64,000 nt of DNA from an uncultured Desulfobacteraceae bacterium (GCA_964626455.1 CAZVFQ010000004.1:5819-69818); one strand, 5' to 3'; shown: positions 1 through 64,000, counted from the first letter of the stretch. Program-made: numbers and translations. The notes: generated by a model from the sequence alone, not told the origin.

Positions 1-260
1 TGTTTCAGATAGCCCAGAGCAATCATGGAGATTTTCTTCTGCTTGTTTTTGTCAACAGCATACTTGGAAGATCCGAAACTTGCAGATGAGCGGGCCTTGA
101 CCTCCACAAAAACGATAACGCCCTTGTGTCTGGCAATTATGTCTATTTCGCCGAACCTGTTTCTATAGTTTCTTGCCAGAATACGGTAGCCGTTTTTTTT
201 TAAATGGCCGGCTGCAATTGATTCCCCCAGACGACCAAGCTGTTTTGAATCTCCCGGCAT
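1..260 (-). CDS. yraN: YraN-family (UPF0102) endonuclease, C-terminus cut by window edge
   Basis: Not in the ORF track. Hand translation from the ATG at 260 gives MPGDSKQLGRLGESIAAGHLKKNGYRILARNYRNRFGEIDIIARHKGVIVFVEVKARS..., the GE..A..L / GEIDII / FVEVK pattern of YraN. It follows rnhB as in many bacteria. Confidence 0.7.
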   Translation of the reverse strand, partial: MPGDSKQLGRLGESIAAGHLKKNGYRILARNYRNRFGEIDIIARHKGVIVFVEVKARSSASFGSSKYAVDKNKQKKISMIALGYLK

Positions 261-289
261 ATTTCCGCCTTTAAAAGGAGGCTGCCGTT

Positions 290-931
290 TTATGCCCTGC
301 GGCCTTTTATACTGTAATAACCGCGCTTTTGCCCGCAAACCCCCTTGAAACTGCGCCTGTGAATCGGGCACCACCCGTAATCCCTTATGGCTGAGATATG
401 AGCTTTTGTAGGGTATCCCTTGTGGCTGGAAAACCCGTATTCAGGATACTCAGTAGAGTATTTCTCCATAATACGGTCTCTTGTTACTTTTGCCACTATG
501 GAGGCCGCCCCTATTGTAACGCTTCTTGAGTCGCCCTTCACTATTGTCTTCTGGGGCATATCAAGACCTATGCGATACTGGCCGTCAATCAGCAGGCAGT
601 CCGGAGCAGGTGCAAGGTTTTTAACAGCCATGGCCATTGATACAAGTGATGCCTGCAAAATGTTAATCCTGTCGATTTCAACAGGATCGACAATTCCTAT
701 TCCCACTGTCAGTGCGTGAGAATAGATTTCTTCATACAGCCTCTGTCTGGCCTTTGGGGAAAGGCGCTTAGAGTCGGCCACTCCGGTGACCGTGAATTTT
801 TCAGGCAGAATCACGGCTGCTGAAACAACAGGGCCCGCAAGGGGTCCCCGGCCGACTTCGTCGACACCGGCGATTTGACTATAGCCGCAGCTTCGGGCTT
901 CGCATTCGAATTGCCCGGCCAAATCCGTCAT
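290..931 (-). CDS. rnhB: Ribonuclease HII
   Basis: 213-aa ORF with GVDEVGRGPLAGPVV near the N-terminus and a DSK motif. Sits downstream of rplS. Confidence 0.9.
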   Translation of the reverse strand: MTDLAGQFECEARSCGYSQIAGVDEVGRGPLAGPVVSAAVILPEKFTVTGVADSKRLSPKARQRLYEEIYSHALTVGIGIVDPVEIDRINILQASLVSMAMAVKNLAPAPDCLLIDGQYRIGLDMPQKTIVKGDSRSVTIGAASIVAKVTRDRIMEKYSTEYPEYGFSSHKGYPTKAHISAIRDYGWCPIHRRSFKGVCGQKRGYYSIKGRRA

Positions 932-954
932 TATCCCCTCACCCTTATATAAAA

Positions 955-1299
955 CTACTTGCGGCGAAGTTTCATTCTTGCCGCCTTTTCCTTCAAACCG
1001 CGCATGTAGTAAATCTTGGATCTGCGGACACGCCCTTTTTCAACCACCTCCACCTTATCGATGGCAGGCGAGTGCATGGGAAAGATTCTCTCCACCCCTA
1101 TGCCATAGGAAACCTTGCGAACCGTAAAGGTGGCATTGGTGGTGCCCTTTTTCATCCCGATTACCACACCCTGGAAAACCTGGATACGCTCTTTTTCCCC
1201 TTCCCTGATCCGTACGTGAACTTTTACGGTATCTCCGGGCCCAAACCCGGTCATATCCATTCTAATCTGTTCTTTTTCAATCTGTTCTATTGCGTCCAT
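955..1299 (-). CDS. rplS: 50S ribosomal protein L19
   Basis: The conserved L19 sequence starts at [13 protein letters not shown]...FQGVVIG...FTVRK. The track ORF extends to 1404, but that extension overlaps the upstream gene and is not L19-like. Confidence 0.9.
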
Positions 1300-1348
1300 T
1301 GCTTCATTCCTCACAAACTGTTTATCAAACCGGCCTGTTGCGGCCTGA

Positions 1349-1954
1349 TTATGGTTGCTGTTTTTCTGCCATTCCATCGACTCTGCTTCCAAAGAGTCGA
1401 TCAAGGATAATCGATGCTGCGCAGCGTACCGAAAGATGATTGTACTCGTTATTGCCGACTATCGGTGCGAGCCGGCAGTCGGCTTTTTGCATAAATTCGT
1501 CACTCAACCCCCATGCGGTTCCGAGTGATAGCAGATACGCGTGTTCACCGTATTGAAGCGCCTTTTGAAATTCCCGGAACCCTGTCTGGCCCGCAGCCGG
1601 TGATGCGCTGGTGGCAACTATGCGAACCTGCCGGTTTTCCTTTGCCCTGATTTCTTCAACCGCTTGCTCAAGGCTCTTTCTTATCCGGATCAGTGAAAGT
1701 GCTTCCTTCCGGTCCGGGTTATATTCGGCGCCGTGGCCCTTAATCCAGTGATCTATAATTTTTCCGGCAAAATCGCGCTGATCCTCCAGCGGAGTGATCA
1801 CGTAAAATCCGGCAACTCCGTATGTCCTTGCCGCCCGCGCGATATCGTGCAGATCAATGCTTGTAACCGCAGATGCAATGGCACTGCCTTTTTTGTTTTT
1901 CACCGGATAATGAAGCAGCGCCAGATACAGCCTAGTCTGATACAAGTGATTCAA
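1349..1954 (-). CDS. Putative SPOUT-type SAM-dependent RNA methyltransferase (Methyltrn_RNA_4-like)
   Basis: 201-aa [13 protein letters not shown]...[17 protein letters not shown]...LSLGTAWGL, wedged between trmD and rplS. The family assignment is from memory of the motif pattern. Confidence 0.55.
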
Positions 1955-2681
1955 GGTAGCGGCACCATTTTTTTACAACCTGTTTCTCCTGTTCTGTCAG
2001 TCCGGTTTTTTCAATCAGATCCGGTCTTTTTAAAAGGGTACGCAAAAGTGCCGATTCCAGCCGCCATTTTTCAATAGCCTTATGATTGCCCGTCAAGAGC
2101 ACCCCGGGCACCTCTTTTCCCTCAAACACCCTTGGCCGGGTATAATGGGCATGCTCCAGCCGCGCACCGGAAAACGAGTCGCATTCGGCTGCATCTTTTG
2201 CTCCCAGAGTTCCAGGAATATGCCTGGTTACAGCATCCATTACCACCATGGCTGCCAGTTCGCCGCCGGTCAAAACATAATCGCCGACAGAAATTTCATC
2301 ATCTATATATGTTTCGCAGATCCTTTCATCTAAGCCCTCGTATCTGCCGCACACAAAAACAAGGCTGTCAAGCCCGGCATATCTGCAGGCCGTCTCCTGG
2401 TCAAAGCGTTTTCCCTGCGGCGTTAAAAGCACGGTCCAGGCATCCGGACGAAGCGCATGCACAGCCCTGATGGCAGCAGCAACAGGTTCAGGCTTCATGA
2501 CCATTCCGCTGCCCCCGCCGTAGGGACGATCGTCTGTGACCTTGTGCCGGCCTTCCGCATAATCCCTGATATTTACAGGGTTAACCGTGATAAGAGCGCT
2601 TTCCACGGCTCTCCTGATAATGCCGTAGGAGGAAAACGCGTCAAACAGGCCGGGAAAGATTGTCAGCGCGAAAAAATCCAT
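1932..2681 (-). CDS. trmD: tRNA (guanine37-N1)-methyltransferase
   Basis: MDFFALTIFPGLF...YGGGSGMVM...LVFVCGRYEGLDERI...VLTGGE is classic TrmD. Start chosen at the MDFF Met, which avoids overlapping rimM. Confidence 0.9.
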   Translation of the reverse strand: MDFFALTIFPGLFDAFSSYGIIRRAVESALITVNPVNIRDYAEGRHKVTDDRPYGGGSGMVMKPEPVAAAIRAVHALRPDAWTVLLTPQGKRFDQETACRYAGLDSLVFVCGRYEGLDERICETYIDDEISVGDYVLTGGELAAMVVMDAVTRHIPGTLGAKDAAECDSFSGARLEHAHYTRPRVFEGKEVPGVLLTGNHKAIEKWRLESALLRTLLKRPDLIEKTGLTEQEKQVVKKWCRYLESLVSD

Positions 2682-2697
2682 CTTTCCCGCAATTCTC

Positions 2698-3207
2698 CTA
2701 CAGCCCCTCGGGCAGTTCCACCAGGATTCTGCCCGCATCCGTGTCGATACTCCTGACTACCTGCTCGATTGCAGGAACCAGACGTTCGGTTTCGTTGTCT
2801 CTTACCACAAAAACATCATTGGCGCCGGTTTCAATCATTGCTGCCACCCGCCCGATAAAGCCCTCATCCATATCATATACATCCATCCCGATCAAGTCGC
2901 ACCAGTACCAACTATCGGGTTCGGGCTTCGGCAGGACAGAGCGCGGCACAAACAGGCGGGAGCCGATCAGCGCTTCTGCCTGGCTGCGGTCATTTACTGA
3001 TTCAAACCCGATGCAGACGGCTTTCTTAACAACCCTGGAGCTTACGATTGTATAGGCTGATGCCGTCTTTCCGCTCGGCTCAATAAGTATCGAGCCACCG
3101 GGGTTAAGAAGGGCCTGCTGATCAACATAGGAATAAACCTTGACCTCTCCTTTTATACCGTGGGCTGCCACGATTTTTCCGATAAGGAGATGTGCCTCCG
3201 GGTCCAT
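2698..3207 (-). CDS. rimM: 16S rRNA processing protein RimM
   Basis: LIGKIVAAHGIKGEVKV N-terminal motif and a PRC-barrel-like C-terminus. Lies in the conserved rpsP-rimM-trmD order. Confidence 0.85.
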   Translation of the reverse strand: MDPEAHLLIGKIVAAHGIKGEVKVYSYVDQQALLNPGGSILIEPSGKTASAYTIVSSRVVKKAVCIGFESVNDRSQAEALIGSRLFVPRSVLPKPEPDSWYWCDLIGMDVYDMDEGFIGRVAAMIETGANDVFVVRDNETERLVPAIEQVVRSIDTDAGRILVELPEGL

Positions 3208-3211
3208 CCTT

Positions 3212-3445
3212 TCATTCTTCGATGATTTCGAGTACGGTGCGTTTCTTTACCTTTGCCGACGCAGCATTTAGTATTGTCCGCATAGCTCTTGCGGTGCGCC
3301 CCTGTTTTCCGATAACTTTCCCCAGGTCTTCCTTGGCCACCTTGAGCTCCAAAACCGCGGTCTGCCCTCCTTCAACCTCGGTTACGGTCACTTCGTCAGG
3401 ATTGTCAACAAGCGCCTTTGCGATGTACGCGATCAGATCTTTCAT
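3212..3445 (-). CDS. KH-domain RNA-binding protein (UPF0109/YlqC-like)
   Basis: 77 aa containing [17 protein letters not shown] (the KH GxxG motif), between rpsP and rimM. Confidence 0.8.
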
Positions 3446-3502
3446 TTGCCCCCTCTCCTTTTAAATGGCTGCTGGAGTTTTCGGATTCGCGGAAAAGCAC
3501 TT

Positions 3503-3763
3503 TTACGCCGATTCTACTGCATCATAGAACCCCTTTCTTTTCAGAAGACTGTTTACTGTATCTGTTGGAATCGCTCCCTTGTCAATCCAGTGTGCAATCC
3601 TGTCAGGTTTAAAGGTAACCTCGTGGGGCTCGACCATAGGATTATAGGTGCCCACAGTTTCAATGAAACGACCGTCTCTTGGATATCGGCCATCTGCAAC
3701 AACAATACGGTAAAATGGTTTCTTTTTTGCTCCATGCCTGGCCAACCTGATTTTAACTGCCAT
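3503..3763 (-). CDS. rpsP: 30S ribosomal protein S16
   Basis: [24 protein letters not shown]... is canonical S16. Confidence 0.92.
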
Positions 3764-3778
3764 TTGCCTGCCTCTCCT

Positions 3779-5110
3779 CTAAAACGGCATCATGTTCCGG
3801 GGTAGCCCCCGCATGCCGCCTTTGTTGATTTTCTTCATCATTTTAAGAACCTGAGTGTAGTTCTTCAGGAGTTTGTTTACGTCCTGAACCTTTGTTCCGC
3901 TCCCTTTTGCGATCCGTTTCCTTCTGCTGCCGTTTAAAATATTGTGATTCCTGCGCTCGGCCGGGGTCATGGAATTGATAATCGCCTCGATCCTGACCAA
4001 TTCACGCTCATCTACTTCCATATTGCTCAATTGCTTGTTTTTACCCATGCCGGGAATCATTTTGATAAGATCGCTGATTGATCCCATCTTTCTGACCTGT
4101 GCCATCTGATCCCGGAAATCCTCCAGGGTAAATTGGTTTTTCCTCAGCTTTTTTTCAAGCTCTGCGGCCTTTTTCTCGTCAACCGCACCCTGGGCCTTCT
4201 CAATAAAGGAGAGCATATCCCCCATACCCAGTATGCGCGATGCCATCCTGTCGGGGTGAAACGCCTCAAGAGCGTTTGTTTTTTCCCCCACACCGATGAA
4301 TTTAACCGGCTTGCCGGTTACCGCCTTTATGGACAAAGCAGCCCCGCCCCGGGCATCTCCGTCCATCTTGGTCAGAATCACCCCACCCAGGTCCAGGGCC
4401 TGATCAAAGGACTGGGCCATGGTTACCGCGTCCTGGCCGGTCATCGCATCCGCGACCAAAAGCACGTCAGAAGGTTTGACAGCCTTCTGGATTGCCGCAA
4501 GCTCGTCCATCAGTTCCTGGTCCACGTGCAGGCGGCCCGCGGTATCAAGGATAAGAGTATCACATCCTTCAGACGGAGCCTTCTGCCGGGCCTTTTCCGC
4601 TATGTCCACAGGATCCATATCAGTGGTCGACGGAAAAACCGGCACGGTCAACTGACCTCCCAGCTTCTGCAGCTGGTCTATGGCGGCCGGCCGATAAACG
4701 TCAACAGGAACAAGGTAAGGCTTTTTGCCTTCCTTGCGAAGATGCACCGCGAGCTTGCCCGCAGTGGTGGTCTTGCCTGAACCCTGAAGCCCCACCAGCA
4801 TAACGGTCTGGGGTGCCGGGCCGGAAAGATTCAGCCCCTGGCTTTTCCCGCCCATCAGGGCGGTCAGTTCCTCATTGACGATCTTTATGACCTGCTGGGC
4901 CGGGGTCAGGCTGGATAACACCTCCTGACCTATGGCCCGGGCCTTTATATCTGCTATCAGCTGCTTGACAACCTTGTAATGAGCATCTGCTTCCAGCAGC
5001 GCCAGGCGCACTTCGCGCAGGCCCTCTTCGATGTTTTTCTCAGAGAGCTTGCCGTGGCCTTTTAACTTCTTAAAAACCGAATTGAGCTTTTCGCTTAAAT
5101 TGTCAAACAT
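3779..5110 (-). CDS. ffh: Signal recognition particle protein Ffh
   Basis: 443 aa with the GLQGSGKTTT P-loop, DTAGR, TKMDGDARGG, and a Met-rich M domain at the C-terminus. Confidence 0.95.
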   Translation of the reverse strand: MFDNLSEKLNSVFKKLKGHGKLSEKNIEEGLREVRLALLEADAHYKVVKQLIADIKARAIGQEVLSSLTPAQQVIKIVNEELTALMGGKSQGLNLSGPAPQTVMLVGLQGSGKTTTAGKLAVHLRKEGKKPYLVPVDVYRPAAIDQLQKLGGQLTVPVFPSTTDMDPVDIAEKARQKAPSEGCDTLILDTAGRLHVDQELMDELAAIQKAVKPSDVLLVADAMTGQDAVTMAQSFDQALDLGGVILTKMDGDARGGAALSIKAVTGKPVKFIGVGEKTNALEAFHPDRMASRILGMGDMLSFIEKAQGAVDEKKAAELEKKLRKNQFTLEDFRDQMAQVRKMGSISDLIKMIPGMGKNKQLSNMEVDERELVRIEAIINSMTPAERRNHNILNGSRRKRIAKGSGTKVQDVNKLLKNYTQVLKMMKKINKGGMRGLPRNMMPF

Positions 5111-5323
5111 ACCGATTCTGCTGTAGCCGGAAAAATGAATCCGTTAAAATTAATATTTGCCTATTGCAATGTCAAGTATAATAATATGTACTCATGTAAT
5201 TGTACAGCATTAAGGGATGCTTTTTTCTGCCCTTATACACTGCCGGGGCAGGGGCGGCTCCTGTGTCCCCTGTATGCAGGTCAAAGCATCAAAATTTATT
5301 ATATATATTATATATCGAAAACC

Positions 5324-6394
5324 ATGACGATTCAACCCCAAAAAAATTCATCAATAACAGATATAAGGAACCTTGACCGCAGCGGCCTGGTTGAATTCTT
5401 TGAAAGCCATGGCATGCGCAGCTTCCGGGCGGATCAGACACTGCGGTGGCTGTATTCGCGAAGAGCCAAAAGCTTTGCAGAAATGACAGACCTGGCAAAG
5501 GAAGCCCGAAGCCTGCTTGCAGAAAACTTTTCCATTGGGAAGCCGGAAATAAGGGATATGCAAACCGGTGAAGACGGTACATGCAAGTTCCTGCTCGGCC
5601 TTGAGGACGGAAACGCGGTTGAGTCCGTGCTGATTAAGGAAAAAGACCATTATACTCTGTGCATTTCCACACAGGTGGGATGTGCCATGGGATGCGCTTT
5701 CTGCATGACCGGAAAAACAGGACTGACCCGCAACCTGAGCCGGGCCGAAATTATCGGACAGGTAATTGCAGCCATGGATGAAGCGGAAACCCGGGGTGAT
5801 ATGCGTCTTTCAAACATTGTGCTCATGGGAATGGGAGAGCCGCTTGCCAACTACAGAAACGTAATCAGCGCGATAGGGGCAATAACCGACAGCAACTGGG
5901 GGCTTAAGTTTTCCACCAGAAAAGTGACCCTTTCCACTGCCGGGCTGGCAGATAAGCTCGGGGATCTTGCCAAAGACACCCGTATAAGACTTGCTGTGTC
6001 CCTGAACGCTGCCGATAACCCCACAAGAAACCGTCTTATGCCAGTAAACAGGATATTTCCCATTGAACGCCTTATAGAAGCATGCTCCCGTTATCCCCTG
6101 GCTTTGCGGGATAAAATAACCTTTGAATACATCCTGATAAAGGGGGTAAATGATTCGGAAAAACACGCCTTTAAACTGGCAGAGCTGCTCAGGCCGGTAC
6201 GGGCCAAAATCAACCTTATCCCATTTAATCCTTATCCCGGCTCTGAATTTGTCCGGCCGGACACTGATGTGATAGAAGCCTTCCAGTCAGTACTTGCCGA
6301 AAAAAACTATACCGCAATCATAAGATGGAGCAAGGGCACGGATATATCAGCTGCCTGCGGCCAACTCAGAGGGGCGCCCAATCATAGGTCGTGA
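5324..6394 (+). CDS. rlmN: 23S rRNA/tRNA (adenine-C2)-methyltransferase RlmN (radical SAM)
   Basis: FRADQ...CISTQVGCAMGCAFCMTG radical-SAM cluster and a C-terminal ACGQL. Start moved to the ATG at 5324 (MTIQPQK); the upstream part of the track ORF is AT-rich promoter sequence. Confidence 0.9.
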   Translation: MTIQPQKNSSITDIRNLDRSGLVEFFESHGMRSFRADQTLRWLYSRRAKSFAEMTDLAKEARSLLAENFSIGKPEIRDMQTGEDGTCKFLLGLEDGNAVESVLIKEKDHYTLCISTQVGCAMGCAFCMTGKTGLTRNLSRAEIIGQVIAAMDEAETRGDMRLSNIVLMGMGEPLANYRNVISAIGAITDSNWGLKFSTRKVTLSTAGLADKLGDLAKDTRIRLAVSLNAADNPTRNRLMPVNRIFPIERLIEACSRYPLALRDKITFEYILIKGVNDSEKHAFKLAELLRPVRAKINLIPFNPYPGSEFVRPDTDVIEAFQSVLAEKNYTAIIRWSKGTDISAACGQLRGAPNHRS

Positions 6395-6472
6395 TTCGCC
6401 TGGCAGCAGTCAAAAAAAAGTCTGCAGGCATAGCAAATAAAGGAACAAATTTGTTCAGAGTAAATGTTTTTA

Positions 6473-6501
6473 TTGACAAAGCTGTATTTACCATTTAATT
6501 T
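6473..6501 (+). promoter_or_regulatory. Candidate sigma70 promoter of the cold-shock gene (TTGACA-17 nt-TAATTT)
   Basis: TTGACA at 6473-6478, 17-nt spacer, TAATTT at 6496-6501. Read directly from the sequence. Confidence 0.4.
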
Positions 6502-6505
6502 AACT

Positions 6506-6536
6506 TACCATATTCGATTTGCATTCGAATATGGTA
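6506..6536 (+). promoter_or_regulatory. Perfect 12-bp hairpin at the predicted 5' end of the csp leader
   Basis: TACCATATTCGA (6506-6517) pairs with TCGAATATGGTA (6525-6536) across a 7-nt loop. It lies just downstream of the candidate -10. Confidence 0.5.
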
Positions 6537-6645
6537 CAAAGTTCGGTCCAGCATTTCGGGGTAAGACATTTCGCGTATGCGAAGCCTTCCGAAGCAGCAC
6601 CTGAAAGTTTGTACGGATAAATTATGAAAGGAGGTGGCTAGTTTA

Positions 6646-6843
6646 ATGGAAGGTCGGGTAAAATGGTTTAATGAGAAAAAAGGTTACGGCTTTATTGAAA
6701 CCCAGGAACACGGCGATGTTTTCGTACACTATTCAAATATCGACGGCACCGGTTTTCGCACCCTGAATGAACTGGATCGCGTATCCCTGGAAGTACAGGA
6801 TTCTCCCAAAGGCCCTCAGGCGATTAATGTGAAGCGTTTATAA
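6646..6843 (+). CDS. Cold-shock protein (CspA family)
   Basis: MEGRVKWFNEKKGYGFI...DVFVHYS carries the RNP1/RNP2 motifs. Start taken at the ATG preceded by GGAGG. Confidence 0.92.
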   Translation: MEGRVKWFNEKKGYGFIETQEHGDVFVHYSNIDGTGFRTLNELDRVSLEVQDSPKGPQAINVKRL

Positions 6844-6882
6844 AGGCGGCCTGCATAGCTGTCTTAAAGCTTTAAAAGCAAG

Positions 6883-6910
6883 CCGGGATCGGCAACGATC
6901 CCGGTTTTTT
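6883..6910. terminator. Hairpin plus T-run between the convergent csp and S1 genes
   Basis: CCGGGATCG-GCAA-CGATCCCGG followed by TTTTTT (6905-6910). Confidence 0.7.
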
Positions 6911-8486
6911 ATTCGTCCTGTTTTACTCCGCTTTTCCCCTGATCTTCGATTTTTTCCTTTAAAATACGCCCCAAGTCTGTCTCTGAATCACCGATTTGAT
7001 GCCGGGATTCGGATGAAGCCTCTGGTTTTCCGCCCTTGCCGGAAATTTCTGCTTTGCCCTGTTCTTTTCTGTCATGTTTCATGCTCAGGCGAATTTTCTT
7101 TTCCCCGGCAAGCACTTCAATGACTCTGGCCTGAACCTCCTGGCCTGCTTCGTATTTTTCAAGGGGATTTTCGCCCTTGGCAGCCGGAAGTTCAGACAAA
7201 TGCACCAGCCCCTGTACGCCCTCATCTATTTCCACAAACAACCCGAAATCTGTTATATTAACGATCCTGCCGGCAACAGATACGCCGGGCGGATACTTAT
7301 TTGGAAGCTCTTCCCACGGATTCGGATAAAGCTGTTTGATTCCAAGATTAACCCGCTGATTTTCCCGGTCAATATCCAGGATCTTGGCCTGCACACTCTG
7401 GCCCTTTCGGTAATGCTCCGGGGGTTTTACGGTCTGAGTCCATGACAGGTCGGAAACATGCACCAGCCCGTTGATGCCTTCTACAATCCCCACAAATACC
7501 CCAAAATCTGTAACCTTTTTTACCTTGCCCTCGATAATTGCCCCTTTTGGATACTGCTGCTCCAGCGTATCCCAGGGATTGGGCGTCAGCTGCTTTATGC
7601 CCAGGGAAACCTTGCGGCTTTCAGCATCGATTTCAAGCACCTTTACCTTGATTCTGTCGCCCACTGAATATGTCTTTGAGGGATGCTGGCGTACAGGCGT
7701 CCATGAAATATTGCTGATGTGAACCAGCCCGGTGATTCCGTCAAGATCAACAAACAACCCGTAATCAGTAATATTTGTAACAATGCCTTCGACCACGTCT
7801 TCAAGGTTTAACCTCTGGATGGCTTCTTCCTGCTGCTTTCTATACTCTTTTTCAATTAACACGCGCCTGGAAACCACCACGTTTCTCTCTGCCTTGTCAA
7901 ACTGCAGGATTTTAAATTCATGCTCAGTGTCAATCCATTCACCAGCGTCTTTTGCGGGTTTTATGTCAAGCTGGGACCCGGGCAGAAAAGCACGGATGCC
8001 TATATCCACAAAAAAACCGCCCTTTACCTGGGAAAGAATCCTGCCCCTTACAACACCTTCCTGTTCGTAAGTTTCCTCGAGTTGTTCAAGCAGTTTTTCA
8101 GTGCGAACCTCCTCTCTGGACAGAAGCGGAAATCCTTCCTCGTCCCGGTCTGCAAAATAAACCTCCACCCGGTCTCCCACGCTTAACTCCGTATTTCCGT
8201 CAACATCTGCAAACTCCTTTAAGGCAACCTCCCCCTCATATTTGTCCCCGATGTCGAGCAATACCCTGTCGCGCTCAATTCCGACTATTTCGCCTTCCAC
8301 AATCCTGCCGGGATCAACAGGTTTAAAACTTTCCTCATACATTGCCATCAGGCTGGCCATGTCGGCGCCGTCCTCTTCAGGGGCGTCTGAAAAAGACTGC
8401 CCGTCATTTGTTTTATGTTCATCTTCCATATCCCGGGCCTCCCGGTGATCGATTTTTTTCACGGTCATAGATTCCAACACCTCCAT
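6909..8486 (-). CDS. rpsA: 30S ribosomal protein S1 / S1-repeat RNA-binding protein (five S1 repeats)
   Basis: Five repeats of the type VVEGIVTNITDYGLFVDL..GLVHISN. Acidic N-terminal and Lys/Glu-rich C-terminal tails. Confidence 0.75.
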   Translation of the reverse strand: MEVLESMTVKKIDHREARDMEDEHKTNDGQSFSDAPEEDGADMASLMAMYEESFKPVDPGRIVEGEIVGIERDRVLLDIGDKYEGEVALKEFADVDGNTELSVGDRVEVYFADRDEEGFPLLSREEVRTEKLLEQLEETYEQEGVVRGRILSQVKGGFFVDIGIRAFLPGSQLDIKPAKDAGEWIDTEHEFKILQFDKAERNVVVSRRVLIEKEYRKQQEEAIQRLNLEDVVEGIVTNITDYGLFVDLDGITGLVHISNISWTPVRQHPSKTYSVGDRIKVKVLEIDAESRKVSLGIKQLTPNPWDTLEQQYPKGAIIEGKVKKVTDFGVFVGIVEGINGLVHVSDLSWTQTVKPPEHYRKGQSVQAKILDIDRENQRVNLGIKQLYPNPWEELPNKYPPGVSVAGRIVNITDFGLFVEIDEGVQGLVHLSELPAAKGENPLEKYEAGQEVQARVIEVLAGEKKIRLSMKHDRKEQGKAEISGKGGKPEASSESRHQIGDSETDLGRILKEKIEDQGKSGVKQDE

Positions 8487-8705
8487 AAAAGGATTCTATA
8501 TTTAAATTAAACACGCGGCAGGAAAATGCAATGCAGTAAAGCACCCAATTGCCCGTAAATTTATTCCGGATTGCCCGCCAGGAGTTCAAGGTTGATTTTT
8601 AATAGAAGATATCGTATGGTGCGCACGAAATTGGCTTGTATGTTAAGTTTTTTAAATGGGAAGGGAGCAAATTCAAACTCTGACAGCAACAGGAGGCACC
8701 AGAAA

Positions 8706-10376
8706 ATGGAAACAAGGTCCTGGCACAAAAACTACGACTACAACATTCCCACAACCATCCGCTACCCCAAAATCCCGGTCTCTGAACTGGTTCACACCGC
8801 AGCCAGCATTACGCCCAACAAGACCGCGCTTAACTTGTACGGAACTGAAATCACGTTCTGCGACCTGCGCCGCCAGATCCTGCGCATGGCAAACGCGCTT
8901 GCAGAACTTGGAATTAAAAAGGGAGACCGGGTGGGAGTCCATCTTCCAAACAGCCCGCAGTACGTAATAGCCTATTACGGTGCCATGTCTCTGGGGGCAA
9001 TTGTTGTAAACTTAAACCCCATGTACACGGCAGAAGAACTAAAGGGCCTTTCGCAAAACACGGGTTTGGACACCCTGTTTACCTTTGATACGGTGCTGCC
9101 CAATATAAGACAGCTGTGCGAATCAGTGGAAATAAAAAATGTTATAATTACAAGAATAACCGACTATATAAACGGATTTAATGTAAGTAGCCATAAAGAA
9201 CTTGAACTGGAAGAAAGCTGGCATCATTTCTCCGAGCTGCTGGAAAGCTGCACAAACACAGTACCGCCCCGGATAGACATTGATCCCAATGATCCTGCCT
9301 TAATCCAGTTTACAGGAGGCACCACAGGTCTTCCCAAGGGGGCGGTGCTTACCCACAGAAACATTATAGCTGCCACCATGCAGGCCAGCCTCTGGGGATC
9401 GCATCTAAACAACATGACCCCAGTGCCGGAACGAAACGTACTTGCCATGCTGCCGTTTTTCCATGTATACGGCGATATAGTAGTGCTGAACTGGGCAATG
9501 TTCAACTGCGCCACCATGATCCTGGTTCCCAGATTTGATATTGAGGAAATCATGGGATTGCTCGAAAATATCCCAAGAATCCAGTTCTTTCCCGCGGTCC
9601 CGACCATGATAGGGGCCATTTTAAACCACCCCAAAGCTGAATCCATGGAACTTGACAAAAAATTCGGCCTGCTAAACAGCGGCGGCGCCCCTTGTCCTGT
9701 GAGCCTTATTGAACGCGCCAAGGATCTAAACATATGCTTCGGCGAAGGCTGGGGCATGAGTGAAACCACGTCCATGGGTATTGCCAACCCGAACATGGGC
9801 CTTAAAAAGCCCGGCAGCATAGGCATTCCCATTCCTGACAACGACATCAAGCTCGTGGACCCCAGCGACGGAGCCACCGAGGTCAAGCAGGGAGAACGCG
9901 GGGAACTTATTATAAAAGGCCCCCAGGTGATGACCGGCTACTGGAACAACCCGGAAGAGACCGCAAACCAGTTAAAAGACGGCTGGCTCTATACAGGAGA
10001 CGTTGCCGTCCAGGATGAAGACGGGTATGTCTATCTAGTGGACCGTACAAAAGACATGATAATTGCAAGCGGATACAACATTTATCCCAGGGAAATAGAC
10101 GAAGTGCTCTATCGTCATCCCAAGGTTTCAGAAGCCGCCACAGTAGGTGTGCCCGATGAATACAGGGGTGAGACAATCAAGGCATATATTGTTTTAAAGT
10201 CCGGCGAAACCGCCACGGAAGAAGAAATCATTGAATTCTGCAAGGACAAGCTTGCCGCCTACAAAAGGCCAAAGATTGTGGAATTCAGAGAAAGCATACC
10301 AAAGTCGGCTGTCGGCAAAATTCTGCGCAAAAACCTGCGGGCTGAAGAAGAAGCAAAGGCAGGCAAAAAGGAATAG
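8706..10376 (+). CDS. Long-chain-fatty-acid--CoA ligase (AMP-binding family)
   Basis: FTGGTTGLPKGA, GWGMSET, YTGDVA and KILR motifs. Start at the ATG at 8706, preceded by AGGAGG. Confidence 0.85.
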   Translation: METRSWHKNYDYNIPTTIRYPKIPVSELVHTAASITPNKTALNLYGTEITFCDLRRQILRMANALAELGIKKGDRVGVHLPNSPQYVIAYYGAMSLGAIVVNLNPMYTAEELKGLSQNTGLDTLFTFDTVLPNIRQLCESVEIKNVIITRITDYINGFNVSSHKELELEESWHHFSELLESCTNTVPPRIDIDPNDPALIQFTGGTTGLPKGAVLTHRNIIAATMQASLWGSHLNNMTPVPERNVLAMLPFFHVYGDIVVLNWAMFNCATMILVPRFDIEEIMGLLENIPRIQFFPAVPTMIGAILNHPKAESMELDKKFGLLNSGGAPCPVSLIERAKDLNICFGEGWGMSETTSMGIANPNMGLKKPGSIGIPIPDNDIKLVDPSDGATEVKQGERGELIIKGPQVMTGYWNNPEETANQLKDGWLYTGDVAVQDEDGYVYLVDRTKDMIIASGYNIYPREIDEVLYRHPKVSEAATVGVPDEYRGETIKAYIVLKSGETATEEEIIEFCKDKLAAYKRPKIVEFRESIPKSAVGKILRKNLRAEEEAKAGKKE

Positions 10377-10410
10377 GGAAAATCATCCGCATCTGATTAA
10401 ATGCTATCGT

Positions 10411-10439
10411 GCAGGCCGGGCTGTTTTTGCCCGGCCTGC
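10411..10439. terminator. GC-rich hairpin between convergent genes
   Basis: GCAGGCCGGGC-TGTTTTT-GCCCGGCCTGC. Confidence 0.5.
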
Positions 10440-10504
10440 TTTGCGGGCTTTGTATTTAAAATTCCAGAAATTGGGCAAAATCTCTGATTAGCAGATTATT
10501 ATAA

Positions 10505-11701
10505 TTACCGATCAACTTCCACCCTGTTGCGGCCGGCGCGCTTGCCCCGATAAAGGGCTGCATCTGCCCGCCGTACCAGATCCTTGATACCATGATCATT
10601 TTCTGTCAGCTCTGCTGCACCGATGGTGGCTGTCAGGTTAAATCGGGTCTGCTCCGCCACTATTTCTGTATTTTCAATGCCTTGTCTGAGACGCTCTGAT
10701 ACGATAACCGCATCTGACAGGTTAGTATCGGGCAGAAGAATCACAAACTCTTCTCCTCCCAACCTACCTATGATATCGACCTGACGCAGCTTCCGGCGGC
10801 AGATGTCTGCGATTTCCTGCAAAGCAATATCTCCGGCGCCATGGCCGTAATTATCATTTACCTGCTTGAAATGATCCAAATCCAGGACCAGCATACTCAT
10901 GGCCCCTCCGTAGCGCTGTATACGATGAAATTCCCTGAGGAACAAATCCTCATACCTGCGGCGATTATACAGTCCGGTAAGAGGATCTGTTTCTGCCTGA
11001 TGCTTGAGTTTTGCTTCAAGTTCTTCTCTGGCCCTGATATGGTGTTGCAGCTCTGTGTTTGCGGATTCAGCGACCAGCAGCATTGAAAATGACCGGCGGC
11101 TCTCAAACTGAAACCTGTGACATACAAAAAGCCCGGTGCCAGCAGGGGCCAGAAGCATCAATGACAAGCCGGTCAATTCAGACGGGCCGGAGCCTGCCAC
11201 CAAGTGCACACTCAGCATGGTTCCTGCAATGGCATACAAGGCTGCCGCGGTTCCGGGCACAATCCGGTTGGGAATAAAAACATACTGGCCTATGAGCATA
11301 GCCATGACCATTGCAATAATCCAGGGCATCTGAGCTGCTGGCAGAAAGAAAAAAATCAGAAAAAACCCGGTCCATCCGAAAATAAGAAGGCCGGCAACAC
11401 CGTGGCCGTTCATCACCAGCCCGGGCCGGCGTCCAATCAGTATGGCAAAGATAAGAATCACAGCGCTTACAAACAGCCGCATGCTGAGCAGAACCCAGAA
11501 CCCCTGCTCAGTGCCCAGGTTTATATAATCATTGTAAATAAACAATACAAACAAAACACCCCACAGCCCCAGGCCAAACCTCGTGTGTCTGATATTAAAT
11601 CGTGCATTCCGCCTGCGATAGTCTGACTCCACAGCAGGATCGGAAAATTCTGCGGTCCAGAACGATATATCTTGTTGGAGGTGCGGTTGGCTGTCGGTCA
11701 A
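10505..11701 (-). CDS. Membrane-anchored diguanylate cyclase (GGDEF)
   Basis: About 200 aa of hydrophobic N-terminal helices, then LTGLYNRR...GGEEFVILL...RADAALYRGKRAGRN. Confidence 0.85.
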   Translation of the reverse strand: MTDSQPHLQQDISFWTAEFSDPAVESDYRRRNARFNIRHTRFGLGLWGVLFVLFIYNDYINLGTEQGFWVLLSMRLFVSAVILIFAILIGRRPGLVMNGHGVAGLLIFGWTGFFLIFFFLPAAQMPWIIAMVMAMLIGQYVFIPNRIVPGTAAALYAIAGTMLSVHLVAGSGPSELTGLSLMLLAPAGTGLFVCHRFQFESRRSFSMLLVAESANTELQHHIRAREELEAKLKHQAETDPLTGLYNRRRYEDLFLREFHRIQRYGGAMSMLVLDLDHFKQVNDNYGHGAGDIALQEIADICRRKLRQVDIIGRLGGEEFVILLPDTNLSDAVIVSERLRQGIENTEIVAEQTRFNLTATIGAAELTENDHGIKDLVRRADAALYRGKRAGRNRVEVDR

Positions 11702-11750
11702 AATAAACCTCCTTAAAATACTGAACAGGAAGTTGCAAATTCATGATTTT

Positions 11751-11768
11751 ATGATATACCTATATCAT
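11751..11768. promoter_or_regulatory. Perfect 8+8 inverted repeat in a divergent promoter region
   Basis: ATGATATA-CC-TATATCAT, between the GGDEF gene and the ALDH/ADH fusion gene. Confidence 0.3.
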
Positions 11769-11862
11769 ATTCAGCACACTAATACGAATATCTTTTTTTA
11801 ATTACATCCCCCGGACTTTACAACGCCTTTCCCGAAAAACTCAGGAAAAAGGAGGAAAATTC

Positions 11863-14523
11863 ATGGACCATTACAAGCTTTTTATCAACGGTGAATTCGT
11901 TGATGCTGCCAGCGGAAAGACCTTTGAATCCATAGACCCCGGAACCGGAGCCCAAATTGCCACGGTGGCCAGGGCCGGAGCACCGGAGGCCGAAGCCGCG
12001 ATTGACGCAGCCAGAAAAACCTTTGACAGCGGTGTATGGAGCGGGCTTAGTCCAAGGGCACGCATGGAAAAAATCAATGCCTTTGCCGACCAGGTAAGCC
12101 AGCAGGCTTTAAGGCTTGCCATCACCGAAGCCATGGACTCGGGCCACATCATTCGGCTGGCAAAGTACTGGGGGATGCTCGGCTCACAAATGCTTCGCAA
12201 TTATGCACATTACGCGGCAAATCACTTTCCCTGGGAAGAAGAAATACCATATGCCGGAAACGTGTTTGCACCGGGCCGCGATTTTATCCGGCGCGAACCG
12301 GTCGGGGTGTGTGTCGGCATCATCCCCTGGAATTTCCCCTTAAGCATGGCCTTCTGGAAAATCGCCCCTGCAATCGCAATGGGAAATTGCATAGTTTTAA
12401 AACCCGCTTCTTCAACGCCCCTTGGTGCCCTTATTCTGGCAGAGGCCGCACAGGCCGCGGGCATTCCAAAAGGCGTGATAAACATCATTGCAGGACCGGG
12501 CGATGAACTTGGAAACACTTTATGCACCCATCGGTCTGTGGACAAGATCGCTTTTACCGGCAGCACTGAAGTCGGCAGAAATATAATGAAAATGGCATCT
12601 GACACAGTAAAAAAGGTTACCCTGGAACTGGGAGGAAAATCAGCCAACATAATCCTTGATGATGCTGATTTGGACCTGGCAGTCGAGGGTGCCATCTTTG
12701 GTACGTTTTTCCATCAGGGCCAGGTCTGTGAATCAGGCACCCGGGTGCTGGTCTCCTCGAAAATATATGATAAATTTCTTGAAAAAATGAAGAGCCGGGC
12801 TGAAAACCTGCGTATTGGATATCAGCTCGATTCTGCATCCCACCAGGGTCCGCTTGTCAATTCAACCCAGCTTGCAACCGTGGAGCGCTACGTGGAGCTT
12901 GGCAAACAGGAAGGGGCCCGCCTGGTTACCGGGGGCGAACGTGCGGAAGTTGAAGGTCTGGAAAAAGGTTTATATTACAAGCCCACAATTTTCGCTGATG
13001 TTAAAAACAGCATGCGCATCGCCCAGGAGGAAATCTTCGGCCCTGTTGTATGCGTGATCAAATTTGACACTGATGAAGAAGCCGTGGAGATTGCCAATGA
13101 TTCAATGTACGGTCTGGGGGGCGGGGTCTTTTCAGCAAGCAATGCCAGGGCAGAACGCCTTGCAAGGCAGGTCAGGACCGGCACCATGTGGATCAACAAC
13201 TACCACGCATTTGGCGATTTCTGCCCGTTCGGCGGATATAAACAATCCGGCATCGGACGCGAGCTTGGAGAAGCTGGTCTGATGGAATACACAGAGGCAA
13301 AAAGGGTTCACGTTTCAGCCAGTGCCGACCAGAACAGCAACTTCATGATGAAAATGTTTTCTGATGATCCGAAAATCCCGTTTGTTCAATACATAACACC
13401 AACGCTGGTGCTGGCCGGCCGCGGCTGCCTGCCTTCTGTCTACAGGGAAGCGGTGCGCCTCGGCGGCAGCCGGGCACTGGTGCTGACAGATGCCGGGGTA
13501 AAAGATGCCGGCCTTACGCAGCTTGCCTGTGAGGCCCTGGGAGATTTCTGCGTCGGAGTATTTGACGATATCGCCCAGGATACGGATCTTGGCATTGTTG
13601 ACAAGGCCACGGATCTGGCAAAAGAACTTGGTGCCGATATTATTGTAAGCGTGGGGGGAGGGAGTGTGATTGACACTGCCAAGGCTGTCTGCGTAACTCT
13701 TAAAAACGGAGGCAAAGCCGATGACCACATAGCACTGATGCGTCTTACAGAACCGCAGATCCCTCATATTGCAATCCCCACCACGTCGGGTACGGGAAGC
13801 GAGGTCACAAACGTCTCTGTGATAAAAAGCCAGGCAGCCGGACGGAAAGTCTATATAGTTGACAATTTCATCACCCCGAGCACCGCCATTCTTGATCCGC
13901 GCTTTACAATGTCTCTTCCTCCGGGCCTGACTGCAACTACGGCCATGGACGCAATGACCCATGCGGTCGAAGCCCTTACAAGCACAATGTCCAATCCTAT
14001 CTGCGACGGCCATGCACTCCAGGCCATTCGGTTGATCAGGGAGAATCTGCCGAAAGTTATGGAAAACCCGCAAGATGAAAAGGCAAGAAACAATATGCAG
14101 ATAGCCGCTACAACGGCAGGATGGGCTTTCGGCATAGCCCAGGTGGGCCTTGCCCATTCCATGGCCCATACCCTGGGAATGTTGAACAACGTACCCCACG
14201 GCGCTGCCTGCGGTATTGTACTGCCCGCTGTCATGCGTTTTAACGTGGATTTTGCTTCAGAAGAGCTGGCTCTTGCAGCCCAGGCCCTGGGAGTAAGCAT
14301 AGGGGGTATGGGTACACGCGATGCAGCCATGGCAGGAGTTGATGCGCTTGAAAACCTCATGAAGGAATCAGGCCATCCCATGCGCCTGAGCGAAGTGGGA
14401 GTTACAGAAGAAACCCTGTCCATGGCTCCGTTTCACGCAATTGCTGACACCCCCACGCTGTTTAATGCACGGCCAGTGACTGATCCAAACGAAATTGCCG
14501 AGCTTTACAAGCAGGTATTTTAA
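11863..14523 (+). CDS. Fusion protein: NAD(P)-dependent aldehyde dehydrogenase (N) plus iron-containing alcohol dehydrogenase (C)
   Basis: One continuous 886-aa ORF. The N-terminal half has ELGGKSANI and FFHQGQVCESGTRVLV (ALDH Glu/Cys motifs). The C-terminal half has GGGSVIDTAK and HAVEAL...HSMAHTLG (Fe-ADH motifs). Confidence 0.85.
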   Translation: MDHYKLFINGEFVDAASGKTFESIDPGTGAQIATVARAGAPEAEAAIDAARKTFDSGVWSGLSPRARMEKINAFADQVSQQALRLAITEAMDSGHIIRLAKYWGMLGSQMLRNYAHYAANHFPWEEEIPYAGNVFAPGRDFIRREPVGVCVGIIPWNFPLSMAFWKIAPAIAMGNCIVLKPASSTPLGALILAEAAQAAGIPKGVINIIAGPGDELGNTLCTHRSVDKIAFTGSTEVGRNIMKMASDTVKKVTLELGGKSANIILDDADLDLAVEGAIFGTFFHQGQVCESGTRVLVSSKIYDKFLEKMKSRAENLRIGYQLDSASHQGPLVNSTQLATVERYVELGKQEGARLVTGGERAEVEGLEKGLYYKPTIFADVKNSMRIAQEEIFGPVVCVIKFDTDEEAVEIANDSMYGLGGGVFSASNARAERLARQVRTGTMWINNYHAFGDFCPFGGYKQSGIGRELGEAGLMEYTEAKRVHVSASADQNSNFMMKMFSDDPKIPFVQYITPTLVLAGRGCLPSVYREAVRLGGSRALVLTDAGVKDAGLTQLACEALGDFCVGVFDDIAQDTDLGIVDKATDLAKELGADIIVSVGGGSVIDTAKAVCVTLKNGGKADDHIALMRLTEPQIPHIAIPTTSGTGSEVTNVSVIKSQAAGRKVYIVDNFITPSTAILDPRFTMSLPPGLTATTAMDAMTHAVEALTSTMSNPICDGHALQAIRLIRENLPKVMENPQDEKARNNMQIAATTAGWAFGIAQVGLAHSMAHTLGMLNNVPHGAACGIVLPAVMRFNVDFASEELALAAQALGVSIGGMGTRDAAMAGVDALENLMKESGHPMRLSEVGVTEETLSMAPFHAIADTPTLFNARPVTDPNEIAELYKQVF

Positions 14524-14550
14524 AAAACCCGAAAGCAAAATTCACATGCA

Positions 14551-14580
14551 AATCCCCCCTCCGGGACAGGAGGGGGGATT
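14551..14580. terminator. 12-bp GC hairpin between convergent genes
   Basis: AATCCCCCCTCC-GGGACA-GGAGGGGGGATT. The flanking T/A runs are weak. Confidence 0.5.
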
Positions 14581-14595
14581 AAATTCATCATTATA

Positions 14596-15006
14596 TCAGG
14601 CAAGTTTTTTGCCCGCCCCGGGGCCTGGGGCAAGACCGTAGATTTCCTCAATATTGATTATAACCGCGCCCTTGGATTTCAAGGGCGCTCCGGCCCGGTT
14701 GCCGAGATCCTCGATCCATTTGGCTGTTTCCTCAAAACGTTTGCCCGAGGTTTCGATTGTAACAGTTCCTTTTAATTGATATCCTTCCCGGTCCTTCCAG
14801 AAAGATACCGCTACCTTTGGATTTGACTTCATATTGGCAAGGGTTTTGTTGAAAAACTGATCGGATATCAGTATTGTTTCATCATCAATTATCTTTTTTG
14901 CCCCTACGGGAACCGCATTTGGTGTCCCGTCTGAGGCCGCGGTAGCCAGTATTGCGGTTGGAACCTCTTTGAACAATTCCTGCATTCTCTCTGTCATCTG
15001 TGCCAT
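14596..15006 (-). CDS. Pyridoxamine 5'-phosphate oxidase-family flavoprotein
   Basis: MAQMTERMQELF..ILATAASDGTPNAVPVG...VAVSFW resembles PNPOx-like split-barrel proteins. Start taken at MAQM. Confidence 0.65.
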   Translation of the reverse strand: MAQMTERMQELFKEVPTAILATAASDGTPNAVPVGAKKIIDDETILISDQFFNKTLANMKSNPKVAVSFWKDREGYQLKGTVTIETSGKRFEETAKWIEDLGNRAGAPLKSKGAVIINIEEIYGLAPGPGAGKKLA

Positions 15007-15100
15007 TTCTTCCTCCTTTCTGCAGATGTGACTGTTGAACAATGACAAACCATGTGCTAATTATCATGATAAACAATAATCCTTCCGGCGCGGAATGTAA

Positions 15101-15436
15101 ATGAAGAACAAAAGACGCAATAACGAAACATTCAGCCATATCGGCGAGGTGCTCTCTGAGGTAGTCCGGCAGGTCAGAAGGGAATCGGATTCCGAACTGG
15201 CCAGGATAAAAGAACTCTGGCGCCACGGACTTGATCCGATAATATCTGAAAACAGCCGGCCCGAAGCCCTTAAAAATGACATCCTTCTTGTAAATGTGGC
15301 AAGTTCCACAGTAATCCAGCACCTGCGTTTTCTTACTCCGCAAATCACACAACAGCTCAACAGGGCCCTTGGCGATGACAGAATAGGCCGGATACAGTAC
15401 AAAATCGGACCGGTCTCTTCCCGGAACAATAAATGA
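15101..15436 (+). CDS. DUF721 / DciA-like protein
   Basis: 111 aa: ...W...L...I...S.P..L....LLVNVASSTVIQHLRFLTPQITQQLNRALG...I..IQYKIG is the typical DUF721 pattern. Confidence 0.6.
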   Translation: MKNKRRNNETFSHIGEVLSEVVRQVRRESDSELARIKELWRHGLDPIISENSRPEALKNDILLVNVASSTVIQHLRFLTPQITQQLNRALGDDRIGRIQYKIGPVSSRNNK

Positions 15437-16158
15437 ACAGCCTGACGCACGACACATTTTTTAATGGAAAAATCTCAGTAAAACAGCCTGTAAACGGATA
15501 TCGTTTTTCCATCGATGCCGTGCTGCTCGGAAATCTTGCAGATATAAAACCCGGCGAGCGGGTTCTTGAACTGGGCACAGGATGCGGTGTTATTCCGCTT
15601 ATCCTTTGCTGCAGACATCCTGAGCTTTGTGCTGTCTTTGGTGCGGAAATCCAGCAGGAACTGGCGCAAATCGCGGCAGACAATGCAGCAGAGAACAAGA
15701 TGGATAACAAGATCACCATTCTGCACAAGGATATAAAAAAAATCAGCCCCTCAGATACCAACGGCCACGTGGAAGCCGTGATATGCAATCCCCCGCATTT
15801 TACTGAAAAATCAGGGCGGATAAATCCGGACTCCCAGCGGGCCGTGGCCCGCCATGAAATAGCCATGACCCTTTCTGATCTTACATCTGCTGCATCCAGG
15901 ATGCTTGCGCCCGGAGGAAGACTGATGGTTATATATCCATGTGAACGACTTGCCGATCTGCTCGCAGCAATGCGGCAAACCGGCATTGAGCCCAAAAAAC
16001 TGAGAATGATCCATCCAGCACCGCAAACCCCCGCCCAAAAGGTACTCGCATACGGCTTCAAGGGTAAAAATCCCGGCCTCAGGATTGCCCCCCCTCTTTA
16101 CATCCGTTCAGATCCGGAAAACTACTCCAAAGAAGTCAATGCCATGTTTAAGCAGTAA
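15433..16158 (+). CDS. tRNA1(Val) (adenine37-N6)-methyltransferase-like SAM methyltransferase
   Basis: GYRFSIDAVLL, VLELGTGCGVI (SAM motif I), ICNPPHF (NPPY-type motif IV). A 4-nt ATGA overlap with the upstream gene. Confidence 0.7.
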   Translation: MNSLTHDTFFNGKISVKQPVNGYRFSIDAVLLGNLADIKPGERVLELGTGCGVIPLILCCRHPELCAVFGAEIQQELAQIAADNAAENKMDNKITILHKDIKKISPSDTNGHVEAVICNPPHFTEKSGRINPDSQRAVARHEIAMTLSDLTSAASRMLAPGGRLMVIYPCERLADLLAAMRQTGIEPKKLRMIHPAPQTPAQKVLAYGFKGKNPGLRIAPPLYIRSDPENYSKEVNAMFKQ

Positions 16159-16192
16159 AAGACCCTGAAACCTCAGAATCTGTATATTATAT

Positions 16193-16221
16193 TTGACAAC
16201 AAACAGCTGAACAGCTAATTT
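16193..16221 (+). promoter_or_regulatory. Candidate sigma70 promoter for tRNA-Ser (TTGACA-17 nt-TAATTT)
   Basis: TTGACA at 16193-16198, TAATTT at 16216-16221, about 50 nt upstream of the tRNA. Confidence 0.4.
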
Positions 16222-16270
16222 AACAACCTGCTCACAGTATTGGTGCCAGACAAAGGCAAAGCCAGACAAC

Positions 16271-16361
<91 letters not shown>

Positions 16362-16505
16362 ACTAAATTATAAAATCCAATAGATATGCTAAATATCGGC
16401 TACATGACATCATTAGTGATACCATAAAAATATCTATAAATTACAAAGAGGCCAGGCGAAAATCCCAGCGTTCAAACCTTTCTTGAAACCGGATAAAATC
16501 AAGCT

Positions 16506-16889
16506 GTGAAATGCAAAATTGATATAACATCGGCTACTGATGTAGCTGCTTGGGTTACCAGGAAGGCATTTTATGAAAACGTGGACGAATGGGATCTTGG
16601 TCTGCGGGAGGCGAAAACAATCCTCGACAGGTACCATTCAGATTGGTTTCGGGATAGTACCGATGGCTTGCGTTTTACGCCCCCAGCTTTCGTGTTTAGG
16701 GACGGATTCTTAATGGGTATCAATGGGCGTCATCGAGCGATACTGCTTTTTAGACATATGAAGGCTATCCCAATGTTGCTTGCTATCCCTGAGATCTGGC
16801 CAAAGGAAAAATTTGCGGAAATCGCCTTAAAGCGAATCGAAGAGGATGGGGTTGTGGAACTCCCTGACCTTCCAATCCAATTGTTTTAA
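16506..16889 (+). CDS. Hypothetical protein, possible ParB/sulfiredoxin-fold (ParBc-like) domain
   Basis: 127 aa with a GTG start. FTPPAFVFRDGFLMGINGRHRAILLF..IPML resembles the ParB-like DG-x-HR-x-x-A core. Low-GC gene. Confidence 0.4.
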   Translation: MKCKIDITSATDVAAWVTRKAFYENVDEWDLGLREAKTILDRYHSDWFRDSTDGLRFTPPAFVFRDGFLMGINGRHRAILLFRHMKAIPMLLAIPEIWPKEKFAEIALKRIEEDGVVELPDLPIQLF

Positions 16890-17157
16890 GTGGTGGTCAT
16901 CACCATCCTTTGGTTTCATGTGAGGGTGTCCATCGAAAAAATAAACTAACAAACTGAATTTAAACAATTTACAAAGTCAGATTTTCTAAAATGCCCCCGA
17001 AAATACCCCCGAATTTTTTTACTGGGTACGGTCTCATTCGATTATTAATAACTATTTGTAGAGGCATCCAGGAGAAAATATGGATTTTGCCTCACGCAAA
17101 CCCTGTTCTAAGCTTGGTTTAAAGCCTGATTAATCATCTTATCATTCTTGGCAGTTA

Positions 17158-18675
17158 TTATATCAAAATAAACTTCATCTGCTGCTCTAATGTTGGTCGG
17201 TCAAGAATTCCAGTTGTATTAAATACATTGAGATCAAAAACACCTGCTTTTGAAAATTTGGACCAATTTTCAGCTAAATATTTCAAGTTCCCTGCAGTAA
17301 TAATAGCAACGTCAGTATCTGAATCATTTTTATACCGCAAGCTCCGCGCTTGCTGTTCTGCCCCTGGGCCAATTTCGGGAACGACCACGAGGAAAACATT
17401 CACTCGCTTTTTGGAATTACGAATATACTTTAAGAATTGATCAGCATGGCTTTTGGGAAATCTATATTCTTTTTCTTTACCCTTGTTATCCCATAAAAGC
17501 AGTTCTTCGTTTTTAAATGAGACTGCTCCATCGGCATGCTCGGTTCCGTCCATATCAAGCAGTTTACACCCCAGTTTTTTCTCGAACAAATATCGGGTGC
17601 CTTCCTCAAAATAGCCCTCTATATCCCTGTCTCGATCGATTAGGTTCGCTTGGCGCAGTTCTTTGTAATTGCGCTCAGCAAGCTCTTCTAAGTATTGGTA
17701 ATATAATTCCCTGGAGTCTTTGGTCTCTATTGGGGGTTTAGCCTTCAAAGTCGCGAAGTATTCTATTATATTATTGATGCGTTGCTCTTTGCTTCCACTA
17801 ACAGCCACTCCTTGCAGTTTTTTGCATATTTGATAAAGTTCGTCATTGGAAAGCGCCCCTAAAATTTCACTCGGTTTACATTGGGATTCAATAAGTCTTT
17901 CTGAGACCTCCTTTTTAGGGCCTGATACTGGAAGTCCCTGTTGACGGGCGGCAATACGAAGTTGATCGGCACTCAAAGTATCCTGAAGAGATTCTTGTGC
18001 AGATCTCCGCATTTCAAAACCAATGATTCGGCCTACCTTATTGGAAATTTCTTCGGGCAAGGCGATCAAGGGATTGGGCTCGGCGCGGTTGCAATAAAAT
18101 AGGATTCCCCGCTTCTGCAATTCTAACTGGGCGCTTTTGATTTCTTCATATGTATGAAGTTCATTATTCCTTTTGGGAAACATGCATAGCCGGCTTTCAA
18201 GCATATAATGTTCAAATCGACTTATGTTAAGTTTTTGGCGAAGTTTTTCTAGGAGCGCAAATTCTTCTTCCGAAATATCTTCATCCTCTAAAGCCACGCT
18301 TAGAATTGTCTGGTAAATATCAATTGATCGGCTATCAGAAAAAACAAACGCATTGCTCTCTTTTGCCTTGTCAATAACCCATTGCTCCTGATTCTGAACA
18401 CATTGATAAAGATCGTTTTCTGGAGCGGCGAGGTCTGGCCTTTCCATTAAAGAAACCAATATATAGCGGGTTAGCGTGCGGTTTGCCCGGCTCATGTTTG
18501 CAAAATCGAGCGCATCACGAATTCTTTCTTGATTTTCTAGGTAATCAATATTCTGTTCAATTTGCTCTTTAAGTTGCTCCTCATTGCCTTTTGGAATATT
18601 CTCCTTGAATATGCTGTCCACCACTCGGCTTAAATATTGTTTTGTCATGTTTGGCAGACAATCCAAGATCTTCAT
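17158..18675 (-). CDS. SAP-SAP-FokI-like (PD-(D/E)xK) nuclease with an uncharacterised N-terminal domain
   Basis: Start at the ATG at 18675, preceded by GGGAGGG. Two SAP motifs (LSADQLRIAARQQGLPVSGPKKEVSERL; LSNDELYQICKKLQGVAVSGSKEQRINNI). The C-terminus ADGAV...LLLWDNKGKEKEYRFP..HADQFLKYI is colinear with the FokI cleavage domain. Confidence 0.6.
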   Translation of the reverse strand: MKILDCLPNMTKQYLSRVVDSIFKENIPKGNEEQLKEQIEQNIDYLENQERIRDALDFANMSRANRTLTRYILVSLMERPDLAAPENDLYQCVQNQEQWVIDKAKESNAFVFSDSRSIDIYQTILSVALEDEDISEEEFALLEKLRQKLNISRFEHYMLESRLCMFPKRNNELHTYEEIKSAQLELQKRGILFYCNRAEPNPLIALPEEISNKVGRIIGFEMRRSAQESLQDTLSADQLRIAARQQGLPVSGPKKEVSERLIESQCKPSEILGALSNDELYQICKKLQGVAVSGSKEQRINNIIEYFATLKAKPPIETKDSRELYYQYLEELAERNYKELRQANLIDRDRDIEGYFEEGTRYLFEKKLGCKLLDMDGTEHADGAVSFKNEELLLWDNKGKEKEYRFPKSHADQFLKYIRNSKKRVNVFLVVVPEIGPGAEQQARSLRYKNDSDTDVAIITAGNLKYLAENWSKFSKAGVFDLNVFNTTGILDRPTLEQQMKFILI

Positions 18676-18887
18676 TGCCTTACCCTCCCGGTTAGTGTTG
18701 AGGCTTGTGATTGGTGGTTTCATGGTATAAAATCTTTATTTTTATATCATATAAACTATCTGCCATAAGATTTCAAATAATTGTTTCGAGAGTATTTTCT
18801 TTGACGATAACAACTTTCAGTTTTGGGCTTACTCTATATAACCAAAGCAACAGTAAACCACCTGGATCACCGAACCATAAACAAATC

Positions 18888-20327
18888 GAGTAGGGGGGTT
18901 CCTTGCGGTTCCCCCCTCTCACACCACCGGGCATACCTGCTCGGTACCACGGCGGTTTCCGTTTGATCTTAACTCCAAATACCTTCCGGTCAGGTTGATG
19001 AGTCCCTGCTTGTCAAACCACTCTTTTGACATGGCATCATTTGCCTGAGGGCTCCCGGCCCTGCGCCACCAGCCCTTGCCGGACAACGCCATTAGCCAGG
19101 AACGCCACTCCGGGATTCCGCAGCCCATTAAAAATTTAGCGACTCTTACTCTCCGTTTACACTGCTTGAGACGCACGCAACGCAATTTCCGCCGCACCCA
19201 TCCGTCGAGTGCTTCCAGCTTCCCGCGGCATTGCGCCAGGCGGTAGTACATGACCCAACCCGAGAGAAATTCATTAAGTTCCTTTATCCGCTTCTCAAAT
19301 GATACGGCACGATTTCTCCGGGTAATTGCACGGACTCGATCCTTGACCCGCTCCAGGCTCTGCGGCGCTATTAACAACCGCCCGCCGCTGTGGAGACGGT
19401 ATCCAAGGAACTTACGTTCCGATACATGCGCTACCGCGCTCTTCTTGCGATTTACACGCAAACGAAGCCGCTTTTCCAGGTACTGCGTGATTGACTCCAT
19501 GACCCGCCTGCCCGCAGCCTCAGACCGCACATAAATGTTGCAGTCATCGGCATACCGGCAAAAGCAATGACCCCGTTTCTCTAGTTCCTTGTCCAGATCG
19601 TCGAGCAGGATGTTGGCCAGTAACGGCGATAAGGGACCGCCCTGGGGTGTCCCTTCGTAACGCTCGATGCATACTCCGTTGACCATTATTCCCGATTCAA
19701 GAAATCGGCGAATGATCCGCAGCAAACGCTTATCCCTGACTCGACGCGCCAGCCTGGACATCAGCACATCGTGGTTTACCCGGTCAAAAAACTTCTCCAG
19801 GTCGCAATCCACCACGATGCTACGCCCTTCAGCCACATGCCGGCTTGCCTGCTCAAGTGCATCATGGGCACTTCTGCCCGGTCTGAACCCAAAACTGGAC
19901 TCCGAGAACGTGGGATCAATAAGGGGGTTTAAGACTTGCAGGATCGCCTGCTGAACCAGCCGATCAACCACCGTCTATGACCTCTGCTGACTTCTCCGTG
20001 TCCCTCCCGATGCATCACTGCAGCGGTAGCCGGGATCGTCCCGGCAGACACAGAGACCTCCCAGGGTAAGACGTGACACTTTACCCCGGTCCTCGCCGGA
20101 TTTACCAACGCGCGCGTCAGGGTGATTATCGGGCATCCCCGTCCAATGCCGGGTTACCCCGCCGCGCCGGCCTTGTATCCGATTCCTGTTCGTCGAGTCC
20201 GGGTTTTGCCTCCGGCTTCCTTCAGACCCCGCCTCGCGACGACGCCCTTGCCATTGGCTAACGGTTCCGATTACCACGGCCCGTAGAGGACTCTCACCTC
20301 ATAAGTTCCACGCCATGGCTGGCACAC
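18888..20327 (-). mobile_element. Group II intron remnant (class C-like insertion context), internally deleted; 3' boundary uncertain
   Basis: The minus strand starts GTGTGCCAGCC (5' GUGYG) directly after a terminator U-tract. About 354 nt of GC-rich non-coding sequence follow, then an RT/maturase ORF that lacks its N-terminus. Confidence 0.65.
18919..19971 (-). pseudogene. Group II intron reverse transcriptase/maturase, N-terminally truncated (RT blocks 0-1 missing)
   Basis: Begins (T)VVDRLVQQAILQVL (RT block 2), then FGFRPGRSAHDA, DLEKFFD, GTPQGGPLSPLLANI, RYADDCNI and the X domain LNEFLSGWVMYYR. An in-frame TAG at 19975-19977 closes the frame. Confidence 0.8.
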
Positions 20328-20357
20328 AAAAAGAAAGGGAAAAAATGATTTTTTCCC
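20328..20357 (-). terminator. Rho-independent terminator of the pgsA/tRNA-Gly/tRNA-Cys unit
   Basis: Minus strand reads GGGAAAAAA-TCA-TTTTTTCCC followed by TTTCTTTTT. Confidence 0.65.
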
Positions 20358-20436
20358 TGGCAAAGGGGTGGCAAAAAAGTGGCAAAGAATTTTGCTGGTT
20401 CCGAAAATCAAAAATCTAATAATTTTAGAAGGTTTA

Positions 20437-20511
20437 TGGAGGCGGCACCCGGATTCGAACCGGGGAATAAAGGCTTTGCAGGCCTCTGCCTTACCACTTG
20501 GCTATGCCGCC
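20437..20511 (-). tRNA. tRNA-Cys (anticodon GCA), CCA encoded
   Basis: Reverse complement GGCGGCATAGCCAAGTGGTAAGGCAGAGGCCTGCAAAGCC...GGTTCGAATCCGGGTGCCGCCTCCA. Anticodon loop CTGCAAA. Confidence 0.9.
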
Positions 20512-20523
20512 CAAAAATAAAAA

Positions 20524-20598
<75 letters not shown>

Positions 20599-20617
20599 TC
20601 ACTTAAATTTGTACACA

Positions 20618-20646
20618 CTAATAAGGAGTTTTGATTTTATTGTCAA
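20618..20646 (-). promoter_or_regulatory. Candidate sigma70 promoter for tRNA-Gly/Cys (TTGACA-17 nt-TATTAG)
   Basis: On the minus strand, TTGACA (20646-20641) and TATTAG (20623-20618), about 20 nt upstream of tRNA-Gly. Confidence 0.4.
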
Positions 20647-20664
20647 TAAAAAATTGCACTTCTG

Positions 20665-21249
20665 TTAATCCGCGCTTTCTTGATAAATAAGCTTCCAGAA
20701 ACGAACGAAATAATCAATTCCCGACCATAATGTAATTATCACTGCCATCCAGAAAAGCGCCATGCCAACTGCGTGAAAATTCAATCCAAAATACGAATAG
20801 TGAATCAGCAGGGGGATAATCGATGCTATCTGAAAGCCGGTCTTATATTTGCCAAGCATGGAGGCTGAAACATCAGCGCCTTGTTCGCTTATAACATTTC
20901 GTAAACCGGTCACTGCCAGTTCCCGGCCCAGGATAAGGCAAACCGCCCATCCCGGAACCCTTCCAAGGGAAACCAGCATGATAAGGGAAGATGCAACCAG
21001 GAGCTTGTCTGCCAATGGGTCGAGCATTTTACCGAGACTGGTGACAAGCCCGTATCTTCTTGCAATATAGCCGTCAAAATAATCGGTTACTGCCGCTGCT
21101 GAAAACAAAAGGGCTGAAAGAATTGCGCACAATCTGTTATCAAAAAGAAGCAGAATAATCAAAAGGGGCGCTGCTGCCACACGAAAAAGCGTCAGGCTGT
21201 TGGGATAACCCAGAATGTGCGAGAAAAAGTATTTCACTTTTTGAGGCAT
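20665..21249 (-). CDS. pgsA: CDP-diacylglycerol--glycerol-3-phosphate 3-phosphatidyltransferase
   Basis: CDP-alcohol phosphatidyltransferase motif DYFDGYIARR...GKMLDPLADK in a multi-TM protein. tRNA-Gly/Cys lie downstream, as at E. coli pgsA. Confidence 0.85.
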   Translation of the reverse strand: MPQKVKYFFSHILGYPNSLTLFRVAAAPLLIILLLFDNRLCAILSALLFSAAAVTDYFDGYIARRYGLVTSLGKMLDPLADKLLVASSLIMLVSLGRVPGWAVCLILGRELAVTGLRNVISEQGADVSASMLGKYKTGFQIASIIPLLIHYSYFGLNFHAVGMALFWMAVIITLWSGIDYFVRFWKLIYQESAD

Positions 21250-21260
21250 CCGCCCACCTC

Positions 21261-21914
21261 TTACTTTTTAGCCTTTTTCCAGTCGTCGAGAAAAGCCTGA
21301 ATTCCTTTGTCTGTCAAGGGATGCGCTGCCAGCTTGTTTAAAACGGAAAAGGGAATGGTTGCAATATCGGCTCCCATGAGAGCGGATTCCAGCACGTGCA
21401 GCGGATTGCGTATACTTGCCACTATCACCTCGGTCTGATATCCATAGTTGTCATAAATGCTGACAATCTGCTCCACAAGATCCATGCCCTCCTGGGACAG
21501 ATCATCCAGACGGCCCACAAAAGGACTCGCATAAGAGGCACCGGCCTTGGCAGCCATAAGGGCCTGTAGCGGAGAGAAAACCAGTGTAACATTCGTGTGG
21601 ATTCCTTCGGCCGCAAGTGTGCGAACCGCTTTCATGCCCTCAATGGTCATGGGAATCTTGACTACTATATTTTTGTGAATTTTTGCAAGATCACGGGCTT
21701 CAGCGACCATACCTTCGGCATCCAGGCTGACGGCCTCTGCGTTGATCGGGCCGTCAACGATTTTACAGATTTCATTTATAATTTCCTTAAAGTCACGGCC
21801 TTCTTTAGCGATAAGACTGGGATTGGTGGTCACGCCGTCGACCATGCCCATTTGATTGGCCTCCCGGATTTCATCCACATTTGCTGTATCAATGAAAAAT
21901 TTCATATCCTGCAC
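21261..21914 (-). CDS. tal: Transaldolase / fructose-6-phosphate aldolase family (short type)
   Basis: [15 protein letters not shown]...GVTTNPSL...VVKIP, about 215 aa. The true start may be the MKFF Met three codons in. Confidence 0.85.
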
Positions 21915-21989
21915 TCCTTTTTTAATTCAAAATAAATCTGTTGCACACTGTTTATAAACTGTCACGAAATTTCGGTATCAATTCAGGTA

Positions 21990-22511
21990 TCAGGCCGAAG
22001 CTTTTTTATCAATCCCTTTATTATTCACCGCAAAACATTGCTGGCTGGCCACAACGGTATCTGCCAGCAATTCACTGACTGTCAGGCCCACCACCGGGTG
22101 AACCAGATCCGGGGCTATATCGCATAAGGGCATCAATACAAATGCCCTTTGATTCATTCTTGGATGCGGCACAATTAAATCCGGAGTATTGATAACAGCA
22201 TCATCATATAATATTAAATCAAGATCAAGCACCCTGGGGCCAAATCTGACTTCTGCCTGTTGGCGTCCTGCAGCAGACTCGGCTTTTTTTAACCTTCGGA
22301 GCAGCATAACCGGATCAAGATCGGTAACTGCCTGGAACACGGCATTAACAAACCAGGGCTGATCCGTATAATCAACAGGCGCGCTGTAGTAATACCGGGA
22401 ATGTTTTACAAGCGTAATTTCTCCGGTCCCGGTCAGCAGATCCACTCCCCGCATGCAGCCGGCAACCCGGTCGCCCAGATTGGCTCCAAGCGCTATGTAA
22501 GCGGTATGCAT
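21990..22511 (-). CDS. folK: 2-amino-4-hydroxy-6-hydroxymethyldihydropteridine pyrophosphokinase
   Basis: YIALGANLGDR...GPRVLDLDLILY...VPHPRM. Start at MHTAY, just after the stop of the upstream gene. Confidence 0.85.
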   Translation of the reverse strand: MHTAYIALGANLGDRVAGCMRGVDLLTGTGEITLVKHSRYYYSAPVDYTDQPWFVNAVFQAVTDLDPVMLLRRLKKAESAAGRQQAEVRFGPRVLDLDLILYDDAVINTPDLIVPHPRMNQRAFVLMPLCDIAPDLVHPVVGLTVSELLADTVVASQQCFAVNNKGIDKKASA

Positions 22512-22515
22512 GCCT

Positions 22516-22986
22516 TTACCCGCCCCCGTTGTCATCATTTTCCCCGGCTATTTCATATTTAACGATTTCCGATTCCCTGCCCACCTTGCCGGTTTCACTG
22601 TAACATCTAACCATGTATCTGTAGACATACCCGGCGTCGACCTGGTCTTCAAAATACCATGTTTCAGGCACAATGCGCCCGCTTCTGTAGGCCACCCAGC
22701 CGGCACGCTCAAAATTGACCGGACAGCCGGGGCAGTCCTCACTGACGGGAGTTTTTGCGCGATATACTATAAAACCCGCCGGCTCGGGCGATTTTTCAAC
22801 GCGGCTTTCCGGCAGCGACCATTTAAGGATAAGACTGCTTCCGCTAAGTTCGGATTCAAGTTTTTCTGCCACGGGAAGCTGCTGTTTTTCCGGCACCTCG
22901 GGCGGACCTTTTTTCCCGCACGATCCCGCGACAGTCAACGCTGCTGCCAGGACCGCAAATAAGGCCGCATAACGAATAATTTTCAT
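22516..22986 (-). CDS. Lipoprotein of unknown function
   Basis: Signal peptide and lipobox LTVAGSCGKKGPP, followed by a beta-rich domain (FIVYRAK...YVYRYMVRCY). Confidence 0.55.
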   Translation of the reverse strand: MKIIRYAALFAVLAAALTVAGSCGKKGPPEVPEKQQLPVAEKLESELSGSSLILKWSLPESRVEKSPEPAGFIVYRAKTPVSEDCPGCPVNFERAGWVAYRSGRIVPETWYFEDQVDAGYVYRYMVRCYSETGKVGRESEIVKYEIAGENDDNGGG

Positions 22987-22989
22987 TGC

Positions 22990-24390
22990 CTAGCCCTTTT
23001 CCTTTTTCTGTTCTTCGGCCAGTCGTTTCTTTGCCCGGTCAACAGCGGCAGTGACATTGCTCCTGGCAGTACCGCCATAAACCCGCCGACGGTCGATCAT
23101 ATCATTGACAGACAAAGCTTTGTATATGTCTTTGTCAATATTTTGCGAAAACCGGCGGAGTTCTTCAAGGTCCAGTTCATGAAGCTCTTTTCCGCGGTAA
23201 AGGGCGTAAGCCACGGCTTTTCCTACACATGCATGGGCCTGGCGGAAAGCAACCCCTTTTGAAACCAGATAATCGGCCATATCGGTGGCGTTTTGAAAGC
23301 CGGTGTTTGCGGCCAGTCCGGTATTATGCGAATTGACTATTATCTGCGGAATCATGCGCGTGTATATATCCAGGCACGCCTTTAAGGTATCCACCGTATC
23401 CATAAGCGGGATTTTGTCTTCCTGCATATCCCTGTTATAAGCCAGAGGAAGCGATTTCATCAGCGTAAGCAGATGTATAAGCCCGCCAAATACACGCCCG
23501 GACTTTGCTCTGACAAGCTCCGGAATATCAGGATTTTTTTTCTGGGGCATGATACTGCTGCCGGTACAGAAGGCATCCGGAAGCTCCACGAATTTAAATT
23601 CAGCAGAAGACCATATTACAAGTTCTTCTGAGAGCCGGGACAAATGCATAATGCATATGCTGGATGCAGCCATGAATTCGAGCATGAAATCACGATCCGA
23701 AACAGCATCCATGCTGTTTTCCGAAACCTTTGAAAAACCCAGCAGGCTGGCCGTGTATTGCCGGTCCAGCCGATAAGTGGTACCCGCCAGGGCGGCGCTG
23801 CCCAGCGGCATTACATCCATGCGGTAAAGGGCGTCATCAAATCTTTGCGCATCCCTGGTAAACATCTCGTAGTATGCCAACACATGATGTGAGAACAAAA
23901 CAGGCTGGGCTCGCTGCAAATGCGTATAACCGGGCATTACAACCTCGAAGTTGCCTTCTGCCAGCTCCACGAGGGCCTGTCTTAATGCAGCCAGACCGTA
24001 AATAATTTTTCCGGTTTCAGCTTTAAGGTAAAGCCTTTCATCAAGGGCGATCTGGTCGTTTCTGCTCCTGGCGGTATGCAGCTTGCGCGAAAGCTCACCC
24101 ACGTGAGCTGCAAGACGGTCTTCCACGTGCATGTGGATATCTTCAAGCCGGTCTGAAAATTCCAGTTTTCCTTCTGAAATCTCTTTTCTGACTTTTTCCA
24201 GGCCTTCTATCATGGCTTTGGTTTCGTCTTCTGTAAGAATCCCTGCCCTGGCAAGGGTTCTGCAGTGGGCGATGCTGCCATCGATGTCGTATTGGTAAAG
24301 ACGGCTGTCCACAGCAACAGAGGACGTAAAAGCTTCGACCGCCTTGTCTGTAGGCTCTGAAAAACGCCCGTCCCAGGGTTTTTCGCTCAT
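22990..24390 (-). CDS. argH: Argininosuccinate lyase
   Basis: 466 aa with PWDGRF, TARSRNDQ and GSSIMPQKKNPD signature motifs. Confidence 0.95.
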   Translation of the reverse strand: MSEKPWDGRFSEPTDKAVEAFTSSVAVDSRLYQYDIDGSIAHCRTLARAGILTEDETKAMIEGLEKVRKEISEGKLEFSDRLEDIHMHVEDRLAAHVGELSRKLHTARSRNDQIALDERLYLKAETGKIIYGLAALRQALVELAEGNFEVVMPGYTHLQRAQPVLFSHHVLAYYEMFTRDAQRFDDALYRMDVMPLGSAALAGTTYRLDRQYTASLLGFSKVSENSMDAVSDRDFMLEFMAASSICIMHLSRLSEELVIWSSAEFKFVELPDAFCTGSSIMPQKKNPDIPELVRAKSGRVFGGLIHLLTLMKSLPLAYNRDMQEDKIPLMDTVDTLKACLDIYTRMIPQIIVNSHNTGLAANTGFQNATDMADYLVSKGVAFRQAHACVGKAVAYALYRGKELHELDLEELRRFSQNIDKDIYKALSVNDMIDRRRVYGGTARSNVTAAVDRAKKRLAEEQKKEKG

Positions 24391-25610
24391 CAGCGCATTC
24401 CTGTTTTCTGGCTTTTCATAAGCTTTCTTATTCTGAGCCGAAGTGCGTTTAACCGGATAAAGCCCTCGGCATCCTTCTGGCTGTATACCGAATCGTCTTC
24501 AAACGTTGCAAAATCTTCACTGTAAAGTGATTCATCTGATTTGCGTCCCATCACCCTGCAGTTTCCCTTGTAAAGCTCCAGCCGCACGGTGCCTGAAACG
24601 TTTTTCTGGGTTTCGTCTATCATGGACTGCAAAAGTTCGCGTTCCGGAGAAAACCAGAAACCGTTGTAAATCATTTCTGAATATCTGGGGATCAGTGAGT
24701 CGCGCAGGTGCATTACCTCGCGATCCATGGTAATGGACTCAACTGCCATATGAGCTGCGCGCAGAATCGTGCCGCCTGGCGTCTCATAAACACCCCGGGA
24801 TTTCATACCTACAAACCTGTTTTCAACAATATCGGTCCTGCCGATTCCGTGGCGTCCGCCGAGGCGGTTTAACTCTTCAAGCAGACTTGCCGGAGAAAGC
24901 CAGAGTCCGTTTATTGCCATTGGATTTCCGTGTTCAAATTCAATGTCGATAATTTCAGGTTCATCAGGGGCCTGCCTGGGCGAGACCGTAAGCACGAACA
25001 TGTCCTCCGGAGGCGGGTTCCACGGATCTTCCAGGACGCCGCCTTCATAGCTGATATGAAGCAGATTGCGGTCTGTACTGTAGGGCTTCTCCTTTGTGGA
25101 AGTCACGGGGATACCGTGTTTTTCTGCAAAAGCCATAAGAGCGGTTCTGGAATTTAGCTTCCACTCCCGCCACGGGGCGATCACCTTGATATGCGGATCA
25201 ATGGCATAATAGGATAGCTCGAATCTGACCTGGTCGTTTCCCTTGCCTGTTGCGCCGTGGCTTACAGCGTCGGCATTTTCCGCATGCGCGATCTCTATCT
25301 GCCGCTTTGCAATAAGAGGCCTGGCAAGAGAGGTTCCCAGAAGATATTGCCCCTCGTATATTGCATTTGCACGGAAAGCAGGAAAAACGTAATTCTCTGC
25401 AAACTCTTCCTTAAGATCGTCTATGTAAACCACGGATGCCCCGGTCTTTTTCGCTTTTTTTTCTACAGGCTCGAGTTCCTCTCCCTGGCCAATGTCTGCG
25501 GAAAAGGCTATGACCTCACAGTCATATGTTTCTGCAAGCCATTTTAAAATTACCGATGTATCAAGGCCCCCTGAATAAGCCAGAACCACCTTTTTAATAT
25601 TTTCTCCCAA
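24390..25610 (-). CDS. argG: Argininosuccinate synthase
   Basis: [29 protein letters not shown]. Confidence 0.95.
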
Positions 25611-25621
25611 AATCTGCTCTC

Positions 25622-26539
25622 CTATTTACCAACAATGAGAATTTCCAGAATCGCCTTGTGCATGTGCATCTTGTTTTCAGCCTGGTCCCAGACCACGGAC
25701 TGCTTTGATTCAAAGACGTCCTCGGTGATTTCCTCGCCCTTGTGGGCAGGAAGACAGTGCATTACAATGGCCTGCTTTCCGGCCTCAGACATAAGTTTAC
25801 TGTTTATCTGGTATGGTGCAAAAACCTTCTGTCTTGTCTCTGCCTCCTGCTCCTGGCCCATACTGGCCCACACATCCGTGTTGACAACGTCAGCGCCTGC
25901 CACGGCCTCGGCTGGATCGGAAACCACGCGAATTGTGTCTCCTGCCCTGCTCACGGCGGCATCTAAAACCTTTTTATCCGGCATGTAGCCCTCAGGGCAG
26001 GCAAGTACAAGTTCGAAACCGAGCACTGCCGCAGCATTAATCCATGAATTGGCCATGTTGTTGCCGTCCCCGACCCATGCGACTTTCACCCCTCTGCAGT
26101 CACCCTTGTACTCGATTACAGTCATGAGATCGCTTAAAACCTGACAGGGATGATACATGTCTGTCAATGCGTTTATCACAGGAATCGAGGCACTCCCGGC
26201 AAAGTCCTCCTGCATATGCTGAGAAAAGGTGCGAAGCACCAGCGCATCCAGATAGCGCTCAAGTACTCTTGCCGTGTCTGCTATGGGTTCGTCTCTTGCC
26301 AGTTGAGTATCTGCCGCGCTTATAAAAAGCGATGTACCACCCAGCTGAGCTGCAGCCGCTTGAAAGGAAATGCGGGTCCGGGTGGAGGCCTTCTCAAAAA
26401 TCAGCCCCACGGTTCTGCCGACAAGGCAGCGGTCTGAAATGCCCTGTGCACGTCGTTTTTTCAAATCCTTTGCGCGCGAAAAAAACAGGTCAAAATCCGC
26501 AGGCTCCAAATCTGCCAGTGTAAGTAAATCCTTTTTCAA
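25622..26539 (-). CDS. argF: Ornithine carbamoyltransferase
   Basis: [18 protein letters not shown] and HCLPA motifs. Confidence 0.92.
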
Positions 26540-26602
26540 TTCAATAACACCTTGTTTATAAAACCTTTTTTCTAAATACCGGAAAGATCTGGTTCAGGTT
26601 TA

Positions 26603-27811
26603 TCAAGAGGTTCCCGCGTCCGTGCCCCCGGTTGACAAAACAGTATCCAAACACTCTATCAGCTTGTCAATTTCCTCTGTGGAGATCAAAAGAGGCGGAA
26701 CAAACCTGAGCACATTTTCCTGTGTACAGTTAATCAAAAACCCCCGTTCCATGCAGGCATCTACGATGGGGGCGCCTTTTTGTGAAAGTCTCATGCCCAG
26801 CATAAGCCCTATGCCGCGGACTTCTTCTATTACCGGGTGCCGGTTTTTTAAGCCAAACAGCTTGTCCTTGAAATACTGCCCGGTCCTGCTGCAATATTCC
26901 AGAATGTCTTCTTCCTCGATAAGCTTTAACACTTCAAGGGCTGCAGCGGTAATCACAGGCGTGCCTCCAAAGGTTGATGCATGGGTTCCAGGGGAAAATG
27001 CTGCAGTTACTTCTTCTCTTGCCAGCATGGCGCCTATTGGCAGGCCGTTTCCCAGGGCCTTGGCAAGCGTCATGATGTCCGGCTCAACACCGAAATGCTC
27101 ATAGGCAAACAGTTTGCCGGTTCTTCCGATACCGGTCTGGATTTCATCAAATATAAGCATGATGCCCTTGTCACTGCAAAGCTTCCGCGCTGCCTCCAAA
27201 AAAGCCGGTTCAGCGCAGCGAACGCCGCCCTCGCCCTGAACGGGCTCTATTAACACCGCACATGTCTTGTCTGTAACAGCAGCTTTAAGCTTTTCAATAT
27301 CATTGAACGGCACAAAGTCAAAGCCCTCAAGAATGGGCTCAAAACCTTCGCGCACCTTTTGCTGTCCGGTCGCTGAAAGCGTGGCAAAGGTGCGGCCGTG
27401 AAACGACTGGTCCATGGCAACTATCCGCCAGCGGTCAAACTCGCCCTTGTCAAAGAAATTTTTGCGGGCAAGTTTAATGGCAGCCTCATTGGCCTCGGCC
27501 CCGCTGTTGCAGAAAAACACCCTGTCAGCAAAGCTGTGGGAGGCAAGCCTTTCTGCAAGTTCGATCTGGGGAATGGTATAAAACAGGTTTGAGACATGAA
27601 ACAAACTGTCTGCCTGCCTGGCAAGCGCACGGGTAATCTCCGGGCTTGCATGACCGAGGTTACATACCGCGATGCCGGCAACAAAATCTGTATATTCTCT
27701 GCCCTCTGTATCCCACAGAGTAGAGCCCCTGCCCCTTTCAAACACCAGGGCAAAGCGCTTATAGGTATTTGCGATTACCTTGTTTGCCCGTTTAATGTAA
27801 TCCATGTTCAT
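26603..27811 (-). CDS. argD: Acetylornithine aminotransferase
   Basis: Class III aminotransferase: FCNSGAEANE, DEIQTGIGRTGK, TFGG. Confidence 0.9.
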   Translation of the reverse strand: MNMDYIKRANKVIANTYKRFALVFERGRGSTLWDTEGREYTDFVAGIAVCNLGHASPEITRALARQADSLFHVSNLFYTIPQIELAERLASHSFADRVFFCNSGAEANEAAIKLARKNFFDKGEFDRWRIVAMDQSFHGRTFATLSATGQQKVREGFEPILEGFDFVPFNDIEKLKAAVTDKTCAVLIEPVQGEGGVRCAEPAFLEAARKLCSDKGIMLIFDEIQTGIGRTGKLFAYEHFGVEPDIMTLAKALGNGLPIGAMLAREEVTAAFSPGTHASTFGGTPVITAAALEVLKLIEEEDILEYCSRTGQYFKDKLFGLKNRHPVIEEVRGIGLMLGMRLSQKGAPIVDACMERGFLINCTQENVLRFVPPLLISTEEIDKLIECLDTVLSTGGTDAGTS

Positions 27812-28698
27812 TTTTCCCCCGTATGTGCCGTTACCTGGGTGCCAATGCCCTGGTCGGTAAAAAGCTCCAGGAGCAGGGCATGGCGCCTGGCGCCGTTAAT
27901 GATCTGGACTTTTTCCACCCCGGTTTGCAAGGCATCCAGGGCGTATTCAATCTTTGGGATCATGCCGCCCGATATGGTGCCGTCATGGATCATTCGTCTT
28001 GCGGTTTCCGTGTCTACCGAAGATATCAGGGAGCCGTCTGCATCAAGCAGCCCGTCCACGTCAGTCAGATAAATAAGCCGTCCTGATGCCAGGGCTCCCG
28101 CTACTTTTGAGGCCACCAGGTCCGCGTTTATATTGTAAGTCTCGCCAGAAGAGCCGACCCCCACGGGTGCGATCACCGGAATAAACCCCTGGCCTGACAG
28201 GGTATTGACAAGTTCGGTATTAACACTGGTTACCCTTCCGACCAGCCCGGGGTCGAGAATTTCCGGTGCCGAATTTTCATCAGGCTGGTGCAGAATCTGG
28301 AGCTTTTCAGCCATTAGCAGACTGCCGTCCTTGCCTGTGAGGCCCACGGATTTGCCTCCCTGCCTGCTGATCTGGGCGACAATCGACTTGTTGACGTTTC
28401 CGCCGAGCACCATTTCCACAACATCCATTGTCTCCTGGTCTGTAAAGCGCATGCCGCGGACAAACCTCGGGCTGATGCCCATACGTTCAAGAACGCGGTT
28501 GATCTGGGGGCCGCCTCCGTGAACCACTACAGGGTTGAGCCCTATAAACTTCATCAGGGTTATATCCCTTGCGAAATCCTCTTTTAACTGCTCCTCCACC
28601 ATGGCGTGCCCGCCGTACTTGACCACCACGGTCATGCCTGAAAAAAACCGTATATAAGGCAGGGCCTCGATAAGTATGTCTGCAACATTTCGAGTCAT
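27808..28698 (-). CDS. argB: Acetylglutamate kinase
   Basis: VVKYGGHAM...VVVHGGGPQI...NINAD. A 4-nt overlap with argD. Confidence 0.92.
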   Translation of the reverse strand: MTRNVADILIEALPYIRFFSGMTVVVKYGGHAMVEEQLKEDFARDITLMKFIGLNPVVVHGGGPQINRVLERMGISPRFVRGMRFTDQETMDVVEMVLGGNVNKSIVAQISRQGGKSVGLTGKDGSLLMAEKLQILHQPDENSAPEILDPGLVGRVTSVNTELVNTLSGQGFIPVIAPVGVGSSGETYNINADLVASKVAGALASGRLIYLTDVDGLLDADGSLISSVDTETARRMIHDGTISGGMIPKIEYALDALQTGVEKVQIINGARRHALLLELFTDQGIGTQVTAHTGEK

Positions 28699-28722
28699 AT
28701 GTATCCGCCGGGTTTAAGGTTT

Positions 28723-30114
28723 TTATAGGATATAGCGGCTAAGATCCTCGTCTTCCCGTACATCCCGCAGCTTGTCATCCACAAAGACCCGATCGATGTT
28801 TATTTTCTTTTCGTCCATGTCCGGGGCCTCAAACAGAATATCCTCGAGCAAATGCTCCATAAGGGTATGAAGACGCCTTGCTCCTATATTTTCGTTTCTT
28901 GTATTCACGGTCTCGGCAAAACCCGCTATTTCATCCACAGCCGCATCTTCAAACGACACATCCATGCCTTCGGTGCGCAAAAGCGCGATATACTGGAGCA
29001 GAAGAGCATTTTTCGGCTCCGTTAAAATCCGGACAAAATCGTCCTTGCCCAGGGAGTCAAGCTCCACGCGAATTGGGAAACGTCCCTGAAGCTCCGGGAT
29101 AAGATCCGACGGCTTGCTCGTATGAAATGCGCCCGAGGCCATAAAAAGAATATGATCGGTTTTTACAGGCCCGTGTTTGGTCGTAACCGTACTGCCCTCA
29201 ACAATCGGCAAAAGATCTCGCTGCACTCCCTCACGTGACACATCCGGACCCTGTCCTCCTTCCTTGCCGGTTATCTTGTCGATTTCATCAAGAAAAATAA
29301 TTCCTGACTGCTCAACCTTTTCAATTGCGTCCTGGACCACTTTGTCCATGTCAACAAGCCCCTGTGCTTCTTCCTGGGTGAGGATTTCCATGGCTTCGGC
29401 CACAGTGACTCTGCGCCTTCTCGATGATCCGCGGGGCATAAGGCTGCCTAGCATGTCTTTGAAGTTAATGCCCATTTCCTCCATGCCGGTATTAGAAAAG
29501 ATCTCCACCATGGGCGAGCTGCGATCGGTAACATCTATCTCAACCTGCCTTTGATCAAGTCTTCCATCGCGCAGCATGCGCCTTAGCTTTTCACGGGTTT
29601 CAGACGAGACCCCTTGTTTTTCCGGTTCGTATATTGTAAGACCCGACGAGTCTTGCTGCCCGGTCTGCGAGGAAGCATTTGTTGAGCCGCGCGATCCGGA
29701 TTCGGGCAAAAGACGGTCAAGCAGTCTTTCCTCAGCCATTTCCCTGGCCTTTGGCTGTGCCGCCTCCTGCTCGCGAACCTTTAATTTGTTGATCGTAAAC
29801 TCGAGAAGGTCGCGTATCATGGACTCCACGTCCCTGCCCACATATCCGACTTCCGTAAACTTGGAAGCCTCCACCTTATAAAACGGCGAGTCAGTGAGCC
29901 GGGCCAGTCTGCGTGCGATCTCGGTTTTGCCCACACCCGTGGGGCCGATCAGTATTATGTTTTTCGGCGCGATCTCATCCTGCAGTTCAGGGTCCACCTG
30001 GCGACGCCTCCACCGGTTGCGCAGGGCGATGGCAACCGAGCGCTTGGCATTGTGCTGTCCGATGATATATTTATCGAGTTCTTTTACTATTTCAGATGGT
30101 TTTAAATCAGTCAT
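28723..30114 (-). CDS. hslU: ATP-dependent protease ATPase subunit HslU
   Basis: [39 protein letters not shown]. Confidence 0.95.
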
Positions 30115-30138
30115 AAAAAATAATCCGCCTTATATTGT

Positions 30139-30288
30139 CGGCTTCGTAAAAAGTCTGATTTTAGATGGCGCCGTAAAAAGTTCAAGATCAAGGCTTGCGC
30201 AATTTCGAAGAATGCAGCGTAGTTAGCCGTACGTGAAATTCTGAGAAATTGCGCGTAACGCAGATATTGAACTTTTTACGGTGCCATC
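30139..30288. repeat. MITE-like repeat, copy A (125-bp unit 30164-30288 preceded by an extra terminal-repeat fragment 30139-30163)
   Basis: Termini GATGGCGCCGTAAAAAGT...ACTTTTTACGGTGCCATC. Aligns by hand, in inverse orientation, to 43576-43700 with about four fifths identity and two 1-nt indels. Confidence 0.75.
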
Positions 30289-30829
30289 ATATTTCTTCAA
30301 CCACAAATTCGTGATTCGTGTAAATGCACAGACCTGCTGCTATCTGCATTGCCTGTCTGACAATTTCCGCCGCATCAAGACCGATATCCCCGGCATAACC
30401 GGCAAGGGCGGATGCTGCCGCATGGGCTGCAACCCCGCCGGAACCTATTGCGATAACATCTTCATCAGGTTCTATAACGTCTCCGTTACCGGAAATAAGA
30501 AGCATCTGGGAGGCGTCAACCGCTATCATCATGGCCTCCAGGCGCCGCAGGTATTTGTCTGTACGCCAATCGCGCGCAAGCTCCACCGCGGCCCGGGTAA
30601 GGTTGCCGTTATAGCGCTCAAGTTTGCCTTCAAGCCGCTCTGTAAGATTCATGGCGTCCGCAGTGGCACCTGCAAATCCGACCACGATCCTGTCATTATA
30701 AATACGGCGCACTTTCCTGGCCCTGTGCTTTACGATCGCATCATTTAAAGTAACCTGCCCATCGCCCGCCACTGCAGCTCTGCCGTTGTAGCGAACGGCA
30801 AGTATTGTAGTACCGTGAAAATCCGCCAT
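30287..30829 (-). CDS. hslV: ATP-dependent protease subunit HslV
   Basis: [23 protein letters not shown] (N-terminal Thr protease), GSGG. Confidence 0.95.
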
Positions 30830-30847
30830 AAAATTTATCGCCTTTCC

Positions 30848-31810
30848 CTATTTTCTCGGATGCGCACTGTCATAAGCGGCCATGAGCCGGTCAATGCTTA
30901 CATGCGTATACTTCTGGGTTGTGGATAGTTTTTTATGCCCTAAAAGCTCCTGTACCATCCGCAGGTCCAGTCCGGCATCAAGCAGATGCGTGGCAAAAGT
31001 GTGGCGCAGATCATGAGGGGCCACAGGCACCGGCAAACCGGCCGCCCTGGCTGCCTGATCAAGCATTCTCGCAACCGAGCGTTCGCTCAGCCGGCCGCCG
31101 TTTTTGTTCAAAAAAAGCGGTCCCTTCCAGATATCGGGTGTTTTGGCGCTGTTGCCGTAAAGCGCCTCGCGATAGGCCCGGACTGCATCAACCGCCTTTT
31201 TTCCTATGGGCACAATCCGCTCAATTGACCCTTTGCCCAAAACGTGTATCACCCGTGCATCAAAATCTATATCCTCCACATCCAGTCCGACAAGTTCGGA
31301 AACCCGGATACCTGTTGAATAAAGTGTTTCCAGGATGGCACGGTTGCGCTTGCCGGCCAGGGTGTCATCGCTTATTGAATCTATGAGCCTGAACACGTCA
31401 TCAACTGTCAGGTGATTTGGTACCGGCTTGTCCTGTTTCGGTGTGAGTACCGATGCTGCCGGATTTTCCGATATCACCCGGTGTTTTTCCAGATAATTGA
31501 AAAATGACCTGATAGCGGACAGTTTTCTGGCAATCGAGGTCTTTTTGATCTTCTGCTTATAAAGCAGGCCAAGGTAGCTGCGGATTACAACAGATCCTAT
31601 TTCTTCAATATCCTGGCTGCAACCGCAAACCTCCTGCCCGGAATCCTCATCCCGCCCACTCCTTGCCTCGGAACGCCGGGAAATGAAATATGCCAGAAAA
31701 TCCTTTAAATCCCTGGCATATGCCCGGCAAGTATGATCAGAATACCCTTTTTCCGCGGCCAGGTAATCAACGAATGCATCAATTAGCTGTGTTACAGCAG
31801 GTGCGTTCAT
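30848..31810 (-). CDS. xerC: Tyrosine recombinase XerC/XerD family
   Basis: C-terminal HDLRHTFATHLL...LLGH..LSTTQKYTHV catalytic motifs. Linked to hslVU as in many bacteria. The XerC versus XerD assignment is inferred from that linkage. Confidence 0.8.
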   Translation of the reverse strand: MNAPAVTQLIDAFVDYLAAEKGYSDHTCRAYARDLKDFLAYFISRRSEARSGRDEDSGQEVCGCSQDIEEIGSVVIRSYLGLLYKQKIKKTSIARKLSAIRSFFNYLEKHRVISENPAASVLTPKQDKPVPNHLTVDDVFRLIDSISDDTLAGKRNRAILETLYSTGIRVSELVGLDVEDIDFDARVIHVLGKGSIERIVPIGKKAVDAVRAYREALYGNSAKTPDIWKGPLFLNKNGGRLSERSVARMLDQAARAAGLPVPVAPHDLRHTFATHLLDAGLDLRMVQELLGHKKLSTTQKYTHVSIDRLMAAYDSAHPRK

Positions 31811-32394
31811 TCCAGTGCGATCATGGATTCAAGTTCCCGCCAGGTTCCCACCTCGGCAAACGGATGATCTTTTCTGTTCCAGGGCTGTGCGAATACAATG
31901 GGCTTAATCCCCGCATCCGCCAGCAAATAGCAGGTTTCCAGCCTGTCCTCCACAAAGTGGGATATGTTGCGTCCTGCAAGCACTTCACGTTTGTCTTCAA
32001 ATGAGCCCGTGGCAATCACCTCTATTGCATCGGGATTAACCTGAAGAATGCTGCATAGCCAATCCGATATATGATCAGCCTCGGGTCTGGCTGTTACAAA
32101 AAGCGTGGGGTGGCAGCACAGGTTTACACGCCTGAGAACTTCCGGGGCGTGCCTGATCGGATCCAGAGAAAGCGTGTATTTACCCTCAAGTATCCGAAGA
32201 ATAATATCCCAGATAACGCCCTCTTCAACGCCCGCGGATTCGCGCAGATCATAGTCGGTAATATCCTCGTAACGGATATGATTGATGCCGAAATCCGCCT
32301 CTGCAATCGCCAGGAACAGCGACATGGTATCTGCCACCACACCGTCGATATCAAAGGCAAGCCGGGCCGGATCGATTTTCAGGTTGCCGGTCAA
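31807..32394 (-). CDS. HAD-superfamily hydrolase (nucleotidase-like)
   Basis: AFDIDGVVADT (DxDG motif I), 195 aa. A 4-nt overlap with xerC. Confidence 0.6.
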   Translation of the reverse strand: MTGNLKIDPARLAFDIDGVVADTMSLFLAIAEADFGINHIRYEDITDYDLRESAGVEEGVIWDIILRILEGKYTLSLDPIRHAPEVLRRVNLCCHPTLFVTARPEADHISDWLCSILQVNPDAIEVIATGSFEDKREVLAGRNISHFVEDRLETCYLLADAGIKPIVFAQPWNRKDHPFAEVGTWRELESMIALE

Positions 32395-32396
32395 AA

Positions 32397-32726
32397 TTAC
32401 GCAGCCCGCCTGGTTTTTTTCTTCAGCCTGCTGATACGCCTTCTATAGATATCGGCCATTTTCTTGTCATTGTTTTCCAGAAAAGACTGCCGTTGTTTTT
32501 TCAGCTCCCGGATTTTTTCCTTGATCTGGCGCACAGACATGTCTGACTGCTTTTTCCTGCCGGTATCCTCTATACCCTTGGCTTTCTTGATGGCCTTGAT
32601 CAGCTCCGCCTTGTTCATCCCGGAAGCGCCCGTGATATCCGGAAGCTCTCTTGCCACCTCCCGAAGCTCAGTGGCGGTCATTTTCTCAAGGGGTTTTTCC
32701 TTTGCCTGTTTTTCCTTTTTAGCCAT
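32397..32726 (-). CDS. Small Lys/Arg-rich protein with a Rho_N/SAP-like helix-extended-helix motif
   Basis: MTATELREVARELPDITGASGMNKAELIKAIKKAKG followed by a basic coiled tail. Confidence 0.45.
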   Translation of the reverse strand: MAKKEKQAKEKPLEKMTATELREVARELPDITGASGMNKAELIKAIKKAKGIEDTGRKKQSDMSVRQIKEKIRELKKQRQSFLENNDKKMADIYRRRISRLKKKTRRAA

Positions 32727-32857
32727 GGTTTACTCTCATCTCCGTTGATTGTTAAGCCGATTGCCAGAAAATATAAAGCGGAGGTCGCAAGCCCCCGCAA
32801 TCTTATAGAATCAAGTCATGTATGTAAAACATATTTCCCTGCAATGTCAATGGATAT

Positions 32858-33544
32858 TTAACCATTCATCCGGGCCATGACCTTTTTCATATCTTCCCAT
32901 ACAGCTCTTTTTGCATTGGTATGCACCAGCAGGTAGGCCGGTTCATGGGTCGGCATAACCGGTATACCCTCATACTCATAAAAACGCCCTCTTAAGCGGG
33001 AAAACGGCTCATCGGTTTTCAACAAAGTCTGGGCTGCAAAACCGCCAAGCAAACAAATTATCCCGGGACGCACCTCCCTGATCTGCTCCCTTAACCACGT
33101 TCTGCAGGCTCCGGCCTCGAACCGGTCAGGCAGACGATCAGATGAAGGCCTGCACTTGACTGCGTGACATATATAAACAGACTCCCGGCTCTCTCCTATC
33201 GCCTCGATAATGCGGGTAAGCAGGGCGCCTGCCTCTCCGCTGTAAGGTATGCCGGTATCCTCATCATGTGCCTCAGGAAAAGAGCCGACAAACATTAACC
33301 GCGCCTCCGGGCTGCCCTGGCCGAAAACAGCGGATTTTCGCTCATCTGCAAGGCGGCAGCGCCTGCATTTTCTGACGGCGGCCTGAAGGGATGAAAGACC
33401 CTGGCAACCCTCTGCAGCCGGTTTCCAGTTTTCGGTTATTTTCCGGCCTTTTTTGCCTGCGCCTATATTTGTGCCGCCCAGGGCTTTTATAAATTTGAGG
33501 TATTGCCTTGCCTCATCAATGATCTCAACCAGGGGAGAATCCAT
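32858..33544 (-). CDS. Uracil-DNA glycosylase, family 4
   Basis: CRRCRL..., VFGQG...LMFVGSFPEAHDEDTGIPYSGEAGALL, HEPAYLL. Confidence 0.85.
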   Translation of the reverse strand: MDSPLVEIIDEARQYLKFIKALGGTNIGAGKKGRKITENWKPAAEGCQGLSSLQAAVRKCRRCRLADERKSAVFGQGSPEARLMFVGSFPEAHDEDTGIPYSGEAGALLTRIIEAIGESRESVYICHAVKCRPSSDRLPDRFEAGACRTWLREQIREVRPGIICLLGGFAAQTLLKTDEPFSRLRGRFYEYEGIPVMPTHEPAYLLVHTNAKRAVWEDMKKVMARMNG

Positions 33545-33546
33545 TT

Positions 33547-34746
33547 TTATCCGCTCAGCGAACCTATTCGATCAAGAAGGAGGTGGGCTGCTTCTTGCTT
33601 GCTCATAAGCGGCAGTTCCTCGGAGGAGCCGTTTTTGTAAAACAGCCTGATAAGGTTGGTATCTGATGCAAAACCAGAGTCCTCGCCGCCCACAAGGTTG
33701 GCGGCAATCAGATCCAGATTCTTGGCTGCAAGCTTTGCAGTAGCGTTTTTCTCAAGGTCGCGGGTTTCGGCTGCAAAACCTGCCAGAATCTGCCCCGGCT
33801 TTTTACGCCTTCCGAGTTCTGCCAGAATATCTGTCGTCCTGGCAAGCTCCAGGGTCAGCTTCTCCTCGTCTTTTTTAACCTTGTGTGAAGCCGTCTTAAC
33901 CGGCCGATAATCTGATACGGCTGCGACCTTTATTATCACATCAGCATCATCTGATTCTGCAAACACGGTATCTGCCATTTCCCGGGCGGTTACAACCTGA
34001 ATCCTGCGCACGCCTTCCGGGGGGTCAAGGCAGGTGGGCCCGGATACCAGTATAACATGCGCTCCCCTGCCTGCAGCTGCCCTTGCCAGTGCGTATCCCA
34101 TTTTTCCGGACGACGGGTTGCTTATAAACCGCACCGGATCCATCGGTTCCCTGGTGGGGCCGGCAGTGACGACAACTTTTTTGCCGAAATAATCCCTGGG
34201 CAGAAAAACGTCATAAACACATCCGAAAATACGCTCCGGATCAGCAAGCCTTCCAGGACCGACCGCCTTGCATGCAAGCTCGCCCTCACCCGGCTCCACA
34301 ATAATGTAGCCGTCTTTTTCAAGCAGATCCAGGTTTCTTTGTACCGCCCGGTTTTCATACATATGCGTGTTCATTGCCGGGCAAATAACCTTGGGCGCGG
34401 TTACGGCAAGCATGAGGGTGGTAAGAGCGTCATCTGCGATACCATTTGCAAGTTTGCCGATTATATTGCCGGTAGCCGGTGCAATGACAGCGGCGTCTGT
34501 CTGCTCGGCCCATGAAACATGCCGCATGGCATCGCCTGTACCGCCGGTGAACATGTCAATAAATACAGGGTTTCCCGATATTGCCTCAAAGGTGACAGGC
34601 CCAACAAATTTCGCAGCATTCCGGGTCATCGCAACCCGCACGTCTGCCCCTGCACCCTGGAAAAGCCGCATGAGTTCCACACTCTTATAACAGGCAATTC
34701 CCCCGGACACGCCAAGAATTATTCGTTTTTTCCTTAGAGGTTCCAT
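33547..34746 (-). CDS. coaBC: Bifunctional phosphopantothenoylcysteine decarboxylase / phosphopantothenate-cysteine ligase
   Basis: ILGVSGGIACYK, PAMNTHMY, ISNPSSGKMG, AAVSDYRP. Confidence 0.92.
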   Translation of the reverse strand: MEPLRKKRIILGVSGGIACYKSVELMRLFQGAGADVRVAMTRNAAKFVGPVTFEAISGNPVFIDMFTGGTGDAMRHVSWAEQTDAAVIAPATGNIIGKLANGIADDALTTLMLAVTAPKVICPAMNTHMYENRAVQRNLDLLEKDGYIIVEPGEGELACKAVGPGRLADPERIFGCVYDVFLPRDYFGKKVVVTAGPTREPMDPVRFISNPSSGKMGYALARAAAGRGAHVILVSGPTCLDPPEGVRRIQVVTAREMADTVFAESDDADVIIKVAAVSDYRPVKTASHKVKKDEEKLTLELARTTDILAELGRRKKPGQILAGFAAETRDLEKNATAKLAAKNLDLIAANLVGGEDSGFASDTNLIRLFYKNGSSEELPLMSKQEAAHLLLDRIGSLSG

Positions 34747-34859
34747 TAGTTTCAGCCCACAACCGGCTTGCGTGTTGATTTACCAAAGCAATGTATAACA
34801 AATATCTCTGTTTGCAAAATTTGTCAAACCCACAAATTAAGATGGCAAATAAAATTTCC

Positions 34860-34900
34860 TTGACATTTCAACACATGCTCAATATTATGATCATTGATCA
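34860..34900 (+). promoter_or_regulatory. Candidate sigma70 promoter (TTGACA-17 nt-TATTAT) with an overlapping TGATCA-T-TGATCA operator-like repeat
   Basis: TTGACA at 34860-34865, TATTAT at 34883-34888, TGATCATTGATCA at 34888-34900. Lies upstream of the ACAD pseudogene. Confidence 0.45.
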
Positions 34901-34949
34901 AATCCGCTTCCCGCTTCCGCAAACTTCAAATCAATAGGGGATATCAGCC

Positions 34950-35829
34950 ATGTATGATTTCTTGTTGAGCCCTGAAGAGCAAAACCTCAAAAAAGAAGCC
35001 CGCGAGTTTGTACGCGATGAAATTTCCAGCGACTTTTTGCTTAAAATGGACAAAAACGAAATAACCTATCCCAGGCAATTTGTAGAAAAACTTACAGAGC
35101 GTAAACTTTTCGGCATCAGGTTCCCTGAAAAATACGGCGGAAGAAACATGAGCTGGGTGGCTGAAGTCACTGCACTGGAAGAAATCGGGTGCCTGGGAAT
35201 AGCGCTTGGATGCGCATATGCCATGCCAAGCATTGTGGGAGAAGCATTGCACAAATTTGGCACCGAGCAGCAGAAGCAAAAATACTTAAAACCTTATCTT
35301 GAGGGCAAACTTGTTGCAGCAGAAGCACTTACAGAACCAAGGGCTTGACATTGCAGTCAGGTACTCAAACCGGCGCCGTGCGTTTGGAAAGGAAATTCGC
35401 AAATACCAAGCTGTAAGCTTTAACGTTGCAGACTCGATAACCAAGCTTGATGCCGCCCGGGCCATTACCTATATGGCCGCCAGGGCGGTTGATGAAAACT
35501 ACCCCAACGTGCGCCGCCTGGTAAGCGAGTCCAAGAGATATGCAACCGAATCAGCCTGGGAAGTTGTGAACAACGCCATGCAGATAATGGGCGGCATCGG
35601 CTATACAGAAGTTTATCCCATTGAACGGATGCTAAGAGATTTTCGCCTGGGAATGATCTGGACCGGGACATCGGAAATCATGAACCTGTTAATTCAGCAT
35701 GAATACTATAACGAGGTTTTGGATAAGGCATATGACCGCCGGAAAATGGAACCAGACGCAATGATGCCTGATGAAACAGAGCGCTGCTACACGGATGAGG
35801 ACATGGAAGAGGTGTTTAAAAAAAATTGA
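34950..35829 (+). pseudogene. Acyl-CoA dehydrogenase with its middle beta-domain deleted (two ORF pieces in different frames)
   Basis: ORF1 ends ...[10 protein letters not shown] exactly where the TEPxAGSD motif begins. ORF2 resumes at [16 protein letters not shown] (start of the C-terminal helical domain). Together about 295 aa, against 382 aa for the intact paralog at 57000-58148. Confidence 0.7.
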
Positions 35830-35955
35830 CACGGGTAAATTTTGTACTGGAAATTTAATAGAAATATATGTATAATTCGACATTAACAAACAAGCTTGAT
35901 TTTTTCTGAACAAATTTTCCATTACAAAACACTTGCTTCAAAAGGAGAGTTAACC

Positions 35956-36561
35956 GTGGCATTCAAAACCCTTGAACAACTGAGAACCGAAGAAAGAGAG
36001 GCCCGCAGAAAGCTTATTGCAGATGCAGCTAGAGAGCTTTTTTCACGCAAGGAGTTCAGGGAAGTCACTGTGCGGGAAATTGCAAAATCAGCGGGCGTGA
36101 GCGTGGGAACCATCTACAATCATTACATCAGCCTTGACGAGCTTTTCCTTGATGTGTTCCTGGAAAGCGCCAGAGAAATCACGGATCTTATGGACACGGC
36201 CCTTGTTGATGACACCAGCAGGGCATTACACAGTCTCTGCCGCATGTATGTCAACTACTTAATCGAAAACATGACTTTTTTTCAGATGATGAGCCGTTTT
36301 ATCCTGGGAGGGGGGTTGTCTGAAAACGCGACCAGAAGGTTAAACGAGAGCATGCGCTCAATGATGGACCGGGTGGAGCATGCGGTCCGCCTGGCAGGGA
36401 TCAAAAAACAGTCCCGCAAATCAGCCCATGCGATTTTCTCAGCCTTAAACGGCATAATGATCAGCTATGCACGCTATCCCGGCAGAACCCAGAAGGAGCT
36501 TAAAAACTACATGCTGGAGCTGGCGGAAACTGTTGCATCAACCTTTGAAGCCGCCTCTTAG
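35956..36561 (+). CDS. TetR-family transcriptional regulator
   Basis: N-terminal HTH REVTVREIAKSAGVSVGTIYNHY. GTG start at 35956, preceded by AAGGAGA. Confidence 0.8.
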   Translation: MAFKTLEQLRTEEREARRKLIADAARELFSRKEFREVTVREIAKSAGVSVGTIYNHYISLDELFLDVFLESAREITDLMDTALVDDTSRALHSLCRMYVNYLIENMTFFQMMSRFILGGGLSENATRRLNESMRSMMDRVEHAVRLAGIKKQSRKSAHAIFSALNGIMISYARYPGRTQKELKNYMLELAETVASTFEAAS

Positions 36562-36569
36562 AATATCTG

Positions 36570-37340
36570 CTATCCTCTGATCAGGGAAAGCACGCTTGAG
36601 AGGAGCTGTGCATTTACAGACAAGGCCTCGTTTGCGTAAATAGTGGTATTTCCCGACCAGTCTCCGAAATAGCCGCCTGCCTCGCTCAAAATGGGGGGAA
36701 AAGGTCCGCAGTCCCAGACATTTACGACAGGATCAAGCATGATTTCCGCCCTGCCGGTAGCCACCAGGCAGTGCCCGTATGCATCCCCCCAACCGGCTCT
36801 TACCCAGACGGCCTTTTTGATCCTTTCCCATGCCTGCTGCCTTCCAAAAGCCTCAAAGCTTCCCGCATCCGTAAATGCCGCAACCGCGCTTTCAAGCCCG
36901 GATACCGAAGAAACCCTGACACGCCTTCCGTTTAACCAGCATCCCTGGCCCACCGCCGCTGTGACCATCTCGTTTAAAGCCGGAAAATAAACAACTCCAA
37001 CTTCGATTTTCCCGTCAATCTCAAGGCCCATAAGCACCGCGTAAAGCGGAACTCCCCTGATAAAAGCCTTTGTACCGTCTATCGGATCAATATACCAGCA
37101 ATGGCTTTTATCAGAATGATCAGAAGCACCGAATTCCTCTCCGATAACCGCATGATCAGGGTATTTTTTTTCAATGCACGAGCGGATCAATTCCTCTGCT
37201 TTTTTATCAGCAACCGTGACCGGGGTATCATCTTCCTTATACTCCGGCCGCACACCCGCCTGGAAATACCCGAGGGTAAGCCTGCCTGCGAGATAAGCGG
37301 TTTCTGCCGCAAAATCCATATAGGACTGATACATACTCAT
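36570..37340 (-). CDS. Inositol monophosphatase family protein (possibly histidinol-phosphatase)
   Basis: AVIGEE, WYIDPIDGTKAF and WDCGP motifs. Confidence 0.8.
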   Translation of the reverse strand: MSMYQSYMDFAAETAYLAGRLTLGYFQAGVRPEYKEDDTPVTVADKKAEELIRSCIEKKYPDHAVIGEEFGASDHSDKSHCWYIDPIDGTKAFIRGVPLYAVLMGLEIDGKIEVGVVYFPALNEMVTAAVGQGCWLNGRRVRVSSVSGLESAVAAFTDAGSFEAFGRQQAWERIKKAVWVRAGWGDAYGHCLVATGRAEIMLDPVVNVWDCGPFPPILSEAGGYFGDWSGNTTIYANEALSVNAQLLSSVLSLIRG

Positions 37341-37355
37341 TTGCCCGCCTTCTTA

Positions 37356-37499
37356 TTAACGCCCTGAAGCCAGCATTTTTACTGCTTCGGTTTCCTCGAC
37401 AAACAGCTGCATGTGCGGATAGGGAATTTCAATGCCCGCACTGTCAAAAGCAGTTTTAACCTTTTCAATGTATTCCCACATCATGGACTTGCTGATAAA
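37356..37499 (-). pseudogene. Remnant of a mechanosensitive-channel (MscS-family) C-terminus
   Basis: The last ~45 codons of track ORF 37356-37727 read ...MMWEYIEKVKTAFDSAGIEIPYPHMQLFV..., matching the MscS C-terminal I..AF...GI.IPFPQ pattern. The upstream part of that ORF overlaps the oxidoreductase gene out of frame. Confidence 0.4.
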
Positions 37500-37501
37500 A
37501 C

Positions 37502-38842
37502 TCAGGATAATTTCTTTATGAGCTGATTTGCCGCAGTCAGCATGGGGTCCCACACAGGGGAAAATGGTGGAGCGTATGCAAGATCGCACTGGGCAAAAGT
37601 TTTTACGCTCATCCCGGAATGAATCGCCACAGCAGGACCGTTGATACGGTGTGCCGCCCCTTCGACCGAGACAATCTGCATTCCTAATAGTCTGCCTGTA
37701 ATCGTATCGCCCACGGCATTGACCCATATGGGCGCGGCTCCGGGATGCGCATGCGCCCTTGTCCGGCCCTGAATCACCACTTCGGCAGGAGAAAACCCGG
37801 AATTTTTTGCCTGATCAAAATTCAGCCCCGTGCGCGCCACCTCCATGTCAAACACCTTGAAAACAGAGGTCCCTGCAACACCATCAAGCTCCGTTACATT
37901 TCCGTTTAAGTTATCGGCCACCGCCCAACCCCCGCGGTTGGCCCACAGTGCAAGTGGAATCCAGGTTTTTTCGCCCGTGATCACATGATACGCATCCGCG
38001 CAGTCGCCTGCGGAAAAAATATCAGGATCAGAAGTGCGCATATACCGGTCCACGGCAATGGAATCCTTAACCCCCAGCAACAGGCCTGCATCAGCGGCAA
38101 GAGAACTGTTGGGAACAACTCCGAGGCCCAGCAGCACCACATCGCCCTGGAGCCAGACATCACCGCAGTTTGCAATAAGCCGGCCATTATCCTGTTTAAT
38201 GCTTTTGATCACGCAGGATTCATTAAGCTCTATTCCGCGCTCTTCAAGATGATCTCTTACTTTTGCGGCTATTTCGCGGTTATAGCCGGAAAGAAAGCCC
38301 CGGCTTGCCATTTTCACATTTATTCCCAGTTCCGCAAAAGCCTCGCACATTTCCATGCCGATATAGCCCATGCCCATAATCACTGCATCCTTTACCCGGT
38401 TTTCTGCAAGATAATTCTTTAGCTTCCTGCCGTGTTCAAGGCGCTTAAGAGGCATGACTCCGGGAAGGTCAATTCCTGGAATATCGGGTATTACCGGAGA
38501 TGCGCCTGTTGCAATCAAGAGTTTGTCATAGGAAAATTTATGGATATCACCGTCAGGGCCGGTCGCCTTTACTATACGATTTTTCCTGTCTATGGATTCC
38601 GCTCTGTGGCCGGTAAGAAGATTGATTCCCTGTTTTTCCCTGAACACTTGCGCACTGCGGACCACCAGGTCATCAACGGATCTGTCGGGTTTTGCAATAT
38701 TATACGGCATTCCGCATGCGCTGTAAGACACATCGCGGGTCTGTTCAAGCACCGTGGTGCGAAGGCCTGGATAATTGCGCCCCGCCCGGCTTGCAGCGCT
38801 CATGCCCGCAGCGTCTCCGCCTATGACAAGAAAATTTTCCAT
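37502..38842 (-). CDS. FAD-dependent pyridine nucleotide-disulfide oxidoreductase (CoA-disulfide reductase / NADH oxidase family)
   Basis: VIGGDAAGMSAA (FAD GxGxxG), single redox Cys in YSACGMPY, second Rossmann motif VIMGMGYIGMEM. Confidence 0.8.
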   Translation of the reverse strand: MENFLVIGGDAAGMSAASRAGRNYPGLRTTVLEQTRDVSYSACGMPYNIAKPDRSVDDLVVRSAQVFREKQGINLLTGHRAESIDRKNRIVKATGPDGDIHKFSYDKLLIATGASPVIPDIPGIDLPGVMPLKRLEHGRKLKNYLAENRVKDAVIMGMGYIGMEMCEAFAELGINVKMASRGFLSGYNREIAAKVRDHLEERGIELNESCVIKSIKQDNGRLIANCGDVWLQGDVVLLGLGVVPNSSLAADAGLLLGVKDSIAVDRYMRTSDPDIFSAGDCADAYHVITGEKTWIPLALWANRGGWAVADNLNGNVTELDGVAGTSVFKVFDMEVARTGLNFDQAKNSGFSPAEVVIQGRTRAHAHPGAAPIWVNAVGDTITGRLLGMQIVSVEGAAHRINGPAVAIHSGMSVKTFAQCDLAYAPPFSPVWDPMLTAANQLIKKLS

Positions 38843-38954
38843 ATCCCCGCTTTCCTCTGAAATATTTCTGTTTGAACCGACTCAGGAAAATCTAATACAT
38901 TTTGTTTGTTTTTTCCATAATTTCATTTGGCAGCCGGCAGGAAAACCGTGTGGT

Positions 38955-41729
38955 TTACCCGCGCAGGATCAGCCCGGCAGGCAGGGACTCGCCGAACATG
39001 GCCGATTCCTCCTCTCTTTCCATTGGTACAACCTCTTTTAATATTCTGATTTCCTTTTCCATGCCGCAGGCCTCTAGCCATTTAATTATCCGGTTCAAAA
39101 CCTCTTCATCCAGGTCTCTGGATCTGTCACCTGTTTTTCTTGCTATCCTGGCAAGAGCTGTTGAGACGGCACCCGGATGTTTCCAGTCCTGCTCCATTAG
39201 AAAATCCGCCCATTTAGCGGCTTTTTCAGGTGGAACAACCCGGTCCACCGGACCGTAAAGCGGCTGCCTTGCCCCGATTCTAGACAAGGCCCAGAATTGC
39301 TGGGGGCTTGATTTTTTTGGATTGATTCCGGAAATAAGCGCATCTCCCCATACCGATTTTTCACCCGCAGCAAGACGCTCCATGTTTGCAACACTCATCC
39401 ACATTTCCAGTCTCTGCTGGGGCGGAATTTTTACCTTTGCGCTTTTCTTTGCAATAAGCAGCGGCCGTATGTCCTGGGCAAACTGTTTCTGCTGGCCGGC
39501 TGTCAGCCCGCCTGCCACACGTCGCCACATTATCCACCATTCGTTTTGAGCCTGTCTGTCCTTTTTAAAAATCACGCCGGATTTATATATTTTCCATAAG
39601 GCCTTCATGCGCCTGCTGTCAAGACCGTCGCCAAAGCCGGGGCGAAGGCAGAAACCGGTCATGTTAAGCCATCTGATTTCATGGCCGGCAGTGTGTCTGC
39701 GATTTTTACTTAGCTCAAGAAGAGTGTCTGCTATTTTCCTCAGCAGGGAAAGGGGCCAATCCTCCCGTGAGCGTCCAACAATATTTGAAATTAAACGCAC
39801 AAGGCCTGAAAGCTTATCATCTCCGGAATCACGGGCAAAGGCCAAATTCACGGCAGAAACGGCCTGATCAAGCAGTTCTGTATCAAAGACCTCTGTTTCA
39901 CTAATCCCGGCCTGGTGCTGCATCCGTCTTAACTGGAACCTGAGCTGCCATCTGTGTTGAGTGGAAAGAGATCTGCACCACAGCGCAAGCACACCGGTTT
40001 CCGTATATTCTGCCTCCAGATGAACTGGTATTTTAGCCTCAACCCCCTTGCGGCCGAACTGAATCACTGTCTGTATGGGTGGCAGCCATGTCATGGTTTC
40101 ATCCACTTCAACAACATCACCGATCCTGTCTCCCGACCTGTAGCTTGAGCTGTAGAGTTCAAAGCTTACAGGCCGGTTGGCAATAACCTCGAATTTCCGG
40201 TCAACCAGTTCAATGCGCCCCCCCTCGTCCATGCCCCTTTCCACAACGCAAAGCGCCTGTCTGCCTTGATTGCCGCATGCCACATTTTCAATGCCGAGAT
40301 AATAGGCGCGGGGACTGCCGCTTCCAACTCTGAGTCCTCTTCCTAGTTTTACCAGTCCGTAATAAGAAGCCCCCAGGGCCACGGCAAGGTCCGGGTCCCT
40401 GTTTTCAAGAACCAGGGGATGGCTTTCATCTGTTTGCCCGAACCACAGGCCGACAGCCTGTCTTATCCGCTCCTGTACGACACCGGACTTAAGACTTCCG
40501 CCGTTAAACAGGATCAGGTCTGGAAACGGGCTTCTGCTGCCGAGATAATTTTCAATATCTTTTCTGTGCCTCTCCAGAAACTGACAGATATGACGGGTGA
40601 TGGCAGTGTCGGATTCATAAGGAAGACCGAAGTCTGAAATCGTCTCTGTCCTTGTTTGACTGCCTGAGCTCTCCTGGCTTCTGACAAGCGGGAAAAATTC
40701 CTCAAGCACTATTTCTTCAAGGGCGGCTCGATCAATCCCGGCCGTTAGGGTTCCGCCTATAAGCCGGCTGCCCTCTCCGACCATTGTAATTATCTCGCTT
40801 TGTTTTCCGTAATTTAATATGTTTTCCTTGGCCTGGCGGCACAGATGGCAAAGGGTCTTCCATCTGTCCGGCGTAAGGTTTGCGCCGGATTTGAACTGTT
40901 TTTCAACATGGCGTGCAATAGCCTGATCAATGTTGTCTCCGCCCAGAATCATGTGATCTCCGACCGCGATCCTTTCAAACCTGGGAGTCCCATCGGTTTC
41001 ACGCAGCGTAATCAGCGTAAAATCGGTAGTGCCGCCTCCTACGTCGCATACCAGCACCAGTTCGCCGGGTGAGATATGATCCTTCCAGTCGTTTTCATGA
41101 CGGATCAGCCAGCTGTAAAATGCGGACAGAGGTTCTTCGAGCAATATTACATCGTGCAGCCCCGCCTTTTTTGCAGCTTCCAGGGTCAGGTCTCTGGCAA
41201 CCTCGTCAAAAGAGGCGGGAACAGTTATAATCAGGAACTGATTTTCCAGGTACAGGTCTTCATCCGACTGTGCGTAGTTCCAGGCACTGCGGATATGGGA
41301 AAGATATGCGGAAGTGGCTTCCACAGGGGAAATTTTGGACACCTTGTCATCCGACCCCCAGGGCAGGATACGCGCCCGCCTGTCAACCCTGCTGTGGCAA
41401 AGCCAGCTCTTTGCCGAGGAAACCAGCCTGGCAGGCACTTTTGACCCGTGGTCTCTGGCAAAGGTTCCAACAACAACAGACTGTGATTCTTCCTTATCCC
41501 ATGGCAGCCTTATTGATTGCCGGTCCACATCATATTTGCCCGGCAGATAACAAAATGAAGGCAGTACGGAAAGTTGTTCAACTTCGCCCGTCTCTGTAAG
41601 CTGCGGAACCCGGAAAACGTGTATTTCCCTGCTTTGTTGTGCCCGGGCTGAAAGATCCACAAAGGATACTGCGGAATTGGTGGTTCCCAGGTCGATACCG
41701 ATAATATAGGAATATTCACTCACTGGCAT
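38955..41729 (-). CDS. Atypical Hsp70-family ATPase (924 aa) with a long non-canonical C-terminal region
   Basis: IIGIDLGTTNSAV, VCDVGGGTTDFTLI and ILFNGGSLK are actin/Hsp70 NBD motifs. After about residue 470 comes a beta-rich segment, then about 300 aa of helical sequence unlike the DnaK lid. Confidence 0.8.
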   Translation of the reverse strand: MPVSEYSYIIGIDLGTTNSAVSFVDLSARAQQSREIHVFRVPQLTETGEVEQLSVLPSFCYLPGKYDVDRQSIRLPWDKEESQSVVVGTFARDHGSKVPARLVSSAKSWLCHSRVDRRARILPWGSDDKVSKISPVEATSAYLSHIRSAWNYAQSDEDLYLENQFLIITVPASFDEVARDLTLEAAKKAGLHDVILLEEPLSAFYSWLIRHENDWKDHISPGELVLVCDVGGGTTDFTLITLRETDGTPRFERIAVGDHMILGGDNIDQAIARHVEKQFKSGANLTPDRWKTLCHLCRQAKENILNYGKQSEIITMVGEGSRLIGGTLTAGIDRAALEEIVLEEFFPLVRSQESSGSQTRTETISDFGLPYESDTAITRHICQFLERHRKDIENYLGSRSPFPDLILFNGGSLKSGVVQERIRQAVGLWFGQTDESHPLVLENRDPDLAVALGASYYGLVKLGRGLRVGSGSPRAYYLGIENVACGNQGRQALCVVERGMDEGGRIELVDRKFEVIANRPVSFELYSSSYRSGDRIGDVVEVDETMTWLPPIQTVIQFGRKGVEAKIPVHLEAEYTETGVLALWCRSLSTQHRWQLRFQLRRMQHQAGISETEVFDTELLDQAVSAVNLAFARDSGDDKLSGLVRLISNIVGRSREDWPLSLLRKIADTLLELSKNRRHTAGHEIRWLNMTGFCLRPGFGDGLDSRRMKALWKIYKSGVIFKKDRQAQNEWWIMWRRVAGGLTAGQQKQFAQDIRPLLIAKKSAKVKIPPQQRLEMWMSVANMERLAAGEKSVWGDALISGINPKKSSPQQFWALSRIGARQPLYGPVDRVVPPEKAAKWADFLMEQDWKHPGAVSTALARIARKTGDRSRDLDEEVLNRIIKWLEACGMEKEIRILKEVVPMEREEESAMFGESLPAGLILRG

Positions 41730-41756
41730 AACCTTAAAAGTCGATTGCCGTTGATT

Positions 41757-42479
41757 TTATGAAACCTCGATCTCTGCAGGGAAAATAATATCCGGATCAC
41801 CGCTGTCTGCGAAAACCGGCAGATCAACTTTTCCGGCCCGCCAACCGGGGTGCCGCAGCACACCGGAAAACGGGGGTTCTCCGGTAACATTTCCGGTAAT
41901 TTTTATTGCCGAGGGATCAAAATCAGAATCTATGGTTACCTGTCCGCCCTCTGCCTTATCGATTATAACAGCTGGAGCCAGGTATTTTTCAATTACTTCA
42001 ATGCAATTTTCATGGACGCTCCGTACCGCTGCTCCAATTTGTTCATCACTGTAGGCGTTCAGGTCTTCTTTTAGAAAATCAAGCAGGCGCCCGCGCCGCT
42101 GGAGCACGGATAACAGGTGCAGGTAATAGCGTTTATTCTGCCTCTGAATCTGCCGGTCTGATAATGCCGGCTCACCGGTTTCCTTTTTTTTCTGAATCCC
42201 GGAAGCCCTTCTTTCTGCTCCTGATTCCGGAGTTTGCGATCTCCCGCTTGTCAATCGTTTAAAACTTGCCCGCAGAATTCCCCATTGAATAAGAGCCATT
42301 AAAAAAAACAATCCCCCTGCAGCAGAAAAAAACACGTTACTTGACCACAAAAATACGCTATCTTGCGCAGTGGCGTAAAAGGCAAAATAAACAGCAGCAC
42401 AAATAACTGCAAACAAAACAAGGTTTAGCCCAAGCAGCCATGCAAGGCAGCGGCGGGAAAATGATTTAATTGGGTCCAT
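41757..42479 (-). CDS. DUF2760-like membrane protein
   Basis: Two N-terminal TM helices, then LLSVLQRRGRLLDFLKEDLNAYSDEQIGAAVRSVHENC...ITGNVTGEPPFSGVLRHPGWR, the pattern I recall for DUF2760. The next gene starts 27 nt downstream. Confidence 0.65.
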   Translation of the reverse strand: MDPIKSFSRRCLAWLLGLNLVLFAVICAAVYFAFYATAQDSVFLWSSNVFFSAAGGLFFLMALIQWGILRASFKRLTSGRSQTPESGAERRASGIQKKKETGEPALSDRQIQRQNKRYYLHLLSVLQRRGRLLDFLKEDLNAYSDEQIGAAVRSVHENCIEVIEKYLAPAVIIDKAEGGQVTIDSDFDPSAIKITGNVTGEPPFSGVLRHPGWRAGKVDLPVFADSGDPDIIFPAEIEVS

Positions 42480-42963
42480 AATCTCTTGTCTCCCGGAAAA
42501 TATCCGTTTTTCTGATTCTTAAAACAACCGTCCCACAGGCACGGGGGTGAAAAATATAAACACATATGATGAATCCTTTTCATAAGTTGTGTCAAGCTTC
42601 TTTTGGTTCTAACTTTTTGTTACAAATACGGGTGGTCGGAACAGGCCGGGTATCAACAGGAGTTTTTCTCTTGATGGGCCGGCCGGGCAGTGATAAGGTA
42701 ACACTTTAATGAAAAAGCAAGACCTGCGAATATTAACAGAAAACCTCTGCCATGTATATTATAAGAGATATCTTTGATTTTGAAATCGGCCATCTTAAAA
42801 AAAGCCCCTGCCGGGACTGCATCCGCCGCAAGGAGCTTCCGGAATGTGCCGGTCAGTGCCCGCTGCTCGATCGCATCCAAACCGTACTTGCAAAAGGAGT
42901 GTCATGCACCGGCAGACACTATCTTACAGAGCCTTAATAAACGGGATAAAAAGGAGTCATGAC

Positions 42964-43569
42964 ATGAAAAGGATTTTTTGCAGAATTGCCCCGGTTTTGA
43001 TCCTGATACTTATACTGCCGGCATCCGCTTTTGCCCAGAACCGTTCGGATATCGGACTTCAGGTCAACGGCTCGGCTCTTGAAGTTCTTGCCGGCACTGA
43101 ATTTTCAGTCACTCCCGGACAAATGAGGCTTGATGGCAATGTTGTCTACGAAGACGATGATTACAAAATGCTCGGGATAGCCGTGACCATCGGCGACACA
43201 GCAATTACCCCCGGTCTTACAGGCAGACTTGGCTTCAGAGGGGTATACGGAGAATTTGAGCGTCCGGGAAAAGACAGCCACCTGTTAAGCACTGCATTTG
43301 TAATGAAACTTGAATACGACCTGTCGTCAGCATTCATTACACACTACATCCCTGTGACCCTTAATGCAGGGCTTAATTTCGCTCCCTCGCCTCTTTGCTA
43401 TGACGATACTGATAGATATCTCGAATTCACAGGAGGCGCGGAATGGTGGGTTATTGAAAATGCCGCCCTGATGTTGAATTTCAGATACATTGATGTGGAA
43501 TTTGATGACCCTGTTCAATGGGATGAGAGCTACAGTTCTGCTTACGGGGGAATAAAATTCCGTTTTTAA
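42964..43569 (+). CDS. Outer-membrane beta-barrel protein (unknown family)
   Basis: Signal peptide MKRIFCRIAPVLILILILPASAFAQ, alternating beta-strand pattern, C-terminal ...GGIKFRF. Confidence 0.55.
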   Translation: MKRIFCRIAPVLILILILPASAFAQNRSDIGLQVNGSALEVLAGTEFSVTPGQMRLDGNVVYEDDDYKMLGIAVTIGDTAITPGLTGRLGFRGVYGEFERPGKDSHLLSTAFVMKLEYDLSSAFITHYIPVTLNAGLNFAPSPLCYDDTDRYLEFTGGAEWWVIENAALMLNFRYIDVEFDDPVQWDESYSSAYGGIKFRF

Positions 43570-43575
43570 AAATTT

Positions 43576-43700
43576 GATGGCTTCGTAAAAAGTCCAATAT
43601 CTGCGTTGCGCTGCATCCCTGCGGAATTTCACGTACGATTAACTACGCTGCATTCCTCGGGATTTGCGCGCCTTGATCTTGAACTTTTTACGAAGCCATC
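43576..43700. repeat. MITE-like repeat, copy B (125 bp)
   Basis: Terminal inverted repeats GATGGCTTCGTAAAAAGT / ACTTTTTACGAAGCCATC. Internal direct repeat CGCTGCATCCCTGCGGAATTT / CGCTGCATTCCTCGGGATTT. Confidence 0.75.
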
Positions 43701-43905
43701 TCAAAATCGACTTCCAAGGAAACGTCAGTTTACTTCCTGCAAAAATACCGCAAAGCGGGATCAATTGCTTTTTACGAAACCGTCAAGATTTCGCTGCCGG
43801 AAAAATCCCGGCAATTTTCAAACCCTGTAGGGCAATGTTTTTTATTTTGGGGGCGGCGGCATCTGTCTGTTACATTCCCGGCCGATCCTGACCGAAAAGC
43901 TCAGG

Positions 43906-44211
43906 CTAGTCCGAGGCAGGACCAAACACTATCTGACTTTTAATCTCAGATATTGTTTTCGGTCCGAGTCCTTTTACATTCCCGAGATCCTCGGGTGCTG
44001 AAAACGCCCCGTTATTCTCCCGGTAATCCACTATACGTTCAGCAATAACCGGCCCAACACCCTTTATTTCCGTGAGTTCCTCAACTGATGCAGTGTTGAC
44101 ATCTATCTTTTCATTACTGGTGGCCGCACCTGCCTGAAAAAAAACACCAAAAATACCAATGAACATAATTACAATAAGAAAAACGTAACTCATTTTTTTG
44201 ATTTTTAACAT
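43906..44211 (-). CDS. comEA: ComEA-family helix-hairpin-helix DNA-binding protein
   Basis: N-terminal TM segment, then VNTASVEELTEIKGVGPVIAERIVDYR...LGNVKGLGPKT. Confidence 0.8.
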   Translation of the reverse strand: MLKIKKMSYVFLIVIMFIGIFGVFFQAGAATSNEKIDVNTASVEELTEIKGVGPVIAERIVDYRENNGAFSAPEDLGNVKGLGPKTISEIKSQIVFGPASD

Positions 44212-44389
44212 AAATCACCTCTTGTAATTTGCTGTTAATATTTGTTCTCCGCCGCCCGCAAAATATAAAAATATAAATATTTACTAAACAAATAAGGCAA
44301 CCTTATTCTATAAAAACTTCCTTTTGTCAAGAATAAAGTATTACTTTATGCAAAAGGGAATCACCAACGCAATCAAACCCTTAATCTCT

Positions 44390-44417
44390 CGTAAAAAGTC
44401 TGATTTCAGATGGCGCC
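44390..44417. repeat. Solo fragment of the repeat family (terminal-repeat module)
   Basis: CGTAAAAAGTCTGATTTCAGATGGCGCC matches 30145-30172 (CGTAAAAAGTCTGATTTTAGATGGCGCC) with a single mismatch. Confidence 0.6.
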
Positions 44418-44543
44418 ATTAACCCCTGAATACAAAAACAGATTCCGGTTTGCAGAAACTGCCAGATTATCGTTTACAGGCGGCAATTAGATTGATAATG
44501 ATATTTAATTATAGTACAGACAGCCGGGCAGGAATCTTGAAAA

Positions 44544-45269
44544 ATGAAAATTGCGATTATCTCGGATATACACGGAAACGCTGAAGCTTTTCGGGAAGTG
44601 CTCAAAAATATAGAACACGCCGGGATTTCCGACATATTTTGTCTGGGCGACAATATAGGCTACGGACCCGAACCCGAAGAAGTTATAGAATTGTTGCGGA
44701 AATACGATATTCCTTCCGTAATAGGCAACCACGAACTGGCTGTAATCAACCCCGGATTTTTGGAATGGTTCAATCCGATTGCCAGAATCTCACTTGAAAA
44801 AACCATGAGGCTTTTATCCAGCAAAGCTCTTGACTATATTTCAGAACTTCCTTTCTCTCTCACGGAACATAACTGCAGATTTGTGCATGGTTTTCCGCCG
44901 GATTCAGCCACTGAGTACCTGTTCGAGGTGCCCCGGGGGAAACTTCTGAGCACCCTGGATCACTTGGAAGAACGCCTATGTTTTATAGGCCACACCCATG
45001 AGCTTGTCCTGGTTGGCAGAAACGGGGAAAATATCTCTAAGCGCCCTCTTAAACAGGAAACCGTACTTCTCGAAACAGGCTGCAGATATATTATAAATGT
45101 GGGCAGTGTGGGCCAGCCCAGGGACGGAAACAACTATGCAAAATACGTTATTTTCGACGATCAGGCATTTGAACTGGAAGTCAGGTTCGTGGCCTACAAT
45201 GTTTCCGAGACCATAGACAAAATTTTTCAGGCAGGCCTTCCTGAACAGCATGCCTGGCGTCTGATGTGA
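44544..45269 (+). CDS. Metallophosphoesterase (calcineurin-like)
   Basis: IAIISDIHGN, CLGDNIGYG, GNHE, GHTH motifs. Confidence 0.8.
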   Translation: MKIAIISDIHGNAEAFREVLKNIEHAGISDIFCLGDNIGYGPEPEEVIELLRKYDIPSVIGNHELAVINPGFLEWFNPIARISLEKTMRLLSSKALDYISELPFSLTEHNCRFVHGFPPDSATEYLFEVPRGKLLSTLDHLEERLCFIGHTHELVLVGRNGENISKRPLKQETVLLETGCRYIINVGSVGQPRDGNNYAKYVIFDDQAFELEVRFVAYNVSETIDKIFQAGLPEQHAWRLM

Positions 45270-45279
45270 AAAAAGGCAA

Positions 45280-46008
45280 TTAAGGGCTGACTTTAAGGCG
45301 CTGTCCAGTATAAATCACAGAATCCCTGTTAAGCCCGTTAATCTTCAGAAATGTTTCGAGCTTGATTCCATGTTTTTTTGCAATTGAATACATGGTGTCA
45401 TTTTTCCTGACAGTATAATACTGATCTGCTGATTCATCCGTGTCTGACTCCGCTGTTTTCTGTTTTTCGCTTTCCTTGCCTTCGGGAGCCGATTCCTCAC
45501 CGGTCCCGGATTGTACACCGGCGGTCAGTTGATGGCCCTGATACTGTTTTTCCAGCTTCTCGATCCTGGCTTCGAGAGTCTCCATTCTTTTAAGCGATTC
45601 GCGTGCATGCTCGTTGTTTTCAACCACGCGTCTTGCCAGTTCAGCCACACGCCCCATAAGCTGTTCATGATTTTCGTCAAGTTTTGTTTCCATTTCCGAA
45701 ATTGCGGATTCCAGACCTGTGAAATTCTCTGTTCCCGTCCCACTCGATCCCTTCTGAGAGGGGGCCTCCGGAAGATCTCCGGCATCTCCTATTTCCAGAG
45801 TTTTTTTGTTGGAAACGGTTTCCGAAGACTCGTCGCTTCCTGGCAGAAAGACCATTATGCCGCCAACCAGAAGAATCAACACCGCCACCCCTGTCAGCGC
45901 AAACCAGATGCTTTTCCGGCTTCCGTAAGAATTCCGGCCCTTTTTCCTGAGGTACGATCTTGGCGCTTCTTCAAATCCATCCTGGTTTTCATCTGCTTCA
46001 AAAACCAT
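45280..46008 (-). CDS. LysM-domain membrane protein with a coiled-coil region
   Basis: One TM segment (WFALTGVAVLILLVGGIMVFL), a coiled-coil middle, and a C-terminal LysM domain YYTVRKNDTMYSIAKKHGIKLETFLKINGL. Confidence 0.7.
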   Translation of the reverse strand: MVFEADENQDGFEEAPRSYLRKKGRNSYGSRKSIWFALTGVAVLILLVGGIMVFLPGSDESSETVSNKKTLEIGDAGDLPEAPSQKGSSGTGTENFTGLESAISEMETKLDENHEQLMGRVAELARRVVENNEHARESLKRMETLEARIEKLEKQYQGHQLTAGVQSGTGEESAPEGKESEKQKTAESDTDESADQYYTVRKNDTMYSIAKKHGIKLETFLKINGLNRDSVIYTGQRLKVSP

Positions 46009-46123
46009 AACTCCTCCTTTAACTGCAATGCCGGCTTGACCCGGCTGCTGTTTTTCAATATGGTATGTAAGGCCAAATAAAATGCTTTAAAATTTAATAC
46101 CACTAAATCCCGGGTTTATCCAA

Positions 46124-46378
46124 ATGAAAAAATATTCTCATGATTTTGTTGAAACATATGAAGGCCTTCTTGCCTTTGGATGGGATCGCCAAACAGACGA
46201 GCAGACCCTGATATGCTATCTGCAGATGCTCTCGGATGACAGGCTTATAAAAATTCTTGCATCCCGCATGAACGAGCACGAAATAGAGGAATTACACAAT
46301 ATTATTAATCGCCTCCTTAAAACCCATTTAAATGACGCAGAATACCACAGGCTGTTTTTAAAAGACAACACGCACTAA
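46124..46378 (+). CDS. Hypothetical small cytoplasmic protein
   Basis: 84-aa ORF in an otherwise empty gap with host-like composition. No recognisable motif. Confidence 0.4.
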   Translation: MKKYSHDFVETYEGLLAFGWDRQTDEQTLICYLQMLSDDRLIKILASRMNEHEIEELHNIINRLLKTHLNDAEYHRLFLKDNTH

Positions 46379-46396
46379 CAAAGGACTAAATGAGAA

Positions 46397-47596
46397 ATGC
46401 TAAAGGACCAATATCTGGACCGCTACGCGGATGTGCTGCTCTGGGGGCTCAATACGGCCAGAAAGGGCCGGCGGAAAAAAAGCGACATTATTCTGATCCG
46501 CTACGATCTGGCGGCCCTGCCTCTGGCAGAACGTTTATACGAAAAACTCCTCGCTGCCGGCCGACATCCCGTACAGCGGCTCATGCAGACATCCAACATG
46601 GAAAAACAGTTTTATGAGATTGCAAACAACCGCCAGCTCCGATTCATTGCTCCCGGCGAAAAGGAATTTTGCCAGGGTTTAAACGGAAGCATTGTCCTGC
46701 TGGCTCCTGAGTCAATTACTCATCTGTCCCATATTGATCCGTCAATCATAGGTAACTCATTAAAAGCGCGAAAACAGCTTCGTGACCTTCTGGACAAGCG
46801 CGAGGAAACAGGGGAATTCAGCTGGACACTTGCCATTTATCCCACTTCTGCCATGGCAAAACATGCAGGAATGCAGATTTCAGAATATAGTCGGGAGATA
46901 GTCAAGGCCTGCTTTATAAACCGCCGGGACCCGCTCGCCCACTGGCAGTCGGTTTACAGAAACGCGCAGAAAATCAAAAAATGGCTAAACAGCCTCCAGA
47001 TTCAAAGCATCCGCGTGGAATCAGAAAACCTGGATCTTAAAATCACACCCGGCCAAAAACGTCGATGGATAGGAATATCCGGCCACAATATCCCCAGCTT
47101 TGAAATCTTTCTGTCTCCTGACTGGCGGGGCACCCGCGGGGTTTATTTCGCGGATCAGCCCACATACAGAAGCGGCAACCTGGTTGAAAAGATCCGCCTT
47201 GAGTTTGACAAAGGAAAGGTTGTTTCAGCAGATGCCGAAACAGGCGGGGATTTTCTTCGCAAACAGGTGCAAATGGACAGGGGCTCGGATAAGATAGGCG
47301 AATTTTCCCTTACAGACAGGAGGTTTTCAAAAATAAGCCGTTTTATGGCAAACACACTCTATGATGAAAACTTTGGCGGAAAATACGGAAACTGCCATAT
47401 TGCCCTTGGCAGTTCCTATTCTGACACATACGCCGGAGATTCCGCAGATCTTACAAAATCTGCAAAAAAACAGCTCGGATTCAACGATTCGGCTCTTCAC
47501 TGGGACATTGTAAATACTGAGAAGAAACTCGTTACCGCACGCCTTGCAGAAGGCAAAAAAAAGATCATATATGAAAACGGTGAATTTAAAATTTAA
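46397..47596 (+). CDS. Aminopeptidase, peptidase M29 (AmpS/PepS) family
   Basis: C-terminal IGEFSLTD...TLYDENFGG..GNCHIALGSSY...ALHWDIV matches the M29 pattern. Confidence 0.75.
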   Translation: MLKDQYLDRYADVLLWGLNTARKGRRKKSDIILIRYDLAALPLAERLYEKLLAAGRHPVQRLMQTSNMEKQFYEIANNRQLRFIAPGEKEFCQGLNGSIVLLAPESITHLSHIDPSIIGNSLKARKQLRDLLDKREETGEFSWTLAIYPTSAMAKHAGMQISEYSREIVKACFINRRDPLAHWQSVYRNAQKIKKWLNSLQIQSIRVESENLDLKITPGQKRRWIGISGHNIPSFEIFLSPDWRGTRGVYFADQPTYRSGNLVEKIRLEFDKGKVVSADAETGGDFLRKQVQMDRGSDKIGEFSLTDRRFSKISRFMANTLYDENFGGKYGNCHIALGSSYSDTYAGDSADLTKSAKKQLGFNDSALHWDIVNTEKKLVTARLAEGKKKIIYENGEFKI

Positions 47597-47610
47597 GATC
47601 CCGGAAACCC

Positions 47611-48816
47611 ATGAATACGTCCCGCCCTCTATTACTTGACAACCCGGTACAGAAATATGCGTGGGGTTCAAAATCAGCCATCCAAAATCTGGTCGGCCTG
47701 GAGCCAGACGGCCATACCCCCTGGGCAGAGCTTTGGATGGGCGCCCATCCGAAATCTCCATCCCGGCTTGAAGTAAACGGGCAATGGATGGGCCTGGACC
47801 AGTGGATAAGCGAAAATCCCGGGGCAGTTCTCGGAAAATACGCAGCAGAAACCTTTGAAGCAACCCTGCCCTATTTGCTCAAGATCCTTGCAGCAGATCA
47901 GCCGCTTTCAATACAGGCTCATCCAGACCGCAAACATGCGCAGGAAGGCTTTAAAAGGGAAAACAGGCTTGGCATTCCTGTTGAAGCCCCGCACCGCAAC
48001 TACCGCGATCCATGGCCAAAGCCCGAGCTTATCTGCTCTATCAAGCCCTTCGGCGCCATGATAGGTTTTCGAAAACCTGATGAAATCAAGGAATTAATTA
48101 AACAGTTCTGCCCTGAAATGCTTGGCCCTGAGATCCGTATGCTCAAAGATCAGCCTGATGAAAACGGACTAAAAAATTTTTTTTATTCCATTATGACCAT
48201 GGAAAACACCAGGCGCAAAAAAGCCATTGGAGAGGCTATGGCACGCACCGAAAATCCATGCTCTTTGGAAGCAAACTGGATAAGGCGGCTTTACAAATTT
48301 TATCCGGAAGATATCGGTGTTTTGTCTCCAGCTTTTTTAAACCTTGTAACCATTGAACCCAATGAAGCTATCTTTCTTGCACCGGGCATTATTCATGCCT
48401 ATCTGTACGGCGTGGCAGTGGAAATCATGGCGAATTCAGACAATGTTCTGCGGGGCGGGCTGACGCAAAAACACATTGATCCAGAAGAACTCATGCGTGT
48501 TGTAAATTTTTCCCACGGTGCGGTGCAAAGAATCACGCCTCAGCCGGCAGGTCCGTGCGAGATGCGTTATTGTACCGACGCCCGGGAATTTGCCCTTTCC
48601 AGGCTGAAGATCAGCCGAAAAGACAAATGGCAGGCGCCCGGAATTCACAGTGCGGAAATTCTTTTTTGCATCAAGGGAGAGGCAAAAATTTTAATCAATG
48701 CAACAGATTTCTGCTTAAGCATAAAAGCAGGTCAGTCTGCGCTGGTTCCCGCTGCTGCGGGAAAGTATGAAATCATTGGCGAGGCTGTATTATACAGGGC
48801 CGGGGTTCGGCTATGA
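47611..48816 (+). CDS. manA: Mannose-6-phosphate isomerase, class I
   Basis: YAWGS, LSIQAHPD, YRDPWPKPEL, HAYLYG. Confidence 0.85.
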   Translation: MNTSRPLLLDNPVQKYAWGSKSAIQNLVGLEPDGHTPWAELWMGAHPKSPSRLEVNGQWMGLDQWISENPGAVLGKYAAETFEATLPYLLKILAADQPLSIQAHPDRKHAQEGFKRENRLGIPVEAPHRNYRDPWPKPELICSIKPFGAMIGFRKPDEIKELIKQFCPEMLGPEIRMLKDQPDENGLKNFFYSIMTMENTRRKKAIGEAMARTENPCSLEANWIRRLYKFYPEDIGVLSPAFLNLVTIEPNEAIFLAPGIIHAYLYGVAVEIMANSDNVLRGGLTQKHIDPEELMRVVNFSHGAVQRITPQPAGPCEMRYCTDAREFALSRLKISRKDKWQAPGIHSAEILFCIKGEAKILINATDFCLSIKAGQSALVPAAAGKYEIIGEAVLYRAGVRL

Positions 48817-49487
48817 ACTTCAATGCCGTACAGAAAAAGCCGGCTGTTTTATGCGTAAATGAAATATTTTACAGCATACAGGGTGAATCCCTGTATGCGG
48901 GAAGGCCTTGCGTTTTTGTCAGACTGGCCGGGTGCAACTTAAGATGTTCATATTGCGATACAAAATATGCATGGCATCAAGGCAGTGAAATGACAACAGA
49001 GGAAATCGTTGAGGCTGTAAAGCAGTACAGGTTTCCCCTGGCTGAAATAACAGGCGGCGAACCCCTCATGCAGGAAGGCACCCCGGGACTTGCAAAGCGG
49101 CTTTTAAATGAGAATATTAAAGTAATGATAGAGACAAACGGCACCTACCCGATTGACTGGCTTCCCGCCGGATGCGTAAGGATCATGGACATAAAATGCC
49201 CGGACAGCGGAGAAAGCCACAAAACAGACTTTGACAACATCGGGCGTTTGAGCGGATCAGACCAGGTAAAATTCGTGATCTGCAGCCGCAGCGACTACGA
49301 ATTTGCCCGAAGCATTATCGAGCGCTACTGGGCCGGGCGCCCGGCAAACCCGGTGCTGATATCACCTGCAGCAGGACTTGCAGATCCTTCAGAGGTGGCG
49401 GCCTGGATATTGGAAGACCGCCTGGATGCAAGGCTGCACCTGCAGCTTCACAAAATAATCTGGCCTGATGCCGGAAAGGGGGTTTGA
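48813..49487 (+). CDS. queE: 7-carboxy-7-deazaguanine synthase (radical SAM)
   Basis: SIQGES..AGRPCVFVRLAGCNLRCSYCDT. ATGA overlap with manA. Confidence 0.85.
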   Translation: MNFNAVQKKPAVLCVNEIFYSIQGESLYAGRPCVFVRLAGCNLRCSYCDTKYAWHQGSEMTTEEIVEAVKQYRFPLAEITGGEPLMQEGTPGLAKRLLNENIKVMIETNGTYPIDWLPAGCVRIMDIKCPDSGESHKTDFDNIGRLSGSDQVKFVICSRSDYEFARSIIERYWAGRPANPVLISPAAGLADPSEVAAWILEDRLDARLHLQLHKIIWPDAGKGV

Positions 49488-50204
49488 TTGAAAAATTCCG
49501 AAAATAAAGGACCTGATGCTGTGGTGCTGGTAAGCGGCGGGCTTGACTCGGCGGTCACGCTTGCGATCGCTGCAAATCAAGGCTATGTATGCCACAGCCT
49601 CAGTTTTGACTACGGCCAGCGCCATCATCTTGAACTTGCCGCAGCAGGAAAAATCTGCAAACTTTTAGAAGCGGCTGATCACAGGGTTGTGAGGATCGAT
49701 TTCGGCTTCATAGGAGGCTCCGCCCTGACAGCAGACATAGATGTTCCTAAAGGGACAAAAGGAAGACATAGCGATTCAGGAATTCCAGTGACATACGTGC
49801 CTGCAAGAAACACCATATTTCTCTCACTCGCCCTCGGCCTGGCCGAAGTCCTGCAGGCCGAAGACATATTTATCGGAGTAAATGCGGTGGATTACAGCGG
49901 ATATCCAGACTGCCGGCCTGAATACATACGGGCTTTTGAAAGCATGGCAAATCTTGCAACCAGAGCAGCGGTTGAAAAAAAACAGAAAATACGGATACGC
50001 ACCCCGCTCATTGATCTTTCCAAATCCGAGATAATCAAAAAAGGCACTGAACTTGGTGTTGATTTTTCCATTACCACCAGCTGCTACGATCCTTCGCCCG
50101 AAGGCATAGCCTGCGGTCTGTGCGATTCGTGCAGGATTCGCAAAAACGGATTTGCAAAAGCCGGCATTCCCGATCCTACAGTATATGCAAAAGAGCCGGA
50201 ATAA
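49488..50204 (+). CDS. queC: 7-cyano-7-deazaguanine synthase
   Basis: [12 protein letters not shown]-loop, C-terminal CGLCDSC zinc site. TTG start directly after the queE stop. Confidence 0.88.
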
Positions 50205-50316
50205 AACCTGAGTTTGAAGAAAAGCGGTGTGTCAGGACATTATATCCTGACTGATATTGTTTACTTTGGCAGTCAGTCGGCATAATTGGCGCCCTTTCGC
50301 ATTTTCAATGGCTTTT

Positions 50317-50841
50317 TTATCCTTCTTTGCCCGGCGGAACCACCAGTACCGGAATTTCGGCTTTTTCCAAAAGCCCCTTGACAGTGGAGCCCACTGACTG
50401 ACTTTTAAAGATTCCTTTCTTGGAACCTGCAACAATCAAATCGCACTCATTTTCCCCGGCCTGCTTTAAAATCGCCCTTACAAGCTCCTTGTCTGCGACC
50501 ACAAGGTGCTGCCAGTTGAACTCAAACTCATTGGGATCGACTCCGGCATCAAGACAGTATTGTTCTATTGCTTTCTGTCCCAGCTTTCCGGGCGTCATTT
50601 TCCCGATCAATGCCTCCTGGGCGTCTTTTTCGTGTTCTTGCTTGATTTTATCAAACTGATCCCTGCCAAGAGTTCTTTCCAGTTGTTTCTCTATATGGTC
50701 AGGAACGTCACTGTCCACCACATGGAGAAGAACAAGCCTGGCCTTATGATGGGCTGCCAGGTAAACCGAGGCTGTAAGGGCAGGCACGCAGGCCTGGGAA
50801 AGATTGGTTGCAAACAGTATGGATCGGATCGGTGTAGACAT
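50317..50841 (-). CDS. Universal stress protein family
   Basis: ILFATNLS...LVLLHVV...LIVAGSKK...VLVVP. Confidence 0.75.
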   Translation of the reverse strand: MSTPIRSILFATNLSQACVPALTASVYLAAHHKARLVLLHVVDSDVPDHIEKQLERTLGRDQFDKIKQEHEKDAQEALIGKMTPGKLGQKAIEQYCLDAGVDPNEFEFNWQHLVVADKELVRAILKQAGENECDLIVAGSKKGIFKSQSVGSTVKGLLEKAEIPVLVVPPGKEG

Positions 50842-50868
50842 GGCTGTTTCCTTTCTCCTTTAAGCGTT

Positions 50869-51900
50869 TCATGGCAAAGAGTTTATAAATAAGCGAAGAC
50901 GTTCGGCCCATTTGTCAGCATCAAGGCCGGAGGCCAGATGACCGTATTCGCTGTTTATCTCAAAATACCCGGCATCAACTCCCGCCTCTTCAAGCTTCTC
51001 CATTACCTCGGGCCCAAGGGAGGGCGGAAAAAGCTTATCGGTTTTAGACAATACATAAAGCACCTTCGCTTTAATCCTATTAAAATAAGGTTCAGTGTCA
51101 AAATTTTCAAGCGCCCGGCTTAAAATAACAAGCGAATTGGCATCAAATTCTTCGGCCCATGCGGCTGCCATTCGATATATTTCCTTCTGCCTTTCTTCAT
51201 GCTCAGCAATTTTCTGTTTGAGCCATTCCTCCAGCCCGTATCTTTCAAGCGTTTCCACCCGTATTTTTGCAAGCGTATCCCTAAGGCTGCCATGGTCATA
51301 GTAATCCCCATTGTTCCAGTCAGAATCCTGCTCCAGCCGCGAAACTATGGCCCGGGTCCTTGTGCCGTCAACCTTTGGCGCAGTCACCACAGGAACAATT
51401 CCGCTCATATAATCAGGAAAGGAAACCGCCCATTGGAAAGCCTGGTAACCTCCGTATGAAGGTCCGACAACAGCAACCAGATGCTCAACGCCCAGATCTT
51501 TAAGCAGACAATACTGGGAGGCCACTATATCTTTTACTGTAATGCGCGGAAAATCAGATCCGTATGGCTTGCCGGTTTCAGGATTAATGCCTGCAGCATT
51601 TGTGGAACCGTAAGATGAGCCCAGCATGTTCGGGCAGATCACAAAAAACCGATCTGTATCAATGGGTTTGCCCGGCCCTACCAGTTGGCTCCATCCACCC
51701 TCAAAACCCGCGGCAGAATCGCTGCCAGGCTCGATCATCTGCGGCCCGCTTGTATATCCGTGAGTGACCAGTACGGTATTGTTTCTGCCGTTTGGAGCCA
51801 TTTTTCCGAGTGTGCGGTAGGCTATTGTCACCTCTGGCATAACAGTGCCGTTTTCCAGTTGAAAATTCCGTAGCGTATGTTTCATCTCTTTACTCGTCAA
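50869..51900 (-). CDS. Alpha/beta hydrolase of the homoserine O-acetyltransferase (MetX) family
   Basis: LENG...VTIAYRTLG...VLVTHGYT...FFVICPNMLGS...VVGPSYGG nucleophile elbow. Confidence 0.7.
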   Translation of the reverse strand: MTSKEMKHTLRNFQLENGTVMPEVTIAYRTLGKMAPNGRNNTVLVTHGYTSGPQMIEPGSDSAAGFEGGWSQLVGPGKPIDTDRFFVICPNMLGSSYGSTNAAGINPETGKPYGSDFPRITVKDIVASQYCLLKDLGVEHLVAVVGPSYGGYQAFQWAVSFPDYMSGIVPVVTAPKVDGTRTRAIVSRLEQDSDWNNGDYYDHGSLRDTLAKIRVETLERYGLEEWLKQKIAEHEERQKEIYRMAAAWAEEFDANSLVILSRALENFDTEPYFNRIKAKVLYVLSKTDKLFPPSLGPEVMEKLEEAGVDAGYFEINSEYGHLASGLDADKWAERLRLFINSLP

Positions 51901-52561
51901 ATCCCCGCCAAATAGTTAAATTCTGTATCGACTCCCGCTCCGTTTGAATCCGGTTTGCCGGAAAATTCCAATCAGGATATCCTATGGCGATCGCCACTAC
52001 AACCTGTTTTGATTCGGCAAGCCCCGTAAATTTCCTTATAGCTTCAGCATACAAAACACCCTGGAGTTCTATGCATGTTCCCAGACCATAGTCTAAGGCT
52101 ACCAGACATATAGTCTGGGAAATAAGGCCAAGATCAAATAATGCATACTTTTTTTCCGCCATAACATCATCAAGGGTAAGTATGAGAGCAGCAGGTGCAT
52201 CAAAGAACCGCAGACCTTTTTTCATCCAATCTTCTCTTTTTTCGCGGTCTTCTCTTTTTATCTGCATAAGCTCAAAAAGCTGCTTTGCCAGTTCCACCTG
52301 ACGATCCCTGTAAACACCCTGATGCTTGTACTTCGATATTGAATCAGGCGCATGTCCTGAAGTATATTTTTCAACATATTCCTTTCGTATACTATCGAGA
52401 ACTTCGCCGGTTACAACCAGAAATTCCCACGGCTGGGTATTTAAGCCCGAAGGTGCACCCGTGGATATTTCAAGGATTTCCTCAAGAACGCGGCGCGGGA
52501 CCGGATCTTTTTTATATCCGCGTATGCTTTTTCTTTTTTTTACGCATTCTATGATATCCAT
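51890..52561 (-). CDS. Nitroreductase family protein
   Basis: MDIIECVKKRKSIRGYK...PSGLNTQPWEF. Start taken at MDII. Overlaps both neighbouring genes by a few nt. Confidence 0.8.
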   Translation of the reverse strand: MDIIECVKKRKSIRGYKKDPVPRRVLEEILEISTGAPSGLNTQPWEFLVVTGEVLDSIRKEYVEKYTSGHAPDSISKYKHQGVYRDRQVELAKQLFELMQIKREDREKREDWMKKGLRFFDAPAALILTLDDVMAEKKYALFDLGLISQTICLVALDYGLGTCIELQGVLYAEAIRKFTGLAESKQVVVAIAIGYPDWNFPANRIQTERESIQNLTIWRGFDE

Positions 52562-53736
52562 GCCTCTTCTTTTCCTTTCCCGTTTGGCTTCCTGATCAGT
52601 TCCACTGCCACAAAAGTGCTTAAAAACAAAATTATAGCCACGATATAAAATGCCCATGCAATACCCAGCAAATCCGTTAAAGCGCCCATGCCCATTGCCC
52701 CGAAAAACAGCCCCGCGCTCATTGCCATGTTAAACATGCCCATCATCGAGCCCTGCCCGTATATACGGCCCTGCTCCGTGGCCAATGCCCCGAGGGCAGG
52801 CCAAGAAATGGACTCTCCGAGCCCGATGAAGGCAAACAGTATTACCAGATTCGTAAAATTGCCGCCAAACGGCACGCCCAGCATGGCTACGCCTATAATC
52901 GTACTGCCGATAAAAATAAGTCTGTGCTTGTGCCATCTGTCTGCTATCTTTCCGAAAGGCGTCTGCAAAACAGCATTTACAAGTGTGCGGCTCGCCACAA
53001 CCACACCTATTTCAATGCCTCCAGCGTCCATGGTTTTTTCCATCAGCAAGGGCAGAAACGCCACTGTCGGTATCATGATCATCATAGTGGCCATCCTTGA
53101 AATCAAAATTCCTATTACCCGGCGGCTCTGGACCATTCTTTTGAATATGGAAAACATGGAGCCCTGGTTTTCTTTTGGTTTTGAGGCTGTCTGTTCCGGA
53201 AGGATAGCTGCCACAAGGATCAAAGACAGGAGACTTAGCAAAGCCATGGCGTAAAAAGCTGAATTCATCCCCCAAAAATCCAGGAAAAAACCACCCAATA
53301 CAGGTCCGCCTCCTATCCCGGTAAAAATCGAAATATGAAGCCACCCCATATATTTTCCTTCCTGGCCTTCCGGAGACATGTCGCCTATATAGGCCATGGC
53401 CATGGGAATAATCATTGCCGATCCCATACCGTGCACTATTCGGACAGCCACCAGATGCTCCACGGAAGTGGCCAGAGTGTAAGAATATCCCATGGCAGCA
53501 TATATGAAAAGCCCCGCAATCATGAACTGTTTTTTTCCATGCCGGTCTGCCAGGCCTCCGACTACCGGCTGCAGCAACCCTCTGCTTAAAGAAAAACCGG
53601 CCACGATAACGCCCAGGGCAAATCCGCTGGCACCGAGTTCTGTTGCATATATAGGCATTACAGGGGCTATAATGCCGATGCCGACCAGCGCGATAAATAC
53701 CGCTGATAAAATGGCTGCTAAAAGGTGAGTTTGCAT
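52549..53736 (-). CDS. MFS transporter
   Basis: 395 aa, about 12 hydrophobic segments, GGLADRHGKK loop motif. Confidence 0.8.
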   Translation of the reverse strand: MQTHLLAAILSAVFIALVGIGIIAPVMPIYATELGASGFALGVIVAGFSLSRGLLQPVVGGLADRHGKKQFMIAGLFIYAAMGYSYTLATSVEHLVAVRIVHGMGSAMIIPMAMAYIGDMSPEGQEGKYMGWLHISIFTGIGGGPVLGGFFLDFWGMNSAFYAMALLSLLSLILVAAILPEQTASKPKENQGSMFSIFKRMVQSRRVIGILISRMATMMIMIPTVAFLPLLMEKTMDAGGIEIGVVVASRTLVNAVLQTPFGKIADRWHKHRLIFIGSTIIGVAMLGVPFGGNFTNLVILFAFIGLGESISWPALGALATEQGRIYGQGSMMGMFNMAMSAGLFFGAMGMGALTDLLGIAWAFYIVAIILFLSTFVAVELIRKPNGKGKEEAWIS

Positions 53737-53886
53737 AAATGAATTCTGAAATAAAAAATGATCCCATGGCTACGGTTGTATCGCGAAATCAGATAATTAA
53801 GATTCAGCAAATAACACACATATCGTTGACCCGCAACAAGAAGCGCCTGAATACGCCCATTTGCGCTCTCGGCCGCCCGGTTCTTT

Positions 53887-55185
53887 TTACATAAACCCCG
53901 GAAGCCAAAGGGTTATTGAAGGAAAGGCCACCAGAATGGCTACAGTAACAATATCTGCAATCAAAAACGGGATGATGCCATAAAATAATTGTCCTATCTG
54001 CAACTCCGGACCAGCCACCCCTTTGACTATAAAGCAGATCATACCGATGGGAGGTGTAATCATTCCAATTTCCACGACCTTGACCAGCAGAATTCCGAAC
54101 CAGATTCCATCGATACCCAGTGCTTCAATAACTGGATAAATTATTGGGATAGTAAGCGCAATCATACCAACCGGGTCCAGAATGCAGCCAAGGAGAGTAT
54201 AAATAAAAAGAATGATTATAAGAATAAAGATAGGCAGCATATCCAGTCCTAAAAGGAAATCCCCGATTTGATTGGGCACCCGCGTAAATGCAACAAACTT
54301 TGCAAAAATAAATGCGCCCACCAATATAATAAAAATCATGGCACTTGCATTGGCTGTATCCTTCAATGCTTTCAACACTCCGGATTTTCTCCAGCCGACT
54401 TTGATCAGAGCAACAAGTAACGCGGCAAGAGCCCCCATGGCTCCGGCCTCTGATGGTGTGAAAACACCCAGAAACAAGCCGCCTATAATCACTATAAAAA
54501 TCACGGGAACCGCCCAAACGCCTTTTAATGACCGGATTTTTTCCTGAAGGCTGTAAGAAATCCTGCCCGGCCCCATGTGCGGAAAAACTAGCAGGGTTAA
54601 CCAGACCGCGCACAAATATATCCCTACTGAAATAATACCGGGAATAACAGCAGCCACAAGGAGCTTGCCTATGGAGACTTCGGTCAGGATTCCATAAAAC
54701 ACCAAAAGTGCACTCGGGGGTATAAGGGCAGCCTGTGTTCCGCCTGCAGCAATGGCTGCCGCGGATAAACCCGGGTTATATTTGTGCTCAATCAATCTGG
54801 GAAATGCTATGGAAGTAAATGTTGTTGCAGCAGCCACACTTGAACCTGAGCAGGCACCGAAAAGACCGACGCTTAATGTTGTGGCCATCAGCAATCCGCC
54901 CCGTATTTTGCCCATCCATTTCGAGGCAGCATCATACAGTTGAACAGCAACCCCGCTGTTGGCAATAAACATTCCCATGAGAATAAAAAGAGGCAGAACC
55001 GCAAGTTCATACTTTGCGGTGTGCGCCCAGGACACTGTTCCCAAAGTTGAAAAAGCACTTGGACCGATAATATACCAACTCCCTGCCAATCCAACTGCTG
55101 CCAAAGCAAATGCAATATGAACCCGCATAAAAATAAGGGTCAGCATAATTATAAAACCGATAATGCAGATATTAACAGGATCCAC
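53887..55185 (-). CDS. dctM: TRAP transporter large permease (DctM family)
   Basis: 432-aa polytopic membrane protein, adjacent to DctQ- and DctP-like genes. Confidence 0.85.
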   Translation of the reverse strand: MDPVNICIIGFIIMLTLIFMRVHIAFALAAVGLAGSWYIIGPSAFSTLGTVSWAHTAKYELAVLPLFILMGMFIANSGVAVQLYDAASKWMGKIRGGLLMATTLSVGLFGACSGSSVAAATTFTSIAFPRLIEHKYNPGLSAAAIAAGGTQAALIPPSALLVFYGILTEVSIGKLLVAAVIPGIISVGIYLCAVWLTLLVFPHMGPGRISYSLQEKIRSLKGVWAVPVIFIVIIGGLFLGVFTPSEAGAMGALAALLVALIKVGWRKSGVLKALKDTANASAMIFIILVGAFIFAKFVAFTRVPNQIGDFLLGLDMLPIFILIIILFIYTLLGCILDPVGMIALTIPIIYPVIEALGIDGIWFGILLVKVVEIGMITPPIGMICFIVKGVAGPELQIGQLFYGIIPFLIADIVTVAILVAFPSITLWLPGFM

Positions 55186-55218
55186 CAGCCACCCCCTCTG
55201 TTTTTTTAAGGCCAGTCC

Positions 55219-55731
55219 TCAAAGAACGACTGTATTATGCCTGCGGCTGAACCACGACTTTATTTTCACGATTGATCGAATGCAGTTTACTAAAACCTGT
55301 ATTGCAAAAAGCAGGGTGCCTATACAAATAACAAACTTGGACGGCCAGACCGGAAGTCTCATCATGCCGGGAAGATATTCCCCTTTGTCCCACGAATGCA
55401 CGGCAAGCTCCCACCACACCCATGTCATGAGTCCAAGTAAAATAATGCCTATAATCGAATCCAGAACATCAAAAACAGACCTCCACTTTTCACTGATTAA
55501 AGAAGAAATCAATTCCACCCGTATGTGAGAATCCTGGAGTTCGGTATTTGCCATAGGCAGAAACACAAATATGGGAATAAGAATGGTGACCAGATCTACA
55601 AGTCCTACAATTGGACTGTTGAAAAAATAACGGGCACAAACGTCAACAGAAATTGCAATCATTGCAACCCCCAGAAGGCCGCCGGACAACACTGAAAGCA
55701 TTGCGTTGAGTTTACTCCATATTTCCTTCAT
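55219..55731 (-). CDS. dctQ: TRAP transporter small permease (DctQ family)
   Basis: 170 aa, four TM segments, located between dctP and dctM. Confidence 0.8.
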   Translation of the reverse strand: MKEIWSKLNAMLSVLSGGLLGVAMIAISVDVCARYFFNSPIVGLVDLVTILIPIFVFLPMANTELQDSHIRVELISSLISEKWRSVFDVLDSIIGIILLGLMTWVWWELAVHSWDKGEYLPGMMRLPVWPSKFVICIGTLLFAIQVLVNCIRSIVKIKSWFSRRHNTVVL

Positions 55732-55852
55732 GGCACCCTCTCACCATGTTCCATGGGTTTCATTTTCTGCTTGAAACACCCGGCTTACCAGTTGTTTCAA
55801 GCAGATACCAGTTGACTTTACAGAAAGTACTTACGTAAAGCTGCTTGTAAAT

Positions 55853-56908
55853 CTAATCCTCCAGTGGATTTTCCACATCATAAATATCGCAGAAAAGATT
55901 GACGGCCTTTCGCGCCGGGAGGCCTTTTTCTTCCTTTTCAGTAACCCACTTTCGGCTGTATTCTTTAAACTCCGGCAGGCTCCTCATTTTCTCCTTGTCG
56001 TCTTCCGCAAAGTCGAACACTTCCAGGCCGGCCTCCTTAAATGTCTGAAGCGCTCTTTCACGTTCTTTGCCCAGAAACTCAGCCATTTTTATGTCAGCCT
56101 CGCGGCAGACTTCTAGAATCGCCTTTTGATCGCTTTCAGACAAGTTTTCAAAAGTGTCCAGATTCATACACCAATAAGCAACACCTGGCATGAAATTTAT
56201 CTTTGTAATATACTTTGTGACCTCATGGATATTGTAGCGCCTGGCGACATCCGGAGACCAGCCCAGAGCATCTATAATCCCTTTTTCCACTGCGCTGTAC
56301 ATCTCTCCGGATGGGATGAAAACAGGCGATGCACCCACTGCTTTCATGGCAATCTGGCGGGGTTCACTTATTACTCTGATTTTTAACCCTTTGAAATCCT
56401 CAAGACTTCGAATCGGTTTATTAGAAAAAATCCAATATTCATCATAATATATACAGCTTATCGGATACATGTTTTCTTCTTTGAATTCTTCGTAAATCTC
56501 CGGCATGCTGTCCATTATCTGGTACCATTTTTCCATGTATTTTACGGGGTCGCGCTCAGGGTTAAAAAGATCCATGGGATGAGAAAAACCGGTTAATTCG
56601 CCATAACCGGTATGATATGCGGAAGATATCCACCCGATATCGGCCATGCCGGATTTTACTGCTTCAGGCATTTCTTTCATATTAGACAGAGAACCGGCCC
56701 AGTATTGATCAATTTTAACCCGGCCGTCTGTTCTGGATTCAATCTCCTTGCTGACCCAGTCAAGCCATTCTGTTGCATATCCCCTTTTGGGGCCGGGTTG
56801 AGACCAGCGAAGTACAGTGGTTTCAGAAAAAACCGGTGCTGCAGATAAAACAAAACCAATCGTGCAAATAAGAACAAAAATTACTTTTAAAACCTGATTT
56901 TTTTTCAT
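55853..56908 (-). CDS. dctP: TRAP transporter substrate-binding protein (DctP family)
   Basis: Signal peptide followed by a periplasmic binding-protein fold; 351 aa. Confidence 0.8.
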   Translation of the reverse strand: MKKNQVLKVIFVLICTIGFVLSAAPVFSETTVLRWSQPGPKRGYATEWLDWVSKEIESRTDGRVKIDQYWAGSLSNMKEMPEAVKSGMADIGWISSAYHTGYGELTGFSHPMDLFNPERDPVKYMEKWYQIMDSMPEIYEEFKEENMYPISCIYYDEYWIFSNKPIRSLEDFKGLKIRVISEPRQIAMKAVGASPVFIPSGEMYSAVEKGIIDALGWSPDVARRYNIHEVTKYITKINFMPGVAYWCMNLDTFENLSESDQKAILEVCREADIKMAEFLGKERERALQTFKEAGLEVFDFAEDDKEKMRSLPEFKEYSRKWVTEKEEKGLPARKAVNLFCDIYDVENPLED

Positions 56909-56954
56909 TTCCCCCTCCTTGTTTAATGTTTTGTGCCCTTAAACTGGACTGGAA

Positions 56955-56994
56955 TTAAAAACACCCGCTGCAGATGCTATAAGCCTTCTGCAGC
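56955..56994 (-). terminator. Hairpin plus U-run between the acyl-CoA dehydrogenase gene and dctP
   Basis: Minus strand reads GCTGCAGA-(12 nt)-TCTGCAGC followed by GGGTGTTTTT. Confidence 0.5.
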
Positions 56995-56999
56995 AAAGT

Positions 57000-58148
57000 C
57001 TAGCTAAAAGCGCTTATCCCCAGTGTTTCCCTTCCCACGACAAGCTTCTGGATCTGGGTTGTGCCGTCGGGAATGGTCATCATTCTGGCGTGACGATAAA
57101 GCTCCTCAATGGGATATCCCTTTGTCAATCCCAGAAAACCGTGAATCTGAACCGCCCTGGAGGTTACTTCAACCGCAGCCTCTGTTGCATAAAACTTCGC
57201 GGTTGAAGAGGCTGTGTTCTTCTCAACTCCTTCGTCTATCAGGCTTAATGCCTTGAAGGTCAAAAGACGCGCTGCCTCTTTCTGTGCAATCATATCGGCA
57301 ATCATCTGCTGGACCTGCTGGGAGCTGCCCACTGGCTTTCCGTCCTGTTTGGCTTCTTTTGCATAGTTTACGGTTGCATCAATTGCCTGCTGCATTAAAT
57401 GAATCCCTGTTAAGGCCACGAAACATCTTGCACGCTGAAAAGCCCTCATAGTAGCTTTCAGGCCGTCTCCGCTTGTGCCCATAAGATTCTCCCTGGGAAC
57501 CATGCAGTTGTTGAAAACAAGCTCCCCGAGATGCCCTTTATCTCCCATAGTGGGAATGCTGCGCGCTTCAAAGGGCGACTCTGACTTATCAACAAGAAAT
57601 CTGACCAATCCTTTTGCTCCAAGGGAAGGATCTGTGGTTGCGAGCAGAATAACAATATCTGCCATGGAACCGTTTGTGATAAATACTTTTGTGCCGTTTA
57701 TTACATAATGATCCCCCTTGAGCTCTGCAGTGGTTTCGATCATGCGTGGATTGGAGCCGACATTTGGCTCTGTGATTGCTGAGCATCCTATAAGATCGGC
57801 ATTTAACAGCCCGGGCAGATACTTTTCCCTGTGCTCTTTTGAACCTGTTTTGGCCACCGCGTGGGCAGCACCGCTGGTGATCATGGTCACCCCGTTTAAC
57901 GCCCGATCGATCTGCTCATAAACCAGTCCCCAGGTTATATGATCCATTCCTGCCCCGCCGTATTCTTTTGGAATCACGTTGCCCATGATTCCGAGCGGAA
58001 TGGTTTTTTTAAGCAGATTTTGTATGGTTTCTTTCGGCAGGGCTTCTTCCGGGTTATGCTTCTCAATACAGGGGCGTATCTCCCGGGTCATCAATGTCCT
58101 TGTCTTCTCAACGAGCCGACTCTGCTCTTCGGTTAAATTAAAATCCAA
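57000..58148 (-). CDS. Acyl-CoA dehydrogenase
   Basis: 382 aa with all three ACAD domains: AITEPNVGSN, FITNG, YAKEAKQDGKPVG, IPDGTTQIQ. Confidence 0.88.
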   Translation of the reverse strand: MDFNLTEEQSRLVEKTRTLMTREIRPCIEKHNPEEALPKETIQNLLKKTIPLGIMGNVIPKEYGGAGMDHITWGLVYEQIDRALNGVTMITSGAAHAVAKTGSKEHREKYLPGLLNADLIGCSAITEPNVGSNPRMIETTAELKGDHYVINGTKVFITNGSMADIVILLATTDPSLGAKGLVRFLVDKSESPFEARSIPTMGDKGHLGELVFNNCMVPRENLMGTSGDGLKATMRAFQRARCFVALTGIHLMQQAIDATVNYAKEAKQDGKPVGSSQQVQQMIADMIAQKEAARLLTFKALSLIDEGVEKNTASSTAKFYATEAAVEVTSRAVQIHGFLGLTKGYPIEELYRHARMMTIPDGTTQIQKLVVGRETLGISAFS

Positions 58149-58189
58149 TTTACCCCCCTATCTTAAAATTTTTGAATAAAAGACATGAT

Positions 58190-59296
58190 TCATCTTTTAA
58201 ACACATGGACAGAGCATACACCTCCCGCGCCCTGAGTATGGGTAAGGCCGGCTCCGGGAGAGTCAATCTGTCTTTTTCCCGCCTCTCCTCTGAGCTGCCA
58301 GACCACTTCACACAATTGTCCGATTCCGGTCATGCCAAGAGGATGTCCCTTTGACTGAAGTCCCCCGCTCGGGTTTACGGGCAGATCGCCTCCAAGCTCT
58401 GTACGACCCTGATCAACCATCAATCCACCTTCACCGGGGGCGCAGAATCCCAGACTTTCATAATGAAGTATCTCGCCTATTGTGAAAGCATCGTGTACTT
58501 CGGCAAAATCGATATCTTCGGGCCCCATTCCGGCCTCTTCATATGCAACCATTGACGTACGGGCAGCCAGATCCAAATCGCTTCCGTATTTCTCTGTTAG
58601 AAGCCCGGAGCCGGCAATAAAAACCTTTGGTTTGGAGGTGTACCTGTCCACGACATTTTTTGCGCAGATAACAGCCGCAGCAGCACCGTCACTTGTAGGA
58701 CAGCACTGCAGAAGAGTGATCGGATCACATATCATTCTGGAGGACAGAACTTCTTCCACAGTGAATTCTTTTTGATAATGGGCATTCGGATTAAGACAGC
58801 CATTTTTATGATTCTTAACTGAAATCTTTGCCATCTGCTCCCTTGTGGTACCGTATTCATGCATATGCTTGTTGGCTTTGAGCGCATATAAAGCAGGCAT
58901 CACATTTAATCCAAGCTCCCTTTCAAGGCTTCCTTCCTCACCGGCTCCTCCCAGAACGCCGCGGCCCAGTTTTTCCACTCCGATAACTATGGCAACATCA
59001 TATAGCCCGTGACCGACTGCATAAAAAGCTTCCCGTATCGCCGTAGAGCCGCTTGCACATGCGTTTTCCAAATTCATTATGGGGATTCCGGTAAGACCAA
59101 TTTTTTCACAAATCGCCTCACCCACGGAAACACCCTGCCGAACATGAGAAGCATAAGCAATTTCCACATCTTTCCAGGCTACACCGGCATCATCTATGGC
59201 ATTAACAGCCGCGGTCCATGCAAGATCAGTAGCCGGCTTGTCAGGATACCGGCCGCATTTATGCATGCCCACGCCTGCGATAACAACCTCGCGCAT
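58190..59296 (-). CDS. Thiolase, SCP-x / lipid-transfer-protein type
   Basis: NACASGSTA active-site Cys and C-terminal GHPLGMTG. Preceded by a DUF35 partner gene. Confidence 0.85.
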   Translation of the reverse strand: MREVVIAGVGMHKCGRYPDKPATDLAWTAAVNAIDDAGVAWKDVEIAYASHVRQGVSVGEAICEKIGLTGIPIMNLENACASGSTAIREAFYAVGHGLYDVAIVIGVEKLGRGVLGGAGEEGSLERELGLNVMPALYALKANKHMHEYGTTREQMAKISVKNHKNGCLNPNAHYQKEFTVEEVLSSRMICDPITLLQCCPTSDGAAAAVICAKNVVDRYTSKPKVFIAGSGLLTEKYGSDLDLAARTSMVAYEEAGMGPEDIDFAEVHDAFTIGEILHYESLGFCAPGEGGLMVDQGRTELGGDLPVNPSGGLQSKGHPLGMTGIGQLCEVVWQLRGEAGKRQIDSPGAGLTHTQGAGGVCSVHVFKR

Positions 59297-59314
59297 TTTT
59301 ATTCCTCCTTGATT

Positions 59315-59752
59315 TTAATCTATAATTTTAAACATATGGGCAATTATTTCATTTCCTTCCTCGTCTTCCCGAAGCTTTCCCGCCACGGTTTTCACCCGGC
59401 TGCCGATCTTTACCTGCTCCGGATCACAGTCAATTAAATGTGAAGTCACTTTGACCCCGTCATCGAGCATTACCGCAACAATTATGTATGGCACCGGGCC
59501 CTTCCAGGTCGGGGCTGTCTGCCTGACCACCGTATAGGTATCAATTACACCTGTTTCGCTTAAAATAACCTTGTCAAGCTGTCTTGAACTGCAGTTGGGA
59601 CAGCACAATTTCTCCGGGAAATGTCTTTCCCCGCAATCAAGGCATTGACTGCCCACCAGCCTCAAATCATCCGTATCCCCGCCTGGGAACTCATAAAACT
59701 CTTCTTTCAATGGAATCCTTTGCTTTGTTTCCAATTGGGTTTTCCTCCTCAA
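59315..59752 (-). CDS. DUF35 OB-fold / zinc-ribbon protein (thiolase partner)
   Basis: CLDCGERHFPEKLCCPNCSS zinc ribbon followed by an OB-fold; 145 aa. Confidence 0.8.
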   Translation of the reverse strand: MRRKTQLETKQRIPLKEEFYEFPGGDTDDLRLVGSQCLDCGERHFPEKLCCPNCSSRQLDKVILSETGVIDTYTVVRQTAPTWKGPVPYIIVAVMLDDGVKVTSHLIDCDPEQVKIGSRVKTVAGKLREDEEGNEIIAHMFKIID

Positions 59753-59785
59753 ATGAATTATTCGGTTTAAAAAGTTTTATCAGAA

Positions 59786-60754
59786 TCAGCAGATTGCCGA
59801 ACCCACTCGCTCATACGCAGTCCGGGCATCCGCGATAATCTCTATGATCAGTTCGGAAACGGAGGGGGTCTTGTTTATCCTTCCTATAACCTGACCGCAG
59901 GAAAAAAGCCCCTGATCGGTTTTACCCTCTATCCATCCCTTACGACTTATCTCCCCGCTTACAAAAGGAGCGAGCTCCTCAAAGGGCCTGCCTTCGTGCT
60001 CCATTTCAAAGATCTTTTCAACCCACTGGTTTTTTAACATTCTTCCTGGATTGTTAAATGTCTCCATAATCATCATTGTATCTGTGGCCCCGGCTTCAAG
60101 GAGTTTCTTTTTTATTGCAGGATGGGCAATGCACTCCTTTGTGCACAAAAACCGGGTACCCATAACGACCCCATCCGCACCGAGCGCCAAGGCAGCCATA
60201 AGAGATCTGCCGTCACAAATGCCTCCTCCTGCTATAAGAGGAGCGGAAATCGCATCTGCTGCAAGGGGCGCCAGCACCATGGATGTGACGCCAGCCATGC
60301 CAGGATGCCCTCCGCTCTCTGTACCAACGACCGCTATGGCATCGACTCCGATTTTATCCATTTTTACAGCATCCTTCAGACGGGCGCATTTATGGATATG
60401 CGTCAGACCAGCATCTGTAATCTGCTGCCGGTACGGTTCGGGATTGCGGCCGGCTGTTTCTATGATTTTAACGCCTTCATCTATGACAACCTGAATCATC
60501 AATTCAATATCCTGCGGCCTCAAAGTCGGAAACAGGGACACGTTTACTCCAAAGGGTTTGTCTGTAAGATCCCTTGTTTTTTTTATTTCATCTGCAAGTT
60601 CTTTTTTTGCCGGAAACGTAGCTGCAGCAAGACAGGCAAAGCCTCCTGCATTCGCAACCGCCGCAACAAGCTCCGCTCTTGAAATCCATTGCATGGTGCC
60701 GCACTGGACAGGATATTCAATACCTAAAAGTTCGGTCATTCGCGTTTTAAACAA
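59786..60754 (-). CDS. NMO / FabK-like FMN-dependent oxidoreductase (nitronate monooxygenase family)
   Basis: LLGIEYPVQCGTMQWIS...GVNV...GTESGGH...IAGGGI. Confidence 0.75.
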   Translation of the reverse strand: MFKTRMTELLGIEYPVQCGTMQWISRAELVAAVANAGGFACLAAATFPAKKELADEIKKTRDLTDKPFGVNVSLFPTLRPQDIELMIQVVIDEGVKIIETAGRNPEPYRQQITDAGLTHIHKCARLKDAVKMDKIGVDAIAVVGTESGGHPGMAGVTSMVLAPLAADAISAPLIAGGGICDGRSLMAALALGADGVVMGTRFLCTKECIAHPAIKKKLLEAGATDTMMIMETFNNPGRMLKNQWVEKIFEMEHEGRPFEELAPFVSGEISRKGWIEGKTDQGLFSCGQVIGRINKTPSVSELIIEIIADARTAYERVGSAIC

Positions 60755-60769
60755 GTACCCCCCCTTGAT

Positions 60770-61555
60770 TTATTTACCTTTAAACTGCGGCTTGCGCTTT
60801 TCGGTAAAGGCTTTAAATCCTTCTATACGGTCTTCGGATACAGATAGCAGTGCGGCACAATGGGCCTCATAATCCAGGGCGGAGGCAAGATCCATCTGCA
60901 TGCCTGCATTTACCGCCCGCTTTGCAAATTTGACTGAAAGGGGGGGATTGGCGACAAGTTTCTTTGCCATATTTTTCGCTTCATCCATAAGTGCGTCAAC
61001 AGAGACAACCTTGTTTACCAGGTTGAGACGATAGGCTTCATCTGCGTCAATAAAATCTCCGGTATACAGCAATTCCTTTGCCTTTGTAATACCTATCATT
61101 CTGGGCAGGCGCTGGGTTCCTCCTGCAGCCGGGATCACACCTATTTTGACCTCCGGAACACCGAATCTGGCGGTTTCTGATGCGATTCTAAGATCGCATA
61201 CAAGTGCAAGCTCGCATCCGCCGCCCACTGCCACGCCGCTTATTGCAGCTATTACAGGCTTTTCAAAGTTCTCAATCATACAGAAAAAACTATGTGTCTT
61301 CTGCTGGTTAAAATAGATCTGAGGCTGTGGTGCCTGCATCTTCGAGCGCTCCTTTATATCAGCCCCCGCACTGAAGGCCTTCTGCCCGCCGGTCAGGATA
61401 ACAACCTTTACTTCATCATCTTTTTCCATTTCCCCGAATACCGACATCAGCTCCTCGCGCAGTTTAAAGCTCAGAGCATTCAACCGCTCGGGCCGGTTTA
61501 ATGTCACAATTCCGACCCCATCCTCCTTTTCGTACAACAAAGTCTCATAACTCAT
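60770..61555 (-). CDS. Enoyl-CoA hydratase/isomerase
   Basis: VTLNRPERLNAL, AFSAGADI, GGGCELAL. Confidence 0.88.
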   Translation of the reverse strand: MSYETLLYEKEDGVGIVTLNRPERLNALSFKLREELMSVFGEMEKDDEVKVVILTGGQKAFSAGADIKERSKMQAPQPQIYFNQQKTHSFFCMIENFEKPVIAAISGVAVGGGCELALVCDLRIASETARFGVPEVKIGVIPAAGGTQRLPRMIGITKAKELLYTGDFIDADEAYRLNLVNKVVSVDALMDEAKNMAKKLVANPPLSVKFAKRAVNAGMQMDLASALDYEAHCAALLSVSEDRIEGFKAFTEKRKPQFKGK

Positions 61556-61585
61556 TTAAAATCCTCCCTGCATTTTTATCTTTTA

Positions 61586-63145
61586 TCAGTGAACAAAGCG
61601 CTCCCGATCTTTCCAGTACTGCTCTTTAATTTTCCTGCGAACGACTTTACCGTAAGGGTTCTTTGGCAGCTCTGATACAAAATCCACGGATTTCGGCTTT
61701 TTATAACTGGCAAGCCTCTGCTTGCAATGCTCGATAAGTTCCTGACCTGAGACCTTTGAATCTTCTTTTAAAACAACTACAGCTTTAACCGCCTCTCCCC
61801 AGTGATCATCAGGAACAGGAACCACTGCCGCCTCGGATACTTCGGGGTGTTGGCAAAGTGTGTTTTCCACTTCACTAGGATATATGTTGAACCCTCCGCT
61901 GATGATCATGTCGGATTTTCTGTCAACAATATAAATATATCCTGCCTCATCCACGGTTCCCATGTCGCGCGTATAAACCCAGCCGTTTATCAAAGTCTCT
62001 GCTGTAAGCTCCGGTGCTTTCCAATATCCGGCCATTGTATCGTCGCCCTGCTCTATAATCTCGCCGACTTCGCCTGGCTCGACTTCCTCGCCTTTTTCGT
62101 TGACAACCCTTACATCGCATTCAAAAAGCGGCAGGCCAGCAGAAGAAAGCCGTTTGATCTTAACCGGGTCGTCTCCAACAATATGGTCCTCCTTGGAAAG
62201 ATGCGTAATTCCGGAAGATGTTTCTGTCTGGCCGTATCCCTGGGAAAGAATCGGCCCGAATATCTCAATTGCCTTTGCAATCTGATCAGACGACATGGGA
62301 GCGGCCCCGTATCGGATAGACTTTAGGCTGCTCAGATCATATTTGCCCAGATCAGGATAATCCATAAGCATCTTAAGCATTGTGGGAACCGCGAAAAAAT
62401 GCGTTACACGCTCCTTCTCTATTGTTTGGAGCAGCAGTGGAATATCAAAGCCGGGCAGCAACACATTGCACCCTCCTCTGACCATCACGGGAAGAATCAT
62501 TCCTCCGCTTGCATGGGTAATCGGCCCGACATGGCACATTACCGTATCTTTTGTTATGTCGTTATCAGGGGACAGAAGAGATTTTTTGGAAAGACTGAGC
62601 CTGTTTCTCTGGGTCAGCATGGCGGCCTTAAGAGTCCCTGAGGTCCCGGATGTATAATTTAAGGAAGCAAGATCTTTCATCTCGACTTCCACGTCCGGCT
62701 CCTGCGGGGATGAGTTTTGAAGAATATTTTCGTAATCAAGCATTGATTCAGGTCCGTCTGACATGGCTACATAATGCTTGAGGCCGGGAATCTCAGAGGA
62801 ATGCGCCTCTATCTTTTCAATGAATTCTCTGCCCATGATAATGCAGCTGCTCTCGGAGTTGTTGAGCATGTGTACGATTTCGCCAATTGCAAGCCGGGCA
62901 TTTAAAGGCACCTGGACAAGTCCGCTTTTATAGCAGGCAAAAGTGCCTTCCATGAGCTGATGCCGATTTATGGAAAGCAGTGCCACCCGGTCGCCTTTCT
63001 TAAGTCCCATGGACAACAGGCCATTGGCCAGCCGGTTTACCCGCTCATTGAACTCCCTGAATGTAAAACGCCTGTCACCGTCAATCACCGCTATCCTGTC
63101 CGCAAAGAGATTTGCGCATCGCCTAACATGTATGCCTGTATTCAT
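61586..63145 (-). CDS. Acyl-CoA synthetase (AMP-forming)
   Basis: YTSGTSGTLKAA, GYGQTE, YTRDMG, GKVVRR. Confidence 0.88.
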   Translation of the reverse strand: MNTGIHVRRCANLFADRIAVIDGDRRFTFREFNERVNRLANGLLSMGLKKGDRVALLSINRHQLMEGTFACYKSGLVQVPLNARLAIGEIVHMLNNSESSCIIMGREFIEKIEAHSSEIPGLKHYVAMSDGPESMLDYENILQNSSPQEPDVEVEMKDLASLNYTSGTSGTLKAAMLTQRNRLSLSKKSLLSPDNDITKDTVMCHVGPITHASGGMILPVMVRGGCNVLLPGFDIPLLLQTIEKERVTHFFAVPTMLKMLMDYPDLGKYDLSSLKSIRYGAAPMSSDQIAKAIEIFGPILSQGYGQTETSSGITHLSKEDHIVGDDPVKIKRLSSAGLPLFECDVRVVNEKGEEVEPGEVGEIIEQGDDTMAGYWKAPELTAETLINGWVYTRDMGTVDEAGYIYIVDRKSDMIISGGFNIYPSEVENTLCQHPEVSEAAVVPVPDDHWGEAVKAVVVLKEDSKVSGQELIEHCKQRLASYKKPKSVDFVSELPKNPYGKVVRRKIKEQYWKDRERFVH

Positions 63146-63189
63146 ATGCCTCCATTCATTTCTTTTAACTTATTGGTTTTTAAAAAAAT

Positions 63190-64000
63190 TCATTCAAATA
63201 CGCCTTCCTGCTCAAGCCTGGAAATATCTCCGCGTGACATTGCCAAAAATTTGGTGCATATTAGCTCATTGTGTTCGCCGATGCATGGTGATGAATGTGT
63301 TACTTCAGGTTCGATTATAGAAAACCGGCTCGCGGATGATATATTAAAAGCAAAATGCCCGCCGATTTCAGGATGAATAACTTTTCGATATGCCCTGCGT
63401 TCTGTTAACTGCGGATCGGTAAATGTATCAGACGGCTTATTTACCAAACCCGCCGGAACCCCGGCCGTTTGCATCATTTGCATTAGATCCGCGGCATCAT
63501 ATTTTTCGGTCCATTTTCCAATCAGCCTATCCAGTTCATCTTCATGTGCTTTTCTGGTTTCAAAATTCACGAATTTCGGTTCCACGGACAACCCCGGATT
63601 TCCAATAACCTCGCAAAACGCCCGCCATTGTTCGTCTGTACCCACGGCAATGGCGCACCACCGATCTTCTCCCCTGCATGGATAAACACCATGCGGCACA
63701 TAATATGGATCACGATTGCCGTTTCTTTCCGCAACCCTGTTGTTTACGAAATAATCAAGCATAAGCGGAGCAAGAAACTGAATTCCGCCTTCATACTGGG
63801 CAAGGTCTATGTGTTGTCCCCTGCCTGTGCGGCGCTTGTAATCCATTGCTGCAACCAGAGTAAAAATAGCTAGTTTGATGTTGATAAAATCGGTATATGC
63901 ACCATAAGGAACCGAGGGAAGCCTGTCCGGCCATCCGGTTATAACGGTGTATCCGGACATACCTGTTAATTGGGCGCCGAAACCGGGCAGTCTGGCGTAC
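63190..64000 (-). CDS. Family III CoA-transferase (CaiB/BaiF/Frc type), N-terminus beyond window edge
   Basis: The frame stays open upstream of the track Met (..YARLPGFGAQLTGMSGY..). The C-terminal part is typical of family III CoA-transferases. Confidence 0.75.
   Translation of the reverse strand, partial: YARLPGFGAQLTGMSGYTVITGWPDRLPSVPYGAYTDFINIKLAIFTLVAAMDYKRRTGRGQHIDLAQYEGGIQFLAPLMLDYFVNNRVAERNGNRDPYYVPHGVYPCRGEDRWCAIAVGTDEQWRAFCEVIGNPGLSVEPKFVNFETRKAHEDELDRLIGKWTEKYDAADLMQMMQTAGVPAGLVNKPSDTFTDPQLTERRAYRKVIHPEIGGHFAFNISSASRFSIIEPEVTHSSPCIGEHNELICTKFLAMSRGDISRLEQEGVFE

Follow-up and report, generated by a model that had tools for sequence, protein, structure and literature searches.

What does a solitary gene do that joins a predicted FokI-type nuclease to a pair of SAP motifs and has no DNA methyltransferase partner? 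The gene in question is a minus-strand ORF in the 64-kb window (the whole stretch of DNA that was analysed), running from the ATG at 18675 to the stop codon at 17160-17158. A previous sequence-only reading had proposed this ORF, with an RBS and a product of 505 aa, and it was borne out by the ORF list, the GGGAGGG motif, and the starts of the homologs. An alternative in-frame ATG at 18723 would give a 521-aa product; 18675 was taken as the correct start because the homologs begin with MKI.DC and have a length of about 505 aa. The 505-aa product is 100% identical to 'MAG: hypothetical protein ACOC03_01275 [Desulfosalsimonas sp.]' (P0001). Judged by its 110 full-length homologs, with identities of 31-74%, the ORF is a real gene, beyond a chance ORF. 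The family has hundreds of members, every one of which is annotated as hypothetical. The protein had also been read as three modules, and all the segments quoted for them are present; Pfam, the hhalign alignment with the FokI profile, the AF2 model (pLDDT 91.2, pTM 0.82), and Foldseek agree on this layout. The coordinates are listed in Table 1.

Table 1. Features of the nuclease gene and its surroundings, in positions of the 64-kb window.
Feature	Position	Strand	Remarks
241-aa methyltransferase, TrmN/PrmC-like	15433-16158		~1 kb from nuclease gene
tRNA-Ser	16271-16361	+	one border of the islet
Low-GC accessory islet with nuclease gene and 127-aa ORF	16362..18884	.	GC 0.37-0.43 vs ~0.50 in flanks
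127-aa ORF, conserved family, unrelated to nuclease	16506-16889	+	within the islet
SAP-SAP-FokI-type nuclease CDS	17158..18675	-	505 aa, stop codon counted; ORF list and sequence
FokI-type PD-(D/E)xK cleavage domain (predicted), residues 350-505	17161..17628	-	Pfam, Foldseek, hhalign
Conserved helix SHxxQFx(R/K)YIR, residues ~409-420	17416..17451	-	counterpart of FokI alpha4
Catalytic triad codons: D382 17530-17532, D396 17488-17490, K398 17482-17484	17482..17532	-	
SAP motif 2, residues ~274-317	17725..17856	-	SAP_new25 29.4 bits vs cut-off 26.3
SAP motif 1, residues ~230-264	17884..17988	-	Pfam SAP 23.2 bits vs cut-off 23.9
N-terminal domain, residues 1-222	18010..18675	-	acidic, pI 4.9; all-helical plus two short beta-hairpins
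Single TerB/Tic110-type helical hairpin, residues ~114-163 (ILSVALEDEDISEEEFALLEKLRQKLNIS...)	18187..18336	-	TerB matches of the family
Shine-Dalgarno GGGAGGG	18683..18689	-	8 nt before ATG; from sequence directly
tRNA-Cys/Gly	20437-20598	-	beyond the group II intron on the islet's other side

Sequence profiles and the modelled structure showed that the C-terminal 155 residues correspond to a predicted FokI-type PD-(D/E)xK cleavage domain, the Asp-Asp-Lys centre of which is intact and invariant. Pfam FokI_cleav_dom (PF09254) matched residues 354-424 of the window protein with 22.6 bits (E 8e-5; cut-off 25) and 25 of the 33 family members with a best E of 6.5e-9, and precomputed PF09254 matches were present on most of the 110 homologs. 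The best Foldseek match in PDB was FokI (2fok/1fok; E 5e-6, probability 1.00), the second-best was the FokI-type nickase Nt.BspD6I (E 3.5e-5 to 1e-3), and other PD-(D/E)xK folds appeared only at E>0.28. The assignment of residues ~340-505 to FokI-type nucleases made in the sequence-only reading was therefore supported by Pfam, hhalign, and Foldseek alike. Its by-eye colinearity with FokI was reproduced by hhalign (E 3.9e-4 against the FokI cleavage domain), which paired ADG with PDG, WDNK with VDTK, and VFLVVV with FLFVSG (window protein and FokI, respectively) and aligned D382, D396, and K398 with D450, D467, and K469 of FokI, so that the two triads are superposed. The identity between the two proteins is only ~16-22%. 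All three residues are invariant in 33 homologs and also in divergent archaeal and variant-architecture forms, and the cleavage domain is the best-conserved part of the protein (mean pairwise identity 52%).

Cleavage by FokI requires dimerisation via helices alpha4 and alpha5; alpha4, with D483 and R487, forms its dimer interface. In the alpha4-like helix of the window protein, H410, Q413, F414, and Y417 are invariant, and hhalign placed residue 416 (R/K) opposite FokI R487. By analogy with FokI, residues 409-420 would form a putative dimer interface, and a domain of this type would presumably cut without sequence specificity and only when dimerised.

Two predicted SAP motifs were shown by profile matches to stand before the cleavage domain. 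The Pfam SAP (PF02037) match to the first spans residues 233-263 and falls just short of the gathering cut-off; the SAP_new25 (PF18953) match to the second spans residues 278-317 and passes its cut-off. SAP matches were obtained in 29 of the 33 family members (best E 1.1e-10). G252 in motif 1 is invariant, and K254 and R260 in the same motif, as well as G294 and K296 in motif 2, are conserved in at least 90% of sequences. The pair is basic, with a pI of 8.7.

The N-terminal domain (NTD), when modelled alone, gave a pLDDT of 93.7 and a pTM of 0.89. A Foldseek search of the NTD alone against PDB returned no match at E<1, just weak, non-significant matches of winged-helix type, and FokI was absent among the best 50 PDB matches; the idea that the NTD is a diverged FokI recognition domain was rejected on this ground. 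Nor did Pfam detect an SRA, PUA/EVE/ASCH, DUF3427, McrB-N, or Mrr_N reader in the window protein or the 33 members. The NTD has a mean pairwise identity of 40%, and its alignment is colinear across phyla and from bacteria to archaea. Since it is acidic, conserved, and colinear, and does not look like a swappable DNA reader, we lean to a regulator and propose that it may be a regulatory or sensor domain rather than a DNA reader.

A faint resemblance to TerB-type repeats had been noticed in the sequence-only reading, and this held for one TerB/Tic110-type hairpin and not for a whole TerB domain. TerB (PF05099) matched 10 of the 33 members at E<=0.05 (best E 4.2e-5), and no TerB match at E<=1 was found by Pfam in the window protein itself. 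The same hairpin segment occurs as three tandem repeats in wHTH proteins of ~340 aa that pass the TerB gathering score. Because these related repeat proteins cover only positions ~72-116 of the 118 in the TerB profile, the segment is better described as a TerB-type hairpin than as a complete TerB domain.

Our searches showed that the NTD, the SAP pair, and the predicted FokI-type domain always travel together in the sequences retrieved. In 577 representative matches, the exhaustive NTD profile search found the NTD in the SAP plus FokI-type nuclease architecture only, and the variants carried no more than an extra N-terminal extension or a duplicated SAP pair. The NTD was therefore rejected as a portable sensor with varied effectors. 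A large protein search with the nuclease-domain profile yielded nothing but fragments belonging to the family and thus revealed no alternative architectures. When the single protein was compared with the sequences of PDB chains, no match was obtained; the family profile gave marginal SAP matches only, so FokI was not reached by sequence there. NCBIfam and PHROGs scans of the protein found nothing significant, and the viral structure library BFVD held no match below E 0.03.

The islet that contains the nuclease gene has a size of 2.5 kb and adjoins a group II intron, which lies between it and the tRNA-Cys/Gly. No convincing att-type repeats were found to bound the islet, and promoter and terminator scans of the region gave nothing above shuffled expectation. 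The sequence-only reading had seen no DNA methyltransferase and no small immunity ORF here, and both statements needed amendment. There is indeed no DNA methyltransferase partner, but a 241-aa methyltransferase is encoded nearby; its TrmN/PrmC-like character, its translational coupling to DciA, and its position outside the low-GC islet led us to reject it as an R-M partner. A small ORF does exist, a conserved one of 127 aa, but elsewhere no nuclease homolog has it as a neighbour, and it was rejected as an immunity or partner gene.

On the genomic record, the nuclease family is a rare, horizontally spread accessory family. It was found at 75 loci among 185,579 species representatives; its patchy distribution takes in ~12 bacterial phyla as well as archaea and a single haloarchaeal virus. 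In 53 of 55 loci, the GC content of the gene was lower than that of the flanking DNA, and the mean difference was -7.9 points (p 1.6e-10). Of the 75 genome copies, at least 7 were decayed, isolate genomes included. No conserved neighbour across phyla, and no conserved linked antitoxin or immunity gene, was found in 8 loci and then in ~62 loci; a DNA methyltransferase conserved next to the nuclease was likewise absent from the ~62 loci, and a repair or replication operon context was never encountered in the surveyed loci. The AT-shift, the decay, the lack of conserved neighbours, and the copies in defence or integrase islands show that the homologs do not belong to conserved housekeeping operons, and the sequence-only reading survived this check as well. 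In mobile-element collections, one of 50,697 phage genomes and one of 72,556 plasmids contained the family, and no IMG/VR contig did; distant homologs were located in the accessory region of the Halorubrum virus Humcor1 and on a Natrinema megaplasmid. The gene is syntenic across species within Balneolaceae, where it lies beside mnmE, and within Palauibacter, which indicates that it can be stably inherited.

Several copies were found among anti-virus genes. At one locus (L031), the nuclease gene is flanked by a type I REase and SIR2-HerA; at another (L033) it abuts IetS/IetA, and at a third (L019) it has a SIR2-like neighbour. The gene of the closest relative (74% identity; L089) is beside a decayed integrase, a caspase-like peptidase, a CAP12/PCTIR TIR protein, and DUF4062, and a further copy (L007) is in an island with an integrase, tmRNA, PemK, and NERD. 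Recognisable defence genes were within two genes of the nuclease in only ~5-8 of ~45-60 non-redundant loci, a modest apparent enrichment. Many copies lie among ordinary metabolic genes, and most are on chromosomes, with no element recognisable nearby. PADLOC-DB v2.0.0, which includes Shedu and Mrr-type models, gave no significant model match to the nuclease (best, all non-significant: Cas2b, E 0.0026 over 35 residues; GajB, 0.01; PDC-S48, 0.017). The searchable literature contained no description of a SAP plus FokI architecture, of TerB with a nuclease, or of a FokI-like defence effector of such a layout, and the combination of tandem SAP motifs with a restriction-type nuclease is not described there for prokaryotes. 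The earlier statement that this is not a named defence system agrees with these results.

Of the possibilities raised by the sequence-only reading (a type IV-like enzyme, a gated single-gene defence, or a selfish nuclease), we lean toward a gated single-gene nuclease. We give about even chances to the view that the protein is a self-contained, NTD-gated accessory DNA endonuclease that would serve in defence against phages or plasmids. It is a credible candidate for a one-gene defence nuclease because the family spreads between distant microbes and several copies lie among anti-virus genes. The synteny in Balneolaceae and Palauibacter counts against defence, since stable inheritance is less typical of fast-turnover defence genes. 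According to the mechanism that we propose, the basic SAP pair would tether the nuclease to double-stranded DNA without sequence specificity, and the acidic NTD would hold the cleavage domain inactive until a trigger arrives, much as the recognition domain of FokI sequesters its nuclease. The trigger might be a ligand, ion, protein, or DNA feature that accompanies infection. Two cleavage domains would then pair via the alpha4-like helix and make a double-strand cut, and the outcome would be restriction of the invader DNA or an abortive response. Both the gating by the NTD and the dimerisation via alpha4 are suggested by analogy with FokI together with the patterns of charge and conservation. 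A more specific version, in which a horizontally spread, SAP-tethered, dimerising FokI-type module is held off by an acidic sensor in a single-gene immune nuclease and the cue is possibly ionic or membrane-linked, is offered tentatively, as a possibility that may well fail. Such a cue is conceivable because of the TerB-type element and a recurrent Kv-channel neighbour.

A modification-dependent (type IV) enzyme is one alternative: the NTD, possibly by a winged-helix-like part, would read modified phage bases and license the FokI-type cut, and no methyltransferase would be needed because the mark is missing from the host's own DNA. The nuclease gene stands alone, no DNA methyltransferase is conserved beside it, it has defence-island neighbours at some loci, and the weak matches of the NTD are mostly to winged-helix proteins; type IV enzymes of the Mrr type have a winged helix at the N-terminus. 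However, no PUA/EVE/SRA/DUF3427/Mrr_N-type reader was found by Pfam in any of the 33 members, the winged-helix matches are all non-significant, with no reader fold matched at E<1, and an NTD with a pI of 4.9 would be unusual as a DNA-reading module. We consider a type IV enzyme unlikely. It is extremely improbable that the protein is a type IIS-like restriction enzyme with its cognate methyltransferase elsewhere in the genome, although its cleavage domain is homologous to that of FokI and Foldseek aligned the full-length protein with FokI and Nt.BspD6I over 400-540 columns. In the surveyed loci there is no adjacent DNA methyltransferase, the methyltransferase near the window's copy is TrmN/PrmC-like, and a search with the NTD only does not retrieve the triple-wHTH recognition domain of FokI. 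The NTD here is acidic and conserved across the family, whereas type IIS enzymes that differ in specificity typically have divergent recognition domains.

The same synteny, the many loci with neither mobile nor defence genes, and an NTD that is conserved rather than hypervariable would suit a chromosomal nuclease for DNA repair, recombination, or particular DNA structures, with a niche housekeeping role in saline and alkaline lineages and SAP motifs used as in the eukaryotic repair factors Ku70, Rad18, and SLX4, which carry them. Such a role is distinctly unlikely for a gene that occurs in only 75 of ~185,000 species representatives, patchily over distant phyla and archaea, is AT-shifted nearly everywhere, frequently becomes a pseudogene even in isolate genomes, is never in a repair or replication operon, and, in the window, sits in an islet between tRNA genes. 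The horizontal-transfer-like distribution and the AT-shifted composition could instead point to a selfish or mobile-element nuclease, either an addiction toxin with the NTD as built-in antitoxin or a weapon of integrative elements or viruses against competitors. Some copies adjoin integrases, and the Humcor1 and Natrinema homologs are on mobile elements, yet the family is nearly absent from phage, plasmid, and IMG/VR collections, no antitoxin or immunity gene is conserved beside it, and most copies have no recognisable element around, which leaves this reading improbable, with a slim chance. It was further considered whether the nuclease and a Kv-type potassium channel form an optional two-gene system, in which the acidic TerB-like domain would sense the ion flux through the channel on infection and turn the nuclease on. 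An Ion_trans channel subfamily with a C-terminal CPHCG motif is within two genes of the nuclease in 5-6 of ~62 loci; these channels come from at least four phyla, and share 34-51% identity with one another, and a channel of this subfamily likewise lies within two genes of the nuclease homolog in Humcor1. Anantharaman and colleagues are said to have proposed in 2012 that TerB domains bind metals or sense membrane-associated stress. In the reverse test, however, a nuclease homolog was found at only 1 of 125 channel-anchored loci, the orientations of the two genes are mixed and often convergent, and no channel is present in the window around its nuclease copy. The forward association is real, but the failed reciprocal test led us to reject the channel as an obligate partner. 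Because viral contigs, too, commonly carry the channel, shared accessory islands explain the pattern sufficiently, and we hold the two-gene system to be very improbable.

The defence nuclease that we prefer would have implications for the FokI cleavage module, which to our knowledge occurs in nature almost only in type IIS restriction-modification enzymes. The window nuclease places the same predicted catalytic module in a different, fixed context, with two SAP motifs, a conserved NTD, and no methyltransferase. If it is a defence gene, it would extend the prokaryotic immune repertoire by a new architecture made of a single protein and provide a tractable case of a non-specific nuclease that is kept harmless without DNA modification; if the immune-nuclease reading is true, it would be the first natural use of the module outside restriction-modification. 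An NTD acting as a ligand- or ion-responsive switch would make the protein a natural example of a gated FokI-type nuclease. The FokI cleavage domain is the standard cutting module in zinc-finger and TALE nucleases, and a compact, naturally gated FokI-like domain could possibly be useful in genome-editing fusions.

Compared with FokI itself (type IIS; PDB 1FOK/2FOK), the window nuclease has a homologous C-terminal cleavage domain, the D-D-K triad, and the alpha4 helix. Unlike FokI, it lacks the triple-wHTH recognition domain and a cognate methyltransferase, its DNA binding is presumably by the two SAP motifs, and its acidic, conserved NTD has no match among solved structures. Nt.BspD6I (N.BspD6I), a nickase that forms the large subunit of a heterodimeric type IIS enzyme, shares the same FokI-type catalytic domain, but it recognises a specific sequence by a dedicated domain, cooperates with a small catalytic subunit, and is part of an R-M system; nothing of this kind was seen for the window nuclease. 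The solitary gene without a methyltransferase, partly in defence islands, and an NTD that plausibly controls a C-terminal nuclease are similar to Shedu SduA and to the type IV enzymes Mrr and SauUSI; the FokI-type subfamily, the extra SAP motifs, and the unrelated N-terminal fold are different. Shedu (bioRxiv 10.1101/2023.08.10.552762) is a nuclease defence made of one protein, in which the N-terminal domain has a regulatory or sensor role.

TerB-type modules are present in the validated anti-phage systems Shango, Bunzi, and Dionysus (bioRxiv 10.1101/2022.05.11.491447; 10.1101/2025.09.30.679545). The window nuclease resembles their components SngA, BnzA, and DinB, respectively, in having a TerB-type helical hairpin with acidic conserved residues. 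It differs in that there is one hairpin in a larger domain, fused directly to a nuclease, and neither the helicase/ATPase partners of Shango nor the membrane partners of Bunzi and Dionysus accompany it. The helix-extended loop-helix SAP motif with its pattern of G and K/R is shared with the eukaryotic and viral SAP proteins, such as Tho1, DEK, SAF-A, Ku70, and MKL1, though the matches of the family profile to the SAP structures of Tho1, DEK, and MKL1 are marginal (E 0.04-0.2). Should the protein turn out to be a lineage-specific repair nuclease, it would be of less interest, but prokaryotic SAP motifs engaged in DNA work would still be worth noting.

Analysis of the minus-strand ORF showed that it encodes a protein with a FokI-type catalytic domain whose active site is intact and invariant. 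The ORF was confirmed where the sequence-only reading had placed it, with its ATG and a GGGAGGG upstream. A longer product from the in-frame start at 18723 was rejected, as homologs do not use this start and open with MKI.DC at about 505 aa. The product is a 100% match to an NCBI 'hypothetical protein' of a Desulfosalsimonas sp. MAG. In a collection of 5.8 billion proteins, 110 full-length homologs (31–74% identity) were found, which indicates that the gene is real and conserved.

On the window protein, Pfam SAP_new25 matched residues 278–317 over its cut-off (29.4 bits), SAP matched residues 233–263 just below it (23.2 bits against 23.9), and FokI_cleav_dom matched residues 354–424 with 22.6 bits (cut-off 25; E 8e-5). 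These assignments were strengthened by scanning 33 diverse family members one by one: SAP was matched in 29, SAP_new25 in 23, FokI_cleav_dom in 25 (best E 6.5e-9) and TerB in 10 (best E 4.2e-5). The two tandem SAP motifs proposed earlier were thereby supported. E357, T360, D382-G383, W395-D396-x-K398, H410, Q413, F414 and Y417 are invariant in the family alignment. A profile–sequence alignment with the FokI cleavage domain, in the form of the standard ZFN/TALEN module, gave E 3.9e-4. It placed D382, D396 and K398 on FokI D450, D467 and K469, and the conserved helix 409–420 on FokI alpha4, with R/K 416 facing R487 of the FokI dimer interface. An AlphaFold2 model built from the family alignment (pLDDT 91.2, pTM 0.82) retrieved FokI (2fok, 1fok) as the top Foldseek matches in the PDB (E 5e-6, probability 1.00), followed by the FokI-type nickase Nt.BspD6I; every other fold had E>0.28. 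Profile, fold and catalytic triad all place the protein in the FokI cleavage-domain family. The profile alignment, the model and Foldseek, with which Pfam agrees, show that the C-terminal assignment and the by-eye FokI alignment were correct, and we are highly confident that the 505-aa protein is a nuclease.

The three-module architecture is fixed. When 1.84 billion representatives were searched exhaustively by profile, the N-terminal domain turned up in 577 clusters, essentially all of which have the ~505-aa architecture or its fragments; the few variants carry a ~95-aa N-terminal extension or a doubled SAP pair, and the DG...(W/Y)D-x-K nuclease is retained in every one of them. Modelled separately (pLDDT 93.7, pTM 0.89), the N-terminal 222 residues had no PDB match at E<1. 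The weak match list consisted mostly of winged-helix proteins (Cdc6 WH, MarR, ArsR, CodY-C), and the FokI triple-wHTH recognition domain was missing from it. This conserved acidic domain has a novel fold with a TerB-type hairpin. In the profile search, ~340-aa wHTH proteins matched it at residues ~114–163 only, in three tandem copies, and these repeat proteins exceed the Pfam TerB gathering score at profile positions ~72–116. The faint TerB segment noticed earlier therefore amounts to a single helical hairpin of TerB/Tic110 type, short of a complete TerB domain.

Three proteins of ~330–350 aa (P0210, P0222 and P0223) have a Crp/TrmB-like wHTH at the N-terminus followed by three tandem TerB/Tic110/ENT-type hairpins. 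They represent an uncharacterised TerB-related repeat family, whose hairpin is single in the nuclease.

The pI is 4.9 for the N-terminal domain and 4.4 for its hairpin region, against 8.7 for the basic SAP pair. Bacterial and archaeal versions of the domain are colinear, with a mean pairwise identity of 40% against 52% for the nuclease domain. This pattern of charge, colinearity and identity is consistent with a regulatory or sensor domain that is conserved, and at odds with a DNA reader that is sequence-specific and swappable.

In the window, the nuclease gene lies inside a 2.5-kb islet with a GC of 0.37–0.43, against ~0.50 for the chromosome. The islet is flanked by housekeeping genes (adhE-like, dciA, TrmN-like methyltransferase, pgsA, transaldolase, folK, argH), tRNA-Cys and tRNA-Gly lie beyond the group II intron, and no att-like repeats were found at the islet boundaries. 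This intron has probably decayed or become immobile. The dciA gene (111 aa, PF05258) shares 4 nt (ATGA) with the beginning of the gene for the 241-aa TrmN-like methyltransferase, which has an NPPHF motif; the two are a housekeeping pair unconnected with the nuclease.

The islet had been read as having no visible small immunity ORF; it does contain a small ORF, of 127 aa, with a terminator-like hairpin downstream. It is conserved and real (36 homologs, 49–64% identity), with no match in Pfam, NCBIfam or PHROG. Its homologs occur in an Xre-HTH/TIR/SEC-C/PglZ island and adjoining a Fic gene. They were never beside a nuclease homolog in the neighbourhoods examined. The GINGRHRA motif of this ORF is reminiscent of ParB/Srx-type folds.

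Features of the window and of loci elsewhere (L numbers)
Feature	Location	Strand	Remark
Nuclease ORF	17158-18675	-	505 aa, ATG at 18675
Shine-Dalgarno GGGAGGG	18689-18683	-	nuclease gene
dciA + TrmN-like methyltransferase	15101-16158	+	directly upstream of tRNA-Ser
tRNA-Ser	16271-16361	+	one side of islet
127-aa ORF	16506-16889	+	in islet, convergent with nuclease gene
Group II intron	~18885-20330	-	other side of islet, between nuclease gene and tRNA-Cys
Intron D1-D4 RNA	19973-20243	-	Rfam, clear
Intron D5/D6	18885-18957	-	Rfam, weak (26 bits, gathering score 40)
Intron RT/maturase ORF	18919-19971	-	first ~72 positions of TIGR04416 model absent
Distant relative HrrHm1_140	L094:4749-6389		546 aa; Halorubrum virus Humcor1 (MW344765.1), haloarchaeal tailed virus
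Distant relative WP_138247088.1	L095:5524-7164		546 aa; Natrinema versiforme megaplasmid pNVE500, by an integrase
2101-aa protein	L001:11741-18046		directly after nuclease homolog
Channel gene	L015:9124-9927	+	
Channel gene	L019:11521-12414	-	
Channel gene	L028:11604-12392	-	
Channel gene	L029:9187-9933	-	
Channel gene	L040:12804-13583	+	
Channel gene	L094:6896-7726	-	Humcor1 (MW344765.1)

Clustering of neighbours at ~62 loci revealed no universally conserved partner gene, which argues against a home in housekeeping operons, and no DNA methyltransferase beside the nuclease homologs. The absence of a DNA methyltransferase, read for the islet, held, the methyltransferase nearby being TrmN-like. 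Defence-island loci were clear, yet a minority. In L031 the gene order is type I REase, 489-aa ORF, nuclease, SIR2 and HerA; the nuclease adjoins IetS/IetA in L033 and has a SIR2-like neighbour in L019. The closest relative (74% identity) adjoins a decayed integrase, a caspase-like peptidase, a CAP12/PCTIR TIR protein and DUF4062, and an integrase, tmRNA, PemK and NERD lie near the nuclease in L007. However, the gene is syntenic across species in Balneolaceae (beside mnmE) and in Palauibacter, and many loci are metabolically ordinary in content, which weighs against the defence-island picture. The defence-context signal is only moderate.

The defence-island cases also include L001–L004, of one lineage, where a giant 2101-aa HTH/double-PIN protein (Pfam HTH_upst_double_PIN) and an IS200-type Y1 transposase are close to the nuclease, and the content differs between strains. 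The giant protein may be another conflict-system gene.

The family is rare and patchy, with 75 loci among 185,579 species, one genome each. It was found in Desulfobacterota, Bacteroidota (chiefly Balneolaceae), Gemmatimonadota (Palauibacter), halo-/alkaliphilic Bacillaceae, Actinomycetota, Myxococcota, Verrucomicrobiota/Lentisphaerota, Acidobacteriota, Chloroflexota, one Paceibacterota MAG and Thermoplasmata/Methanomassiliicoccales. Loci L014–L088 show a marked bias to organisms of saline or alkaline habitats and of sediments (Desulfosalsimonas, Desulfohalobiaceae, Balneolaceae, Alkalibacillus, Virgibacillus, Oceanobacillus, Natribacillus, Salicibibacter, Palauibacter, haloarchaea), which may stem from a common gene pool or from a function tied to salt or ions. 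Two distant relatives of the family, in Humcor1 and pNVE500, show 22–25% identity and keep ADGE...WLLWDNK, so that the family reaches Halobacteria and a virus genome. Apart from these two, it was not found in 50,697 phage genomes, 72,556 plasmids or IMG/VR. In 53 of 55 loci the nuclease gene is poorer in GC than the sequence on either side (mean difference −7.9 points; Wilcoxon p 1.6e-10). Of the 75 copies, at least 7 are decayed, by frameshift (L030, L064), internal deletion (L023; L063, with residues 40–135 gone in frame), a ~1.6-kb insertion (L072) or reduction to C-terminal remnants (L073, L084). Decay was seen in isolate genomes too (Desulfospira joergensenii, which is L030, Lentibacillus halodurans and Oceanobacillus).

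We classify the gene as a candidate for defence; its product is a restriction-type nuclease that stands alone, made of known domain types and one novel domain. The SAP motifs would tether it non-specifically to dsDNA, the N-terminal domain would autoinhibit it until a trigger, and cleavage would require dimerisation via the alpha4-like helix, by analogy with FokI; its role would be single-gene defence against phages or plasmids. The chances of this whole combination seem to us evenly balanced. Shango, Bunzi and Dionysus, which are validated defence systems, contain TerB-type modules (bioRxiv 10.1101/2022.05.11.491447, 10.1101/2025.09.30.679545). No PADLOC v2 model matched the nuclease, and no description of a SAP-FokI or TerB-FokI protein was found in the searchable literature; the earlier view that it is not a named defence system held against both. 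The defence literature found mentions FokI solely for its wHTH DNA-binding module. The protein is notable for an unreported architecture and for a FokI module in a non-R-M setting, but its defence function is putative.

Among the other explanations, a type IV modification-dependent enzyme, favoured by the methyltransferase-free neighbourhoods and disfavoured by the acidic N-terminal domain, is rather unlikely. A lineage-specific repair or recombination nuclease, favoured by the syntenic copies and disfavoured by the patchy and decay-prone distribution, is unlikely. We find a selfish or element-serving nuclease quite improbable: the viral and megaplasmid copies speak for it, and the near absence of the family from the phage and plasmid genomes searched speaks against it. 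A type IIS enzyme whose methyltransferase is not linked to it would share the cleavage domain; however, the nuclease differs from type IIS R-M systems on both points tested, having neither methyltransferase nor recognition domain, and this reading is hardly credible.

A channel-coupled system is very doubtful. Some nuclease homologs from at least four bacterial phyla (in Bacteroidales, Lentisphaeria, Gemmatimonadota and two 'Rickettsiales' MAGs), and the one in the virus Humcor1, have a Kv-type six-TM potassium channel no more than two genes away (Pfam Ion_trans, with a TVGYGD filter and CPHCG at the C-terminus). These channels are 34–51% identical to each other and form one specific subfamily. 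However, a nuclease homolog was present in only 1 of 125 channel-anchored loci (metagenomic and viral), the channel is common on viral contigs (45 in IMG/VR), and none is encoded in the 64-kb window. We therefore take the co-occurrence to mean that both genes reside in accessory islands, or that any partnership is optional. The channel may be a viral or accessory cargo gene of interest in its own right.
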